In this document: positions 1 to 14,375 of the stretch, piece by piece
How the letters are laid out: each line of letters starts with the position of its first letter
How positions within the stretch are numbered: position 1 is the stretch's first letter
DNA from: a virus
Taxonomy: Duplodnaviria > Heunggongvirae > Uroviricota > Caudoviricetes
Strand: one strand, 5' to 3'
Virus record (IMG/VR): IMGVR_UViG_2690316131_000006
DNA: 14,375 nucleotides
Notes under the pieces: generated by a model
The model's database searches: none
Told to the model about the DNA's origin: nothing
What the model saw: the letters and a program-made list of their open reading frames with translations, nothing else
Position numbers and translations under genes: made by a program

Positions 1-6982: not shown

Positions 6983-7087
6983 ATGTCGGATGATATTTCA
7001 CTGGCAATGGAAGGTGCTCTGGCTGTTATTGCTGTTGTGGGCGTTTACTGCCTGGTTGTGTTTTTGATGGATCGACTAGGGAACTGA
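6983..7087 (+). CDS. Small hydrophobic peptide, 34 aa (MSDDISLAMEGALAVIAVVGVYCLVVFLMDRLGN), predicted membrane
   Basis: AGGAGG 4 nt upstream of ATG; one transmembrane-like segment. Not in the ORF track. Confidence 0.45.
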   Translation: MSDDISLAMEGALAVIAVVGVYCLVVFLMDRLGN

Positions 7088-7219
7088 ATTCATTACGATA
7101 TGGGAATTCCCATATCGGGTAAAAACGGTTTGCGGTAAAGCGAGAGTTAAGTAGAATTGCTGCGGGTGCTTGAGGCTGTCTGCCTCGGGCATGCCACCGT
7201 AAGGCAGACAGAGAAAAGC

Positions 7220-7285
7220 CCCAGTTAACATTACGCGTCCTGCAAGACGCCTAACATTAATCTGAGGCCAATTTCATGCTAGACA
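7220..7285 (-). ncRNA. sok: Sok-like antisense RNA of the hok locus (approximate position)
   Basis: Minus-strand promoter-like TTGCCT-17 nt-TAACCT at about 7291..7319 pointing leftward into the hok leader; inferred from hok/sok architecture, ends not determined. Confidence 0.3.
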
Positions 7286-7332
7286 TATGTAGGTTAGCCT
7301 CTTACGCGCCGAAAGGCAAGGAGAAGCAGGCT

Positions 7333-7488
7333 ATGAAGCAGCAAAAGGCGATGTTAATCGCCCTGATCGTCATCTGTATCACCGTCATAGTGACGGCACT
7401 GGTAACGAGGAAAGACCTCTGCGAGGTACGAATCCGAACCGGCCAGACGGAGGTCGCTGTCTTCACAGCTTACGAACCTGAGGAGTAA
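7333..7488 (+). CDS. hok: Hok/Gef-family type I toxin, 51 aa
   Basis: MKQQKAMLIALIVICITVIVTALVTRKDLCEVRIRTGQTEVAVFTAYEPEE: transmembrane helix plus conserved C-terminal motif; AAGGAG Shine-Dalgarno; in-frame upstream ATG at 7276 could be a mok-like start; 3' stem-loops and terminator downstream. Confidence 0.9.
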   Translation: MKQQKAMLIALIVICITVIVTALVTRKDLCEVRIRTGQTEVAVFTAYEPEE

Positions 7489-7557
7489 GAGACCCGGCGA
7501 GGGAGAAATCCCTCGCCACCTCTGATGAATCAGGCATCCTCAACGCACCCGCACTTA

Positions 7558-7583
7558 ACCCGCTTCGGCGGGTTTTGTTTTTT
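7558..7583 (+). terminator. Intrinsic terminator of the hok transcript
   Basis: ACCCGC-ttcg-GCGGGT hairpin followed by TTTGTTTTTT. Confidence 0.7.
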
Positions 7584-7655
7584 CCTGGCATTCTGGTTTA
7601 CAATTCGCACGCCAGCCTGAACAACTGGCACCTGCTGCGCCAGCAGAGACAACCG

Positions 7656-7934
7656 ATGGCGCACGATACCAAATTATACAATTCTGATGATTCTGCCGTC
7701 TTTGCCAGCAGGCGCGGACGGTGTTTTCACGCATTCAAATCTGACTGGTACCAGCATCCCCCATGCACTGAAGAACAGGCCGAATGGCTCATTCAGTGTT
7801 ACCGCAGGCGCGGATGCGAGGTTAAAAAAGCCCTTAGCCTCGACTACCGTCACTGGATAATCTCCGTCAGGCTCCCTTACTCCGAACGGCCACCGCGTCC
7901 GTCCCGCACATTCCAGCAACGGATCTGGAGGTAA
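7656..7934 (+). CDS. Hypothetical nin-region protein, 92 aa
   Basis: Only in-frame ATG after the hok terminator; weak Shine-Dalgarno; stop adjacent to the next start. Confidence 0.45.
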   Translation: MAHDTKLYNSDDSAVFASRRGRCFHAFKSDWYQHPPCTEEQAEWLIQCYRRRGCEVKKALSLDYRHWIISVRLPYSERPPRPSRTFQQRIWR

Positions 7935-7935
7935 T

Positions 7936-8985
7936 GTGCGGGTATTACTTCGACCTGTTCTGGTACCGGAACTCGGTCTGGTTATCGTTAAGCCAGGCCG
8001 TGAATCAATGTCAGCATTCCATAACGGCAGAATACTGGTGGAGCCGGAACCAAAAAGCATGCGAGCTCTGCCGTCCGGGGTTGTACCTGCCGTTCACCAG
8101 CCGCTGGCGGAAGATAAATCACTACTGCCATTTTTCAGCGATGAGCGGGTGAGCCGTGCTGCGGGTGGCGCTGGTGCACTGTCTGACTGGTTATTACGTC
8201 ACGTGAAATCCTGCCAGTGGCTACACGGTGATTATCATCACAGCGAAACCGTCATTCACCGTTACGGTACCGGCGCAATGGTGTTGTGCTGGCACTGCGA
8301 CAACCAGCTGCGTGACCAGACATCCGAATCACTCGAGCAACTTGCTCATCAAAACCTGTCAGCATGGATGATTGACGTCATCGGTCACGCAATAAGCGGT
8401 ACGCAGGAGCGTGAATTATCTCTGGCTGAATTATCCTGGTGGGCGGTCCGCAATCAGGTGGCGGACGCGCTACCGGAAGCGGTATTACGTCGTTCGCTGG
8501 GGTTGCGTGCGGAAAAAATCCGCTCCATGTACCGTGAAAGCGACATCGTACCGGGAGAGCAGACCGCCACCAGCATACTGAAACAGCGCACAAAAAATCT
8601 TGCGCCGCTGCCTCACGCCCACCAGCAACAGAACCCACCACAGGAAAAGACGGTGGTCAGCATTGCCGTTGATCCTGAGTCTCCGGAATCTTTCATGAAA
8701 CGACCTAAACGTCGCCGCTGGGTTAACGAGAAATACACTCGCTGGGTGAAGACACAGCCGTGTGCGTGTTGTGGTAAGCCAGCCGACGATCCCCATCACC
8801 TGATTGGTCATGGTCAGGGCGGAATGGGGACAAAATCTCACGATATTTTCACGCTACCGCTGTGTCGGGAGCATCACAACGAGCTTCATGCGGATCCGCT
8901 GGCGTTCGAAGAAAAGCATGGTTCTCAGGTTGATTTAATTTTTCGTTTTCTTGATCACGCCTTTGCAACTGGCGTGCTTGGGTAA
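7936..8985 (+). CDS. DUF968/YdfU-like protein with C-terminal HNH-like zinc-binding motif
   Basis: GTG start 5 nt after GGAGG; C-terminus ...QPCACCGKPADDPHHLIGHGQG...LPLCREHHNELH has Cys pairs with His-His as in HNH nucleases. Confidence 0.65.
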   Translation: MRVLLRPVLVPELGLVIVKPGRESMSAFHNGRILVEPEPKSMRALPSGVVPAVHQPLAEDKSLLPFFSDERVSRAAGGAGALSDWLLRHVKSCQWLHGDYHHSETVIHRYGTGAMVLCWHCDNQLRDQTSESLEQLAHQNLSAWMIDVIGHAISGTQERELSLAELSWWAVRNQVADALPEAVLRRSLGLRAEKIRSMYRESDIVPGEQTATSILKQRTKNLAPLPHAHQQQNPPQEKTVVSIAVDPESPESFMKRPKRRRWVNEKYTRWVKTQPCACCGKPADDPHHLIGHGQGGMGTKSHDIFTLPLCREHHNELHADPLAFEEKHGSQVDLIFRFLDHAFATGVLG

Positions 8986-8997
8986 AAGAGGTGACTG

Positions 8998-9372
8998 ATG
9001 CTCATAGATTTGGTTTTACCTTACCCGCCGACGGTGAACACTTACTGGCGACGCCGTGGCAGCACATATTTTATCTCGGAGGAGGGAAAGCGTTATCGCC
9101 GGGCTGTGGCGCTTATTGTTCGCCAGCAGCGGCTGAAATTAAGCCTGTCCGGAAGGCTGGCGATAAAGATTATTGCCGAGCCACCGGATAAGCGCCGCCG
9201 TGACTTGGACAATATTCTGAAAGCGCCGCTGGATGCGCTGACGCATGCGGGGTTGCTAATGGACGATGAGCAGTTTGATGAAATCAATATCGTTCGTGCT
9301 CAGCCAGTATCTGGTGGACGTCTGGGGGTGAAGATTTACCCCATAATGCTTGAAGGGCAGGTCAAAAAATGA
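8998..9372 (+). CDS. rusA: RusA-family Holliday junction resolvase
   Basis: 124 aa; PPTVNTYWRRRG...DKRRRDLDNILKAPLDALTHAGLLMDDEQ matches the RusA pattern (…RRDLDN…DAL…DD…); AGAGG Shine-Dalgarno. Confidence 0.85.
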   Translation: MLIDLVLPYPPTVNTYWRRRGSTYFISEEGKRYRRAVALIVRQQRLKLSLSGRLAIKIIAEPPDKRRRDLDNILKAPLDALTHAGLLMDDEQFDEINIVRAQPVSGGRLGVKIYPIMLEGQVKK

Positions 9373-10190
9373 AACTGGAAGATTTACCGAAATACTACTC
9401 CCCAAAATCCCCCGGCCTGACTGATGCATCGGCCTCAACGTCGAAAGATACGCTGAGTATCACTGATGTGATGGCTGCGCAGGGCATGACACAGAATTGG
9501 GCTGAGATGGGGTTTTCTGCGTTCCTTGGGAAAATGGGCATTAGTATGAATGACAGAGAGCGGGCAACAGAATTGCTGACAGAATATGCACTCAGTCGGT
9601 GTGATCGCGTGGCGGCGTTAAGAAAACTCCCGGCAGAAATAAAACCGGCAGTGATGCGTATTATGGCTTCGTATGCGTTTGAAGATTATGCCCGTAGCGC
9701 GGCGAGCAAAAAACAGTGCCCCTGTTGTCACGGAAAAAAATTTATTGAAAGCGAGGTTTTTACAAACAAGATCCAGTATCCGGATGGTAAGCCGCCAGTG
9801 TGGGCAAAGTGCACAAAAGGCGTGTATCCGTCTTACTGGGAGGAATGGAAAAAAGTCAGGGAGGTGGTAAAAGTTGCCTGTCCGGAGTGTGGAGGGAAGG
9901 GGGAGGTTTCCACCGCCTGTAAAGATTGTCGTGGGCGCGGTGTTGCCATTCATCGTGAAGAGTCGGTAAAACGTGGTATGCCTGTTATCAGAGACTGCCA
10001 GCGTTGTGGTGGTCGTGGCTATGAAAGATTACCTTCAACGGAGGCATTTAATGCCATATGTAATGTAACCGATGCCATATCTCTTGATACATGGAAAAAA
10101 ACAGTTAAACGTTTTTACGATACGCTGGTGGTGCAGTTTGATATTGAAGAAGCATGGGCAGAACAACAACTGAAAAAGGTGACCAGATAG
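9369..10190 (+). CDS. Putative late-gene antiterminator (Q-like, QuuQ-type position) with four DnaJ-type CxxCxGxG zinc-finger repeats
   Basis: ATGA overlap with rusA; CPCCHGKK, CPECGGKG, CKDCRGRG, CQRCGGRG; immediately followed by a strong promoter and a terminator. Call is by position. Confidence 0.55.
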   Translation: MKLEDLPKYYSPKSPGLTDASASTSKDTLSITDVMAAQGMTQNWAEMGFSAFLGKMGISMNDRERATELLTEYALSRCDRVAALRKLPAEIKPAVMRIMASYAFEDYARSAASKKQCPCCHGKKFIESEVFTNKIQYPDGKPPVWAKCTKGVYPSYWEEWKKVREVVKVACPECGGKGEVSTACKDCRGRGVAIHREESVKRGMPVIRDCQRCGGRGYERLPSTEAFNAICNVTDAISLDTWKKTVKRFYDTLVVQFDIEEAWAEQQLKKVTR

Positions 10191-10192
10191 CT

Positions 10193-10223
10193 TTGTTGAT
10201 TTTTCCCGAATCTGTGGTAAAAT
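10193..10223 (+). promoter_or_regulatory. Late promoter (pR'-like) with extended -10 (TGgTAAAAT)
   Basis: TTGTTGA -35-like, about 17-18 nt spacer, TGgTAAAAT at 10215..10223, directly after the Q-like stop. Confidence 0.5.
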
Positions 10224-10270
10224 TGCCCTAACGATGGGCGTTTTATGCCTGACGTTAGAAGATTTTTTAC

Positions 10271-10294
10271 ACCCGTCGCCAGGCGGGTTTTTTT
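10271..10294 (+). terminator. tR'-like intrinsic terminator about 45-65 nt downstream of the late promoter
   Basis: ACCCG-tcgccagg-CGGGT hairpin followed by seven T. Confidence 0.55.
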
Positions 10295-10416
10295 ATGACT
10301 GAAATCACGCCAGTACAGTAAACGCGCTGGTGGTTGTGAATACCGGTCTTTCAGCTTGCTGGCTTTTTCGACAAGAGTTATTGGTATGTCACGTTAACCA
10401 GAAAAGGGAAAAAGAC

Positions 10417-10614
10417 ATGCTAAAACAGCAGGATATGACCGAAACCGCCAGAGTGGTGTTTAATGAATTAAGCGTCACCGAACCGGCGACCGTCGGGGAA
10501 ATTGCGCAGAATACTTACCTTTCACGCGAACGTTGCCAGTTAATACTGACCCAGCTTGTTATGGCGGGTCTGGCAGATTATCAGTTCGGTTGTTACAGAC
10601 GCCTTCCGCAGTGA
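10417..10614 (+). CDS. Small winged-helix-like protein, 65 aa
   Basis: ATG 10417 with AAGGG upstream; sequence ...TVGEIAQNTYLSRERCQLILTQLVMAGLADY; its 3' end overlaps a terminator hairpin. Confidence 0.45.
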   Translation: MLKQQDMTETARVVFNELSVTEPATVGEIAQNTYLSRERCQLILTQLVMAGLADYQFGCYRRLPQ

Positions 10615-10626
10615 AGGTTTTTTTTA
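10602..10626 (+). terminator. Intrinsic terminator
   Basis: CCTTC-cgcagt-GAAGG hairpin followed by nine T. Confidence 0.5.
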
Positions 10627-10765
10627 TTTGTGGTAATGGGCGGCTGGTGGGTGTTAGCGGCACCTGCCAGCCATCTGCTCATGCGTTGGGGTCACAAGCA
10701 AACCTCAGGCCCATCTGCTTTGCGCAAAAGCAGAACGAGCCTATCAGAGAAGTGCTTACTGATCT

Positions 10766-11791
10766 ATGGTCAATACTGTAAAAATATCCAGTTGTGAATT
10801 AATCAACGCTGATTGCCTGGAATTTATCCAGACCTTACCGGAAAACTCTGTCGATCTGATAGTCACAGACCCGCCATACTTTAAAGTGAAGCCCGAAGGC
10901 TGGGATAACCAGTGGAAGGGCGACGATGATTACCTGAAATGGCTGGACCAGTGTCTGGCGCAGTTCTGGCGGTTACTGAAGCCTGCCGGAAGTCTTTACC
11001 TGTTCTGTGGTCATCGCCTGGCATCTGATATCGAAATCATGATGCGCGAACGCTTTAACGTGCTGAACCATATCATCTGGGCGAAGCCGTCCGGACGCTG
11101 GAACGGGTGCAGTAAGGAAAGCCTGCGGGCGTATTTTCCCGCCACAGAGCGTATTCTGTTTGCTGAACATTATCAGGGGCCATACCAGCCAAAAAATGGC
11201 GGCTATGCGGCAAAGGAGCGCGAGCTTAAACAGCATGTGATGTCTCCGCTGATTTCTTACTTTCGTGATGCGCGTGAATCACTGGGGATAACGTCGAAAC
11301 AGATAGCGGAAGCCACCGGAAAGAAAAACATGGTGTCGCACTGGTTTGGTGCCCGCCAGTGGCAGTTACCGAACGAGGATGATTACAGAAAACTGCAGGC
11401 GTTGTTTGCGCGTGTTGCAGCAGAAAAACATCAACGCGGGGAACTGGAAAAGCCACACCACCAGCTGGTCAGCACATACAGTGAACTTAACCGGCAATAT
11501 GCCAGCCTGCTGGAGGAGTACAAATCTTTGCGGCGTTATTTTTCTGTATCGGCTGCTGTTCCGTATACGGATGTCTGGATGTATAAGCCTGTACAGTATT
11601 ATCCGGGCAAACACCCCTGTGAAAAACCGGCAGATATGTTGCGTCAGATAATAGAGGCCAGCAGTCGTCCGGGTGATTTGGTTGCCGACTTTTTTATGGG
11701 GTCAGGTTCCACGATAAAAGCCGCGCTTTCGCTTGGTCGTCGGGCAATAGGCGTTGTGAGCTTGAGGCTGAACGGTTTGAGCAGACGGTGA
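10766..11791 (+). CDS. DNA methyltransferase, beta-class amino-methyltransferase (N6-adenine or N4-cytosine)
   Basis: N-terminal motif IV DLIVTDPPYF and C-terminal motif I DLVADFFMGSGST (order IV then I); 341 aa; no adjacent restriction endonuclease seen. Confidence 0.85.
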   Translation: MVNTVKISSCELINADCLEFIQTLPENSVDLIVTDPPYFKVKPEGWDNQWKGDDDYLKWLDQCLAQFWRLLKPAGSLYLFCGHRLASDIEIMMRERFNVLNHIIWAKPSGRWNGCSKESLRAYFPATERILFAEHYQGPYQPKNGGYAAKERELKQHVMSPLISYFRDARESLGITSKQIAEATGKKNMVSHWFGARQWQLPNEDDYRKLQALFARVAAEKHQRGELEKPHHQLVSTYSELNRQYASLLEEYKSLRRYFSVSAAVPYTDVWMYKPVQYYPGKHPCEKPADMLRQIIEASSRPGDLVADFFMGSGSTIKAALSLGRRAIGVVSLRLNGLSRR

Positions 11792-11938
11792 GCGAGATAA
11801 GAGAAATTCTGACGTGTAAAGCTGTTGATTGATTAATTAATGCTTATTTTTTCATAAGTCTTGTTGCAATATATAAGTATGGGGTGTAAAGTTGTTCTCG
11901 AAAATAATCATGTTTTCTCACGAATCAGAGGGGGGATA

Positions 11939-12199
11939 ATGATTGAGGTTCGATGGACAAGGACAGCCCTGAAGCAGTTACTTCGTGTGGATACGCGGTA
12001 TCGGCAGGCGATAAAGGATAAGGTCGGTGCGCTAAAGGATTTTCCTCTGGTAGCCATGGATTTTAAAAAGCTATCAGGGAGTGACAATCGATTCCGTTTG
12101 AGGGTCGGCGTGTACAGGGTTATTTTTGATGTTGAGGATGGTGATCCTGTTGTCCTGGATATTAAGGAAATTAAGCGCAGAAGCACAACCACATACTAA
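11939..12199 (+). CDS. RelE/ParE-superfamily type II toxin (HigB-like, toxin-first order)
   Basis: 86 aa; ...NRFRLRVGVYRVIFDVEDGDPVVLDIKEIKRR typical of the RelE/ParE fold; GAGGGGGG Shine-Dalgarno. Confidence 0.8.
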   Translation: MIEVRWTRTALKQLLRVDTRYRQAIKDKVGALKDFPLVAMDFKKLSGSDNRFRLRVGVYRVIFDVEDGDPVVLDIKEIKRRSTTTY

Positions 12200-12259
12200 G
12201 GGAGGCTGGCGGGAGACCGCCAGTTTGCTGAACGACATTCAATCGCGAAAGGCAATGAT

Positions 12260-12634
12260 ATGAAAAACAGTGTCCAGTTTATTACTGATAATGCCGGTGT
12301 TAGAACCGGGGTCATTATGTCAGTTGCTGAATATGAACGGCTGTTAAGTCTGGCAGATCCTGATGATGATTTTGAAAGCATCCAGTATGAAGCCGGAGAG
12401 AATGACAATGAAACAATACCTCATGAAGTAGTATCCATCATGATTGATGATGATGTGTCATTGTTGGCAGCATGGCGGATTTACAGGCGAATGACTCAAC
12501 AGGAAGTGGCGGAGCGCCTGGGGGTTAAACAGTCAGCCGTATCTCAGTTTGAGAGAGCAGGAGCTCCGCGAAAATCAACACTGGAAAAACTGGCTGAGAT
12601 TTACAACTGCCGACCAAATCAGTTGGCTGATTAA
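12260..12634 (+). CDS. HigA-like antitoxin with C-terminal XRE helix-turn-helix
   Basis: 124 aa; ...MTQQEVAERLGVKQSAVSQFERAGAPRKSTLEKLAEIY; directly downstream of the toxin. Confidence 0.8.
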   Translation: MKNSVQFITDNAGVRTGVIMSVAEYERLLSLADPDDDFESIQYEAGENDNETIPHEVVSIMIDDDVSLLAAWRIYRRMTQQEVAERLGVKQSAVSQFERAGAPRKSTLEKLAEIYNCRPNQLAD

Positions 12635-12779
12635 TCCTGAGTTTGGTTTTCGTAGCGATTGCATTTTTCTTATCTGCTTGCCGTTGTAGGTAGCGTGTAT
12701 TTGCATGTTGTTTTGTAGTTAACCTTATGGTTGGCTGAATTTTGTTCATCAATAAAAAATATCCCTCTCTGATCTTTAA

Positions 12780-12805
12780 GGTTCGCTTTGGCGGACCTTT
12801 TTTTT
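12780..12805 (+). terminator. Intrinsic terminator
   Basis: GGTTCGC-tttg-GCGGACC (one G·U pair) followed by eight T. Confidence 0.55.
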
Positions 12806-12941
12806 ATTTCCGCGCCACGCCCGGCGTACATCAAAAACCACAGAGCCTTTCAGGGGTGAGCTTACGGGATGGTCAGTGTGACTTTCTCTGTGGGCTGGTC
12901 ACCCCCGGGCGCAGGCTCACCCACTAAAAGGAAAAGTCACG

Positions 12942-13373
12942 ATGTTTGGTATTTTCAAAAAGAAAACCCGCAGAGCAGCAACTGAAATTAAAAAGTTTGA
13001 GAAACGCGATCTGGCACAGGCGGTTATTAATGCTGCCTACCTGGTGGCCTATGCAGATGGTGAATGTGAGACTTCAGAGAAAGCGAAGATCGAACAGGTA
13101 TTACGTAACCAGCCAGCATTGTCCGCATTTACGTCAGAAATTAATGCCATCAGTGCCACGATCACAGGTCAGCTTGACACCAATTTTAAAATTGGTCGTC
13201 GTGCAGCGTTGCGTGAAATTGAAGATGTGAAACACGATACGCGTGAAGCGGAAGACGTGCTGGATGTGGCGGTGGCCATTGCTGAAGCAGATGGTGAAAT
13301 TGAGCCGGAAGAGCGTAAGGTTCTGGAAGAGATTGCTGGTGTTCTTGGCCTGCGACTGGAGAACCACCTGTGA
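12942..13373 (+). CDS. TerB-family (tellurite-resistance TerB-like) protein, 143 aa
   Basis: Two acidic ADGE motifs (AYADGECETSEKAKIEQ and AEADGEIEPEERKVLEEI) typical of TerB; AAAAGGAAAAG upstream of ATG. Confidence 0.75.
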   Translation: MFGIFKKKTRRAATEIKKFEKRDLAQAVINAAYLVAYADGECETSEKAKIEQVLRNQPALSAFTSEINAISATITGQLDTNFKIGRRAALREIEDVKHDTREAEDVLDVAVAIAEADGEIEPEERKVLEEIAGVLGLRLENHL

Positions 13374-13537
13374 CGGTAAAACTGCGTCTGGCCGCTGTGG
13401 CACTCCTGCTGTTTCTGGTGGTGATGGTGGATTTCACCAGCAGGATCATGTCGGTGCTGGCGGATGGAGTGCTGGTCTGCGGCATTGTGGTATTGCTGTG
13501 GCCGGTGATAAAAAGAAACAGCCTGCATAATGCTTGA
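13370..13537 (+). CDS. Possible small membrane protein, 55 aa, translationally coupled to the TerB-like gene
   Basis: GTG overlaps the TerB stop (GTGA); VTVKLRLAAVALLLFLVVMVDFTSRIMSVLADGVLVCGIVVLLWPVIKRNSLHNA has two hydrophobic segments. Not in the ORF track as such. Confidence 0.35.
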   Translation: MTVKLRLAAVALLLFLVVMVDFTSRIMSVLADGVLVCGIVVLLWPVIKRNSLHNA

Positions 13538-13704
13538 TTTTTTTGTTTGCTGTTTATTAAAAACACTTCTGCATGGTGAATCCCCCTGTGCGGTGGGGCA
13601 ATCAGCAAGAAGGAATATGGGGTAATCGCGGATTCAGGTGCTGATACTGAATTCACCGGGAGGCACCCGGCACCATGCAAGAAAAAGAATGTGCATGCAA
13701 ACAT

Positions 13705-13728
13705 GCCCCTCTCCGGAGGGGCTTTTTT
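13705..13728 (+). terminator. Intrinsic terminator
   Basis: Perfect GCCCCTC-tccg-GAGGGGC hairpin followed by six T. Confidence 0.65.
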
Positions 13729-13732
13729 ATGG

Positions 13733-13760
13733 GTAAAAAAATGCCCGAATGGGTTCGGGC
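13733..13760 (-). terminator. Convergent (minus-strand) terminator-like hairpin
   Basis: GCCCGAA-tggg-TTCGGGC, which on the minus strand is followed by TTTTTTT (13733..13739). Confidence 0.4.
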
Positions 13761-13944
13761 AATAGCATGAGATACTGATATTGTTGTGTTGTTATCGTGT
13801 GGATTTTAACCAGGGTTTATCAGGCTGCGCAACTGCGTGGCCTTTTTTCATTTCTTGGGCTGTAGTCCCCGTGTGTCATTCAGGCTTCCGGACTACAGCC
13901 CACTCCATATCTGATTTAATACACTATCCCGGCCGGGAGGAATA

Positions 13945-14375
13945 ATGACATTTAAACATTATGATGTTGTCAGGGCGGCGTCGCCGTCAGACCTTGCGGA
14001 AAAGCTGACACACAAACTGAAAGAGGGCTGGCAGCCGTTTGGTAGTCCGGTGGCCATAACCCCTTATACCCTGATGCAGGCGATTGCAGCAGAAGGTGAT
14101 GTGGTCGTCAGTGGTGCAACTGAGCCGGAGTGGTACTACGTCATCGTACTGGCCGGGCAGTCCAATGCAATGGCTTACGGTGAAGGGCTTCCGCTTCCGG
14201 ATTCATACGATGCTCCGGATCCGCGCATTAAACAGCTGGCGCGCCGCAGTACAGTGACGCCGGGTGGGGCTGCCTGCAGATATAACGATATTATTCCGGC
14301 CGACCACTGCCTGCATGATGTGCAGGATATGAGTACGCTGAATCATCCGAAGGCAGACCTGAGCAAAGGGCAGTA
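13945..14375 (+). CDS. Partial (5' end only) NanS-p-like esterase: N-terminal DUF1737-like domain followed by the start of an SGNH/sialate O-acetylesterase domain
   Basis: GGGAGGA Shine-Dalgarno; MTFKHYDVVRAASPSDLAEKLTHKLKEGWQPFGSP... then ...YYVIVLAGQSNAMAYGEG (GQSN block); open to the window end. Confidence 0.7.
   Translation, partial: MTFKHYDVVRAASPSDLAEKLTHKLKEGWQPFGSPVAITPYTLMQAIAAEGDVVVSGATEPEWYYVIVLAGQSNAMAYGEGLPLPDSYDAPDPRIKQLARRSTVTPGGAACRYNDIIPADHCLHDVQDMSTLNHPKADLSKGQ

Follow-up and report, generated by a model that had tools for sequence, protein, structure and literature searches.

BstA, a widespread defence protein of prophages, acts by abortive infection and stops phage DNA from replicating, lambda and phi80 being among the phages blocked. 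It is countered by anti-BstA (aba), a DNA-based element that lies within the bstA locus, matches its own BstA allele, acts in cis or on high-copy DNA, and protects whichever replicon bears it (Owen et al. 2021, PMC8585504). The element of BTP1, aba(BTP1), comprises 63 bp at the 5' end of the gene, carries terminal CCCGCC direct repeats and is non-palindromic; by the authors' account, the DNA ligand of BstA and the determinants of phage sensitivity are open questions (PMC8585504). The subject of the present analysis is a perfect 22-bp palindrome in a 14,375-nt stretch of viral DNA (hereafter the window), which covers the region from immunity to Q in an EHEC-type lambdoid prophage. The palindrome resembles aba in being also intragenic in BstA-family genes, conserved at the DNA level and variable among alleles, with stand-alone copies on other phages. 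Unlike aba, it is 22 bp long, lies ~170 nt into the gene within the KilA-N domain, and is also present in genes lacking BstA_C. Identity with the published element is ruled out, because aba(BTP1) is non-palindromic and lies at the gene start, differing from the 22-mer in both sequence and position, and because the BTP1 bstA gene, when checked, contained no palindrome of 10 bp or more and no copy of the 22-mer.

Three other described systems are close enough for comparison. Among the APSES/KilA-N operators, the MCB box ACGCGT is bound by Mbp1 and PCG2; the domain fold is the same and both kinds of site are palindromic, whereas the putative site considered here is embedded in the coding sequence of the domain itself. 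The cyanobacterial SDR and the Rickettsia palindromic elements are short hairpin units, intergenic or in frame within ORFs, and form families of many copies with a single-lineage range. Our motif shares with them the occurrence both between genes and in ORFs, the compensatory changes and the three open frames, but it is present in 1-4 copies per E. coli genome, is identical across phyla and has a "home" in one gene family. Finally, the palindrome is located directly upstream of a canonical hok/mok/sok unit (as in R1 and in hokW/sokW of 933W) in 628 E. coli genomes, yet it falls outside the mRNA and the promoter and is found at many loci without hok. The literature searched contained no description of a bacterial or phage KilA-N site of this kind, and full-text searches on the sequence, on KilA-N palindromes and on later BstA work returned no description of the 22-mer itself. 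The comparative picture presented below was unexpected and, as far as the literature searched extends, is unpublished.

The palindrome and its position relative to hok/sok

The sequence CGATATGGGAATTCCCATATCG is fully self-complementary around a GAATTC centre and is the longest perfect palindrome of the window (Table 1). An earlier note on this DNA had described it as a perfect 22-bp palindrome located between small-peptide genes and the hok locus, and both points agree with the sequence at 7096-7117 and with its neighbors (the 34-codon ORF at 6983-7087 and mok at 7276-7488). The expected number of perfect palindromes of at least 22 bp in 14.4 kb at the window's composition is 0.003, and 11 pairs were reached in one of 300 mononucleotide shuffles; at that expectation a chance origin is ruled out. 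No second copy was found in the window when up to three mismatches were tolerated. The RefSeq annotation has no feature at the palindrome and labels the 105-nt CDS at 6983-7087 a hypothetical protein. As the dyad is centred on GAATTC, an origin from a sequencing linker or from assembly was also considered; it is ruled out, since 628 complete E. coli genomes, as well as unrelated phage records, contain the palindrome. The runner-up palindrome of the window, ACCAATTTTAAAATTGGT (18 bp, 13179-13196), is located in the lysis-gene region.

When single-stranded, the palindrome forms a hairpin (9-bp stem, 4-nt loop) with a folding energy of -14.5 kcal/mol for RNA and -8.6 for DNA, and the RNA folds of the two strands reach -14.5 and -13.9 kcal/mol with z-scores of -4.5 and -3.3. 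Neither strand has a T-run after the palindrome and a terminator scan made no call there, which rules out an intrinsic terminator and agrees with the note's view that it was not an obvious one. In an Rfam scan the palindrome matched no RNA family, the only match being the downstream sok/hok leader (RF01794, 7164-7338, 114 bits).

Table 1. Features of the window discussed in the text
Feature	Position	Strand	Basis or remark
cI-like repressor	1884-2657	minus	
O-like replication initiator gene	3295-3846		with iterons
cro-like, cII-like, DnaC-like loader and Ren-like genes			present in window
DUF551 protein	6223-6867		
ORF1, 27-codon hydrophobic small ORF (MIWPEAF...CRWG)	6864-6947	+	ORF list
Direct repeat copy 1, GGGTAAAAACG, with imperfect continuation TTCGCCGG	6942-6952	+	read from sequence
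ORF2, 34-codon hydrophobic small ORF (MSDDISLAMEGALAVIAVVGVYCLVVFLMDRLGN)	6983-7087	+	ORF list
Decayed BstA-like coding remnant	7084-7095	minus	tblastn; BLAST extension
Perfect 22-bp palindrome, orphan copy of the KilA-N-gene palindrome	7096-7117	.	presence, uniqueness, non-randomness, covariation of in-gene copies
Direct repeat copy 2, GGGTAAAAACG	7117-7127	+	first base is the palindrome's last
hok cassette left end and inferred hok promoter	7121-7163	+	invariant alignment block
hok/mok mRNA leader, sok antisense region, mok (7276-7488), hok (7333-7488)	7164-7488	+	Rfam RF01794, 114 bits; ORF list; 933W mokW/hokW/sokW annotation
DUF968/YdfU protein	7936-8985		
RusA and Q-like antiterminator			present in window

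By homology to the R1 hok mRNA, and from the Rfam match that begins at 7164, we take the hok promoter to consist of a -35 element TTGCGG at 7130-7135 and a -10 element TAGAAT at 7152-7157, with the mRNA starting near 7165; a simple promoter scan did not call this promoter. Given that start, the palindrome would span approximately -69 to -48, with its centre ~58.5 nt upstream of the inferred mRNA start and its end 12 nt before the inferred -35. A location within the hok mRNA or the sok RNA (tac, fbi or sok-target elements) is ruled out, as the palindrome ends at 7117, ahead of the -35 at 7130 and of the Rfam match, which begins at 7164.

Comparison with other hok loci located the edge of the cassette. 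In the palindrome-free cassettes of 933W (hokW) and vB_EcoS-689R5, homology to the window begins at ~7120-7121 (TAAAAACGG...), 3-4 nt past the palindrome, and in the palindrome's stead a small ORF runs up to the cassette with its stop codon; in 933W this is a homologue of the 27-codon ORF1, which ends directly on the cassette (..TGGAGATAAAAACGG). The PPompW prophages have the module 7078-7120 in common with the window, including the stop codon of ORF2, but differ in the upstream gene (paa/adfO). Scanning viral contigs with a hok-promoter pattern blind to the palindrome yielded 105 hok loci, of which 26 carry the palindrome 28 nt upstream of the pattern; a 1-nt left-arm deletion affects 7 of these 26, and some hok-linked copies have a changed centre. 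A wider pooled tabulation of hok loci added a few carriers with the palindrome at 46 nt from the pattern. Because homology starts 3-4 nt after the palindrome and only 26 of the 105 loci carry it, the palindrome, judged from these alignments, marks the left junction of the cassette yet stands outside hok/sok. The proposal in the earlier note that it might be a boundary of the hok/sok cassette, to be checked against hok-containing and hok-free relatives, is thus sustained as regards position, since the palindrome adjoins the cassette edge where homology breaks off, but not as regards membership. Approximately 75% of homologous cassettes lack it, those of 933W and 689R5 among them, and its reading as an element of the hok cassette is ruled out.

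Of 5426 complete E. coli genomes, 628 contain the 61-bp stretch around the palindrome; its 1078 occurrences are all chromosomal, with 1-4 copies of this hok-linked query per genome. Identity across the 61 bp reaches at least 99% in almost every copy, which indicates recent clonal spread.

On its other side, the palindrome adjoins the residue of a gene. Read on the minus strand from 7116 to 7084, the window encodes DMGIPIS(stop)(stop)IQ, to be compared with DMGIPISELIQ in an E. coli protein of KilA-N+BstA_C architecture (tblastn), and in BLAST the KilA-N genes of two phages, 666R9 and vB_BPM-V3, align over 7085-7120. The window holds no KilA-N gene; its remnant amounts to 12 nt of coding flank with two stops, and the 22-mer is the sole intact piece of the short BstA-like fragment. 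Sister hok loci retain longer remnants, with up to ~12 further codons (SE(stop)IQFTWRG in PPompW; SPDMGIPISGLTQPVK in the L110/L171 type). From these minus-strand coding remnants it follows that the hok-linked copies descend from a BstA-like gene fragment lying antisense to hok. Trimming has left ~3-4 nt of it between palindrome and hok and ~12-30 nt beyond the opposite edge. Additionally, the two GGGTAAAAACG repeats bracket ORF2, the remnant and the palindrome, and since 933W-type loci have a single copy of the repeat and lack the bracketed segment, the latter looks like an insertion or a product of inter-repeat recombination. Together, these comparisons show the palindrome, at the level of sequence, to be the junction of a BstA-like gene scrap and the hok cassette. 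The window copy retains flanking coding sequence of the kind left by derivation from a KilA-N gene, and its interpretation as an orphan copy of a dyad whose home is KilA-N coding sequence is well supported.

The motif within KilA-N genes and its conservation as DNA

A sensitive search with the 61-mer returned matches inside a 257-aa "DNA-binding / KilA-N" gene of E. coli phages and a Proteus phage, together with an intergenic match in the virulent Dhillonvirus McMelon. The exact 22-mer is far more widespread, being present in at least 120 viral contigs with at least 25 unrelated flank contexts and in at least 80 species-representative genomes with a locus GC content of 27-70%. These genomes belong to Nostocales and other cyanobacteria, Bacteroidota (Saprospiraceae/Aureispira), Bacillota, Alpha-, Beta- and Gammaproteobacteria, Dehalococcoidia, spirochaetes, Verrucomicrobiota, Planctomycetota and Saccharibacteria. 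Among the matches listed, ~46 of 80 copies occupy one fixed position of the KilA-N domain (Pfam PF04383), between "..EL(S/E)x" and "..KGG..QGTWVHP"; BstA_C (PF26567) follows in 19 of these ~46 genes, and ~27 have other C-termini, including ANT/KilAC. The 22-mer is free of stops in all three frames. Its usual in-gene reading is DMGIPIS, and KilA-N genes of Saprospiraceae/Aureispira read the identical 22-mer at the same position as RYGNSHI (L194, L202, L204, L217, L219, L242, L247 and L267), in proteins with a non-BstA C-terminal domain.

The window 22-mer is a dyad of the form N6-GGGAATTCCC-N6, equals the commonest in-gene variant, and is identical at 22 of 22 positions to the copy in the E. 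coli KilA-N+BstA_C gene (L004), as well as to copies from dozens of taxa. Copies in genes of this type lie within the coding sequence, the window copy having the 12-nt remnant and no gene. In the palindrome-bearing E. coli protein, of KilA-N+BstA_C architecture, the match to the PADLOC BstA model is confined to the C-terminal half (E = 3e-21). In an AlphaFold model (pLDDT 90), the residues DMGIPIS close helix 47-60, form a turn and continue through a short helix towards the beta-hairpin 68-71/80-83. The modelled N-domain is similar in structure to the APSES DNA-binding domains of Mbp1 and PCG2, and the PCG2 structure was solved with DNA. The BstA-like allele is found in 137 of 5426 complete E. 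coli genomes, as against 628 with the hok-linked orphan; given these counts and the lack of a KilA-N gene in the window, any effect of the window copy would concern encounters with other hosts. On one viral contig (L007), an intact KilA-N+BstA_C gene (4231-4989, centre AATC) and a hok-linked orphan (10624-10645, centre AATT) occur together, 5.8 kb apart.

We then asked how the codons of the motif are used. A coding scan, in which every coding of D-M-G-I-P-I-S(TCN) was counted by distinct context, gave 29 contexts with the centre AATT, 25 with GATT/AATC and one with GATC, alternatives being rare. In motif-blind homologues, gathered through conserved peptides elsewhere in the protein, the flanking synonymous codons vary (GAA/GAG, TTA/CTT/CTA, TCA/TCT/TCG/TCC, AGC/CGC and others), and the motif itself is fixed for GAT, GGA/GGG, ATT/ATC, CCC, ATA (a rare codon) and TCG. 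Palindrome arms differ among alleles through compensatory changes, and distant homologues carry other perfect palindromes, namely CGAAACGGGAATTCCCGTTTCG (ETGIPVS), CGATACCGGAATTCCGGTATCG (DTGIPVS), CGATGCGGGAATTCCCGCATCG (DAGIPAS) and GTCCATGGGAATTCCCATGGAC (SMGIPMD); a minority have no palindrome. Across 120 protein homologues, the residues around G-I-P pair as the dyad requires (M-I, T-V, V-T and A-A on the inner positions; D-S, E-S, S-D, V-T and A-A on the outer ones). In a 25-sequence alignment of such motif-blind homologues, 91% of cells were paired and 8 of the 11 pairs showed changes on both sides. None of 500 shuffles attained the observed pairing, the covariation score or the tally of doubly changed pairs; with slid controls on the same alignment, pairing was 26-49%.

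These data show, at the sequence level, that the KilA-N palindrome family is selected as DNA. A purely protein-level constraint on DMGIPIS is ruled out by the frozen synonymous sites, the alternative frame in Saprospiraceae, the covarying arms and the non-coding copies. The G-U wobble bias, which bears on RNA versus DNA, offered few informative variants. The self-complementary AATT centre, kept beyond what coding needs, points to a symmetric duplex site more than to an RNA loop, and a dimeric protein-binding site, one of the possibilities raised in the earlier note, is the reading that the comparative data favour.

Copies outside KilA-N genes

Outside KilA-N genes, the motif is found as bare units of ~22 bp in phage and mobile DNA. 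Some are in frame, in the inter-domain linkers of a PrimPol-DUF3987 primase-helicase, an AAA_24 protein and a Rha-family protein, the AAA_24 copy being kept in two diverged homologues; one lies ahead of a terminase, and others occur in the gap that separates a stop codon from a ribosome-binding site. Non-coding arrays whose adjacent units differ in their arms were found in L214 (five units in 180 bp; 2528-2704), L268 (five; 1486-1842), L008 (5711-6067) with L029 and L083, L255 (4455-4496) and L197 (2933-3086), and no KilA-N coding remnant was seen around them. The array units are centred on GGAATTCC with arms such as TGAAACGGGAATTCCCGTTTCA, CGTTGCAGGAATTCCCGCAACG, CGATATCGGAATTCCGATATCG and AAAAACGGGAATTCCCGTTTTT, and the same variants occur inside KilA-N genes.

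The virulent Dhillonviruses show the motif as part of a 54-bp presence/absence indel just upstream of the helicase-primase gene, consisting of the palindrome and a second copy of ~33 bp of flank (GGCAACCAATGCGCGCAAAATTTAATCTT..), as seen when L006 (McMelon, 2469-2557), L016 and L276 are compared with L274 and L275. The copy in phage bob is degenerate and mismatched (CGATATGGGAATCCACATATCG). No target duplication is shared among the orphans (~33 bp in the Dhillonviruses, none elsewhere), and no associated transposase or recombinase was seen. A high-copy mobile repeat of the REP, MITE or SDR type is ruled out by the 1-4 copies per E. coli genome.

Two further contexts were recorded. In Xenorhabdus beddingii (L220 at 2051, L235 at 6044), the palindrome sits within a ~200-bp repeat with at least two genome copies, which suggests that it can ride on a larger repeated element. 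Two Alcaligenaceae MAG contigs (L226 and L260) start 22 nt before the palindrome (positions 23-44), which is followed by GCGGGTTCGAG(T/C)CCCGCGGGCGGC, a sequence resembling a tRNA T-arm and acceptor strand; ARAGORN called neither a tRNA nor a tmRNA in this context.

Candidate function and competing explanations

The best explanation overall, which we put forward tentatively, is that the orphan KilA-N-gene palindrome is a KilA-N duplex site acting as an aba-like tag. The 22-mer would be a candidate duplex-DNA recognition site for KilA-N proteins, probably bound by a dimer, and on replicating phage DNA it would serve as a cis/trans tag toward BstA-like abortive-infection proteins, comparable to aba. 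The orphan would then let the lambdoid prophage replicate or be induced in cells with a BstA-like protein of matching specificity. A more far-reaching version, which we regard as unlikely in its full extent, proposes that KilA-N domains encode their own recognition site, that phage-captured 22-bp copies neutralise KilA-N/BstA abortive infection and that the copy in the window serves an EHEC lambdoid prophage in counter-defence. According to this proposal, the putative site would lie within codons of the KilA-N helix-turn-wing region, and site and protein would diversify jointly, giving palindromes with compensatory arm changes. Phages and mobile elements would capture bare copies, singly, in linkers of their own genes or as arm-variant arrays, and the captured copies would function as portable "self" tags or decoys.

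Several observations stand against the mechanism. Constraint in the hok context is not absolute, with left-arm deletions in 7 of 26 loci, and among the Dhillonviruses the copy in bob is mismatched; the palindrome does not match aba(BTP1); the PADLOC match covers the C-terminal half only; and the window is without a KilA-N gene. As the motif is also present in KilA-N genes lacking BstA_C, the link may be to KilA-N in general instead of BstA immunity. Even so qualified, a 22-bp dyad in KilA-N/BstA-like genes from cyanobacteria to E. coli constitutes a concrete candidate ligand for BstA/KilA-N recognition, and the Dhillonviruses supply natural pairs, McMelon and KarlBarth having the orphan copy and SSL-2009a and EK99P-1 lacking it. 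If true, the tag reading would account for self-immunity within the family's KilA-N branch, would define a class of very small anti-defence DNA elements invisible to gene-based annotation, and would imply that phages can hide such elements in frame within their own genes. For the window, it would concern an unannotated feature beside hok in an EHEC prophage that may affect prophage induction and phage competition.

The alternative that survives best is an inert relic, in which a BstA-like gene was destroyed on being joined to hok and the small ORFs, leaving the palindrome as its last recognisable trace, without effect in this prophage and still intact through recency and clonality. We consider this possible, if somewhat unlikely. 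It is consistent with the stop-bearing remnant next to the palindrome, with the near identity (at least 99%) of almost all 1078 E. coli copies, with the 1-nt deletions and centre changes in some hok-linked copies and with the 75% of hok loci that do without the palindrome. The pattern of decay argues otherwise: flanks differ among the window, PPompW, L021/L110 and L096 types whereas the 22-mer is identical, and successive deletions halt at the edges of the 22-mer on both sides. Among nine hok haplotypes, read from the listed sequences, ~2 variable events fall in the 22-mer against ~13 in 44 flanking positions. Moreover, bare 22-bp units recur elsewhere with no gene remnant, which decay alone would not yield.

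A recombination hot spot, whose hairpin or cruciform would drive illegitimate or site-specific recombination, bring the palindrome to module boundaries such as the left edge of the hok cassette and generate the copies as a by-product, is improbable as the explanation in its own right, though compatible with the other readings. The break in homology with 933W-type loci 3-4 nt from the palindrome's end, the ~33-bp flank duplication accompanying the Dhillonvirus copy, the GGGTAAAAACG repeats bracketing the window segment and the location of orphans at gene boundaries and in linkers all point in this direction. Against it, neither a common target duplication nor a recombinase was found among the copies, selection in E. 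coli normally acts against long perfect palindromes, and the fixed in-gene position with compensatory arm changes over long evolutionary distances calls for a selected function beyond mere instability.

The earlier note had also considered an RNA-processing element. Such a hairpin in the early-right-operon transcript, with its 9-bp stem and 4-nt loop acting as a processing, stability or insulation signal before hok, would be stable on either strand and would lie just past the ORF2 stop codon. Hairpin stability was the extent of the support that this suggestion gained, and we judge it very improbable: T-run, terminator call and Rfam match are all absent, most hok loci lack the palindrome, the orphans face either way and occur in non-coding arrays as well as within ORFs, and the loop is kept self-complementary, which an RNA loop does not need. 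Least credible is an operator of the hok promoter, bound ~58 nt upstream by a dimeric host or phage regulator that activates or represses hok; the palindrome does lie 12 nt upstream of the inferred -35 with its centre near -58.5, but two promoter spacings (28 and 46 nt) are found, most hok cassettes lack the site and the 22-mer occurs in dozens of hok-free contexts.

Two other structured regions of the window were observed in passing. Within the O-like gene, 3666-3732 forms an inverted repeat with 33-nt arms of TTGACCC(G/C)TCAA-like units, which is probably the iteron region of the prophage origin. Just past hok, 7497-7578 gives a sub-threshold Rfam match to isrK (27.7 bits, E = 0.0013) that ends in a terminator-like hairpin at 7557-7574 followed by a T-run, and this match may simply represent the 3' fold-back and terminator of the hok mRNA.

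Follow-up and report, generated by a model that had tools for sequence, protein, structure and literature searches.

Probable hok/sok-family type I toxin-antitoxin module of the hokD/hokW subtype in the nin-equivalent region of a lambdoid Escherichia coli prophage

Introduction

The hokW-sokW locus of Sp5, the Stx2 prophage of Escherichia coli O157:H7 Sakai, is a working type I toxin-antitoxin system in which HokW is toxic and sokW counteracts this toxicity (PMC8621323). Mutation of the sokW -10 box was found to unmask HokW toxicity, and, in response to mitomycin C, sokW RNA disappears and HokW appears in a RecA-dependent manner; deletion of hokW-sokW halves phage release, an effect which is only two-fold (PMC8621323). 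For the hok mRNA of plasmid R1, a conformational switch between a closed and an open form has been described, and the last stem-loop of the truncated mRNA protects against 3' exonucleases (PMC9841398). Genes of this family are widespread, a recent survey (bioRxiv 10.1101/2025.08.07.668861) placing Hok in approximately 80% of Enterobacteriaceae genomes, with an enrichment in prophages and carriage by 9.3% of Escherichia phages.

The stretch of viral DNA analyzed here, hereafter the window, comprises 14,375 nucleotides (IMG/VR record IMGVR_UViG_2690316131_000006). Positions 7130 to 7583 of the window very likely constitute an intact type I toxin-antitoxin module of the hok/sok family (hokD/hokW subtype), carried as nin-equivalent cargo (a "moron") by a lambdoid E. 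coli prophage. The cassette is a complete yet entirely ordinary copy of this well-known RNA-controlled module; as an element it is not new, and its annotation exists, databases labeling it hokD. The closest match to the window, E. coli FORC_042 (99.2% identity over 89% of the window), carries 100% identical cassette DNA, in which RefSeq labels the open reading frame (ORF) "type I toxin-antitoxin system toxin HokD"; hokD is also the RefSeq name for identical copies of the gene of the window. Of 5426 complete E. coli genomes, 4724 contain a match to the cassette, and in 4026 (approximately three quarters of the 5426) the match extends over 80% or more of its length, with a median of two and a maximum of ten matching places per genome. 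Matches are also present in 78 phage records. The cassette is, moreover, identical across many unrelated strains. Its importance beyond correct annotation is small, this being a textbook system of which most E. coli genomes possess a representative.

The toxin gene and its upstream start

The coding features of the module, in window coordinates, are as follows.

7264-7268, plus strand: mok Shine-Dalgarno (SD) sequence GAGGC, sequestered by ucb in the predicted full-length fold and paired with dcb in the predicted truncated fold
7276-7488, plus strand: mok-like ORF of 70 codons, which shares the frame of hok and would encode Hok with an N-terminal extension
7318-7323, plus strand: hok Shine-Dalgarno sequence AAGGAG, conserved in the 37-locus alignment
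7333-7488, plus strand: hok toxin ORF of 51 amino acids, product MKQQKAMLIALIVICITVIVTALVTRKDLCEVRIRTGQTEVAVFTAYEPEE

The original prediction of a Hok/Gef toxin is borne out by the intact 51-amino-acid ORF at positions 7333 to 7488, which matches the full length of the Pfam model PF01848 (HOK_GEF) with 81.9 bits (E = 2.3e-23; cut-off, 22 bits), in addition to PHROG 251, "MokW-like host killing," which is filed under morons (E = 2.8e-33). In the NCBIfam search, the Hok-family and HokA models scored 48 and 40 bits, below their respective cut-offs of 73 and 89, and none of the matches was to a model specific for HokD; NCBIfam was, therefore, not used for subtype assignment. An in-frame upstream mok-like start had likewise been proposed at ATG 7276, and such a codon is indeed present, being homologous to the annotated start of K-12 mokC, which is also in frame and shares its stop codon with hokC. 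Among 65 unique cassettes of at least 85% identity, the 51-amino-acid hok ORF is kept in 61, the other four merely missing the start-site pattern, and 51 of these 61 also keep the in-frame 19-codon ATG extension.

The hok mRNA and its predicted conformational switch

Homology assignments were made by alignment with the R1-type plasmid locus (the R1 reference sequence being 100% identical to IncF plasmids), with hokC/sokC of K-12, and with a proxy for Sp5 hokW-sokW, namely, Stx2 converting phage I (locus L004), which stands in for Sp5 because all primers of Takada et al. match it exactly. On this basis and that of RNA folding, the following elements are predicted for the hok transcript.

7164-7583, plus strand: full-length hok mRNA, predicted at approximately 420 nt, from GGGUGCUUGAGG to the T run of the terminator
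7164-7175, plus strand: tac (translational activator), predicted to pair with fbi in the full-length or with ucb in the truncated mRNA
7176-7211, plus strand: 5' leader hairpin between tac and ucb, present in both folds
7216-7224, plus strand: ucb (upstream complementary box, the anti-SD of mok), whose predicted partner is either the mok SD or tac
7279-7285, plus strand: loop CUAGACA (YUNR-type CUAG) of the Sok-target hairpin in the truncated-mRNA fold, the predicted docking site of Sok
7297-7301, plus strand: dcb (downstream complementary box) GCCUC, predicted to pair with the mok SD in the truncated fold
7496-7517, plus strand: 3' stem-loop GGCGAGGG-AGAAAT-CCCTCGCC, with arms at 7496-7503 and 7510-7517
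7538-7550, plus strand: fbi (fold-back inhibition) CCUCAACGCACCC, predicted to pair with 7164-7175 through 12 bp and one bulge

The 5' end of the mRNA is homologous to those of the R1-type and K-12 hokC mRNAs. A long structured leader, as originally claimed, is recognized by the Rfam model RF01794, which matches the plus strand at positions 7164 to 7338 with 114.3 bits (gathering score, 59; E = 7e-26) and is complete from model position 1 to 157. As this model matches the hok-sense strand, the Rfam "sok" match was rejected as evidence for the antisense gene.

The full-length RNA (7164 to 7583) folds with a minimum free energy of -176.1 kcal/mol into a closed structure in which the 5' and 3' ends are paired (7164-7175 with 7538-7550) and ucb (7218-7224) is paired with the mok SD (7262-7268). 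If the RNA is truncated at position 7536, and thus devoid of fbi, the predicted structure is open, with tac (7164-7171) paired to ucb (7216-7222) and the SD (7264-7268) paired to dcb (7297-7301). In silico, these folds reproduce the published closed-to-open switch of R1 hok. The pairing of tac with fbi represents the most diagnostic feature of such a locus, and it is present here despite having been missing from the features originally listed. The loop CUAGACA of the target hairpin could base-pair with the 5' tail of Sok, which is complementary to it and predicted to be single-stranded, and its CUAG may have the YUNR/U-turn role that is familiar from work on R1. The 3' hairpin had been placed at positions 7495 to 7516; the hairpin itself is present, yet its coordinates are shifted by one base to the right (7496 to 7517), and it corresponds to the last stem-loop of the truncated R1 hok mRNA.

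Comparative support for the helices

For the assessment of helix conservation, 60 hok loci were gathered from one-genome-per-species contigs, and the 37 full-length loci among them, derived from Escherichia, Kluyvera, Photorhabdus, Pantoea, Pseudocitrobacter, unclassified enterobacteria, and an R1-type plasmid, were aligned. Across these 37 loci, 92.1% of the cells of the closed structure are paired, as opposed to 40 to 51% when the partner columns are slid by one to three positions, and the corresponding values for the open structure are 95.9% as opposed to 42 to 56%.

Compensatory UA/CG and GC/AU changes occur across genera in the tac-fbi helix, in which, for instance, the pair formed by columns 23 and 446 is UA in 22 and CG in 12 of the 37 loci. 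The ucb-SD helix is 90.5% paired, and its extension covaries (AU:25/GC:10 and GC:19/AU:15). The tac-ucb and SD-dcb helices, which are 98.5% and 97.3% paired, respectively, in the 37 loci, are both almost invariant, as is dcb itself. Such invariance is expected because each of these segments must pair with two partners, and it represents neither a gain nor a loss of covariation support. The two remaining hairpins are similarly conserved in this alignment, the 5' leader hairpin (7176 to 7211) being 93.5% paired with both-side changes at three pairs, and the 3' hairpin (7496 to 7517) being 95 to 97% paired with covariation (AU:29/GC:5). Members of the hokD/hokW subgroup additionally possess a 17- to 18-nt extension of the ucb-SD/Sok hairpin, which covaries in turn (GC:13/AU:3).

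Promoters, the putative Sok antisense gene, and the terminator

The predicted transcription signals and the antisense RNA are located as follows.

7130-7157, plus strand: hok promoter, assigned by position and conservation, with -35 TTGCGG at 7130-7135, a 16-nt spacer, and -10 TAGAAT at 7152-7157
7319-7291, minus strand: Sok promoter, with -35 TTGCCT at 7319-7314, a 17-nt spacer, and -10 TAACCT at 7296-7291
approximately 7284 to 7210, minus strand: predicted Sok-like antisense RNA of approximately 75 nt, consisting of a 5' tail, a long hairpin, and a UUUUCUCU tail
7557-7583, plus strand: intrinsic terminator of the hok mRNA, AACCCGC-TTCG-GCGGGTT (7557-7574) followed by a T run

A generic sigma-70 scan with a threshold of four of six matches per hexamer missed the hok and Sok promoters alike, since in both of them one hexamer has three to four of six matches. 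The promoters were placed by homology to K-12 sokC, the R1-type locus, and the mutated -10 box of sokW. The -10 element of the hok promoter (GTAnAAT) is conserved 6 to 7 nt upstream of GGGTGC across the 37 loci. The cassette had originally been taken to start at position 7140; the -35 element falls just outside that boundary.

A convergent promoter-like element for an antisense RNA, another of the original claims, is found on the minus strand as TTGCCT and TAACCT at the spacing given above, and both hexamers are identical in 47 of 61 close cassettes. Seven bases downstream of this -10 element lies a G at position 7284, and the ends of Sok were placed via alignment with the annotated sokC of K-12. 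The resulting RNA is predicted to fold (-32.9 kcal/mol) into a 10- to 15-nt single-stranded 5' tail and a long hairpin followed by UUUUCUCU, and the Sok hairpin covaries across the 37 loci. The predicted gene is contained in positions 7182 to 7336, the equivalent of the sokW fragment capable of complementation in trans, and the bases altered in the promoter-less sokW mutant (Takada et al. 2021, primers YO-421/422) are equivalent to positions 7290 to 7296, i.e., the predicted Sok -10 element. The features of a cis-encoded Sok gene, comprising its own putative promoter, a 5' tail, and a terminator hairpin over the mok initiation region, are discernible in the sequence.

The terminator that had been proposed was located at positions 7557 to 7574 with its adjoining T run. 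It is common to hokD of the K-12 Qin prophage and to mEp460, and forms the right edge of the module. At the level of sequence, every test for a type I toxin-antitoxin locus came out positive, which supports the assignment of the putative module to the hok/sok family.

Genomic location and exchange of the cassette

The order of genes in the window is replication genes (3295 to 5019), DUF1627, DUF977, DUF551, a 34-amino-acid ORF, hok, a 92-amino-acid ORF, DUF968, RusA, and the antiterminator Q (9369 to 10190; RusA and Q together, 8998 to 10190). The nin-region location assigned by the original prediction is consistent with this arrangement, as the cassette follows the replication genes and precedes RusA/Q in a nin-equivalent position, in the same orientation as the replication-to-Q operon.

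The cassette had further been described as a self-contained insertion. The former part of this description is well founded, as the block occurs in varied contexts and is exchanged with other cargo, but the direction of change implied by the term insertion is not demonstrated. The block at positions 7145 to 7582 recurs with unrelated left flanks (QueH; DUF7167; DUF551 with the 34-amino-acid ORF) and unrelated right flanks (DUF1367/DUF1364/DUF1133), and is also encountered near the att site and tail-fiber end of 933W/Sp5-type Stx phages. The presence of the same block in such unrelated contexts therefore indicates that recombination moves the cassette as a whole. Among 80 IMG/VR loci that share this DUF968 gene, 72 carry all or some of the cassette, and relatives lacking an intact cassette were found to harbor other cargo in the slot: a ParE/ParD pair in one (L077), a 153-amino-acid membrane protein in another (L141), and a C5-methyltransferase with an NgoMIV-type endonuclease in three (L123, L124, and L126), in which this pair has replaced positions 7269 to 7555, leaving 7141 to 7268 and the terminator. 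These cassette remnants surrounding the restriction-modification pair imply that hok/sok was the earlier occupant in those three loci. In a further locus (L074), the cassette is interrupted at positions 7319 to 7324 by an rve-type transposase.

An empty site was sought with a query in which the left flank (6760 to 7110) was joined to the right flank (7590 to 7940), both flanks being present in 566 genomes. None of 11 sampled both-flank matches contained a clean empty junction, an annotated Hok gene separating the two pieces in all of them; the ten matches with at least 80% query coverage span approximately 1117 to 1181 bp, and one with 58% coverage (H89) spans 937 bp. An 11-nt repeat, GGGTAAAAACG (6942 to 6952 and 7117 to 7127), was considered as a target-site duplication and rejected, since both copies lie on the left side of the cassette, the second of them within the block shared with hokW; the repeat search did not report GGGTAAAAACG as a repeat family.

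These observations bear on an alternative which we regard as a real possibility, if not as the favored account, namely, that hok/sok is the ancestral occupant at this site and that cassette-less relatives have lost or replaced it, no insertion having taken place. The high occupancy among the 80 loci with the same DUF968 gene, the occupation of the site in all sampled E. coli genomes that possess both flanks, the remnants retained around the restriction-modification pair, and the equivalent order of hokD, rem, DUF968, and Q in K-12 Qin are all in agreement with such a history, although it does not readily accommodate the occurrence of the same block next to unrelated flanks and, in Stx phages, at another position altogether. 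Irrespective of the direction of change, the cassette is self-contained and exchangeable, the slot that it occupies is variable, and the module has the properties of nin-region cargo: its own promoter and terminator, a location between the replication genes and Q, and exchange among syntenic phages. The position upstream of the DUF968-RusA-Q block hence represents a variable cargo slot in which toxin-antitoxin and restriction-modification modules replace one another.

Proposed mode of action and biological role

Based on the folds, covariation, and homology described above, together with published work on R1 and hokW, a model for the action of the module may be put forward. A constitutive promoter would produce a stable 420-nt hok mRNA which is translationally inert, its 5' tac element being clamped to the 3' fbi element while ucb sequesters the ribosome-binding site of mok. 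Slow trimming of the 3' end to the region of the stem-loop at positions 7496 to 7517 would remove fbi, upon which tac is predicted to capture ucb, and the mok SD to re-pair with dcb, thereby generating the target hairpin. The open mRNA would then meet one of two outcomes: either ribosomes translate mok and the coupled 51-amino-acid membrane toxin Hok, or Sok, abundant but short-lived, binds to the loop, prevents the translation of mok, and causes the resulting duplex to be cleaved. Continued transcription of Sok would keep the cell safe; if transcription of the locus were stopped or Sok lost, the stable mRNA pool would be expected to kill or lyse the cell. Slow 3' processing of the mRNA, duplex cleavage by RNase III, and the instability of Sok relative to the mRNA have been demonstrated in part for hokW-sokW.

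By analogy with hokW-sokW of Sp5, the most likely role of the module would be to assist lysis and phage release upon induction, with prophage addiction and abortive defense against lytic phages as secondary, non-exclusive roles. The induction phenotype of hokW may, however, not transfer to the nin-region copy because hokW is located elsewhere, near att and the tail-fiber genes. The cassette of the window is oriented in the same sense as the early-rightward transcription unit (replication to Q) within which it lies, and a more specific, speculative reading, to which we assign a low probability, is that the nin copy acts as an induction sensor, clearing Sok and setting the timing of Hok-assisted lysis, and that the slot is a dedicated exchange point for addiction and defense modules (hok/sok, ParDE, NgoMIV-type). 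Were this the case, read-through transcription in the induced prophage would collide head-on with the Sok promoter, and would also give rise to hok RNAs with an extended 5' end, in which tac is no longer free.

Alternatively, abortive-infection defense could be the main role, host transcription shut-off depleting Sok and releasing Hok, with lysis assistance and addiction being secondary. The slot in relatives holds a ParDE module and a restriction-modification pair, and R1 hok/sok on a high-copy plasmid is stated, in the second-hand accounts given in PMC8621323 and in the survey cited above, to lower the plating of T4 by 42% and the size of its plaques by approximately 85%. This T4 effect is, however, modest and required a high-copy plasmid, and that survey (bioRxiv 10.1101/2025.08.07.668861) reports no enrichment of hok near defense systems; we consider defense unlikely to be the main role.

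It is less probable still, although the idea deserves to be kept in view, that the cassette is structurally intact and physiologically silent, being repressed too tightly or processed too poorly to act, and persists by hitch-hiking and recombination among prophages. Chromosomal hokA, hokB, and hokC are reported, as summarized in the same survey (bioRxiv 10.1101/2025.08.07.668861), to elicit neither post-segregational killing nor a response to rifampicin; structural integrity is, therefore, no guarantee of activity. The number of matching places per E. coli genome (a median of two and up to ten) points in the same direction, and copies are often destroyed, as illustrated by the relBE fusion in K-12 Qin, the transposase in L074, and the restriction-modification pair in L123, which fits weak selection. 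Against silence stand the conservation of all regulatory elements and of the ORF, with compensatory changes, the activity and phenotype of the 91%-identical hokW-sokW, and the toxicity of the HokD peptide (identical to the Hok of the window at 50 of 51 residues) in assays reported in summary form. A chance ORF or a decayed pseudogene is ruled out by the Rfam and Pfam matches together with the conservation of the helices and the ORF. Assistance of lysis and phage release remains the role which we consider most likely for the module.

Comparison with known hok systems

The hok/sok (parB) system of R1/IncF plasmids shares with the window its architecture and predicted switch, including the tac/fbi and ucb/mok-SD pairings, dcb, and the 3' protective hairpin, as well as a convergent Sok gene with a promoter of the TTGnnn-17-TAnCCT type. 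It differs in being plasmid-borne, with a proven role in post-segregational killing, in a Hok of which only 22 of 52 residues are identical, and in the frame of mok, which in R1 is offset by 1 relative to hok and ends 4 nt before the hok stop codon, whereas mok of the window is in frame.

A closer resemblance is apparent for hokC/sokC (gef) of the E. coli chromosome, which possesses an in-frame mokC and a homologous leader and Sok gene, and whose Hok is identical at 42 of 50 residues. This locus lacks the 17- to 18-nt extension of the Sok-hairpin stem, is chromosomal and not prophage-borne, and, in K-12, is directly adjoined by IS186.

Closer again is hokW-sokW of the Stx2 prophage Sp5 of O157:H7 Sakai (PMC8621323), with approximately 91% DNA identity over positions 7142 to 7560 and 47 of 51 identical Hok residues. 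Both loci possess the same Sok -35 and -10 hexamers, the 17-nt extension of the ucb-SD/Sok stem, and an in-frame mok. They are distinguished by six differences in the 30 nt surrounding the Sok recognition loop, by the 3' end of hokW-sokW, which diverges after fbi and is devoid of the 7557-7583 terminator of the window, and by their location, hokW-sokW lying near att and the tail-fiber end of its phage and the window copy in the nin region.

The closest counterpart is hokD (relF) of the K-12 Qin prophage (L006), which is the same gene at the same locus: the two Hok proteins are identical at 50 of 51 residues, the DNA from the hok SD to the terminator is 97.4% identical, and the order of hokD, a small ORF (rem), DUF968 (ydfU), and Q is that of the window. 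The Qin copy, however, lacks the leader, its promoter, tac, ucb, mok start, and Sok gene all being missing, whereas the copy in the window is complete. Because homology between the two begins only at AAGGAG, the hok SD, directly after relE, the locus of which K-12 has a truncated version is present in its entirety in the window, and this copy would be the right template for studies of native hokD/sokD regulation.

Cargo at the hok slot

The position occupied by the hok/sok cassette (window 7130-7583) holds other genes in several IMG/VR relatives which carry the same DUF968 gene. In L123 (positions 406-2700), a C5 cytosine methyltransferase and an NgoMIV-type restriction enzyme stand in place of the hok coding part, and the same replacement is present in L124 and L126. 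What is left of the cassette in all three relatives is the part equivalent to window 7141-7268, with the hok promoter and leader, and the terminator from 7556 on; the methylase gene therefore lies directly behind the hok leader. In L077 (1967-2592), the slot is filled by a ParE/ParD type II toxin-antitoxin pair instead of hok/sok, encoded on the opposite strand upstream of the 92-aa ORF and DUF968.

Left flank of the cassette

The following features lie to the left of the cassette:

Window 6942-6952 and 7117-7127: 11-nt direct repeat GGGTAAAAACG, the first copy before the 34-aa ORF and the second before the hok -35 element
Window 6983-7087: 34-aa ORF MSDDISLAMEGALAVIAVVGVYCLVVFLMDRLGN, strongly hydrophobic, directly upstream of the hok cassette
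Window 7096-7117: 22-bp perfect palindrome CGATATGGGAATTCCCATATCG, adjoining the left edge of the cassette

The 34-aa ORF, which is preceded by a strong Shine-Dalgarno sequence (AAGGAGGG) and is labeled “hypothetical protein” in RefSeq, returned no matches when searched against Pfam, NCBIfam, and PHROG. The palindrome and the 11-nt repeat may mark a recombination joint or serve as a binding site for a protein.

Sok recognition region

Across the 37 aligned full-length hok loci, the most variable stretch of the leader comprises the Sok recognition tail and target loop (alignment columns 141 to 165). Between window 7255-7284 and the corresponding sokW segment of Stx2 converting phage I (L004, 3636-3665), 6 of the 30 positions differ. 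Individual genomes contain a median of 2, and a maximum of 10, places matching the cassette; the variable recognition region could insulate co-resident cassette copies from cross-talk.

Other features of the window

The immunity region is mosaic (window 1884-2657 versus 2467-2943 of locus L001), and a 257-aa repressor-like ORF is found where E. coli FORC_042, the closest genome match, has racR; because the immunity regions differ, the FORC_042 match covers 89% of the window. Elsewhere, known prophage small RNAs, each above its Rfam gathering score, and further genes were detected:

Window 323-374, minus strand: DicF small RNA (75.8 bits)
Window 10766-11791: DNA methyltransferase, whose FORC_042 counterpart carries a frameshift annotation
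Window about 11940-12634 and 12942-13373, downstream of Q: second toxin-antitoxin pair (RelE-family toxin and HTH antitoxin-like gene, assigned from the annotation of the identical FORC_042 region), then a TerB-family gene
Window 13542-13734, plus strand: STnc100 small RNA (142.5 bits)
Window 13736-13797, minus strand: AgvB, an anti-GcvB sponge RNA (96.5 bits)

Comparison with known hok loci

In relative L074, an element of approximately 1.1 kb (1289-2383), which encodes a transposase-like protein of 362 aa whose family was judged by eye, is inserted in the cassette at window-equivalent 7319-7324, the Sok -35/hok Shine-Dalgarno region, with an apparent 6-bp duplication. This interrupted cassette is reminiscent of the IS-inactivated hok loci of K-12.

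The Tyr47 codon of the window's hok, TAC, lies in a UACG context (7471-7474), and every one of the 37 aligned loci, the R1 type included, has TACGAA here. A-to-I editing by TadA in a UACG context has been reported to recode Tyr to Cys in hokB, and likewise in hokC, hokD, and hokE (bioRxiv 10.1101/2025.08.07.668861); the Tyr47 codon of the window's hok shares this reported context.

Follow-up and report, generated by a model that had tools for sequence, protein, structure and literature searches.

A 14,375-nt stretch of tailed-phage DNA (Caudoviricetes; IMG/VR record IMGVR_UViG_2690316131_000006; hereafter the window) encodes a protein of 273 amino acids that occupies the position of a late-gene antiterminator Q but carries cysteine repeats resembling those of the chaperone DnaJ. 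Which of the two likenesses reflects the identity of the protein, and is the DNA behind its gene a site on which such a protein could act? An earlier note on this DNA had assigned the protein to Q by position alone and had described its finger as DnaJ-type. We suggest, with a probability of about 90%, that the protein is a lambda-family late-gene antiterminator of an Escherichia coli lambdoid prophage and that the 100 bp past its stop codon are the cognate Q-utilisation cassette.

Family assignment of the 273-aa protein

The gene and the domains of its product are arranged as follows:

9369–10190, + strand: Q gene, lambda-family antitermination protein in its long-arm form (273 aa plus stop)
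9369–9500, + strand: aa 1–44, counterpart of the torus/nozzle segment of lambda Q by alignment
9549–9707, + strand: aa 61–113, first half of the body, a helical bundle (lambda Q alignment, AF2 model, Foldseek)
9708–9911, + strand: aa 114–181, putative extra zinc-ribbon module absent from lambda Q (alignment gap, cysteine conservation, model)
9717–9740, + strand: repeat 1 (C117/C120), within the extra module
9879–9902, + strand: repeat 2 (C171/C174), within the extra module
9912–10028, + strand: aa 182–220, lambda-type zinc-ribbon arm (aligned with the lambda Q arm, invariant cysteines)
9918–9941, + strand: repeat 3 (C184/C187), lambda-type arm
9996–10019, + strand: repeat 4 (C210/C213), lambda-type arm
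10029–10187, + strand: aa 221–273, remaining half of the body, including the helix-turn-helix region and its motif ISLDTWKKT

The protein matches Pfam family PF03589 (E = 4.7e-50, 168 bits with a cut-off of 26.7) and PHROG 127, 'anti-termination protein Q-like' (E = 2e-112), and it is identical to RefSeq WP_000762928.1, which is titled 'antitermination protein'. It is thus an ordinary and previously annotated prophage gene product of low novelty. In a sequence search of the PDB it retrieved lambda Q (7ubm, E = 9e-41); the alignment falls into two blocks, residues 1–113 and 182–273 of the query, over which the protein is about 40% identical to lambda Q (4MO1, 7UBJ–7UBN); residues 1–113 align with residues 1–113 of lambda Q at E = 1e-22 and 84.5 bits. 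The AF2 model of the protein has a pLDDT of 90.6, and its top Foldseek match is 7ubn_Q, the engaged and torus-folded state of lambda Q (E = 4e-15, target-normalised TM 0.80). The assignment that had been made by position is hence borne out by sequence as well as by fold.

The predicted fold shared with lambda Q includes the N-terminal torus segment as well as the zinc-ligand cysteines of the arm. The model shows a helical body with a helix-turn-helix and a Cys4 zinc-ribbon arm, and the first ~44 residues match the segment that forms the exit-channel torus in lambda Q and would have the same function. The N-terminal torus segment, the body, the arm, and the C-terminus, that is all segments used by lambda Q for loading, are kept. 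Furthermore the gene is followed by a promoter, a candidate sigma-dependent pause element and an intrinsic terminator.

A comparison with Q of lambda, phage 82 and phage 21 and with QuuQ had been proposed as a check on the assignment. Besides lambda Q, the protein YdfT/QuuQ (b1559) of the K-12 prophage Qin was found to be related: it has the long arm with four repeats, is 40% identical over the full length and is preceded by the DUF968 gene ydfU, just as a DUF968 gene precedes Q in the window. Its gene is followed by TTTGCA, 17 nt, TAAAAT, 6 nt, AACGATGGG, a hairpin and a terminator and thus has the same layout. YdfT is different in that it has 250 aa and that its repeats 1 and 2 are joined by a shorter hairpin; it also differs in the helix-turn-helix motif LTDYQWYKG and in the spacer sequence, and it is located in a cryptic prophage. 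The Q proteins of HK225, mEp237, SfV, ST104, mEp460, and phiEt88 gave full-length, single-piece tblastn matches with 38–62% identity; these long-arm proteins are annotated as Q or late gene regulator and are relatives by sequence only. No similarity to Q82 or Q21 was detected in the Pfam, NCBIfam, PDB sequence, and Foldseek searches with the 273-aa protein. The Q82-type and Q21-type proteins (phages 82 and 21; AntQ of Gifsy-1) share the genomic position and the regulatory logic but belong to unrelated protein families. The pair AntQ/IsrK of Gifsy-1 was considered as a characterised relative and was discarded, as AntQ is annotated as Q82-like. A sub-threshold match to isrK is present at positions 7497–7578 of the window, not 3′ of Q.

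The start of the Q open reading frame overlaps the stop of the upstream gene rusA by 4 nt, and in an isogenic prophage holin, lysozyme, and terminase genes lie downstream. The protein is found in more than one thousand complete E. coli genomes, among them EHEC and EPEC strains. Many lambdoid prophages of E. coli are defective, and the homologous YdfT belongs to such a cryptic element. One may therefore ask whether this Q looks intact but is decayed or re-purposed, either inactive or a plain DNA-binding promoter regulator, so that no antitermination takes place in the strain. We regard this as very unlikely: the open reading frame is of full length, the loading segments and the cis cassette are intact, and the lysis and terminase genes of the neighbouring prophage copy are complete. 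In addition, identical or nearly identical proteins are known from inducible phages and from thousands of genomes; the 90% protein cluster comprises 4648 members, and the Stx2a phage Stx2_EH1910 carries the protein at 100% amino acid identity.

The four-repeat arm and its likeness to DnaJ

All four cysteine repeats described in the earlier note could be located in the translation. Three of them follow CxxCxGxG exactly, namely repeat 2 (C171-PE-C174-GGKG), repeat 3 (C184-KD-C187-RGRG), and repeat 4 (C210-QR-C213-GGRG). The first (C117-PC-C120-HGKK, that is CPCCHGKK) has the form CxxCxGxx here, while most homologues show CxxCxGxG at this place. Among 30–49 homologues with identities down to 26% the eight repeat cysteines are invariant or nearly so; C184, C187, C210, and C213 are invariant, with repeat 3 occurring as CxxC or CxC, and the fifth cysteine, C148, is not conserved.

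With regard to lambda Q, the protein has 68 additional residues (aa 114–181) at the base of the arm, and this insert adds two CxxC pairs. The zinc ligands of the lambda Q arm (C118, C121, C144, and C147) align with repeats 3 and 4, and a model of the arm alone superimposes on the lambda Q arm with 1.9 Å over 41 residues. In the model the strands 125–136 and 159–170 are predicted to pair as a long β-hairpin with a variable tip between repeats 1 and 2. We therefore suggest that repeats 3 and 4 correspond to the zinc ribbon of lambda Q and that repeats 1 and 2 make up an accessory ribbon, the second in the protein, which is inserted at the base of the arm. There are probably two zinc sites, with a predicted sequential pairing (1 with 2 and 3 with 4) that is deduced from the predicted secondary structure and the analogy to lambda Q; such an enlarged arm would hold two zinc ions per monomer. 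On the question of an internal duplication, a single pairwise BLASTP comparison of the module with the arm returned similarity at the motif level only (E = 0.001–0.005).

Could the repeats instead mark a DnaJ-like zinc-finger chaperone or holdase that binds unfolded substrates and has no tie to antitermination? The DnaJ cysteine-rich domain (PF00684; 1EXK) and anti-TRAP have zinc-binding CxxCxGxG repeats as well, and there are weak matches of the protein to the Pfam family DnaJ_CXXCXGXG, to TIGR02349 and to 1EXK. Precomputed protein-database matches list PF00684 for most homologues, and some homologue records are titled 'chaperone protein DnaJ' or 'molecular chaperone', an occasional mis-annotation that the repeats bring about. 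However, the PF00684 score of 30.6 bits lies below the gathering cut-off of 32.7, and TIGR02349 (E = 5.6e-6) scores 26 with a cut-off of 377. The match of the arm profile to E. coli DnaJ 1EXK (E = 1.9e-5) is motif-driven and highly biased, and the repeats are not aligned one-to-one; the Foldseek comparison with DnaJ is insignificant (E = 0.5–0.6, rmsd ~10 Å). Neither the J domain nor the G/F region nor the C-terminal substrate-binding domain of DnaJ was found in the protein with the Pfam and NCBIfam profiles, whereas outside of the repeats the similarity to lambda Q extends from end to end, and two such motifs are also present in the DNA-binding arm of lambda Q itself. The identity as a chaperone is thus effectively refuted, and we consider its probability negligible. 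Of the expression 'DnaJ-type finger' the four-repeat motif stands, whereas the relationship to the DnaJ domain does not. The likeness is that of a motif in which two neighbouring repeats 5–6 residues apart would serve different zinc sites. In DnaJ the pairing is nested (1 with 4 and 2 with 3) in a V-shaped hairpin, in contrast to the sequential pairing predicted for the long-arm Q, where the module belongs to an arm that binds DNA. Rather than a chaperone domain, the 'DnaJ-like' finger is the DNA-binding arm of Q in its common long form.

The four-repeat arm is in fact the majority form of lambda-family Q: YdfT/QuuQ and the Q proteins of HK225 and SfV have the long form, and those of lambda, P22, and HK97 the short form. 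What is understood of structure and mechanism in the family comes entirely from the short-arm lambda Q, whereas long arms prevail in nature. The literature searched, with quuQ and a two-zinc arm of Q as subjects, yielded nothing relevant and contained no work on the function or structure of the extra module. We tentatively raise the possibility, although we rate it as somewhat improbable, that the accessory zinc ribbon (aa 114–181) acts as a module with a function of its own and alters the loading of Q. If this were true, the module could add a contact with upstream DNA, with the repositioned sigma region 4, with the β flap, or with NusA, and lambda Q would be a reduced derivative of a typically long-armed protein. 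A Q protein from Pectobacterium consists of lambda Q plus the module and is found on a lambda-like Q-binding element. The module thus appears to be a separable cassette which has no say in DNA specificity.

The late promoter and the candidate Q-binding element

The late-promoter cassette begins six bases past the Q stop codon and comprises the following elements:

10196–10223, + strand: pR′-type sigma-70 promoter with -35 TTGATT, 16-nt spacer and extended -10
10196–10201, + strand: -35 TTGATT
10202–10216, + strand: candidate Q-binding element TTTCCCGAATCTGTG in the promoter spacer (conservation, covariation with the helix-turn-helix)
10215–10216, + strand: TG of the extended -10
10218–10223, + strand: -10 TAAAAT
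10230–10238, + strand: putative pause element AACGAT (presumed +1 to +6) followed by GGG (identity with lambda pR′, same offset)

The strong extended -10 promoter that the earlier note had seen directly after the Q gene could be located with its TG and TAAAAT, and the arrangement of -10, spacer, and AACGATGGG is nearly identical to that of lambda pR′. The -35 box is weak (four of six matches). The order of elements is shared with lambda: the Q gene, a promoter with an embedded binding site, AACGATGGG at equal offset, and an intrinsic terminator. AACGATGGG, which begins six bases past the -10, is identical to the sigma-dependent pause element of lambda pR′. By analogy transcription would start at about 10230 and the polymerase would pause near 10245–10246 (+16/+17).

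Promoter-like matches are not above chance when taken alone, as one was found and 2.7 are expected in 2 kb, and since shuffling the window 200 times gave AACGATGGG in 33 cases, this sequence alone is likewise weak evidence. The cassette nevertheless exceeds chance, because the distance of AACGATGGG from the -10 is exactly that of lambda and because the block is conserved 3′ of Q homologues in dozens of genera. In particular, the arrangement TTTACT-TTTCC[CG]GAA[TA]CTGTG-TAATTT-N6-AACGATGGG plus terminator is kept downstream of Q homologues of 50–63% identity in many genera.

Within the promoter, conservation of the spacer sequence TTTCCCGAATCTGTG reaches at least 90% in a set of 28 distinct loci whose adjoining positions vary, and it extends across genera. 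In lambda the corresponding spacer sequence is TATTGAATAAAATTGGG in a promoter spacer of 17 instead of 16 nt, and the helix-turn-helix motif is LTQPTWSRT instead of ISLDTWKKT. The two covary in the family: TW[KE]K in the helix-turn-helix goes along with TTTCCNGAA in the spacer in 35 of 36 cases, QPTWSR with TGAATAA in 4/4 and SWSRNWKPF with GCATAAAAC in 4/4, a pattern that could in part reflect co-inheritance of adjacent DNA and not recognition. As TTTCCCGAATCTGTG is conserved and covaries with the helix-turn-helix region of Q, it is likely the Q-binding element. Its occurrence in the window is single. STnc100 (13542–13734) was considered as a second, orphan pR′ unit and was rejected on this ground and also because the homologous stretch of phage BP-4795 does not follow Q; it lies there between stxB (upstream) and a nanS-p homologue (downstream).

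Terminator, predicted short RNA and proposed mode of action

Downstream of the promoter we find:

10230–10256, + strand: predicted 5′ hairpin of the pR′ RNA, with bases of the putative pause element as its 5′ arm
10271–10295, + strand: tR′-type intrinsic terminator with a 7-bp stem and 4-nt loop (10271–10288) and U7 (10289–10295)
10417–10614, + strand: 65-aa open reading frame, the first in the unit proposed to be transcribed under Q control (labelled hypothetical, or in phiP27 records 'TrmB family regulator')
10601–10618: second terminator-like hairpin, after the 65-aa open reading frame

The terminator had been placed about 50 nt downstream of the promoter, and indeed its stem–loop begins 48 nt after the -10. 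The short pR′/tR′ unit of Q-utilisation geometry is hence upheld by the lambda-like arrangement and by the comparative conservation. Relative to the presumed start the terminator spans +42 to +66, and the predicted terminated RNA is ~65 nt long. Most related loci have equivalent terminators at +28 to +60, whereas termination in lambda is at +194 compared to about +65 here.

Short pR′ transcripts are present in lysogens of lambda, 21, 82, and P22, and StxS, the short pR′ transcript of a Stx phage, is an Hfq-binding regulator (PMC7547250). With this precedent the unit might mainly be a small RNA gene, whose constitutive, two-hairpin RNA of ~65 nt acts in trans like StxS; such a function would be compatible with a role in Q utilisation. 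The predicted RNA folds better than shuffled sequences (z = -2.8), and its 5′ hairpin recurs across the family. An arm-swap covariation test of this hairpin did not discriminate (mean helix 4.9 with its own arm versus 4.4 with swapped arms); a test based on folding gave better support, although the relatedness of the loci confounds it. On the other side, the RNA matched no Rfam family, and the stretch between the 5′ hairpin and the terminator varies among relatives, which argues against a conserved seed. We therefore consider a predominant function as small RNA rather unlikely and keep to the Q-utilisation cassette. The recurrent hairpin, which would sequester the pause-element sequence, may play a role in the stability of the late transcript or in pause escape.

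Because of the homology to lambda Q we propose that the long-arm Q acts by the mechanism described for that protein, the N-terminal segment of which is refolded by NusA into a torus or nozzle in the RNA-exit channel (PMC9388147). RNA polymerase with sigma-70 would start at ~10230, and sigma region 2 would re-bind the -10-like AACGAT on the non-template strand, so that the complex pauses near +16/+17. Q would bind the spacer element TTTCCCGAATCTGTG with its helix-turn-helix body and its zinc-ribbon arm and would dock on the paused complex, upon which its N-terminal 44 residues, probably together with NusA, would refold into a nozzle in the RNA-exit channel. The modified polymerase would then ignore tR′ (+42 to +66) as well as subsequent terminators, and read-through would reach the cargo genes (methyltransferase, RelE/antitoxin, TerB) and subsequently the lysis and morphogenesis genes. 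Without Q, transcription would end at tR′ and yield the short RNA with its two hairpins. The Q-dependent read-through from pR′ past tR′ would depend on TTTCCCGAA and on the AACGAT element. The coordinates of the candidate Q-binding element, of the putative pause element and of tR′ should be useful for studies on the expression of late genes, toxins, or cargo genes.

Family assignment and the zinc-ribbon arm

The product of the open reading frame 9369–10190 (273 aa, overlapping the stop of the RusA resolvase gene by 4 nt) is an annotated, already known Q of the lambda type; it has the long arm that prevails in this family and comes with a canonical qut cassette. It matches Pfam PF03589 (Antitermination protein Q; 168 bits, E 4.7e-50) and, over its entire length, PHROG 127 ("anti-termination protein Q-like"). 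A search of solved structures puts lambda Q on top (7UBM, E 9e-41), aligned in two blocks, residues 1–113 corresponding to lambda 1–113 and residues 182–273 to lambda 116–207. With the AlphaFold2 model (49 homologues, mean pLDDT 90.6) Foldseek retrieves engaged lambda Q first (7ubn_Q, E 4e-15, TM 0.80) and the remaining lambda Q entries next. Therefore the Q call, which the earlier note had made from gene position, is confirmed by homology and predicted fold. Similarity to the Q82 or Q21 type was found neither in Pfam, nor in NCBIfam, nor in sequence searches of solved structures.

The four cysteine repeats reported for this protein were all recovered:

aa 117–124, repeat 1, CPCCHGKK
aa 171–178, repeat 2, CPECGGKG
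aa 184–191, repeat 3, CKDCRGRG
aa 210–217, repeat 4, CQRCGGRG

In lambda Q, residues 114–152 form a zinc-ribbon "arm" which contacts positions 11–13 of the Q-binding element (QBE) and whose tip touches the repositioned sigma region 4, and the helix-turn-helix (HTH) sits in the helical "body" (PMC9388147). The two lambda CxxC knuckles align with repeats 3 and 4, with a 26-residue spacing in both proteins, and a 68-residue insert at the arm base (aa 114–181) contains repeats 1 and 2. In the model, these two repeats are separated by a hairpin of long strands (125–136 and 159–170), and short strands flank each knuckle. Because this modelled arrangement is the classical zinc-ribbon layout, we infer two sequential zinc sites formed by the pairs 1+2 and 3+4. 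All eight cysteines are kept in homologues down to 26% identity, with repeat 3 sometimes CxC and a linker of 6 to ~55 residues between repeats 1 and 2; C148, the fifth cysteine of the window protein, is not conserved.

The description of the repeats as a DnaJ-type zinc finger holds at the level of the motif but not beyond it. The Pfam model DnaJ_CXXCXGXG scores 30.6 against a cut-off of 32.7, and the DnaJ equivalog models score far under theirs. A profile of the arm first matches the lambda Q arm (E 3e-11) and next reaches E. coli DnaJ 1EXK (E 1.9e-5, with high compositional bias); since this alignment pairs Q repeats 1, 2 and 3 with DnaJ repeats 1, 3 and 4, the two sets of repeats do not correspond one by one. 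Foldseek yields no significant similarity to DnaJ proteins, either with the whole model or with the arm alone (E 0.5–0.6, rmsd ~10 Å), and lambda Q likewise bears CxxCxGxG motifs, two of them. That the protein is a chaperone is effectively excluded, as it has neither a J domain nor any other Hsp40 feature and resembles DnaJ at the motif level only. Some homologues are publicly recorded as "chaperone protein DnaJ" or "molecular chaperone" (P0029; Klebsiella phage ST13-OXA48phi12.4), names that probably are mis-annotations from the CxxCxGxG repeats.

Of 249 matching phage-collection records, 131 match at full length in a single piece and thus have the long form, including HK225, mEp237, SfV, ST104, mEp460, phiEt88 and Stx2c phages; lambda, P22, HK97 and HK620 match in two pieces and have the short form. 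Among 50%-identity cluster representatives of at least about 195 aa, long and short forms occur at roughly 6:1. YdfT/QuuQ of K-12 Qin is also long (250 aa, 40% identical to the window protein). A prophage protein of Pectobacterium polonicum (NZ_CP139173, gene 2501–3313, inspected with ~120 nt 3′ of it) is in essence lambda Q carrying the module as an insertion: residues 1–113 and the final 92 are near-lambda, and a two-repeat zinc-ribbon module lies between them. Its promoter and QBE are lambda-like (TTGACA-AGTTGAATAACATTGGG-TAAATT-N6-AACAAT), and the protein represents a naturally occurring "lambda Q plus module" variant. As lambda does without the accessory ribbon and the Pectobacterium protein shows it to be separable, the ribbon most likely provides an auxiliary contact. 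A further group of loci (L063–L081) holds 621-nt genes identical to lambda Q on ~48.5-kb or short contigs of assemblies labelled Bacillota, Bradyrhizobium, Shewanella, Kitasatospora, Segatella and others, almost certainly contamination with phage lambda DNA.

The promoter-terminator unit and its candidate Q-binding element

A short pR′/tR′ unit had been proposed directly after Q, and both its lambda-like layout and its conservation across relatives speak for it. The arrangement starts six bases 3′ of the Q stop codon:

10196–10201, −35 element TTGATT, then a 16-nt spacer
10215–10223, extended −10 element TGgTAAAAT, then six bases
10230–10238, pause-element block AACGATGGG
10271–10295, terminator tR′, predicted 7-bp hairpin and seven U

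Lambda pR′ reads TTGACT, 17 nt, TAAATT, 6 nt, AACGATGGG; with the 6-nt gap to AACGATGGG in both, the −10-like sigma-dependent pause element therefore lies at the lambda offset. By homology, transcription would start at ~10230 and pause near +16/+17, and tR′ would end an RNA of ~65 nt, predicted to fold into two hairpins (−21.3 kcal/mol, z −2.8).

Taken one by one, the consensus matches of promoter and pause block are not above chance, and the argument for this putative cassette rests on comparison, here of 60 genome loci encoding relatives. Loci with 50–63% identical Q (Klebsiella, Enterobacter, Kluyvera, Silvania, Leclercia, Yokenella and others) carry TTTACT-TTTCC[CG]GAA[TA]CTGTG-TAATTT-N6-AACGATGGG at most 80 nt from the stop, and in most of them a GC-rich terminator follows (+28 to +60). 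Across 28 distinct sequences, conservation of the spacer block is 90% or higher, with variable discriminator and upstream DNA, and K-12 Qin has the same cassette as the window. Thus, a short terminated RNA is normal for the lambda Q family and the 194-nt lambda 6S RNA is a long outlier. The short RNA may act in trans, as StxS and lambda 6S RNA suggest by analogy (PMC7547250), a role that would be compatible with function as a qut site; its central part is not conserved among relatives, which argues against a conserved seed.

The lambda QBE lies between −35 and −10 (PMC9388147). Across the loci, motifs in this spacer and in the HTH region of Q covary:

HTH [DA]TW[KE]K, spacer TTTCCNGAA, 35/36 loci
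HTH QPTWSR, spacer TGAATAA (lambda type), 4/4 loci
HTH SWSRNWKPF, spacer GCATAAAAC, 4/4 loci
HTH PETTWRR, spacer GTGGCGAT, 4/5 loci

The lambda-type pair occurs with 207-aa and 271/283-aa proteins alike; therefore the extra module does not set the choice of QBE. We assign TTTCCCGAATCTGTG, which occurs once in the window, as the QBE candidate. The covariation is supportive, short of proof of recognition because adjacent protein and DNA are co-inherited.

The RNA is also predicted to begin with a hairpin (10230–10256), in which its first 4–6 nt, AACGA(T), bases of the pause element, pair with ~+19 to +27. The same hairpin is predicted for lambda (locus L002, 1389–1412) and K-12 Qin (locus L083, ~3396–3422, minus strand). 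In minimum free energy folds at least four of the first six nt are paired in 20 of 27 distinct lambda-family pR′ starts (against 28% after shuffling of the downstream sequence), and where the pause element varies, its partner is often a match (AATGA/TCATT, GATGA/TCATC, AACAG/CTGTT, TCGTG/CACGA). As a stricter arm-swap test did not discriminate and the sequences are related, conservation of this hairpin across the family is only suggestive. None of the searched papers was found to describe it.

Proposed mechanism and prophage setting

Following the Q-lambda structures (PMC9388147), we suggest that body and arm of Q would bind the spacer element and that Q would dock onto the sigma-paused complex. 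Its 44 N-terminal residues, which are well conserved, would refold with NusA to a nozzle at the RNA-exit channel. The modified polymerase would then pass tR′, a terminator-like site at 10601–10618 and later terminators, and continue into the cargo genes and the lysis and morphogenesis genes that an isogenic prophage carries. Functional decay of Q is unlikely, as protein and cassette are fully conserved.

The window comes from a lambdoid prophage of E. coli. Several complete E. coli chromosomes match bases 9000–10700 at 100% identity, 1430 of 5426 complete genomes contain 80% or more of this segment, and strain E110019 matches the right half (6884–14375) at 99.5% identity. The identical protein WP_000762928.1 bears the PGAP name "antitermination protein", the 90%-identity cluster has 4648 member sequences, and an Stx2a-converting phage record holds the same protein (100% aa identity) as quuQ.

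The first open reading frame 3′ of tR′ (10417–10614, 65 aa) is hypothetical in RefSeq and named "TrmB family transcriptional regulator" in a phiP27 record. Its end falls within the second terminator-like hairpin (10601–10618, with a T8 run), where polymerase would meet another barrier that it is expected to cross only when modified by Q. Between Q and the lysis genes (~10766–13540, by identity with 11267–14037 of comparison locus L001) the cargo genes encode a DNA methyltransferase, a toxin of the RelE family with its HTH partner, a TerB-family protein and a DUF3927 protein, and each of them lies on the Q-dependent strand.

Other RNA-family hits in the window

116–325, minus strand, STnc100-like, adjoining DicF (Rfam 34 bits, sub-threshold, weak)
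323–374, minus strand, DicF (Rfam 76 bits)
7164–7338, plus strand, sok antitoxin RNA of the hokD locus (Rfam 114 bits)
7497–7578, plus strand, isrK-like (Rfam 27.7 bits against 50, sub-threshold)
13542–13734, plus strand, sRNA STnc100 (Rfam 142 bits)
13736–13797, minus strand, convergent AgvB anti-GcvB sRNA (Rfam 96 bits; AsxR sub-threshold)

A second late promoter at 13542–13797 was considered and ruled out. In the Stx1 phage BP-4795 a homologue of the STnc100/AgvB stretch lies between stxB and a nanS-p homologue, so this stretch is the post-stx-locus sRNA region of a prophage that lacks stx.

Follow-up and report, generated by a model that had tools for sequence, protein, structure and literature searches.

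The accessory-gene slot downstream of Q in a lambda-like Escherichia coli prophage and its contents

The slot and its closest relatives

In phage lambda, transcription from the late promoter pR' yields the 194-nt 6S RNA, which ends at tR'; its counterpart StxS is 258 nt long and is processed to 74 nt (PMC7547250). In Stx2 phages, an RNA of the STnc100 family, encoded immediately downstream of stx2B, overlaps the Hfq-bound EcOnc27 (PMC12370729, PMC12711010). Among the functions of this slot that lysogens express, the best characterised are those of this sRNA type and of AgvB, an anti-sRNA that acts as a sponge for GcvB (PMC4104026). The orphan methyltransferases M.EcoGI and M.EcoGII, borne by prophages of E. 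coli O104:H4, are non-specific, harmful if constitutive and unexpressed in lysogens (PMC5778455).

The DNA analyzed here (the window; 14,375 nt, IMGVR_UViG_2690316131_000006) comes from a lambda-like E. coli prophage and contains this slot, a well-known site for accessory genes, in an arrangement that is already known. Here the slot comprises a frameshifted methylase gene, a rare toxin-antitoxin (TA) cassette of the RelE type, paired TerB-like genes, and genes for two sRNAs that are already known. We consider, with a probability of roughly 0.8, that positions 10196-13945 are an accessory segment in the late operon of a non-Stx prophage, bounded by Q-pR'-tR' on one side and by nanS-p and the lysis genes on the other, and that this segment is layered as a mosaic and does not consist of three equivalent morons.

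The closest whole loci are those of Stx2_EH1910 (LC567834) and Stx2_EH2246 (LC567837), which have the order Q, pR'/tR', 65-aa ORF, methylase, slot, STnc100-type sRNA, nanS-p, and lysis genes. Synteny comparison showed that rusA, quuQ (273 aa), the small ORF, the methylase and nanS-p of Stx2_EH1910 are ordered as in the window, with the same 273-aa Q and 85-96% DNA identity of the Stx2a-phage flanks; gene order in Stx2_EH2246 likewise matches, Q excepted. The slot of the Stx2a phage contains tRNA-Met/Arg/Arg, stx2A, stx2B and iraM, whereas here it contains the RelE/Xre cassette, tciAB and AgvB; tRNA genes were not found in the window. The whole island, from 10267 to 14375, is present at 96.4% identity in PPyecE_EH1910 (LC567835), a deposited non-Stx prophage, where it is annotated as DNA methylase, plasmid stabilization protein, transcriptional regulator, TciA/TerB-like protein, and yjhS. 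That prophage differs in its 126-aa Q, in other replication genes upstream, and in its intact methylase gene (1065 bp). The copy in strain E110019 is at least 99.6% identical over window positions 7200-14375.

Among close relatives, the slot contains tRNAs with stx2AB and iraM, tRNAs with tciAB, the TA pair with another gene, or nothing. In SfV and strain ESDR8, the holin gene directly follows the methylase gene. In a census of 5426 complete E. coli genomes, the block of small ORF and methylase was found in 2061 (38%), tciAB in 790, the TA cassette in 11, and the whole island in 9. Mosaic junctions were located at 10267-10283, ~11795, 12779, and 13934-13945. Thus, the original prediction of a variable cargo island at the stx position is borne out by synteny with Stx and non-Stx prophages, which share the frame and differ in slot content, and by the census. 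The methyltransferase, TA pair, TerB gene and NanS-p-type gene it had named are all real according to profile matches. It omitted the 65-aa ORF and both sRNA genes.

From the late promoter to the methylase

The upstream part of the segment comprises the following features:

10196..10223, + strand: late promoter pR' (TTGATT, 16 nt, TAAAAT, TG upstream), followed by tgccctAACGATggg
10230..10295, + strand: predicted terminated pR' leader RNA of ~65 nt, 6S/StxS-like in logic, ending in the tR' hairpin and a U-run
10417..10614, + strand: 65-aa ORF with three predicted helices and a weak TrmB/winged-helix signal
10601..10626, + strand: second, weaker terminator-like hairpin, overlapping the stop codon of the 65-aa ORF and followed by 8 T
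10627..10765, + strand: conserved, structured 5' leader of the methylase gene, with a Chi sequence at 10643-10650
10766..11830, + strand: frameshifted gene of an orphan beta-class N6-adenine DNA methyltransferase of the M.EcoGI/GII family (PF01555, 2e-41)

The promoter lies just 3' of a lambda-family Q gene (PF03589; 32% identity to lambda Q, E 9e-41). It scored 9/12 matches with the upstream TG in the promoter scan, and its layout agrees with that of lambda pR', TTGACT-17-TAAATT-tgactcAACGATggg (J02459). The likeness to lambda pR'-6S RNA-tR' and to StxS comprises the constitutive late promoter, the -10-like AACGAT at +1, and early termination (PMC7547250). The short RNA of lambda and Stx-phage lysogens (PMC7547250) is matched here by the predicted leader, which is shorter at ~65 nt. 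Its +1 was placed by likeness to lambda and is thus putative. The leader folds at -21.3 kcal/mol (z = -2.8), and the terminator scan placed the tR'-like hairpin at 10271-10288 on the + strand. It is within this hairpin, at 10267-10283, that homology to relatives with other Q types begins. We infer that pR' fires constitutively and that transcription in the lysogen would halt at tR' after ~65 nt, with the second, weaker hairpin located 3' of the 65-aa ORF. This ORF matches phrog_331 (1.4e-37) and is annotated in all relatives; its match to PF01978 (E 0.003) is under the curated cut-off, and its AF2 single-sequence model is poor (pLDDT 53).

Hairpins with T-runs were detected on the + strand at 10601-10618, 12778-12799, and 13705-13722. 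When terminators were defined strictly (at least 7 pairs, at least 5 G-C, and at least 6 T), the region 10200-13950 contained four on the + strand, compared with 0.017 in dinucleotide shuffles, none of which reached four (0/300). The 10601 hairpin (6 pairs, 3 G-C) is not among these four. Stx2 phages keep its stem but have a changed loop, ESDR8 has two pairs changed on both sides, and both ESDR8 and SfV have a degraded T-run. Given the weakness of this hairpin and a T-run that these two do not conserve, a "double lock" on the methylase would not be general. No terminator was found between the methylase and toxin genes by the terminator scan, including the strict definition. The three terminators originally proposed, located here at 10601, 12778 and 13705, are therefore real, but they do not correspond to one per module: with that at 10601 the 65-aa ORF ends, before the methylase gene begins, and the other two are discussed below.

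Over 331 aa, the methylase shares 86% identity with M.EcoGII, and PADLOC recognized it as MTase_II (7e-148). It shares with M.EcoGII and M.EcoGI the N-terminal DPPY, the C-terminal FxGxG, and the orphan, prophage-borne state; phage 1720a-02, named in the same study, has the block in common with the window (PMC5778455). The ORF as read ends at 11791, since a TG insertion at 11755-11756, detected against E110019 and in the alignment, causes a frameshift. In contrast to M.EcoGII and M.EcoGI, the window copy is frameshifted after ...RRAIGV, and the ELE... tail is lost. Removal of TG restores 354 aa ending in ...AIGVELEAERF.... Judging from the sequence, the enzyme is probably inactive, because the insertion removes the conserved Glu after FxGxG. 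The copy in FORC_042 has the same frameshift and is annotated as "frameshifted", as is the portal gene of that prophage; in E110019 the methylase gene is intact. The 5' leader shows a mean column identity of 87% with long invariant blocks among 8 relatives and a fold z of -3.1; in its hairpin at 10642-10672, the relatives' alignment revealed three one-sided wobble changes and no broken pair.

By analogy, the methylase gene is probably a late, Q-dependent anti-restriction gene, although the non-specific activity is known for M.EcoGII itself and the variant here is an 86%-identical protein. Such a role fits better than that of cargo which the lysogen expresses for defence or virulence, one of the options originally proposed, because the family is non-specific, harmful if constitutive, and silent in lysogens. 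The methylase would be made only upon read-through by Q-modified polymerase and would then methylate progeny DNA against restriction.

Toxin-antitoxin cassette, tciAB and small RNAs

Downstream of the methylase gene, the following features were found:

11843..11892, + strand: candidate promoter/operator of the TA cassette, with the palindrome CTTAT-N6-ATAAG and a TATAAG block
11939..12199, + strand: RelE-family toxin, 86 aa (PF05016, 33 bits, cut-off 23; phrog_1213 "RelE-like toxin", 7e-21)
12203..12226, + strand: G+C-rich hairpin just 3' of the toxin stop, in the 60-nt gap before the antitoxin gene
12260..12634, + strand: antitoxin, 124 aa, with an N-terminal RelB/Phd-like segment, an acidic linker, and a C-terminal Xre-type HTH
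12778..12807, + strand: strong intrinsic terminator at the junction of the TA and tciAB blocks (9 pairs, -13.4 kcal/mol)
12942..13373, + strand: tciA, TerB domain, 143 aa (PF05099, 60.9 bits)
13370..13537, + strand: tciB, DUF3927, 55 aa, hydrophobic (PF13064, 60.3 bits)
13542..13734, + strand: STnc100/EcOnc27-type sRNA gene (full-length match to Rfam RF02076, model positions 1-206, 142.5 bits, threshold 47); its terminator spans 13705-13722
13736..13797, - strand: AgvB anti-sRNA gene, GcvB sponge (Rfam RF02702, 96.5 bits, threshold 56); its terminator spans 13761-13742
13822..13843, + strand: additional strong terminator upstream of nanS-p (9 pairs, 6 G-C, -14.9 kcal/mol)
13945..14375, + strand: 5' part of a nanS-p/yjhS-type sialate O-acetylesterase gene, which leaves the window

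The toxin shares the RelE fold with E. coli RelBE and M. jannaschii RelBE3 (3BPQ). In the alignment to E. coli RelE, the catalytic positions K52/K54 (as R), R61, R81, and the C-terminal Y87 are kept, and the top Foldseek matches of the toxin model, which is of low confidence, are all RelE toxins. No match to the HigB Pfam families was obtained. The antitoxin matches PF01381 (HTH_3, 4e-12) and, at full length, phrog_7241 (5e-51). For the RelB-like PF18506, homologs reach the cut-off (27-35 bits), and the window antitoxin scores 14.6 bits. Unlike in RelBE, the antitoxin is not a ribbon-helix-helix RelB; the toxin-first order and the Xre-HTH antitoxin are those of HigBA (V. cholerae HigBA2-like architecture). 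In contrast to both systems, the two genes are 60 nt apart, with a conserved hairpin in the gap. A hairpin of different sequence is found at the same place in the Salmonella and Photorhabdus homologs, and an 86-aa PF05016 toxin precedes the antitoxin in all five cassettes read out in full.

Upstream of the cassettes in E. coli, Salmonella, and Photorhabdus, CTTATTTTT and TATAAG are invariant and the surrounding DNA is divergent; the palindrome occurs once in the window. We assigned a putative promoter, TTGCAA(11864)-17-TAAAGT(11887), which scores 8/12, below the scan threshold. The G+C content of the cassette is 0.43, compared with 0.50 in the flanks. In Salmonella prophages, the cassette directly follows an unrelated Q type, and in Photorhabdus it is located in non-phage islands, next to T6SS genes. 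Only this RelE-like/Xre cassette looks like an autonomous (classic) moron. It takes the place of the tRNA genes, or of tRNAs and stx2AB, in relatives. It may regulate itself and be expressed in the lysogen, where it would serve addiction or abortive infection.

The terminator at 12778 had been assigned to the TA module. It is shared junction DNA: in O111:H11 8D and JLK-2012, relatives without the TA pair, tRNA genes are immediately upstream of it, with a compensatory U-A to C-G change in this comparison, and it is also kept in tcmA_3, with different genes 3'.

Beyond this strong terminator, tciA and tciB (phrog_632/phrog_1470) overlap by 4 nt. TciA matched the TerB structure 2JXU over its full length (E 9e-8). 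As in the P1 tciA-tciB-tciC genes, a TerB-domain protein is followed by a DUF3927 membrane peptide, and TciA is ~41% identical to P1-type TciA; compared with P1 and the ter operon, the window lacks tciC and the terZACDE partners. A jumbo Machinavirus phage and P1-like phages also have the pair; this speaks for a function in the phage cycle and does not fit the blanket label of defence or virulence cargo. In the P1-like phage JL22, tRNA genes and a DNA methylase gene are near the pair. No recognisable sigma-70 promoter was found before tciA, so the pair is probably expressed late, although a promoter there may have escaped recognition.

The hairpin at 13705, once regarded as the terminator of the TerB module, is the 3' end of the STnc100/EcOnc27-type sRNA. 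Fragments of this region match relative L002 after stx2B. AgvB equals the family consensus over 62 nt, including the CACAACA GcvB-target motif. The two sRNA genes are convergent, on opposite strands, each with its own terminator, and by homology they would be lysogen-expressed regulators of the slot. Like AgvB/AsxR and EcOnc27 at the EHEC pR' moron site, they have the moron CDS on one side and the conserved downstream ORF on the other (Tree et al. 2014; PMC4104026). In contrast to those pairs, they follow tciB, not stx2B, in a non-Stx prophage. The terminator at 13822-13843 is 100% conserved in four relatives (L001, L004, L005, and L008). The gene downstream of it matches PF08410 (DUF1737, 2e-16) and phrog_143 (2e-94) and is annotated as yjhS/SASA esterase in relatives.

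Alternative readings of the segment

The original prediction was of three independent defence or virulence morons that serve the lysogen, with their own terminators and perhaps their own promoters. The terminators are indeed real and enriched, PHROGs places the toxin, TciA and TciB under "moron, auxiliary metabolic gene and host takeover", the slot carries stx in relatives, and the TA cassette does act as an autonomous unit. However, no terminator separates the methylase gene from the TA pair, the 10601 hairpin precedes the methylase gene, and that at 13705 belongs to the sRNA. Moreover, the methylase belongs to a family that lysogens do not express and whose expression is toxic, its gene is present in 38% of the genomes and adjoins the lysis genes in minimal phages, tciAB is also found in a jumbo phage, and PADLOC gave no defence-system match for the toxin, TciA, or TciB. 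We therefore regard three equivalent morons as unlikely. Even less probable is that the methylase and the TA pair are a single functional unit, for example a modification-plus-toxin addiction module like restriction-modification. The two adjoin each other without a terminator, and the junction lies inside the methylase 3' end, with a distinct C-terminal tail common to the TA-bearing phages. However, at most 11 of the 2061 genomes with the methylase block have the cassette, which occurs without the methylase after Q in Salmonella and beside T6SS genes in Photorhabdus, and RelE-type toxins target mRNA, not DNA. This makes a single unit highly improbable.

The layered-mosaic reading was also weighed against conserved core late genes of a phage group. 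The frequency of the small ORF and methylase block (2061/5426), the highly conserved methylase leader, and the position of the methylase gene next to the lysis cassette in SfV and ESDR8 would fit such genes. Yet the methylase was not found in lambda and JLK-2012, slot contents vary or are absent in close relatives, and by the census (11 and 790 genomes) the TA pair and tciAB are largely not core genes; the core-gene explanation is improbable. We give a similarly low weight to decaying cryptic-prophage DNA without current function, in which the frameshift would be a sign of erosion. The methylase frameshift here and in FORC_042, and the frameshifted portal gene of the latter, point in this direction. 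Against it, all other ORFs of the region are intact and at least 99.6% identical to those of E110019, whose methylase is intact; the terminators and the methylase leader are conserved, and AgvB is identical to the functional consensus.

The stx slot and its relatives

According to its ORFs and Pfam matches, the window is lambda-like prophage DNA from the early-right and late-control region. The gene for a CI-like repressor is followed, in this order, by a P22 Cro-like gene, replication genes, hok/sok, the gene for a DUF968 protein, rusA, and Q. The Q protein aligns with lambda Q over the whole length at 32% identity (E 9e-41) and contains an inserted zinc-ribbon segment. The late promoter pR' and tR', the first terminator after Q, lie downstream.

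Features of the window up to the small ORF (position, strand, description)
1884-2657, minus strand: CI-like repressor (ORF and Pfam)
9369-10190, plus strand: Q, 273 aa (PF03589, 4.7e-50)
10196-10223, plus strand: late promoter pR', TTGATT-16-TAAAAT, then tgccctAACGATggg
10271-10288, plus strand: tR'-like hairpin (terminator scan)
10417-10614, plus strand: small ORF, 65 aa (phrog_331)

Synteny was compared with Stx2 phages, SfV, ESDR8, JLK-2012, O111:H11 8D, and tcmA_3, using as the moron class the pR' late-operon slot of lambdoid phages (Juhala 2000; Tree 2014). The phage Stx2_EH1910 shares rusA, the 273-aa quuQ, the small ORF, the methylase gene, and nanS-p with the window and carries tRNA-Met/Arg/Arg, stx2A, stx2B, and iraM in between. 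Stx2_EH2246 shows the same layout behind a different Q. Because both phages hold the tRNAs, stx2AB, and iraM within the same frame, the original prediction of cargo at the stx position is literally correct. In SfV and ESDR8, Q, tR', the small ORF, and the methylase gene are directly followed by the holin, with no insert; thus, the actual insertion slot lies between methylase and holin. The content of the region between Q/pR'/tR' and the lysis genes differs, or is absent, in close relatives. From 10267 onward, the window shares 96% identity with PPyecE_EH1910, a non-Stx phage already deposited, and the island region is 99.9% identical to E110019, FORC_042, 14EC017, and CD45.

We then counted the parts of the island in 5426 complete E. 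coli genomes, requiring at least 80% coverage. The small ORF plus methylase was found in 2061 genomes, tciAB (tciA, encoding a TerB protein, with tciB, encoding a DUF3927 peptide) in 790, the toxin-antitoxin (TA) cassette in 11, and the whole island in 9. This distribution is a gradient from a semi-conserved accessory block down to rare cargo rather than the pattern of a core late operon. With 9 to 2061 of the 5426 genomes carrying these parts, the predicted variable cargo was borne out; conserved core late genes, the pattern named as its refutation, are largely excluded for the TA pair and tciAB and unlikely for the methylase.

The feature is an instance of the known pR' moron slot of lambdoid prophages, and the island had already been deposited and annotated. 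The new points are modest: the stx slot holds a rare RelE/Xre cassette, the methylase is assigned by sequence to the M.EcoGII family and has a frameshift, and terminators coincide with recombination joints. These findings leave the current understanding of lambdoid phages unchanged. They provide a natural comparison: two phages share one Q/promoter/methylase/nanS-p frame, one with Shiga toxin as its cargo and the other with a TA cassette and tciAB. The pair could serve to test the frame's own contribution to cargo expression. Overall, the original observation was partly confirmed and its interpretation partly supported.

Late promoter, terminators, and recombination joints

Lambda pR' reads TTGACT-17-TAAATT-tgactcAACGATggg, whereas the window has the shorter 16-nt spacer and the -10 hexamer TAAAAT. 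A PF03589 Q, a -10-like AACGAT element at +1, and the terminator at 10271 close downstream identify Q/pR'/tR' as a lambda-type antitermination unit by sequence criteria, with antitermination itself predicted. By analogy with lambda, transcription would start at 10230 and stop in the U-run past the 10271 hairpin, giving a predicted RNA of approximately 65 nt, which folds with z = -2.8. Short terminated pR' RNAs are known, namely, lambda 6S RNA and, in Stx phages, the regulator StxS (PMC7547250). A further terminator candidate at 10224-10240 was rejected; it overlaps the initial transcribed region of pR' (AACGATGGG) and was taken as part of the leader hairpin.

Under a loose terminator definition, the window has 23 sites, compared with 16 ± 4 in shuffles. 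This excess was not persuasive, and strong sites (at least 7 pairs, at least 5 of them G-C, and at least 6 T) were therefore counted instead. The segment 10200-13950 has four strong terminators on the plus strand; 300 dinucleotide shuffles gave 0.017, with no shuffle reaching four. The remaining 10 kb of the window contain one strong terminator on each strand.

The terminator scan recovered all three predicted terminators, at 10601-10618, 12778-12799, and 13705-13722, so the hairpins are real. The further proposal that each module has its own terminator did not hold. The hairpin at 10601, which is weaker and outside the four strong ones, overlaps the stop codon of the 65-aa ORF and thus precedes the methylase gene instead of following it. 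A match to the sRNA family STnc100 (Rfam) has the 13705 hairpin at its 3' end. The 12778 hairpin follows the last tRNA directly in 8D and JLK-2012, where its stem shows a compensatory change from U-A to C-G, and it is kept in tcmA_3, where the TA pair precedes an unrelated gene and a different lysis cassette. Since it is kept beside differing neighbors, it is a shared joint that belongs to no single module. The scan detected no terminator-like site separating the methylase from the toxin gene.

Pairwise BLAST against eight relatives mapped four junctions.

Mosaic junctions (position, location; BLAST)
10267-10283: junction 1, within the tR' hairpin
about 11795: junction 2, within the 3' end of the methylase gene
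12779: junction 3, at the start of the third terminator
13934-13945: junction 4, at the nanS-p start

In place of the 983-bp block 11796-12778, which holds the TA cassette, O111:H11 8D has tRNA-Ile and tRNA-Arg, and the Stx2 phages have tRNAs and stx2AB.

The window also contains seven Chi sequences (GCTGGTGG), compared with 0.57 ± 0.76 in shuffles that ignore codon usage and GC skew; none of 200 shuffles reached seven.

Chi sites (positions, strand)
3122, 10124, 10326, 10643: plus strand
8567, 8619, 11458: minus strand

Three co-oriented sites fall within 520 bp around pR', at the Q end, in the region past tR', and in the methylase leader; eight relatives show the 10643 site unchanged. One could read the terminators, the sRNA genes, and this Chi cluster (10124, 10326, and 10643) as conserved joints for swapping cargo between co-resident lambdoid prophages, with a role beyond that of insulators. 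The slot would then be a terminator-delimited cassette system, and the RelE/Xre cassette, found immediately behind one Q type in E. coli and an unrelated one in Salmonella, would be a specialized rider of phage late-operon leaders that is switchable by Q read-through. We regard this extended reading as unlikely and retain that of a known pR' moron slot.

Methylase, toxin-antitoxin cassette, and tciAB

The predicted methyltransferase is present (PF01555). It shares 86% identity and 93% positives over 331 aa with M.EcoGII, the sequence of which was machine-read from the supplement of PMC11551740, so that a few residues may be misread. The beta-class motif order (DPPY ... TRD ... FxGxG) is found, with TDPPY spanning residues 34-38 and FFMGSGS located around residue 310. 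This places the protein in the M.EcoGI/GII family of nonspecific N6-adenine methyltransferases and predicts any-context methylation. M.EcoGII methylates adenine in any context and is harmful to cells when constitutive; it is silent from its prophage in normal growth, and a switch-on at prophage induction was suggested (PMC5778455). In the window, a TG insertion at 11755-11756 turns ...AIGVELE... into ...AIGVVSLRLNGLSRR*, the frame being shifted after ...RRAIGV. The AdoMet-binding C terminus is not intact: the frameshift removes the conserved Glu of the motif (FxGxG ... IGVE), and this methylase is therefore probably inactive. The FORC_042 copy is marked as frameshifted by PGAP, and the E110019 copy is intact. 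The insertion could stem from selection against leaky expression or be a sequencing artifact.

The 140-nt 5' leader of the methylase gene (10627-10765) is more conserved than coding DNA, with 87% mean identity and long invariant blocks. Its fold scores z = -3.1 and is predicted to pair the AUG region, and one of its hairpins survives three wobble-preserving changes. The leader may exert translational or processing control of a toxic enzyme. The gene lies behind tR' and a second hairpin, and neither a terminator of its own nor a promoter was found for it. Because M.EcoGII is silent in lysogens, the gene lies behind two hairpins, and the leader is conserved, the methylase most likely has a late, Q-dependent anti-restriction function rather than being lysogen cargo.

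The TA cassette consists of a toxin gene followed by the gene for a helix-turn-helix (HTH) antitoxin, an order also seen in the homologous cassettes that were read out.

Genes of the TA cassette (position, description)
11939-12199: RelE-type toxin, 86 aa (PF05016)
12260-12634: Xre-HTH antitoxin (PF01381)

The toxin matches PF05016 with 33.2 bits (cutoff 23) and phrog_1213, RelE-like toxin, with 7e-21. In a phmmer alignment with the RelE of 4V7K, which is weak as a pairwise match (E 0.06), arginines occupy the catalytic positions K52, K54, R61, and R81, and the C-terminal tyrosine reaches the Y87 position once the alignment is extended by three residues. A low-confidence single-sequence AF2 model (pLDDT 61) gave RelE3, T. 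thermophilus RelE, Mtb RelE2, and P. horikoshii RelE as top Foldseek matches, with a TM score of only ~0.44; the small ORF likewise yielded a low-confidence model. The antitoxin combines an Xre HTH domain (PF01381, 4e-12), an acidic linker, and an N-terminal segment with homologs that reach the RelB-like family threshold. The pair had been called HigBA-like. Its toxin matches no HigB model (PF05015, PF09907) and no NCBIfam model, and PF05016 is its sole Pfam match at E ≤ 0.01; the name is thus fair for the architecture (gene order and Xre antitoxin type), not for family membership.

The cassette is AT-richer than its flanks (GC 0.43 versus 0.50). Upstream of it lie invariant CTTATTTTT and TATAAG blocks, which recur in the homologous cassettes, and it is followed by the terminator at 12778; its promoter is presumed. 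A hairpin at 12203-12226, directly past the toxin stop codon, is kept in position, not in sequence, in E. coli, Salmonella, and Photorhabdus cassettes (loci L011, L015, and L016). The Salmonella and Photorhabdus cassettes surfaced in a large protein search. The Salmonella cassette is flanked directly by an unrelated Q (PF06323) on one side and the holin on the other, and that of Photorhabdus adjoins T6SS/PAAR or LemA genes. A scan with the antitoxin across one genome per species yielded distant HTH matches only. Given the low GC content, the recurring upstream blocks and hairpin, and the varied contexts elsewhere, the cassette appears to be an autonomous, mobile moron. It would be expressed in the lysogen under autoregulation and serve in addiction or abortive infection. 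PADLOC returned no defense-system match for the toxin, TciA, or TciB, only generic HTH matches for the antitoxin, and MTase_II for the methylase.

One candidate for an antisense-RNA promoter was the best promoter-like site of the window, which lies on the minus strand at 12087-12060 within the toxin gene. We attribute it to chance because its -35 element is lost in the tcmA_3, Salmonella, and Photorhabdus homologs and its -10 element follows from the FKK codons. The 60-80 nt that separate the two genes of these cassettes are unusual for a type II system. The G-run of the toxin ribosome-binding site (11926-11931) is one G shorter than in E110019 (GGGGGG versus GGGGGGG).

The predicted TerB-like module corresponds to tciAB, with matches to PF05099 (60.9 bits, cutoff 24.4) and the DUF3927 family PF13064 (60.3 bits, cutoff 25). 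TciA is a single TerB domain (2JXU, E 9e-8), and TciB is a hydrophobic DUF3927 peptide of 55 aa. The window contains no TerZ/A/C/D/E partner genes of a terZABCDE operon, and the name "tellurite resistance" comes from homology only. Upstream of tciAB, the promoter scan found no sigma-70-like promoter. A structured element in the GC-rich tciA leader (12800-12941) was rejected, its z of -1.4 being no better than shuffles. Jumbo phages of Erwinia and Salmonella (genus Machinavirus) carry the pair with 66-76% identity, adjoining tRNA genes, and P1-like phages have the order dmt, tRNAs, tciA-tciB-tciC, tRNA. Examples beside tRNA genes are the jumbo phage pSal-SNUABM-04 (1184-2421), the P1-like JL22 (1-3276), and the lambdoid JLK-2012 (4756-5750). 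This looks like a recurrent module of tRNAs plus tciAB, and its recurrence in unrelated phage types suggests that tciAB functions in the phage cycle. The view of the slot as wholly lysogen-benefit cargo is not upheld: the methylase, and probably tciAB too, look like lytic-cycle functions.

sRNA genes and the immunity region

Between tciB and the DUF1737/nanS-p-type gene, which starts at 13945 and corresponds to the predicted NanS-p-like gene, the window contains two convergent sRNA genes.

sRNA genes of the slot (position, strand, description)
13542-13734, plus strand: STnc100 (RF02076)/EcOnc27, full length, model positions 1-206, 142.5 bits versus 47
13797-13736, minus strand: AgvB anti-sRNA (RF02702), 96.5 bits versus 56

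Over 62 nt, AgvB shows no difference from the family consensus, the CACAACA GcvB-target motif included. It has its own terminator (13761-13742) and, like the family, lies between a moron CDS and a conserved ORF. In EHEC prophages, convergent Hfq-bound sRNAs are located between the moron CDS and the conserved downstream ORF; AgvB acts as a sponge for GcvB and promotes growth in bovine rectal mucus, and EcOnc27 lies 3' of stx2B (PMC4104026). STnc100 overlaps EcOnc27 (PMC12711010). The arrangement of Tree et al. (PMC4104026) is exactly matched in the window, after tciB. AgvB and the STnc100/EcOnc27-type RNA are the best-documented lysogen-expressed elements of the slot and are invisible to an ORF-based reading. 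An additional strong plus-strand terminator at 13822-13843 has no assignment to a gene or Rfam family. It overlaps what is probably the -35 region of the opposite-strand AgvB promoter and may mark where a further sRNA ends, perhaps one of the PasA/PasC type.

No complete E. coli genome in the collection was identical to the window, the best being FORC_042 with 89% coverage. The immunity region at 1884-2865, with a CI-like HTH_3 + S24 repressor and a P22 Cro-like gene, is unlike the racR/ydaS-type genes of FORC_042. The differing immunity regions indicate that the window derives from a different mosaic than FORC_042.

The hok/sok type I toxin-antitoxin locus lies at 7164-7488 and 7497-7578 (sok, 114 bits; Hok ORF 7276-7488, PF01848). 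It is followed by a strong terminator at 7557-7574 and a subthreshold isrK match (27.7 bits versus 50). On the minus strand, the DicF sRNA at 323-374 (75.8 bits) adjoins a DicB-like ORF and a second, weak STnc100-like match at 116-325 (34 bits, below threshold). This DicF/DicB-like part of the window resembles the Qin prophage.

What the first reader, a model, noticed from the sequence alone, without database searches (positions are those of the whole stretch)
10417..11791. Orphan beta-class DNA methyltransferase preceded by a small winged-helix protein
The methyltransferase has no cognate endonuclease in the window, consistent with a phage anti-restriction or epigenetic methylase. The 65-aa winged-helix protein upstream could be a controller-like regulator. 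The perfect hairpin CTGCTTT-gcgca-AAAGCAG (10715..10733) and a repeated CCATCTGCT (10670, 10711) in the leader suggest regulation.
Basis: partly seen in the sequence, partly recalled or inferred. Interest (0 to 1): 0.45.

Follow-up and report, generated by a model that had tools for sequence, protein, structure and literature searches.

The report
Frameshifted M.EcoGII-type methylase, conserved RNA leader
The gene is a prophage copy of the already well-known non-specific adenine methylase M.EcoGII, here damaged by a 2-base insertion, but the 'leader' in front of it is one copy of a widespread, apparently undescribed structured RNA that sits ahead of toxic late genes in many phages.

Summary
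Three parts of the reading need correcting.

1. **The methylase is a known enzyme.** It is about 84% identical to M.EcoGII, the characterised non-specific N6-adenine methylase of E. coli prophages. It lies in the late operon, behind the Q antiterminator and the pR'/tR' promoter and terminator.

2. **The frame is not intact.** A 2-bp insertion near 11755-11758 replaces the last 24 conserved residues, including the invariant Glu of 'IGVE'. The nearest genome carries +2 at the same site, and NCBI's annotation pipeline (PGAP) calls that gene 'frameshifted'.

3. **The small protein is a winged helix but not a controller protein.** The AlphaFold2 (AF2) model has mean pLDDT 91.5. The gene is missing from 16 of 57 homologous loci.

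**The leader is the interesting part.** The hairpin is one helix (P4) of a ~135-nt structured RNA with a three-way junction (P1-P3), P4 and a conserved tail.
- It is more conserved than the flanking genes and is supported by compensatory changes.
- It has no Rfam match.
- Related copies precede M.EcoGII-like methylases, Mom proteins, C5 methylases, ParB-methylases and holins in other phages.
- Its function is inferred only: cis control of toxic late genes.

The parts
9369..10190 (+). Q-type late antiterminator gene, placing everything downstream in the late operon
   Evidence: Pfam PF03589 Antiterm, E=4.7e-50. RefSeq annotates the identical protein as 'antitermination protein'.
10196..10223 (+). 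pR'-like late promoter: TTGATT, 16-nt spacer, TG-extended TAAAAT
   Evidence: Consensus scan, sequence read, position directly after Q. Promoter function is inferred, not shown.
10271..10295 (+). tR'-like intrinsic terminator: stem ACCCGUC/GGCGGGU followed by U7. A second weaker candidate lies at 10224-10240.
   Evidence: Terminator scan. Phage SfV carries an annotated terminator at the equivalent place.
10417..10614 (+). 65-aa winged-helix protein of unknown function
   Evidence: AF2 mean pLDDT 91.5, H-H-H-strand-strand topology. Foldseek best matches are winged-helix domains, TM 0.7-0.84. Pfam TrmB match is below cutoff (E=0.0026). 334 homologues, named 'TrmB family' or 'DprA-like winged helix' by their sources.
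10601..10626 (+). Second terminator-like hairpin plus U8, overlapping the stop codon of the winged-helix ORF. A hairpin of this kind lies immediately 5' of the RNA element in most of the loci examined.
   Evidence: Terminator scan. Upstream sequences of loci with and without the winged-helix gene.
10630..10765 (+). Conserved structured RNA leader. P1 10637-10641/10709-10713. P2 10642-10653/10661-10672. P3 10676-10679/10697-10700. Tail with GAGCCUAUCAGAG at 10737-10749. Possible P5 just before the start codon.
   Evidence: Alignments A4/A5. RNAalifold consensus. Pair counts: 95.6% of cells paired, 0 of 500 shuffles as good. 23 of 26 pairs show compensatory change once divergent members are added. 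On a diverse viral set 87% of cells pair against 65% in shuffles. No Rfam match. P5 support is weak.
10766..11791 (+). M.EcoGII-family beta-class N6-adenine methylase ORF as it stands, 341 aa with a frameshifted C-terminus
   Evidence: Pfam PF01555 covers only profile positions 1-209 of 221, against 1-219 in the intact allele. The frame-corrected allele is about 84% identical to M.EcoGII.
11755..11758 (+). Site of the 2-bp insertion (TG/GT) that shifts the frame
   Evidence: Alignments to PPyecE_EH1910, phiP27 and three E. coli chromosomes. No exact match to this allele among 5,426 complete E. coli genomes. FORC_042 has +2 at the same site, and its gene is annotated 'frameshifted'.
11758..11832 (+). 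Displaced original C-terminal coding sequence, ELEAERFEQTVSEIREILTCKAVD*, now out of frame
   Evidence: Translation is identical to the C-terminus of the intact homologue. This segment is conserved across genera.

Best explanation
The region is the first cassette of a lambdoid prophage late operon. The order is Q antiterminator, pR' promoter and tR' terminator, a 65-aa winged-helix gene, a second terminator, a ~135-nt structured RNA leader, and an M.EcoGII-family non-specific N6-adenine methylase.

**How the intact module is expected to work (inferred from context and from published work on M.EcoGII).** In a lysogen, transcripts from pR' stop at the terminators, so the toxic methylase stays silent. 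After induction, RNA polymerase modified by Q reads through the terminators. The methylase is then made late and methylates progeny phage DNA at adenines in any context, which protects it from many restriction enzymes.

**This copy is probably inactive.** A 2-bp insertion replaces the last 24 residues. These include the conserved acidic residue after strand beta-2 and the helix that follows it.

**The winged-helix protein** is a frequent but dispensable partner of unknown role. It is not a controller protein.

**The leader** is one member of a widespread phage RNA family placed just after a terminator and just before the first late gene. That gene is a DNA-modification enzyme or a holin. The most likely role of the RNA is cis-acting post-transcriptional control (translation or stability) of genes that would be lethal if leaky. 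This last step is inference only.
For: **Late-operon position**
- The Q gene, a promoter-like site and terminators lie directly upstream.
- The same order is seen in phiP27, SfV and PPyecE_EH1910, and in Klebsiella, Salmonella and Buttiauxella prophages behind four different Q families.

**Family assignment**
- Pfam PF01555.
- 295 of 350 residues are identical to M.EcoGII over its full length, including the target-recognition region. The M.EcoGII sequence was taken from the supplement of PMC11551740.
- The M.EcoGII paper itself names the phage 1720a-02 homologue as very similar. That phage is hit H9 here.
- Published properties of M.EcoGII: non-specific, toxic when expressed constitutively, silent in the lysogen (PMC5778455).

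**Frameshift**
- Alignments and translations.
- PGAP annotates the FORC_042 gene as 'frameshifted'.
- Among 9 genomes that match a 69-nt probe across the site, only FORC_042 carries the extra 2 nt.
- The lost Glu aligns with Glu or Asp in CcrM, M.MboIIA, HpyAVI/DpnA and M.RsrI.

**RNA leader**
- Median nucleotide identity to the window is 75.9% for the leader, 71.7% for the methylase coding sequence and 65.9% for the winged-helix coding sequence.
- Covariation.
- In viral contigs, 114 of 121 copies of its 21-mer are followed by the methylase start at a fixed 129-131 nt.
- Related copies precede Mom, C5 methylase, ParB-methylase and holin genes and lie downstream of Q-like genes.
Against: - No expression, methylation or RNA-probing data exist for this locus.
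- The M.EcoGII sequence used was machine-read from a supplement and contains a few reading errors, so 84% identity is approximate.
- Non-specificity is extrapolated from about 84% identity, not measured.
- The frameshifted protein still keeps motif IV (DPPY) and motif I (FxGxG), so residual activity cannot be excluded.
- The insertion could be an assembly error. The window also differs from three relatives by one G in a G-run at 11929.
- No mechanism for the RNA is shown. My tests of pairing between the leader and the start-codon region found no covariation support.
- The methylase genes of two Erwinia/Pantoea homologues and of Proteus, Shewanella and one Vibrio homologue lack the RNA. It is therefore not obligatory.
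Confidence: 0.8

Rival explanations
1. This is an intact orphan methylase whose expression is set by the upstream winged-helix protein acting like an R-M controller (C) protein, on operators formed by the hairpin and the repeated 9-mer.
For: - The small protein is a confident winged helix.
- It sits upstream of the methylase in 41 of 57 species-representative loci and in 110 of 114 viral contigs with enough upstream sequence.
- P4 is also a DNA palindrome.
Against: - The frame is broken.
- The fold class is winged helix, not the Xre-type HTH of C proteins, and there is no HTH_3 match.
- There is no endonuclease gene to control.
- 16 of 57 loci keep the leader and the methylase without the winged-helix gene.
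- The 9-mer repeat is not conserved.
- P4 changes by compensatory substitutions, and P2 holds G-U pairs that make sense only in plus-strand RNA.
Confidence: 0.07
2. The 2-bp insertion is an assembly or sequencing artefact, or is tolerated. Under this reading the methylase in the real organism is functional.
For: - FORC_042 has +2 at the same spot but with a different base (TT instead of TG). This is odd for a simple inherited mutation.
- The window also has a one-base homopolymer difference at 11929.
- Motifs IV and I survive.
Against: - In the window the insertion is a TG dinucleotide, not a homopolymer run.
- A second, independent record also shows +2, and its gene is annotated as a frameshifted pseudogene.
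- The replaced segment is conserved from Escherichia to Buttiauxella and aligns with conserved Glu/Asp and the following helix in solved beta-class enzymes.
Confidence: 0.25
3. The conserved leader works as DNA, for example as a late promoter or an activator or operator site, rather than as RNA.
For: - The leader starts with a TG-containing, -10-like stretch (UGUGRAAAU).
- P4 and P2 are also DNA palindromes.
- It occurs in front of the same gene classes (Mom-type DNA modification, lysis) that are under late transcriptional control in phage Mu (my own knowledge, not tested here).
Against: - Whole helices are swapped for unrelated sequences while pairing is kept.
- Many U-G pairs would be A-C mismatches on the other strand.
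- There is no conserved -35 element, and the -10-like hexamer itself varies.
- A start site at that position would fall inside P1.
Confidence: 0.08
4. The RNA does not control translation. Instead it is a processing or self-cleaving element, a 5' stabiliser, a stand-alone small RNA, or an RNA that modifies RNA polymerase (put-like).
For: - It always follows a terminator-like hairpin and heads the late transcript.
- In Vibrio, Acinetobacter and related loci it lies upstream of a Com gene rather than next to the methylase start.
- I found no covariation for pairing with the ribosome-binding region.
Against: - In enterobacterial copies the distance to the start codon is fixed at 129-131 nt.
- There is no Shine-Dalgarno sequence, and the conserved sequence runs right up to the AUG.
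- There is no significant match of the models to the HK022 put regions and no Rfam ribozyme match.
Confidence: 0.25

Closest known systems
M.EcoGII (E. coli O104:H4 C227-11 prophage; Murray et al. 2018, PMC5778455)
   Same: - About 84% identical over the full length.
- Beta-class order: DPPY, then the target-recognition domain with a helix-turn-helix, then FxGxG.
- Prophage-borne and an orphan.
- Expected to be silent in lysogens.
- The paper's named relative, phage 1720a-02, carries the same winged-helix, leader and methylase block.
   Different: - This copy has a 2-bp insertion that replaces the last 24 residues.
- Its activity and specificity are untested.
- The passages I retrieved from the M.EcoGII papers say nothing about the upstream RNA or the small protein. 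I did not read those papers in full.
Phage Mu com-mom, and the non-specific adenine methylases Hin1523/Hia5/Nma1821 of Mu-like prophages (Drozdz et al. 2012, PMC3299994)
   Same: - A late, toxic, broad-spectrum DNA-modification gene under extra post-transcriptional control.
- Distant M.EcoGII homologues in Acinetobacter, Vibrio, Shewanella and one other gammaproteobacterium are preceded by Com-like zinc-ribbon ORFs, confirmed by Pfam PF10122 for two.
- The RNA family also precedes Mom-family genes.
   Different: - The window has no Com gene.
- Its methylase is preceded by the structured RNA and a winged-helix gene instead.
- Hin1523 and Hia5 are shorter enzymes.
Controller (C) proteins of type II restriction-modification systems
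   Same: A small DNA-binding-type protein encoded just upstream of a restriction-modification-type gene.
   Different: - Winged helix rather than Xre-type HTH.
- No endonuclease partner.
- Not always present.
- The conserved intergenic sequence behaves as RNA.
HK022 put antiterminator RNAs and other phage leader RNAs
   Same: A structured RNA at the head of a phage operon, close to terminators.
   Different: - The covariance models give no significant hit in the HK022 early regions where put lies.
- The only hits in HK022 and lambda are weak partial ones between tR' and the holin gene S (27.8 bits), and they lack the 3' strand of P1.
- The put element acts on early operons (my own knowledge).
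Rfam 15 families
   Same: None.
   Different: No match at E<=10 on the leader itself. No match at E<=1 in eleven loci that carry the motif.

Membership tests
Beta-class N6/N4 amino-methyltransferases (Pfam PF01555) | Profile score above the curated cutoff | tested here: met
   142.7 bits against a cutoff of 26.7.
Beta-class N6/N4 amino-methyltransferases (Pfam PF01555) | Motif IV (DPPY) lies N-terminal to motif I (FxGxG), with the target-recognition region between them | tested here: met
   DPPYF at residues 35-39 and FFMGSGST at 309-316, with a ~130-aa insert between them.
Beta-class N6/N4 amino-methyltransferases (Pfam PF01555) | Conserved acidic residue after the strand that follows motif I ('IG[IV]E/D'), plus the C-terminal helix | tested here: not met
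   The window reads IGVVSLRLNG..., whereas intact homologues read IGVELEAERF.... The aligned residue is Glu or Asp in CcrM, MboIIA, HpyAVI/DpnA and RsrI. The Pfam match stops at profile position 209 of 221, against 219 for the intact allele. The gene descends from the family but is a damaged copy.
M.EcoGII clade (non-specific adenine methylases) | High full-length identity to M.EcoGII, including the target-recognition domain | tested here: met
   295 of 350 identical for the frame-corrected allele. The reference sequence was machine-read, so the figure is approximate.
M.EcoGII clade (non-specific adenine methylases) | Methylation of adenine in any sequence context | not testable with these tools
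   This needs LC-MS or SMRT data on DNA from cells expressing the gene.
M.EcoGII clade (non-specific adenine methylases) | Prophage location with silence in the lysogen | tested here: inconclusive
   The prophage late-operon position behind Q, pR' and two terminators is shown. Silence is inferred, not measured.
R-M controller (C) proteins | Xre/HTH_3-type helix-turn-helix fold | tested here: not met
   No HTH_3 match, only a weak TrmB match. The AF2 model is a winged helix.
R-M controller (C) proteins | Encoded with, and controlling, a restriction endonuclease gene | tested here: not met
   There is no endonuclease in the window or in the homologous loci examined. The neighbours vary: tRNAs and stx, HicAB, holins, RelE.
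R-M controller (C) proteins | Constant partnership with the regulated gene | tested here: not met
   Absent upstream of the leader and methylase in 16 of 57 loci.
Mu Com-type translational activation | Com zinc-ribbon ORF (PF10122) directly upstream of, or overlapping, the modification gene | tested here: not met
   No Com-like ORF in the window (best tblastn E=0.1, inside Q). Com is present in distant homologues L073 and L067 (E=8e-13 and 1e-8).
Any described RNA family (Rfam 15) | Covariance-model match | tested here: not met
HK022 put-type antiterminator RNA | Sequence and structure similarity to put | tested here: inconclusive
   With filters off, models R1 and R2 give only hits below 8 bits (E>5) in the HK022 early region. 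I had no independent put model to search the window with.

The most novel reading that the evidence does not exclude
The leader belongs to an undescribed class of phage riboregulator, a 'late-leader' RNA with a conserved three-way junction. This RNA would gate expression of genes that are lethal if leaky: non-specific methylases, Mom, C5 methylases and holins. It might do so by folding differently behind fast, pause-free Q-modified polymerase. Alternatively it might bind a metabolite such as SAM, the methylase itself, or the winged-helix protein. In lambdoid phages it would then play the part that the Com protein plays for mom in Mu.
Probability: 0.3. Interest if true: 0.8.

Novelty: new variant of a known kind. 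Interest (0 to 1): 0.6.

Why it matters
M.EcoGII is a widely used reagent for chromatin footprinting, MadID and RNA methylation. It is also an example of how phages escape restriction wholesale. How its toxic gene is kept off in lysogens has only been guessed at.

This analysis shows that the natural gene sits behind a conserved structured RNA. Relatives of that RNA precede Mom, other methylases and holins in many phages. This gives a concrete and testable handle on how phages control lethal late genes. It also suggests a candidate new RNA family for curation.

For this particular window the practical message is the opposite. The methylase copy is probably dead, so methylome experiments on this strain would most likely show nothing.

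Tried and rejected
- **M.EcoGIX.** I first recalled it as the phage non-specific enzyme. The literature shows it is plasmid-borne and specific for single-stranded DNA, so it is not relevant.
- **A coding explanation for leader conservation.** A 53-aa ORF starts at the conserved AUG at 10636 (the ATG inside ORF 10630-10797). It is rejected because homologues differ by 1-2-nt indels. The methylase frame has a stop two codons upstream and no upstream start codon.
- **Long-range pairing of GGUCA (P3 loop) or AAGC with the region just 5' of the AUG.** This would give a pseudoknot or sequester the ribosome-binding site, and it was predicted by single-sequence folding. Inspection of the alignment and an all-pairs scan gave no covariation support.
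- **An AUCAG/CUGAU hairpin in the tail.** It is broken in many sequences.
- **tRNA or tmRNA.** None found.
- **Com gene in the window.** None found.
- **Full-text search for the conserved sequence strings.** Nothing found.
- **Searches for a described late-leader RNA or an EHEC prophage small RNA at this place.** Nothing relevant found.
- **Four viral contigs with the 21-mer but no methylase.** These are truncated leaders recombined onto an unrelated 237-aa gene, not independent uses of the RNA.
Full report
**Setting.** The window is a lambdoid prophage of Escherichia. The gene order is a cI-type repressor, replication genes, a DUF968 gene, RusA, and a 273-aa Q-type antiterminator (PF03589) at 9369-10190. 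After the region under study come a RelE/ParE-HTH toxin-antitoxin pair and a TerB gene. The 1.8 kb around the finding is 99.8-99.9% identical to several E. coli chromosomes. It is 86-93% identical to phage phiP27, PPyecE_EH1910, many Stx2 phages and phage 1720a-02, and 80% identical to Shigella phage SfV. In all of these the order is Q, a terminator, a ~65-aa ORF, the methylase, and then tRNAs and stx, or toxin-antitoxin genes, or the lysis genes.

**Checking the observation.** Both ORFs are at the stated coordinates.
- The large one matches PF01555 at E=2e-41, with DPPY ahead of FxGxG, so 'beta class' is right.
- The small one gives a confident AlphaFold2 model (mean pLDDT 91.5) with three helices and a beta-hairpin wing. 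Its best PDB matches are the winged-helix domains of IclR/MarR regulators, of O-methyltransferases and of SelB. Sequence evidence alone is weak (TrmB E=0.0026, below the cutoff).
- The hairpin is real at 10714-10721/10727-10734. The 9-mer repeat is real at 10671-10679 and 10711-10719.
- No endonuclease lies nearby.

**The frame is not intact.** Compared with PPyecE_EH1910, phiP27 and three near-identical chromosomes, the window has two extra bases at about 11755-11758.
- The product ends IGVVSLRLNGLSRR* at 11791.
- The original ending, ELEAERFEQTVSEIREILTCKAVD*, is still readable in the next frame as far as 11832. It is identical to the intact homologue.
- That ending is conserved from Escherichia to Klebsiella, Salmonella and Buttiauxella. 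In solved beta-class enzymes the aligned residue is Glu (CcrM, HpyAVI/DpnA) or Asp (MboIIA, RsrI), followed by a similar helix.
- From general knowledge of Rossmann-fold methyltransferases, this acidic residue binds the ribose of S-adenosylmethionine. That is my inference, not a result obtained here.
- The Pfam match of the window protein stops at profile position 209 of 221, against 219 for the intact allele.
- The closest record, strain FORC_042, also has +2 at this spot (TT instead of TG), and PGAP marks the gene 'frameshifted'. A 69-nt probe across the site matched 9 of the 5,426 complete E. coli genomes; none carries the window's exact allele, and the other eight lack the insertion.
- I rate inactivation at about 0.7. 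The alternative is an assembly error or a tolerated change.

**What the methylase is.** The frame-corrected protein is about 84% identical over its whole length to M.EcoGII. The M.EcoGII sequence came from the supplement of PMC11551740 and was machine-read, so the figure is approximate.
- M.EcoGII methylates adenine in any context in DNA, and also in RNA. It lies on a prophage, is not expressed in the lysogen, and is harmful when expressed constitutively. Its authors name the phage 1720a-02 enzyme as a close relative (PMC5778455). That phage is among the hits here.
- Reconstructed ancestors of the clade remain largely non-specific (PMC11551740).
However, the enzyme family is already known and even sold commercially.
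- Its position behind Q, a promoter-like site (10196-10223) and two terminator-like hairpins (10271-10295 and 10601-10626) explains the reported silence. That it is transcribed only by Q-modified polymerase is an inference.

**The winged-helix protein.** It has 334 close homologues in Enterobacterales, all unnamed or given generic names.
- It lies about 150 nt upstream of the methylase in Klebsiella, Salmonella and Buttiauxella prophages behind different Q families.
- It is present in 41 of 57 species-representative loci and in 110 of 114 viral contigs with enough upstream sequence.
- In 16 loci it is missing or replaced while the leader and the methylase stay. In one of these the tR' terminator abuts the leader directly.
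- Its sequence drifts to 37% identity where the leader is still 79% identical.
- It fails every test for a controller protein. Its role is unknown.

**The leader.** The 151-nt spacer has a conserved length, and its sequence is conserved better than either flanking gene. Median identity to the window is 75.9%, against 71.7% for the methylase gene and 65.9% for the winged-helix gene.
- RNAalifold and hand inspection give a three-way junction:
  - P1: UGGGC/GCCCA.
  - P3: its closing pair appears as C-G, A-U, U-A and U-G.
  - A conserved tail, GAGCCUAUCAGAG, running up to an AUG with no Shine-Dalgarno sequence.
- On 48 sequences, 95.6% of cells pair. No shuffle out of 500 matches the covariation, and slid controls fall to 27-47% paired.
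- A covariance model found divergent copies in Pseudocitrobacter, a Vibrio plasmid, Acinetobacter and another gammaproteobacterium. In these, whole helices are replaced compensatorily, and 23 of 26 pairs then show double changes. The caveat is that this alignment was fitted to the model.
- A possible P5 next to the start codon has only weak support.
- Rfam 15 has nothing here. Full-text searches for the sequence found nothing.
- The 9-mer repeat falls in the junction after P2 plus the start of P3, and again in P1 plus P4. It is not a repeat in other genera.

- 114 of 121 copies are followed by the methylase start at 129-131 nt. Three are cut by contig ends. Four are truncated leaders fused to an unrelated gene.
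- A looser pattern found 63 more viral loci, of which 46 match the model.
- On this diverse set, 87% of cells pair against 65% in shuffles, and the covariation score is 0.52 against 0.14. P1 was fixed by the search pattern, so its invariance there carries no weight.
- The genes that follow, checked by Pfam on one representative of each class, are:
  - M.EcoGII-like methylases, with or without a Com-like ORF.
  - Mom-family proteins (PF25680).
  - C5 cytosine methylases (PF00145).
  - ParB-domain genes (one also matching N6_N4 methylase).
  - Holins (PF05106, PF16083) followed by apparent endolysin genes (no Pfam match on the one tested).
- Upstream lie Q-like genes (not Pfam-checked) and, in most loci examined, a terminator-like hairpin.
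- In an Acinetobacter Mu-like prophage the order is terminase, the RNA, Com, the methylase, portal.
- Other distant homologues (Shewanella, one Vibrio) have Com but not the RNA. Published work shows that non-specific adenine methylases sit at the mom position behind com genes in Mu-like prophages (PMC3299994).
- A model built on the diverse set gives a weak partial hit in lambda (45014-45155) and HK022 (37095-37236), between tR' and the holin gene S. These hits lack the 3' strand of P1 (27.8 bits). I treat this as a lead only.

**Mechanism.**
- Shown: gene order, family membership, the frameshift, RNA conservation and covariation, and the RNA's association with the first late gene.
- Inferred: Q-dependent expression; methylation of progeny DNA as protection against restriction; loss of activity in this copy; and a cis-acting role of the RNA.
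- What the downstream genes share is that leaky expression would harm or kill the lysogen. That is why I favour a safety device for translation or RNA stability. My attempts to find a switch, such as alternative pairing with the start region, found nothing convincing.

**Verdict.** The finding as written describes a known enzyme family in its usual place, and in this window a probably dead copy. The controller idea is not supported. The value lies in the leader, which is a member of a widespread phage RNA family that appears to be uncatalogued.

Noticed in passing
window 13542-13734 (+) and 13736-13797 (-): Rfam matches to the small RNA STnc100 (142.5 bits) and, on the opposite strand right next to it, the anti-sRNA AgvB (96.5 bits), with a weaker AsxR match.
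   Followed up: no
window 11929: The G-run just upstream of the RelE/ParE toxin start is one G shorter (6 against 7) than in three near-identical chromosomes. It could be real variation in the ribosome-binding region or a homopolymer sequencing error.
   Followed up: no
L003 (E. coli FORC_042), at the position equivalent to window 11755-11756: The closest genome also has a +2 insertion at the same site of the methylase gene, but reads TT where the window reads TG. These are two different +2 alleles in otherwise near-identical DNA (5 other differences in about 7 kb).
   Followed up: partly
window 11939-12199 and 12260-12634: A RelE/ParE-family toxin and an HTH (Xre-type) antitoxin lie directly downstream of the methylase, followed by TerB at 12942-13373. 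In other phages this slot holds stx and tRNA genes, HicAB, or the lysis genes.
   Followed up: no
window 7276-7488 (+): The corresponding stretch in near-identical genomes is annotated as the type I toxin HokD.
   Followed up: no
L279 (phage lambda 45014-45155) and L278 (HK022 37095-37236): A weak partial match of the broader RNA model lies between tR' and the holin gene S (27.8 bits, E about 5e-5). P2 and P3 are recognisable, but the 3' strand of P1 is absent.
   Followed up: partly
L073 2320-2508, L067 2365-2547, L063 2338-2523, L062, L069: Distant M.EcoGII homologues are preceded by Com-like zinc-ribbon ORFs that overlap the methylase start, as in Mu com-mom. Pfam PF10122 confirms two of them. 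L073, L067 and L069 have the RNA motif upstream of Com as well.
   Followed up: partly
L215-L277 (viral contigs): The same RNA architecture precedes Mom-family genes, C5 cytosine methylases, ParB-domain genes (one also an N6_N4 methylase) and holin-led lysis cassettes.
   Followed up: partly
window 10761-10764, and the same position in 47 of 48 aligned loci: A GATC (Dam site) sits 2 nt before the methylase start codon and is almost invariant.
   Followed up: no
L111, L149, L175, L194 (viral contigs): The leader is cut off after P2 and joined to AT-rich DNA carrying an unrelated 237-aa gene. This looks like a recombination scar where the methylase was replaced.
   Followed up: partly
L029 and L037, about 2058-2297: In two loci a 79-aa cysteine-rich protein with no Pfam match occupies the place of the winged-helix gene upstream of the leader.
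   Followed up: no

Follow-up and report, generated by a model that had tools for sequence, protein, structure and literature searches.

Between the two genes of a toxin-first toxin–antitoxin (TA) operon lies a GC-rich hairpin which is not a product of chance and is under selection, the decisive observation being that it is found at the same position in distant homologues. Analysis of the window, by which is meant the whole 14,375-nucleotide stretch of DNA under study, indicates that this hairpin probably limits the antitoxin message relative to the toxin message. The fuller account, namely that a toxin-first type II TA pair is carried as prophage cargo and that its stem-loop lowers the level of antitoxin RNA with respect to toxin RNA, is one to which we would give about an even chance of being right. 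The TA pair itself is ordinary and already annotated, its open reading frames being labelled in RefSeq as 'type II toxin-antitoxin system RelE family toxin' and 'helix-turn-helix domain-containing protein', respectively. It occupies a cargo slot between the Q antiterminator and the lysis genes in a lambdoid prophage late region, as seen in 11 of 5426 complete E. coli genomes, and the toxin protein occurs in identical form on 901 contigs. A search of a plasmid collection gave no match to the TA element, which is thus chromosomal or prophage-borne. The features of the operon are as follows.

11842..11859, no strand: candidate operator palindrome GCTTAT-TTTTTC-ATAAGT, directly 5' of the -35 element (sequence reading and homologues)
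11864..11892, plus strand: putative sigma-70 promoter, with -35 TTGCAA (11864-11869), a 17-nt spacer and -10 TAAAGT (11887-11892), predicted from homologue alignment
11928..11935, plus strand: toxin Shine-Dalgarno (SD) region GAGGGGGG, with a G-run of variable length (sequence comparison)
11939..12199, plus strand: RelE-family toxin gene, from ATG 11939 to TAA 12197-12199, 86 aa ending ...KRRSTTTY (PF05016 and PDB profile matches)
12203..12226, plus strand: RNA stem-loop, core CTGGCGG-GAGA-CCGCCAG (12206-12223) with a GNRA tetraloop (sequence and folding)
12234..12248, plus strand: second motif conserved in the gap, GACATTCAATCGCGA, forming in the predicted fold the 5' side of a weak hairpin (homologue gaps and fold)
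12248..12252, plus strand: antitoxin SD, AAAGG, 7 nt 5' of the ATG (sequence reading)
[quoted passage not shown]
12778..12809, plus strand: the operon's canonical intrinsic terminator, AAGGTTCGC-TTTG-GCGGACCTT then TTTTTTATTT (terminator scan, d-score +30.5)

The gap between the two genes is 60 nt long (12200-12259), and the hairpin begins 4 nt past the toxin stop codon. An earlier note on this DNA had placed CTGGCGG-GAGA-CCGCCAG followed by TTT within a 60-bp gap, and both sequence and coordinates prove to be exact (CTGGCGG 12206-12212, GAGA 12213-12216, CCGCCAG 12217-12223, TTT 12224-12226). In RNA, the stem grows to 10 bp, AGGCUGGCGG/CCGCCAGUUU, through an A-U and two G-U pairs, such that it spans 12203-12226. 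The folding energy of the gap is -22.4 kcal/mol, and for the 86 nt of 12190-12275 the z-score relative to shuffled sequences is -2.9. The hairpin pattern, with up to two mismatches allowed, is present once in the window, where chance would give 0.04; perfect GC-rich 7-bp hairpins appear about once per shuffled 14-kb window, from which some 0.004 would be expected in a given 60-nt gap. The single occurrence of the pattern in the window led to the rejection of a REP/ERIC-type repeat, and an Rfam scan of 11700-12900 (E <= 10) gave no match in the gap. The second gap motif recurs as GACAT..A.CGCGA in the gaps of Brenneria, Pantoea, Sodalis and E. coli-variant loci, and the weak hairpin to which it is predicted to contribute overlaps the antitoxin SD/AUG.

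Most of the 80 genome loci and 80 viral loci compared have the toxin gene first. Among the genome loci there are 50 distinct post-stop regions, of which 27 fold at <= -10 kcal/mol and 26 have z < -2. When both sets are taken together, 41 distinct hairpin cores are found among 85 distinct gap-bearing regions; in other words, stable GC hairpins are present at about half of the distinct homologous toxin-first loci, across at least 12 genera and numerous prophages. The stem starts 0-8 nt past the toxin stop in most of the members which have one, and at this same position the stems GGCGGG/CCCGCC, CTGGCGG/CCGCCAG, GAGGGGG/CCCCCTC, GGCAGGGC/GCCCTGCC, AGTGAGG/CCTCACT and AGTGGGGA/TTCCCACT are all seen. 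Tetraloops are of the GNRA type in 13 of 24 cases, compared to about 1 in 32 expected, and these loops cap at least five different stems in the sense strand only. The use of several stem sequences together with GNRA tetraloops points to selection on the sense-strand RNA.

MAFFT alignments of such short hairpins fall out of register where the stems are divergent, so pairing was counted from the loop outwards. In this gapless comparison of 23 tetraloop hairpins, counted in Python and uncorrected for phylogeny, the first six pairs are standard in every sequence as against 36-54% standard pairs when the partner strand is slid, a count which is partly circular since the hairpins were chosen by folding. 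Close E. coli variants differ in ways which leave the structure in place, one having a C to U change that gives a G-U pair (L095) and another a GAAA loop in place of GAGA (L101). A covariance model built from 19 hairpins (R1), when run against 513 kb of loci, finds matches nearly all of which lie at the toxin-stop position; at E <= 1 it does not recover the window's own hairpin, as the stem of the latter is one pair shorter at the top.

It could be argued from the same comparison that the hairpin is a dispensable relic of no regulatory consequence, such as an old terminator or a stable sequence that has simply been inherited. Roughly half of the family is without a hairpin, which means that it is dispensable, and it has decayed in Yersinia, Pantoea and some Photorhabdus; moreover, the R1 alignment contains no formal covariation in the common 6-bp core, as the sequence of this core is itself conserved. 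We nevertheless consider a relic quite unlikely, given that pairing is kept while loops and flanks diverge freely, that GNRA loops are enriched, and that independent stems and indel-compensated versions are found at the one site, the E. coli hairpin being an example in which one top pair is lost, bottom pairs are gained and the GNRA loop is kept.

A perfect inverted repeat next to a gene for an HTH antitoxin also invites the suggestion, made in the earlier note, that the palindrome is a DNA operator or a secondary binding site for the antitoxin, and the GGCGGG/CCCGCC arms are indeed conserved in sequence. The region of the promoter speaks against this. The putative promoter aligns position for position with the TTGACG/TTGACT-N17-TATAGT/TTATAA elements of the homologues, its absence from a consensus scan being due to its agreement at only 8 of 12 consensus positions. 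Directly 5' of it lies the candidate palindrome listed above, and a third repeat, TATAAGT (11872-11878), falls within the promoter spacer; an ACTTAT-N6-ATAAGT layout likewise adjoins -35 boxes of the TTGAC type in homologues from Salmonella, Xenorhabdus and E. coli variants. These AT-rich direct and inverted repeats, which are separate from the hairpin, lineage-specific and in the classic operator position, are candidate operators for the antitoxin, and because they fit this role the hairpin is unlikely to have it. The GC palindrome, furthermore, does not recur at the promoter, and the distance between its arms (loops of 3-9 nt across the family) is ill-suited to a dimeric DNA site. G-U pairs are tolerated in the stem, where they would be A-C mismatches in a cruciform or in the antisense strand: there are 12 such cells, and when the opposite strand is read the proportion paired drops from 91% to 86%. 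The enrichment of GNRA loops is strand-specific too, and the stems can be unrelated even though the antitoxin alignment shows a conserved HTH recognition region, KQSAVSQ. Taken with these features, the operator proposal becomes extremely improbable.

The best-supported of the roles proposed in the earlier note is attenuation of antitoxin transcription, and with it the setting of the toxin:antitoxin ratio, for which there is a precedent in HicA^T B (see below). What does not stand is a conventional terminator. A canonical intrinsic terminator has a GC-rich stem-loop followed directly by a U-rich tract of ~7-8 nt, whereas the gap hairpin is followed by only UUU, then GCU; it is not listed by a terminator consensus scan, and its d-score is a borderline +4.2 as compared to +30.5 for the operon's own terminator. 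Terminator-like hairpins in the window that are backed by T-runs have d-scores of +13 to +47. Across the family, TTT is found nearby or after the hairpin in 22 of 41 cases and TTTT in nine, d exceeds 0 in one of the 41, and the Salmonella prophage versions have no T-run. With a U-tract that is both weak and unconserved, the gap hairpin is no canonical terminator, and termination cannot be the universally conserved function; what is conserved is an RNA hairpin rather than a terminator as such. A terminator acting on the opposite strand was also considered and was rejected, as the minus strand is without a T-run.

The two proteins had been described as HigB/HigA-like, a description which holds for the toxin-first gene order and for the domain types, that is, a RelE/ParE-superfamily toxin and an HTH antitoxin, but which does not extend to kinship, the toxin being closest to canonical RelE and the HTH being generic. 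The toxin matches PF05016 over residues 4-77 (33.2 bits, cut-off 23, E = 8e-8), and its family profile finds in the PDB RelE3 (3bpq, 1.1e-8), aRelE (5.3e-6) and E. coli RelE (1.7e-5). The active-site residues of RelE are K52, K54, R61, R81 and Y87. In an alignment of toxin residues 6-86 with RelE 7-87, R53, R60, R80 and Y86 of the toxin correspond to K54, R61, R81 and Y87, while the counterpart of K52 (R51) varies with the alignment used; Y59, R60, R80 and R81 show no change among 21 homologues, and R53 and Y86 hardly any. RelE also ranks first in a Foldseek search with an AF2 model of the toxin (TM 0.43), to be taken as weak support in view of the mediocre model (pLDDT 77, from a shallow alignment of seven sequences). 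Searches of the PDB by phmmer and by profile gave no HigB chain at E <= 1, and neither by sequence profile nor by fold did any HigB or ParE chain attain significance; the sole chain from a HigBA complex in the Foldseek results is 6af4_C, a S. pneumoniae 'Toxin-Antitoxin module' at rank 8 (E = 0.04), a HigA antitoxin being named under 6af3/6af4 in the PDB search with the antitoxin. No NCBIfam model matches the toxin, and PADLOC has no defence-system model for it. By sequence, then, the toxin is RelE-like rather than HigB- or ParE-like, and it is predicted to be a ribosome-dependent mRNA endonuclease of the RelE type.

The antitoxin, for which 80 homologues were found, matches HTH_3 over residues 72-120 (E = 3.7e-12), with a weak RelB-like/Phd match at residues 5-30. 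Its AF2 model (pLDDT 84.5) places an N-terminal module (1-54) apart from the HTH (55-115). The module contains a β-β-α unit at about residues 5-32 which is predicted to be folded, and the acidic linker includes a conserved DDETIPHEVVSIM segment. The best Foldseek match is P22 c2 (TM 0.75 on target), and PADLOC returns generic HTH matches only; the HTH (~55-115) is of the generic Cro/cI type with no specific HigA kinship. The 86-aa protein is expected to be toxic and the 124-aa protein to neutralise it, the latter through its N-terminal part, while the C-terminal HTH would repress the operon at the AT-rich ACTTAT/ATAAGT repeats around the promoter.

Within this operon the stem-loop would act in the sense-strand RNA by setting the 3' end of toxin-only transcripts. 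Where the stem is followed by UUU, as in this version from E. coli, this may come about by leaky, non-canonical intrinsic termination; more generally, the stem would block 3'-to-5' exonucleolytic decay. By either route, antitoxin-coding RNA would be rarer than toxin-coding RNA. The cistrons appear to be uncoupled, with a 60-nt gap, an SD belonging to the antitoxin itself and translational coupling absent. The toxin SD has a run of 6 G in the window and of 7 G in E. coli E110019. A surplus of toxin mRNA looks hazardous to the host, unless it is offset by the rates of translation or by the stability of the proteins. If the hairpin does terminate transcription, then from its site 3' of Q it may be expected that Q-modified RNA polymerase would ignore it in lytic growth, with the consequence that the ratio of toxin RNA to antitoxin RNA would not be the same in lysogeny as in the lytic state.

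The position of the stem, starting 0-8 nt past the stop codon in most members, is also in line with a role on the antitoxin side, either as a 5'-proximal stabilising stem-loop or as a translational control element, or both, of an antitoxin message which would either start at a promoter within the 3' end of the toxin gene or be released when the bicistronic RNA is cleaved or processed. The second, weaker hairpin over the antitoxin SD/AUG is in keeping with this, as is the existence of solitary antitoxin genes which retain some of the gap and need a means of expression. Other toxin-first systems, among them Rts1 higBA, mqsRA and hicAB, have additional antitoxin promoters. A P2 of hicAB is mentioned in PMC11878559; in A. 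baumannii higBA2, on the other hand, the predicted higA promoter was undetected experimentally (PMC5906591). In the toxin 3' end and gap, inspection by eye and a consensus scan found no internal antitoxin promoter above 7/12, the best -35/-10 pair 5' of the hairpin being CATACT and TTAAGC with 7/12 consensus positions. The hairpin also lies 33 nt 5' of the antitoxin SD, which is thus left unoccluded. On balance, a function on the antitoxin side seems unlikely.

The closeness of stem and stop codon raises a further reading, which we hold to be decidedly unlikely, of a translation- or toxin-sensing switch instead of a passive terminator. RelE-type toxins cleave mRNA in the ribosomal A site with a preference for stop codons. 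If free toxin acted in this way on the stop codon of its own transcript (UA|A or UA|G), the product would be an antitoxin-only RNA with its 5' end 0-4 nt from a very stable GNRA-capped stem; in the Photorhabdus and Sodalis versions, pairing already starts at the G of UAG. The 5' stem could then shield the antitoxin RNA from 5'-end-dependent decay while the toxin cistron became a non-stop message, in effect a built-in negative feedback which would restore antitoxin. The converse may also be envisaged, in which a ribosome terminating on the toxin ORF melts the stem and permits read-through, thereby coupling antitoxin transcription to toxin translation.

The preferred reading, in which the hairpin lowers antitoxin RNA, has parallels in known systems. 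The REP stem-loops of malEFG are intercistronic and confer differential mRNA stability within an operon. Like them, the hairpin is a stable structure at the 3' end of the upstream cistron which would favour the upstream gene; unlike them, it contains no REP sequence, is specific to the RelE/HTH TA family and abuts a stop codon. As regards the proteins, E. coli RelBE contains the nearest toxin family by sequence, the full-length alignment ending at the catalytic tyrosine (Y86 versus Y87), but the gene order is reversed, the antitoxin has a Cro/cI HTH in place of a ribbon-helix-helix, and the antitoxin domain order is inverted. With HigBA of Rts1/Proteus vulgaris the pair shares the toxin-first order and an HTH-Xre antitoxin with promoter autoregulation (predicted here); the toxin differs in not being HigB-like by sequence or fold search. 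PvHigA is, according to PMC5416850, without a separate neutralising extension, whereas the present antitoxin has a ~55-aa module N-terminal to its HTH.

Vibrio cholerae HigBA2 (Hadzi et al., NAR 2017, PMC5416850) resembles the pair in its inverted order, in a toxin with a RelE-like active site and in an antitoxin with a C-terminal HTH, the N-terminal part of which antitoxin neutralises the toxin in VcHigBA2 and is predicted to do so here. The N-terminus of the present antitoxin is predicted to be a folded β-β-α unit with a linker, as against a fully disordered segment in VcHigBA2. PDB searches with the toxin and antitoxin found no sequence similarity to the VcHigB2/HigA2 chains, and the part of PMC5416850 consulted contains no description of an intercistronic hairpin.

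The closest parallel for the hairpin is HicA^T B of IncI2 mcr-1 plasmids (Lin et al., NAR 2025, PMC11878559). In 2018, the way in which the toxin:antitoxin ratio is set in toxin-first ('reverse') type II systems was called unknown (PMC5906591), and the non-canonical internal terminator of HicA^T B is the sole experimental answer that we found; literature searches returned no paper on this specific RelE/HTH TA family. In HicA^T B, an intergenic GC hairpin with UUU just 5' of the antitoxin RBS makes hicB mRNA ~10-fold lower, and deletion of the hairpin equalises both mRNAs (PMC11878559). The same arrangement, in which the toxin gene comes first and a GC-rich hairpin with a U tract of 3 nt lies 5' of the antitoxin RBS, is found here at 12203-12226 with the SD at 12248-12252, and a canonical terminator follows the operon here as there. 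A sister subfamily of HicA^T B which is without the hairpin has overlapping ORFs (PMC11878559), and in the RelE/HTH family, too, hairpin-less relatives have overlapping or short-gap ORFs. The two systems are otherwise distinct: RelE and N-module-HTH proteins rather than HicA/HicB, a gap of 60 nt rather than 24 nt, a prophage late region rather than a conjugative plasmid, and, in the RelE/HTH family, many hairpins without any U tract. As the hairpin design has already been demonstrated experimentally in an unrelated toxin-first system, the present case adds a further instance to a principle that was known before. That the same solution occurs in an unrelated toxin-first family does, however, suggest a general design rule and no plasmid-specific oddity, and the RelE/HTH family offers natural variants with which the mechanisms could be separated, namely hairpins with a U tract, hairpins without one, decayed hairpins and overlapping ORFs.

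The toxin-antitoxin (TA) gene pair is itself ordinary and already annotated, and it is located in the cargo slot of a lambdoid late operon. The coordinates that the earlier note gave for the pair and for its intergenic hairpin proved exact when checked against the sequence. The elements of the locus are as follows.

11842-11859: repeat, GCTTAT-N6-ATAAGT
11864-11869: putative -35, TTGCAA
11872-11878: repeat, TATAAGT, within the 17-nt spacer
11887-11892: putative -10, TAAAGT
11939-12199, + strand: toxin ORF, ATG to TAA, 86 aa
12206-12223: gap hairpin core, CTGGCGG-GAGA-CCGCCAG, then TTT, within the 60-nt gap between the ORFs
12260-12634, + strand: antitoxin ORF, ATG to TAA, 124 aa

A longer, TTG-started toxin ORF in the ORF listing was rejected, as neither homologues nor RefSeq support it. 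Of 5426 complete E. coli genomes, 9 carry the 901-nt TA region at 99.8-99.9% identity and 2 more at about 95%, all copies being chromosomal; a search of the plasmid collection returned no match. The region is also found in Enterobacteria phage PPyecE_EH1910, where, as in E. coli E110019, the gene order is antitermination protein Q, a small ORF, DNA methyltransferase, RelE-family toxin and HTH protein, then TerB-family protein, DUF3927 protein, SASA/9-O-acetyl esterase, holin and endolysin. A Phage_antiter_Q gene immediately precedes the pair in the Salmonella homologues (toxin 77% identical) and in a more divergent E. coli homologue (85%), and in those Salmonella loci whose downstream sequence is covered holin genes come after the pair. 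The DNA methyltransferase ORF (10766-11791) carries a 2-nt insertion relative to E110019 (TG, 11755-11756), which frameshifts its 3′ end. The window ORF thus codes for 341 aa, with its stop at 11791, against 354 aa for the E110019 CDS, whose end would fall near 11833; either a sequencing error or a pseudogenising mutation may account for the difference.

In its sequence features the toxin appears to be of RelE type, and would be expected to be toxic. This classification is made because it matches PF05016 (33.2 bits, cut-off 23), because a profile of 21 family members retrieves M. jannaschii RelE3 (1.1e-8), P. horikoshii aRelE (5.3e-6) and E. coli RelE (1.7e-5, residues 6-86 against 7-87) from the PDB, because R53, R60, R80 and the C-terminal Y86 align with RelE K54, R61, R81 and Y87, and because the best Foldseek matches of its moderate AF2 model (pLDDT 77) are RelE proteins, with poor superposition. 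The family alignment shows no variation at Y59, R60, R80 and R81 and almost none at R53 and Y86. No HigB or ParE chain was significant among the PDB matches of the profile. The Pfam match thus bears out the proposed RelE/ParE-type toxin; of the proposed HigB/HigA likeness, the gene order stands and the toxin identity does not. Several loci carry altered toxin genes: in Yersinia pestis NCTC5923 (L060) the toxin ORF is broken in its upstream portion by tandem expansion of the 8-nt unit GCAGTTAA, another Y. pestis copy (L061) being intact; in Enterobacillus tribolii (L032) one ORF fuses toxin and antitoxin; and in an Enterobacter clade (L074, L079-L083) the toxin extends about 18 aa past the catalytic Tyr, overlapping the antitoxin start.

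The antitoxin was likewise rightly described as an HTH protein: its HTH_3 domain is C-terminal (residues 72-120, E = 3.7e-12), and residues 5-30 give weak RelB-like/Phd signals. Its AF2 model (pLDDT 84.5) has β6-9, β15-19 and α22-32, followed by a lower-confidence acidic linker and a five-helix Cro/cI-type domain which, in a structure search, superposes on P22 c2 and 434 Cro; the segment DDETIPHEVVSIM, N-terminal of the HTH, is highly conserved in the alignment. V. cholerae HigBA2 is described as having an antitoxin with an N-terminal neutralising part and a C-terminal HTH, a RelE-like toxin and inverted gene order (PMC5416850). The window pair has the same gene order and a RelE-like toxin, and its antitoxin would agree in domain order, with a presumed neutralising part N-terminal of the HTH; no sequence similarity of its proteins to the HigBA2 chains was found. 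Solitary antitoxin homologues occur at L005, L007, L009, L010, L012, L014, L019 and L047. In X. innexi L047 a deletion between CGGAT repeats has apparently brought the promoter and 5′ UTR right up to the antitoxin start, and Photorhabdus L009 and L010 retain the distal half of the gap alone. In the window a mini-ORF of two codons (ATG ATA TGA, 12255-12263), covered by a weak predicted hairpin, overlaps the antitoxin ATG (12260) in an ATGA configuration.

When upstream regions are aligned across the family, a -35 of TTGAC type and a TATAAT-like -10 can be recognised, and around and among these boxes lie lineage-specific 7-8-bp repeats: ATATAAGT/ACTTAT in E. coli, Salmonella and Xenorhabdus, ATTAGAT in Brenneria, Pantoea and Sodalis, ATACGAT in Photorhabdus, and TATAGGG in Kosakonia and Dryocola. 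Judged by sequence and position, these repeats would be the natural candidates for HTH operators. They are AT-rich and unrelated to the GC-rich gap palindrome; the DNA operator role that the earlier note entertained for the latter is highly improbable. Three further features lie here. A 22-nt direct repeat (77% identical, 11805-11826 and 11875-11896, copies 70 nt apart; ..GTGTAAAGCTGTT / ..GTGTAAAGTTGTT) has one copy within the 3′ end of the methyltransferase and a second overlapping the putative -10; a G-run in the toxin Shine-Dalgarno region (11929-11935; 6 G in the window, 7 in E110019) could be a slippage-prone site tuning toxin translation; and a conserved 5′-UTR element, CATCC(C/T)RARCGGATATGCTCTTTAA, lies between the -10 and toxin SD in Photorhabdus, Xenorhabdus, Sodalis, Brenneria and Yersinia loci (e.g. 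L030, 2630-2676) and is absent from the E. coli window.

As RNA, the gap hairpin forms a 10-bp stem (12203-12226), through one added A-U and two G-U pairs, closed by a GNRA tetraloop, GAGA. The gap folds at -22.4 kcal/mol (z = -2.9 for the surrounding 86 nt), and the hairpin pattern is present a single time in the window (0.04 expected). Perfect GC-rich 7-bp hairpins number 12 in the window and about one per shuffled window; others include 7496-7517, 7557-7574, 13705-13722 and 13742-13761, of which 7557-7574 (d = +13.6) and 13705-13722 (d = +47) are terminator-like with a T-run, others having none.

The hairpin is conserved in the RelE/HTH family. The antitoxin homologues compared came from 80 genome loci, each species being represented by one genome, and from 80 viral contigs; toxin-first order is the rule among them. 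Where genome loci have a gap no shorter than about 25-30 nt, a fold of -10 kcal/mol or better is obtained for 27 of the 50 distinct regions that follow the toxin stop, and z is below -2 for 26 of the 50; both sets together give 41 distinct cores in 85 distinct regions. The commonest, GGCGGG-loop-CCCGCC, occurs in Photorhabdus, Xenorhabdus, Sodalis, Brenneria, Buttiauxella, Kosakonia, Salmonella prophages and others, and its position is taken elsewhere by CTGGCGG/CCGCCAG (E. coli), GAGGGGG/CCCCCTC (Serratia-like), GGCAGGGC/GCCCTGCC, AGTGAGG/CCTCACT or AGTGGGGA/TTCCCACT. Close E. coli variants show a C-to-U change giving a G-U pair (L095), a GAAA loop for GAGA (L101), and a GATA loop on a 12-bp stem with U4 (L087). 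A covariance model run against 513 kb of sequence matched almost only at the toxin-stop position. Yersinia, Pantoea and some Photorhabdus loci have a decayed hairpin, and there is none where the ORFs overlap or stand 8-12 nt apart. That the hairpin is a dispensable relic is quite unlikely. Nearly all 41 cores start 0-8 nt past the toxin stop codon. A switch linked to that codon, in which RelE would cut its own stop codon to leave hairpin-capped antitoxin RNA, or ribosomes ending translation there would open the stem and so tie transcription of the antitoxin to translation of the toxin, is improbable.

The signals point to a sense-strand RNA element. Thirteen of 24 tetraloops are GNRA (GAGA, GAAA, GTAA, GCAA, GGAA), spread over five or more different stems, loops across the family ranging from 3 to 9 nt, and G-U pairs are tolerated (12 cells), with pairing of 91% on the sense strand against 86% on the other. 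In 23 loop-anchored tetraloop hairpins, a set selected by folding and counted without regard to phylogeny, the six loop-nearest pairs are standard throughout, each position showing 2-6 pair types, and pairing drops to 36-54% on sliding the partner. A formal covariation test on the model-fitted alignment found none in the conserved 6-bp core.

This RNA element is not a canonical terminator. UUU alone lies 3′ of the window stem, and a consensus terminator scan of the window lists the operon terminator with its T-run (12778-12799) and not the gap hairpin. By a d'Aubenton-Carafa-type score (d) the gap hairpin reaches +4.2, against +30.5 for the operon terminator and +13 to +47 for the other T-run hairpins of the window. 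Across the 41 hairpins TTT is nearby in 22, TTTT in 9 and d > 0 in one only, the Salmonella prophage hairpins lacking any T-run. Because U-tracts are so patchy, it is the stem-loop that is the conserved feature, with a short U-run in about half, the window included.

A reading with about an even chance of being correct is that the stem-loop creates or protects toxin-only 3′ ends, such that antitoxin-coding RNA would fall relative to toxin-coding RNA. The route may be leaky, non-canonical termination where U's come next, as in the window, and/or a barrier to 3′-exonucleases. That the hairpin acts instead as a 5′ stabiliser or translation element of an antitoxin message is unlikely. The toxin-only 3′ end model is proposed because the closest experimentally characterised case, HicA^T B of IncI2 plasmids, has a hairpin of the same anatomy and its family divides in the same way. 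In that system hicA mRNA is about 10-fold above hicB mRNA, and a 13-bp deletion of the hairpin makes both equal, raises HicB and lowers toxicity and plasmid competition, while in a sister subfamily the ORFs overlap and there is no hairpin (PMC11878559). A hicAB pair adjoins the RelE/HTH pair in the same prophage slot at L089 and L087 (1965-2544). At L089 (4299-4340, minus strand) the hicA stop codon lies within the loop of GGCGGGGAT-CTA-ATCCCCGCC, just 5′ of the hicB GGAGG RBS; this hairpin looks like the published one, and its GC core is nearly identical to that of the RelE/HTH family. As far as literature searches show, the RelE/HTH hairpin, real and conserved, is previously undescribed, the principle in toxin-first operons having been published for HicAB in 2025 (PMC11878559). 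The family, with its natural variants with and without U tracts, offers a means of separating the mechanisms, and its hairpin carries the HicAB design over to prophages and to a second toxin-first family, unrelated to the first.

Follow-up and report, generated by a model that had tools for sequence, protein, structure and literature searches.

Covarying helices in the predicted 5′ leader of the phage gene pair tciA–tciB, a putative late-operon cargo of a lambdoid Escherichia coli prophage

Toward the end of a 14,375-nucleotide stretch of caudoviricete DNA (IMG/VR record IMGVR_UViG_2690316131_000006; hereafter the window), a gene for a TerB-family protein is joined to one for a very small hydrophobic protein and preceded by a long-range inverted repeat. 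This arrangement raises two questions, namely what such a pair does for the phage or bacterium that carries it, and whether the repeat belongs to a structured RNA. The original prediction, made from the window alone, took the locus for a candidate abortive-infection or defense module behind a structured leader.

The pair, which the original prediction did not recognize as a named system, had in fact been named already: it is annotated as tciA/tciB in JLK-2012 and in phage P1, corresponds to PHROG families 632 and 1470, and combines the Pfam TerB and DUF3927 domains. The names were first given in phage P1 and rest on homology only. TciA matches the Pfam TerB profile (PF05099) over residues 26-138 with 60.9 bits (cut-off 24.4; E 1.8e-16), phrog_632 over its full length (residues 1-143 of 143; E 1.7e-69) and, in a phmmer search, the solved Klebsiella TerB 2jxu_A over residues 14-137 (E 9.1e-8); by tblastn it is 41% identical to P1 TciA over the full length. 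As judged from these matches it is a TerB-fold protein. The two ADGE motifs noted in the original prediction lie at residues 38 and 116, and the only acidic-motif residues that are invariant among nine diverse phage homologs are the downstream glutamates E46 and E124. The body of the protein is acidic (charge about -13), and its N-terminus, MFGIFKKKTRR, is hydrophobic and basic (+6.5). The variable sites of tciA are distributed 25/13/101 over the three codon positions. Its description as a stand-alone TerB likewise holds, for no other ter genes (terC, terD, terZ etc.) were found nearby.

TciB is recovered by the Pfam DUF3927 profile (PF13064; E 1.7e-16) and by phrog_1470 (E 2.7e-29), and is 47% identical to its P1 counterpart. 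The 55-residue hydrophobic ORF originally noticed has two hydrophobic segments, basic tails and a conserved loop motif, DFT(S/G)xxMSxLADG. TciB proteins measure 50-57 aa, and all of the 60 DUF3927 cluster representatives are short. An exhaustive phmmer search (E <= 0.001) revealed no TerB–DUF3927 fusion among these representatives, and a word-indexed search also gave none; the one long hit, P0132, was rejected because it is a chimeric gene call that does not resemble TciA. By its profile matches and gene overlap, TciB is a conserved mini-protein of the DUF3927 type, with its two hydrophobic segments, and is translationally coupled to TciA. The overlap itself, in which the tciB GTG start and the tciA stop share the 4 nt GTGA, is as first described and recurs widely: a tciB-type partner accompanies 103 of the 111 near-full TciA loci, mostly with the 4-nt overlap (start offsets of -3 in 89 loci, 0 in nine and +1 in two), so that the small ORF, on whose conservation the original prediction hung, is indeed conserved. 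Since a profile search for loci with the diverse TciA alignment lacked a sufficiently conserved stretch, a single TciA protein was used as the query. Among diverse loci the TciB partner is present in 25 of 31 (Enterobacterales-type loci), and three Pseudomonas loci display a different coupled small membrane partner in its stead, which indicates that the layout of a TerB protein with a small membrane protein is maintained. At loci where the identity of TciA is only 28-44%, that of TciB is 47-58%. Temperate and virulent phages alike inherit the two genes together, and from the coupling and co-inheritance alone we infer a physical TciA–TciB complex.

The pair was found in 1275 of 5426 complete E. 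coli genomes (about a quarter), with a median of three places per genome. It is very common in the prophages of pathogenic E. coli, where it occupies the slot in which Shiga toxin genes sit. In phage P1, a CRISPRi screen showed tciA, tciB and tciC to be dispensable for plaque formation (PMC10695390).

The interpretation of the genomic context that we favor is that a lambdoid (lambda-like) E. coli prophage carries the locus as a cargo within its late, Q-dependent transcription unit. A gene for the Q antiterminator is followed by a candidate late promoter (Table 1), and four terminators on the + strand intervene between that promoter and tciA; a crude promoter scan detected no sigma-70-like promoter in 12500-13900. 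The neighbors here comprise a methylase, a ParE/HTH toxin–antitoxin pair, tciB and sRNA genes, but the methylase and toxin–antitoxin flanks vary between loci and their place is elsewhere taken by tRNAs or Q. In the Klebsiella phage 1 LV-2017 there is no annotated gene between Q and tciA, and the order of Q then tciA is also seen in Klebsiella phage 5 and phage Evi. In P1, tciABC is located in the C1-repressed ban operon. In this lambdoid prophage, in P1 and in the lytic phages, which are all the cases checked, the pair lies in a unit whose transcription is to be expected during lytic growth. Expression of tciAB in lysogens is possible, given that the promoter scan was crude and that the adjacent STnc100 sRNA, which starts 5 nt past the tciB stop, is transcribed in uninduced EHEC (PMC5331693).

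Table 1. Features of the tciA–tciB locus and its predicted leader, in positions of the window
Feature	Positions	Strand	Description
Q antiterminator (PF03589)	9369-10190		Pfam match; about 2.7 kb upstream of the pair
pR′-like site, candidate late promoter	10196-10223		About 2.7 kb upstream of the pair
Intrinsic terminator	12778..12807	+	Stem 12778-12799 and T-run; ends the upstream toxin–antitoxin unit (terminator scan)
Structured 5′ leader (predicted)	12804..12944	+	Full match to covariance model R1, 148.9 bits; ends at the tciA ATG
Hairpin Ha	12812..12827	+	GCGCC / GGCG(U), loop ACGCCC; predicted by RNAalifold
S1 5′ strand, CCACAGAG	12838..12845	+	Pairs with 12886-12893; RNAalifold consensus
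Linker, CCUUUCAG	12846..12853	+	Near-invariant; 8 nt; CCUUU complementary to AAAGG of the Shine-Dalgarno region
S2 5′ strand, GGGTGAGCTT	12854..12863	+	Pairs with 12913-12922; core is the repeat arm GGGTGAGC, 12854-12861
S3 5′ strand, GGGATGGTCAG	12866..12876	+	Pairs with 12895-12905
S1 3′ strand, CTCTGTGG	12886..12893	+	Within the apical loop of the S2+S3 hairpin
S3 3′ strand, CTGGTCACCCC	12895..12905	+	
S2 3′ strand, AGGCTCACCC	12913..12922	+	Core is the repeat arm GCTCACCC, 12915-12922
Conserved block with Shine-Dalgarno, CUAAAAGGAAA	12924..12934	+	7 nt before the ATG; near-invariant across subtypes
tciA	12942..13373	+	143-aa TerB-family protein; Pfam TerB, phrog_632, PDB 2jxu, 41% identity to P1 TciA
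tciB	13370..13537	+	55-aa DUF3927 predicted membrane hairpin, GTG start; Pfam DUF3927, phrog_1470

Hence, we propose, giving it about an even chance of being right, that the pair is a Q-dependent late cargo with a lytic-phase membrane function that benefits the phage, with TciB holding TciA at the inner membrane. Once lytic development is under way, RNA polymerase modified by Q would read past the upstream terminators, and the leader would fold as a self-contained module that sets tciA translation, in either direction. TciB, produced in step with TciA through the coupling, would insert as an N-in/C-in hairpin and tether or partner the acidic TciA at the inner membrane face, with the hydrophobic-basic N-terminus of TciA possibly serving as a membrane-binding motif of its own; TerB has been proposed to be an amphitropic membrane-surveillance domain (bioRxiv 10.1101/2025.09.30.679545). 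The complex might then act for the phage on the envelope state of the infected cell without killing it, the likeliest roles being the exclusion of superinfecting phages or colicin-type insults, or the guarding of membrane energization until programmed lysis. A part in phage-versus-phage exclusion is possible, and for the TerB of Erwinia jumbo phages it has been suggested in a published study that the protein serves in competition with superinfecting phages (PMC7824862).

An alternative, closest to the original prediction, is an abortive-infection module protecting the lysogen, in which TciA would sense infection or membrane perturbation and TciB would be the effector that collapses the membrane. 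The presence of TerB-like proteins in published anti-phage systems, which had been invoked in its support, is borne out by the validated systems Dionysus (whose DinB is encoded with membrane partners), Shango and Bunzi (bioRxiv 10.1101/2025.09.30.679545), and the plasmid Ter system has been credited with a role against phage and xenobiotics that enter the cell (PMC7824862). However, among the PADLOC-DB v2 profiles the best match of TciA, PDC-S48, is not significant (E 0.0028 over 35 residues) and TciB has none, though this 2023 library predates Dionysus and is thus without models for it; moreover, the partner genes of Shango (helicase/ATPase) or Dionysus (MAEBL-TM, 4-TM toxin) were not encountered at tciA loci, and a hairpin of TciB's size is unlike the pore-forming DinC with its four transmembrane segments. 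The situation of the pair in a prophage cargo slot beside a methylase and a toxin–antitoxin pair, next to an sRNA transcribed in lysogens, would also suit such a module, but the flanking genes are not conserved neighbors, and the pair, with no promoter of its own detected, stands behind terminators in a Q-dependent unit and is C1-repressed in P1. Further, far from being confined to hosts and temperate elements, the coupled pair is also carried by strictly lytic phages, namely the Erwinia and Salmonella jumbo phages and the N4-like Schitoviridae, in which self-killing would be counter-selected. This carriage and the lytic-phase context fit poorly with a lysogen-guarding device. Thus, of the original prediction, the conserved coupled membrane partner and the TerB link to defense systems stand, and its abortive-infection reading appears unlikely, and less probable than a lytic-phase function of benefit to the phage.

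Even less probable, in our estimation, is that TciAB is a lysogenic-conversion cargo that provides the host with tolerance to tellurite, colicins or metal stress. Its homology to the TerB of the tellurite-resistance operon and its abundance in the prophages of pathogenic E. coli would be in keeping with such a trait; yet the other genes of that operon are missing from the vicinity, the tci name carries no weight beyond homology, and the presence in lytic phages and in lytic-phase units speaks against a host benefit. Nor is TerB known to confer tellurite resistance on its own.

Turning to the leader, the two arms of the perfect 8-bp inverted repeat (GGGTGAGC and GCTCACCC) are fully complementary, and between the end of the repeat and the GGA of the Shine-Dalgarno sequence there are 7 nt, in keeping with the upstream position first reported. 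On a single sequence the repeat is only mildly unusual: when the 142-nt leader is shuffled with its dinucleotides preserved, at least one perfect 8-bp inverted repeat with arms 20-100 nt apart arises in 8.5% of the shuffles, and two such repeats in 2.2%, while the fold of the leader has a z of -1.86. It rises above chance only through comparison with related sequences. These single-sequence statistics leave room for the view that the repeats are not a functional RNA and reflect chance complementarity in a G+C-rich spacer, a DNA-level element (a recombination or IS target) or a junction kept by recent transfer. In line with that view, S2 shows no compensatory changes within the tciA subtype, where variation only breaks pairs, the count of G·U versus A·C (18 versus 12) by itself leaves the folding strand unfixed, and in PPompW-type phages the leader is split by an element of the IS110 family. 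Against it stand many independent compensatory changes in four helices. In Ha, whose stem variants include GCGCC, CACATC, CCTGTC, TCTGTC and ACACAC, all five pairs have changes on both sides across the family and 97% of cells are paired; the corresponding figures for S1 are seven of eight pairs and 96%, in an alignment fitted by the model, and eight distinct complementary variants occur at its anchored position. For S2, of which the repeat forms the core, five of the ten pairs have changes on both sides across subtypes, with 88% paired in an alignment not fitted to this helix, and an anchor-based test against shuffles gives p <= 0.006 in most subtypes, which upholds the prediction that the leader is structured. 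S3 has 11 pairs, four of them with changes on both sides (87.9% paired), and takes the form of subtype-specific helices such as AGAAAAGCCGTT/GGCGGCTTTTCT (p=0.000) and GGATAACCGGC/GCTGGTTATTC (p=0.010); its 5′ strand overlaps a small alternative hairpin, Hb (12871-75 / 12879-83). The overall covariation score is 0.313 versus 0.131 for shuffles (0/500 reached 0.313) and <= 0.095 for slid registers. Leader homology moreover persists beside strongly diverged tciA alleles, and the copies examined end at the conserved Shine-Dalgarno block and a start codon, in the sense orientation of the downstream gene. Taken with this evidence, the view that no functional RNA is involved strikes us as very improbable, and the leader is, as far as covariation can tell, a conserved multi-helix RNA with four covarying helices (Ha, S1, S2 and S3) and a pseudoknot topology.

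This topology, or alternatively a set of alternative folds, follows from the placement of the 3′ strand of S1 in the apical loop formed by S2 and S3. The co-formation of S1 with S2+S3 is sterically uncertain because the linker between S1 and S2 is only 8 nt long. In the minimum-free-energy fold of the leader, no pairing involves the Shine-Dalgarno sequence. A further pairing (P0) between the CCUUU of the linker and the AAAGG of the Shine-Dalgarno region could form but is near-invariant and displays no covariation, and complementarity is not restored in the single double variant, L159b; we retain it as a possibility. Across 12810-12941, no Rfam (release 15) family scores at its gathering threshold, and at E <= 10 only noise and terminator-like hits at 12760-12812 emerge, the ant-type copy in L001 being likewise without a match. 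This disposes of a known Rfam family for the leader, including yybP-ykoY, which was considered because that riboswitch controls TerC-family genes. An identity with the Pas sRNAs was also rejected, as PasA and PasC map to the interval from the esterase to the holin and PasD/STnc100 follows tciB (Pas sRNA preprint), as was a leader peptide, the sole ATG-initiated frame noticed in the leader being missing from other subtypes on inspection of the alignment.

Of the 118 regions upstream of tciA, 93 contain a homologous leader, even where the adjacent tciA allele has only 42-44% amino-acid identity, and homology is also detectable where tciA is 70% identical at the protein level. The family extends well beyond this gene: in hundreds of phages its members precede genes for Ant, KilA-N, Rha, HNH and tail-tip-like proteins and further accessory genes of the late region, among them an ant gene inside the lysis cassette of the 933W-type Stx phages. 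In searches of viral contigs with the anchor pattern CCTTTCAG N55-85 CTAAAAGG, about three-quarters of the hits were due to chance, and the S2 helix was required as a filter. In most loci inspected by upstream-region alignments, the leader is directly preceded by a terminator or a tRNA 3′ end; neither was present in the 170 nt examined before the leader of phi80. One candidate for a leader driving DUF3927 directly (L002) proved to be a decayed copy that has lost an internal segment and is flanked by IS elements. To all appearances, the family has not been described before.

Read jointly, these observations might mean that the leader is the founding example of a widespread, undescribed class of pseudoknotted phage RNAs, a portable 5′ module of “moron” or accessory genes that sit behind late-operon terminators in lambdoid phages, and likewise in jumbo phages; such a module would gate or insulate the translation of these genes, possibly in answer to a phage or host factor. 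Separately, TciA–TciB would be a minimal membrane-tethered TerB device that excludes competitors or protects the envelope of the infected cell. We advance this joint reading tentatively, our doubts somewhat outweighing our confidence. The leader is the part of the locus with discovery value; it could explain how inserted genes are expressed within long late transcripts. As for the proteins, the pair is among the commonest uncharacterized cargoes of pathogenic E. coli prophages, so any function that came to light would hold for many phages and would offer a minimal system in which to ask how TerB domains act at membranes, a question that also bears on the ter operon and on TerB-containing defense systems.

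Several known systems invite comparison. The leader resembles pseudoknotted 5′ leaders such as riboswitches and translational operators in its multi-helix covarying fold, its invariant joining strands and the way it abuts the Shine-Dalgarno sequence; unlike the case of a metabolite riboswitch, the genes downstream of this leader family are functionally unrelated. The tciA–tciB(–tciC) genes of P1 share with the present locus both protein families, their order, the tight coupling and a place in a phage lytic-phase operon. They differ in that P1 has tciC, which is absent here and, since no record other than that of P1 showed it, is probably no hallmark of the tciA/tciB family; in that model R1 finds no structured leader in the P1 locus (L004); and in that the P1 pair is under C1/ban control, whereas the present locus is under predicted Q late control. 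With the TerB of the terZABCDEF operon (PF05099; 2jxu), TciA has in common the TerB fold, as read from sequence, and the paired DG...E acidic motifs, but it is stand-alone, phage-borne and partnered by a 55-aa DUF3927 hairpin rather than by TerC. Dionysus, compared here by description only, is a host-encoded system of Pseudomonas and Betaproteobacteria that consists of DinA (MAEBL plus a transmembrane segment), the TerB-like DinB and the 4-TM pore-forming toxin DinC (bioRxiv 10.1101/2025.09.30.679545); like the tciAB pair it encodes a TerB-like soluble or amphitropic protein together with membrane protein(s), but it has three genes in place of two, a 4-TM toxin effector and a MAEBL protein. 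Jumbo phages also have related loci: the TerB of the group 1 Erwinia jumbo phages (Iyer et al. 2021, PMC7824862, where TerB is mentioned but neither the TciB partner nor the leader) is a direct homolog with 66-70% identity, and that of a related Salmonella jumbo phage is 76% identical to TciA. These phages are virulent and their locus comes after tRNA genes; the DUF3927 partner and a homologous leader are found there as well.

The tciA–tciB gene pair is already known and has long been named; the interest of the locus comes mainly from the structured RNA leader directly 5′ of tciA. As originally predicted, the product of tciA belongs to the TerB domain family: it passes the curated threshold of the Pfam TerB profile (E 1.8e-16), matches 2jxu, a solved TerB structure from Klebsiella (E 9e-8), and displays ADGE motifs at residues 38 and 116. 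The predicted GTGA coupling to a hydrophobic ORF is likewise borne out, with TciB matching Pfam DUF3927 (E 1.7e-16) and featuring two hydrophobic segments and basic tails. However, the supposition that this is not a named system is refuted, since phages JLK-2012 and P1 have the pair annotated as tciA/tciB. In the PHROGs database, TciA belongs over its full length to phrog_632 (“tellurite resistance”) and TciB to phrog_1470 ([quoted passage not shown]), and in phage PPyecE_EH1910, which shows 98.5% identity to the region, the first gene is annotated as “TciA/TerB-like protein”. The names originate in P1, whose record states “by homology” and whose TciA is 41% identical to the one studied here. 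The pair is a member of this P1-type family, with every defining feature except the P1-specific tciC, and we have hardly any doubt about the identity and anatomy of the locus (see table). A tested function for tciA or tciB was not found in the searchable literature; P1 tciA/B/C scored as non-essential in a CRISPRi screen (PMC10695390) and are merely placed among “cell-division control genes” in a P1 transcriptomics preprint.

Features of the tciAB locus and of other parts of the window
Feature	Position	Strand	Remarks
DicF sRNA	323-374	-	75.8 bits
sok antitoxin RNA	7164-7338	+	114 bits
Q, late antiterminator	9369-10190		PF03589, E 4.7e-50
Promoter-like site	10196-10223		TTGATT-16-TAAAAT with TG; plausible late promoter pR′, directly after Q
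Terminators	10224-40, 10271-88, 10601-18	+	
DNA methylase, N6/N4	10766-11791		PF01555
ParE-type toxin and HTH antitoxin	11861-12634		
Terminator preceding leader	12778-12799		
Leader helix Ha	12812-16 / 12823-27		
Leader helix S1	12838-45 / 12886-93		
Leader helix S2, core	12854-61 / 12915-22		GGGTGAGC / GCTCACCC, perfectly complementary
Leader helix S3	12866-76 / 12895-905		
tciA	12942-13373	+	143 aa
tciB	13370-13537	+	55 aa; GTG start within GTGA overlapping tciA TGA
sRNA STnc100	13542-13734	+	Rfam RF02076, 142.5 bits
Terminator of STnc100	13705-13722		
AgvB (anti-GcvB)	13736-13797	-	96.5 bits

In Stx phages the stx genes occupy the cargo slot of the late operon, and the order of Q, pR′-like site, terminators and gene pair places tciAB in such a slot. 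A promoter scan found no sigma-70-like promoter across 12500-13900, and, judged from position, tciAB should be transcribed by the Q-modified polymerase. Downstream of the pair, PPyecE_EH1910 carries a nanS-p esterase gene followed by the lysis genes. Elsewhere the flanks differ: Klebsiella phage 1 LV-2017 has no annotated gene between Q and tciA, the Q-then-tciA order recurs in Klebsiella phage 5 and phage Evi, and E. coli AST205 has tRNA-Ile/Arg/Arg genes 5′ of the pair and a holin gene directly 3′. Hence, the methylase and toxin–antitoxin genes lie outside the module. The 112-aa ParE ORF as listed begins at a TTG at 11861, with the start of its annotated homologue lying later, at about 11939.

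The tciAB genes are repeatedly adjoined by tRNA genes (L003, L004, L005, L122-L125). In a lambdoid prophage, Ile-Arg-Arg genes precede the pair; P1 has Asn/Thr ahead of it and Ile immediately behind; and jumbo phages have Trp/Cys on the 5′ side and Tyr/Gln/Ile/Met on the 3′ side, the leader there starting roughly 10-20 nt past the tRNA-Cys 3′ end. In the window, STnc100 begins 5 nt past the tciB stop and finishes at its terminator, with the convergent AgvB right behind. As a promoter-like stretch (TTGATT...TATTAA) overlaps the 3′ end of tciB, both an own promoter and processing from the tciAB 3′ UTR are possible for this sRNA. It is related to the Hfq-bound sRNA PasD in a 2026 preprint, and its copies are transcribed in uninduced EHEC. 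Shigella phages 7888 and 75/02 Stx are examples of phages that have it together with AgvB but lack tciAB. The leader does not correspond to any of the Pas sRNAs newly reported for this neighborhood. Further upstream, sok implies a hok/sok-type locus; the early region of PPyecE_EH1910 carries C4 and isrK RNAs instead of sok and DicF, so that the element in the window and that phage are mosaic upstream of Q.

Of 5426 complete E. coli genomes, 1275 harbor tciAB DNA, the median carrier having it in three places, and tblastn recovered TciA in 130 records of Vibrio, Escherichia, Erwinia, Pseudomonas, Klebsiella and Salmonella phages. A TciB-profile match lies directly 3′ of tciA in 103 of the 111 loci with a near-full TciA, the tciB start overlapping the tciA stop by 4 nt (89 loci) or 1 nt (9), or abutting it (2). 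A diverse subset has the partner in 25 of 31 loci; 12 of these 25 seeded the profile, leaving 13 as independent. TciB retains 47-58% identity at loci where that of TciA falls to 28-44%, with a conserved loop motif, DFT(S/G)xxMSxLADG, and close tciA alleles vary mostly at third codon positions (25/13/101 sites by position). Cluster representatives of TciB numbered only 60 in an exhaustive phmmer search; they are, with few exceptions, stand-alone proteins of 39-90 aa, and no genuine TerB–TciB fusion is among them. At three Pseudomonas loci TciA is coupled to a different protein, 67-73 aa long, that has a single TM helix ahead of a cysteine-containing tail and constitutes an alternative small membrane partner family; thus, the conserved layout is that of a TerB protein plus a small membrane protein. 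These partners (L006 1932-2153, L010 1943-2146, L023 2941-3144; phages AF and Ebordelon and a P. juntendi genome locus) share C.WYGYQTER.TK...VGCMV...GW.PR.E.R after the TM helix. A degraded copy (L002 2493-2760), found in E. coli UK_Dog_Liverpool and in about 9 genomes resembling it, lies between IS100, IS4 and IS200 elements; after its leader a deletion joins the tciA N-terminus to mid-tciB, the start codon is mutated to ATA, and a second, partial leader occurs at 458-537.

The coupled pair is also borne by strictly lytic phages, namely the Erwinia/Salmonella jumbo phages ChrisDB (gp6/gp7), Asesino, Caitlin, pEa_SNUABM_6 and pSal-SNUABM-04 and the N4-like Schitoviridae FSL SP-076 and Pollock (gp27/gp28), and in P1 it lies within the C1-repressed ban operon. 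Thus, in every case checked, lambdoid, P1 or lytic, the pair is in a transcription unit predicted to be active in lytic growth. An abortive-infection or defense module, as first proposed for the pair, is the less likely reading, disfavored by this transcription context and by carriage in virulent phages; PADLOC, moreover, gave no significant match for TciA or TciB.

Taken alone, the 8-bp inverted repeat noticed originally in the leader is weak evidence: such a repeat occurs in 8.5% of dinucleotide shuffles of the leader, and the fold predicted for the leader beats shuffles by no more than 1.86 sd. Sequence homologous to 12779-12944 is present in 93 of 118 tciA upstream regions, some adjoining alleles of only 42-44% protein identity, indicating that the leader is more constrained than the coding sequence; jumbo phages too carry a recognizable copy 5′ of tciA. 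Within the tciA subtype (38 unique leaders), RNAalifold predicted Ha, S1 and a small hairpin, Hb, S2 being absent from this prediction. Changes on both sides affect 4 of 5 pairs in Ha, 2 of 8 in S1 and 4 of 11 in S3, and S2 shows zero compensation among these 38, each variable position disrupting a pair. Across subtypes all four helices covary. S1 appears as CCACAGAG/CTCTGTGG, CCGTAGAG/CTCTACGG, CCCAAGAG/CTCTTGGG, CACAGAA/TTCTGTG, CCAAAGA/TCTTTGG, CCAAGAA/TTCTTGG, CGAGAG/CTCTCG and CCACAA/TTGTGG, and S2 as GGGTGAGCTT/AGGCTCACCC, GATGAGCCCTG/CAGGGTTCATC, TGTGAGCCTG/CAGGCTCACG, AAAGAGCCCAG/CTGGGCTCTTT and GAATGAGTCTCG/CGAGGCTTATTC. With CCUUUCAG and CUAAAAGG, both near-invariant, as anchors, an alignment-free test gave mostly p 0.004-0.05 for S1 and p <= 0.006 in most subtypes for S2; on an alignment of 31 distinct sequences, made by a model that left S2 unfitted, both sides change in 5/5 (Ha), 7/8 (S1) and 5/10 (S2) pairs. 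The covariation score on this alignment was 0.313 versus 0.131 in shuffles (0/500 reached 0.313) and <= 0.095 in slid registers. The repeat is thus genuine, as the core of S2.

S2 and S3 make up a long interrupted hairpin holding the S1 3′ strand in its apical loop, with the S1 5′ strand 8 nt upstream of S2; the leader would form either a pseudoknot or two alternative folds. A putative pairing of CCUUU with AAAGG in the Shine-Dalgarno region is near-invariant, and the only double variant fails to compensate. The G·U/A·C count did not settle the folding strand; a conserved Shine-Dalgarno block, with a start codon after it, closes the element in those copies that were examined, all in sense to the downstream gene. 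PPompW-type and some Stx2a phages (LC567818, LC567820, LC567822 and others; matches H173-H183) have just the initial ~45 nt, comprising Ha and the S1 5′ strand; the annotation of the IS110-family element ISEc20 under or beside these matches suggests that an IS has inserted into the leader.

With a covariance model from which S2 and S3 were left out, related elements came to light 5′ of other genes. Similarity searches found an “ant type” in 308 phage records, including 933W/EDL933-type Stx phages, where it sits between R and Rz, and a third type in 48, including phi80, HK639, mEp phages and HK620. Besides TerB (TciA), the genes behind the family code for P22_AR_N + ORF11CD3 (Ant), KilA-N, Rha and HNH + AP2 proteins, tail-tip-fibre-like proteins, a multi-TM protein and proteins without a Pfam family. 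Paralogous copies (L001 17530-17671; L126-L133; L145, L159, L163, L170, L199, L221, L243) stand before unrelated accessory genes, for example HK620 hkbK (KilA-N), an HNH + AP2 endonuclease gene, tail-tip-like genes of phi80 and HK639 and a Klebsiella phage membrane protein gene. Two copies lie about 300 nt apart in L159 and L163, the first in L159 having only an 11-codon ORF behind it. PP818812.1, “Actinobacillus phage vB_Apl-pPE4” (H8, H147), has a leader 97% identical to that of the E. coli prophage studied here, together with a KilA-N copy of the element; as it resembles a lambdoid phage of enterobacteria, its host assignment may be wrong. Conversely, the leader is not obligatory for tciAB: a model search found the pair without it in P1, N4-like phages and Pectobacterium and Serratia prophages. 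No Rfam family matches the leader or the ant-type copy in L001, and the leader family appears to be new. We favor an autonomous fold that would set translation initiation of genes lying behind terminators in long late transcripts.

As TciA combines a hydrophobic-basic N-terminus (MFGIFKKKTRR, +6.5) with an acidic body (about -13) and the TciB tails are basic, TciB may form an N-in/C-in hairpin with cytoplasmic tails that recruits or stabilizes TciA on the membrane's inner face. Such a placement would fit the published idea that TerB is an amphitropic domain for “membrane surveillance” and the proposed use of jumbo-phage TerB in competition with superinfecting phages. The pair might then benefit the phage in the infected cell by excluding superinfecting phage or colicin-like insults or, alternatively, by safeguarding membrane energization until holin triggering. 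This inner-membrane, phage-benefit mechanism is the reading we favor, with modest confidence. Among known systems, tciAB is not a catalogued defense system and is no part of a ter operon; its likeness to Dionysus is in layout only, a TerB-like protein with membrane proteins, whereas P1 tciA/tciB is of the same family, P1 additionally having tciC.

Follow-up and report, generated by a model that had tools for sequence, protein, structure and literature searches.

Start of a probable prophage-borne nanS-p gene in the late region of a lambdoid prophage without stx

The window, i.e. the whole stretch of DNA analyzed here, comprises 14,375 nt of the Caudoviricetes record IMGVR_UViG_2690316131_000006. 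The open reading frame at its 3' end is very probably the start of a prophage-borne nanS-p gene in its standard late-operon place, as judged from sequence homology, and would encode a three-domain sialate O-acetylesterase. The window is an early-to-late stretch of a lambdoid prophage and represents an stx-negative relative of Stx phages. This copy of nanS-p is ordinary, belongs to an already known kind and adds no new biology. Coordinates of all features are collected in Table 1.

The frame starts with an ATG codon read from the sequence at 13945-13947, and the Shine-Dalgarno sequence before it is kept in an Stx1a phage and in phage 933W. Its translation (13945-14373) yields 143 residues with zero stop codons and exits the window end; the chance of a 143-codon open frame is p ~5e-4 for a random frame of the same base composition. 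Full-length homologues have 616-617 amino acids, and the window holds the first 23% of the gene, the other 77% lying beyond its end. The fragment is identical at 142 of 143 positions to a 616-aa 'SASA family carbohydrate esterase' from a prophage in E. coli FORC_042, and at 141 of 143 to the 617-aa 'yjhS, 9-O-acetyl-N-acetylneuraminic acid deacetylase' of phage PPyecE_EH1910. On the DNA level, the identity to the intact FORC_042 gene is 99.5% over all 431 nt. The PHROGs assignment is phrog_143 (E 2e-94). An earlier note on this DNA had proposed a NanS-p-type esterase like those of Stx phages and had suggested a homology comparison with NanS-p. The similarity is significant: the fragment is 67% identical to L0105 of 933W, the ORF immediately downstream of stx2B (E 9e-74; tblastn E 4.8e-64), and 99% identical to annotated esterases. 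NCBIfam contains no model for this family and matches neither the fragment nor the full-length homologue, hence the name NanS-p rests on Pfam, PDB and literature homology. PADLOC returned nothing for the esterase ORF.

The encoded fragment contains a DUF1737 domain followed by the beginning of an SGNH/SASA catalytic domain. Both the DUF1737-like N-terminus and the GQSN-containing SGNH block had been read from the sequence in the earlier note, and the Pfam and NanS matches bear them out at the same place (Table 1). The context of block I in the window protein is LAGQSNAMAYGEG, and the alignment with 3pt5, the solved 9-O-acetyl-N-acetylneuraminate esterase NanS/YjhS of E. coli O157:H7, takes in AGQSNAMAYGEGLPLPD. 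GQSNA at residues 71-75 aligns with GQSNA of 3pt5, and Ser73 (nt 14161-14163) with the catalytic Ser19 of NanS. In the NanS structure, GQSNA at positions 17-21 is SGNH block I and contains the nucleophile serine (PMC10792757).

The Pfam SASA model is not reached at E 0.01 by the 143-residue fragment alone, so that the catalytic domain is assigned from the PDB match and from the full-length homologues, which are nearly identical. The 617-aa PPyecE_EH1910 protein does reach the SASA model; its Pfam domains are DUF1737, SASA and DUF6645 (PF20350, E 4.6e-18). In the 616-aa FORC_042 protein, residues 59-379 match residues 16-332 of the NanS chain (E 1.4e-121), the blocks RGGSAF, MQGEFD and RPTHFS are present, and there is a match to 6yp6, the solved C-terminal lectin-like domain of NanS-p (E 1.1e-29). 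The His block of this closest full-length relative is RPTH, as compared with the commoner RSSH or RASH. Block I alone of the four SGNH blocks falls inside the window; the others and the lectin-like jelly-roll domain lie beyond its end.

Table 1. Features of the window, in order of position (residue numbers refer to the predicted NanS-p fragment)
Feature	Position	Strand	Evidence or remark
DicF sRNA	374-323	-	75.8 bits
S24-type cI-like repressor	1884-2657	-	
Cro, P22-Cro-like	2650-2865		
YdaT	2862-3287		
Replication proteins	3295-5019		
DUF1627, DUF977, DUF551	5045-6867		
hok/sok: sok antisense RNA with hok-type toxin locus	7164-7338	+	114.3 bits
DUF968	7936-8985		
RusA	8998-9372		
Late antiterminator Q, 273 aa	9369-10190	+	PF03589, E 4.7e-50; region 91.6% DNA identity to the quuQ region of an Stx2a phage
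Candidate PR' (TTGATT, 16-nt spacer, TG-TAAAAT; extended -10)	10196-10223	+	Directly after the Q stop codon; putative
Candidate tR' terminator, strong	10271-10288 plus T7	+	About 50 nt downstream of PR'; putative
N6/N4 DNA methyltransferase	10766-11791	+	2-bp insertion near 3' end
RelE/ParE toxin	11939-12199	+	Cargo, slot of stx in related phages
HTH protein	12260-12634	+	Cargo, slot of stx in related phages
TerB	12942-13373	+	Cargo, slot of stx in related phages
DUF3927	13370-13537	+	Cargo, slot of stx in related phages
STnc100-family sRNA, convergent with AgvB	13542-13734	+	RF02076, 142.5 vs 47 bits; terminator 13705-13722
AgvB anti-sRNA (GcvB sponge)	13736-13797	-	RF02702, 96.5 bits vs gathering score 56
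Structured leader of nanS-p	13822-13902	+	Fold z = -2.9
Shine-Dalgarno GGGAGG	13935-13940	+	Read directly; 4 nt before ATG
5' part of nanS-p (143 codons plus 2 nt)	13945-14375	+	Open at window end
DUF1737 domain, residues 3-50	13951-14094	+	Pfam PF08410, E 2.4e-16, 59.8 bits vs cut-off 24
Start of SGNH/SASA catalytic domain, residues 59-138	14119-14358	+	NanS/YjhS 3pt5, E 1.6e-31
SGNH block I, GQSN, residues 71-74	14155-14166	+	Inside the 80-residue 3pt5 match

The order of genes in the window is that of a lambdoid prophage, from the immunity and replication genes through Q to the cargo stretch (11939-13537, plus strand) and the esterase. DicF and hok/sok are standard features of Rac/Qin-like lambdoid prophages. 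The upstream half of the late-operon setting expected for nanS-p, namely Q, the cargo and an sRNA pair, lies in the window; for the downstream half, the holin and lysozyme genes, the evidence comes from relatives. The nearest of these have genes for holin, lysozyme, Rz, terminase, a protease-capsid fusion and portal after the esterase, and PPyecE_EH1910 then runs into lambda-like tail genes. The order Q, cargo, esterase, holin, lysozyme is common to the nearest relatives and is found also in Stx1a and Stx2a phages.

The methylase gene has a 2-bp insertion at approximately 11755-11760 relative to PPyecE_EH1910 and Stx2_EH1910, which shifts the frame after residue 330 and replaces the last ~24 codons by 11 others. 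A 2-bp insertion is present at this position in the methylase gene of the FORC_042 prophage too, where the annotation gives a frameshifted pseudogene. The window protein keeps the FxGxG motif (DFFMGSGST), so the function of the methylase may survive. A PADLOC search gave nothing for the RelE, TerB and DUF3927 ORFs, the only matches being the methylase (MTase_II) and generic HTH models.

The relation to Stx phages is seen on both sides of the cargo. In pairwise blastn, the stretch 8668-11795, which holds the 3' end of the DUF968 gene, rusA, Q, a small ORF and the methylase gene, is 91.6% identical to the Stx2a-converting phage Stx2_EH1910, and homology to this phage resumes exactly at the nanS-p ATG (13945-14375, 95.6%). 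With Stx1a phages, the window has 13649-14375 in common (92.9%, blastn), beginning ~200 nt past the stx1B stop codon. Between the two homologous stretches, Stx2_EH1910 contains three tRNAs, stx2A, stx2B and iraM; the same interval of the window contains the RelE/ParE-HTH genes, TerB, DUF3927 and the STnc100/AgvB sRNA pair. In both Stx1a and Stx2a phages, the first gene past stxB on the plus strand is the nanS-p homologue; in Stx2_EH1910, the minus-strand iraM gene separates the two.

The interval from Q to nanS-p is where Stx-converting phages have stxA and stxB, in most cases preceded by tRNA genes. A tblastn search of the window with the A and B subunits of Stx1 and Stx2 had a best E of 0.35, and ARAGORN found zero tRNA genes in the window. 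The whole interval from Q to nanS-p is inside the window, and stx is therefore absent from its canonical position. This agrees with the suggestion of the earlier note that the DNA comes from an Stx-related lambdoid prophage lacking stx.

The exchanged segments are 11796-13944 in the window and 4627-7144 in the Stx2_EH1910 sequence, placed between the same Q-methylase and nanS-p flanks. On the left, the breakpoint falls inside the methylase gene, within ~30 nt of its 3' end; on the right, it coincides exactly with the nanS-p ATG. The window cargo is covered by at least 80% in only 9 of 5426 complete E. coli genomes. For comparative purposes, the window is a clean and mildly useful case of exchanged cargo in the stx slot.

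The interval between the cargo and nanS-p is rich in RNA elements. Tree et al. (2014, PMC4104026) described a convergent anti-sRNA pair for the moron site of EHEC prophages, and the window has the same arrangement: between the cargo and nanS-p, a plus-strand STnc100-type sRNA faces AgvB, which is encoded on the minus strand; no difference from the published pair was seen. AgvB coincides with the Rfam consensus at every position, including CACAACA, the mimic of the GcvB seed. A sub-threshold AsxR match overlaps AgvB, whose conserved 3' part is common to both RNAs. A permissive Rfam search of 10100-14375 added only this AsxR match and two matches at chance level.

The nanS-p leader contains a terminator-like hairpin (13822-13843) followed by a T run and then by a 13-bp hairpin (13856-13902). 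Both hairpins are conserved in Stx1a phages, and largely or in part in 933W; they may act in attenuation, processing or mRNA stability. Further terminator-like hairpins are located at 12778-12799 and 13705-13722. Together with the candidate PR' and tR', these promoter-like and terminator-like sites fit late-operon control. Short PR' transcripts are a feature of lambda (6S RNA) and of Stx phages (StxS). The PR' and tR' candidates of the window would likewise give a short PR' transcript; no Rfam family scored above chance there.

We propose the following mode of expression and action. The nanS-p gene follows Q, the candidate PR' and the cargo ('moron') slot, and the near-identical relatives suggest that holin and endolysin genes come after it. 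Between PR' and the ATG there are several terminator-like hairpins, from which we infer that most transcription of nanS-p would come from Q-antiterminated late transcripts formed on prophage induction. The chromosomal NanS is exported by its signal peptide, a route that NanS-p is not known to use. The DUF1737 N-terminus and what is known from the literature point to release by lysis rather than by signal-peptide export. NanS-p would presumably come into contact with its substrate once some cells of the lysogen population lyse, and might be carried there on the virion capsid. In NanS-type SGNH esterases, a Ser/His pair removes the 9-O-acetyl group from Neu5,9Ac2; by homology, Ser73 would be the residue that attacks this ester in Neu5,9Ac2 and in O-acetylated mucin glycans. 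The product, Neu5Ac, could then be taken up and catabolised by E. coli.

Published experiments on other alleles describe such an activity and induction. Recombinant NanS-p proteins from all EDL933 and O104:H4 prophage alleles are active esterases that allow growth on Neu5,9Ac2, and NanS-p alleles also de-O-acetylate mucin glycans (PMC8065619). The same activity on Neu5,9Ac2 and mucin glycans is expected for the product of the window allele. Upon induction with mitomycin C, nanS-p transcripts increase by 1-2.4 logs (PMC10462455).

The 431-nt 5' end of nanS-p matches 2178 of 5426 complete E. coli genomes, with as many as 13 places in one genome. Seven to ten nanS-p alleles are found in EDL933 and five in O104:H4, all located on prophages (PMC8065619). 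The gene is common in non-Stx lambdoid prophages and thus marks a broad pool of lambdoid late regions, not specifically the Stx lineage. Many E. coli genomes, e.g. UM146, match only nt 1-220 of the query, where the annotation reads 'DUF1737 domain-containing protein | hypothetical protein'; these 220-nt matches suggest short DUF1737 ORFs or remnants without an esterase domain. Present in many copies per genome, nanS-p genes matter to EHEC and other E. coli as a means of access to the O-acetylated sialic acids of mucus. The importance of the window fragment is mostly that of correct annotation; it also indicates where the late region of a lambdoid prophage begins.

Two readings of the frame other than an intact prophage nanS-p gene were weighed. 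The window ends after 143 codons with the rest of the gene outside, insertions of IS3- and IS66-family elements in nanS-p or truncations of it are documented (PMC10462455), and matches limited to nt 1-220 are frequent; the neighboring methylase gene already has a 2-bp frameshift. These observations would fit a truncated or IS-disrupted pseudogene, or a short stand-alone DUF1737 ORF, from which no esterase is made, but the frame extends far beyond nt 220 without a stop, across block I and up to the window end, and the match to the intact FORC_042 gene is part of a 99.67% identity to that prophage over 2854-14375. We consider such a remnant very unlikely. The gene is likely to be intact beyond the window end, given the frame open past nt 220 and the 99.5% DNA identity to an intact gene. 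The best match among solved structures is the chromosomal NanS and relatives are annotated 'yjhS', as would be expected if the frame were chromosomal nanS (yjhS) from the sialic-acid operon nanCMS. However, the similarity to NanS begins only at residue 59, behind DUF1737, and the full-length relatives have 616-617 amino acids with a C-terminal DUF6645 lectin domain, compared with 337 residues in the 3pt5 chain. Neither nanC nor nanM is among the neighbors, which are Q, the methylase, a toxin-antitoxin pair and prophage sRNAs. A chromosomal nanS has next to no probability, being refuted by the gene context and by a domain architecture that is not single-domain.

A further alternative concerns the role of the prophage-borne NanS-p rather than its identity. 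According to a cryo-EM and proteomics preprint on phi24B, the DUF1737 domain is the capsid-binding part of the esterase, and a DUF1737 hexamer of gp84 sits on the central hexons of the T=9 capsid (bioRxiv 10.64898/2026.04.10.717836). The DUF1737 domain of the window is identical to that of 933W at 29 of 40 positions (about 72%), and nanS-p belongs to the late operon. NanS-p could accordingly be mainly a structural virion protein anchored on capsid hexons by the DUF1737 hexamer, with the esterase and lectin parts serving the particle in its interaction with mucus or surface glycans, not the metabolism of the lysogen. We hold this to be possible but rather doubtful. The nearest relatives have as capsid protein a protease-capsid fusion (PF04586 plus PF05065), for which a comparison of the head genes at 33344-35281 of the FORC_042 prophage with those at 5902-7116 of the 933W-type phage detected no sequence similarity to the 933W-type capsid (PF13252); the binding partner would thus differ. 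The shorter interdomain linker of the window protein does not contain SISSP, the proposed processing site (bioRxiv 10.64898/2026.04.10.717836), and for several alleles the metabolic role is supported directly by experiment (PMC8065619). The virion and metabolic roles are not mutually exclusive.

The retention of ~72% identity in DUF1737 despite sequence-unrelated heads raises the thought that a portable capsid-decoration module might exist. We speculate, while judging it unlikely, that DUF1737-NanS-p is such a module and docks on HK97-fold hexons generally; alternatively, DUF1737 may have another role in these prophages. If true, a portable module would give many lambdoid virions a mucin-binding, de-O-acetylating surface.

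Among known systems, the chromosomal NanS (YjhS, 3pt5) has the same SGNH catalytic domain and the same block I, GQSNA. In contrast to the gene family of the window, the solved NanS chain (337 residues) has neither DUF1737 nor the lectin domain; at the place of DUF1737, chromosomal NanS has an N-terminus of its own. Chromosomal NanS carries an export signal and is encoded in the nanCMS operon. The NanS-p proteins of 933W (L0105 / z1466) and phi24B (gp84 / vb_24B_21) show the same beginning, a DUF1737 domain followed by SGNH/SASA with GQSN, as well as the same late-operon position downstream of the cargo slot, and the lectin-like C-terminal domain (6yp6) that is present also in the full-length relatives of the window gene. 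The interdomain linker of the window protein is 14 residues shorter than that of 933W NanS-p and is without the SISSP motif, and its gene, unlike that of 933W, is not preceded by stx. In addition, the nearest relatives of the window have, in place of the 933W-type structural module, lambda-like tail genes and a head module unrelated in sequence.

The closest systems are the non-Stx prophage PPyecE_EH1910 (LC567835; DNA identity 96.4% over the common stretches) and the FORC_042 prophage located next to potC. Both have the same upstream cargo as the window, namely the methylase, RelE, HTH, TerB, DUF3927 and the sRNAs, and nothing essential distinguishes the window from either of them in the esterase region seen. 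The early region of PPyecE_EH1910 is mosaic, with only 8668-8978 (79.1%) and 10267-14375 common to the window. The FORC_042 prophage differs in the immunity region (window 1788-2853), where it encodes RacR in place of the S24-type repressor and Cro; the rest of the window is 94-99.7% identical to it, and the difference is a typical mosaic swap of an immunity module.
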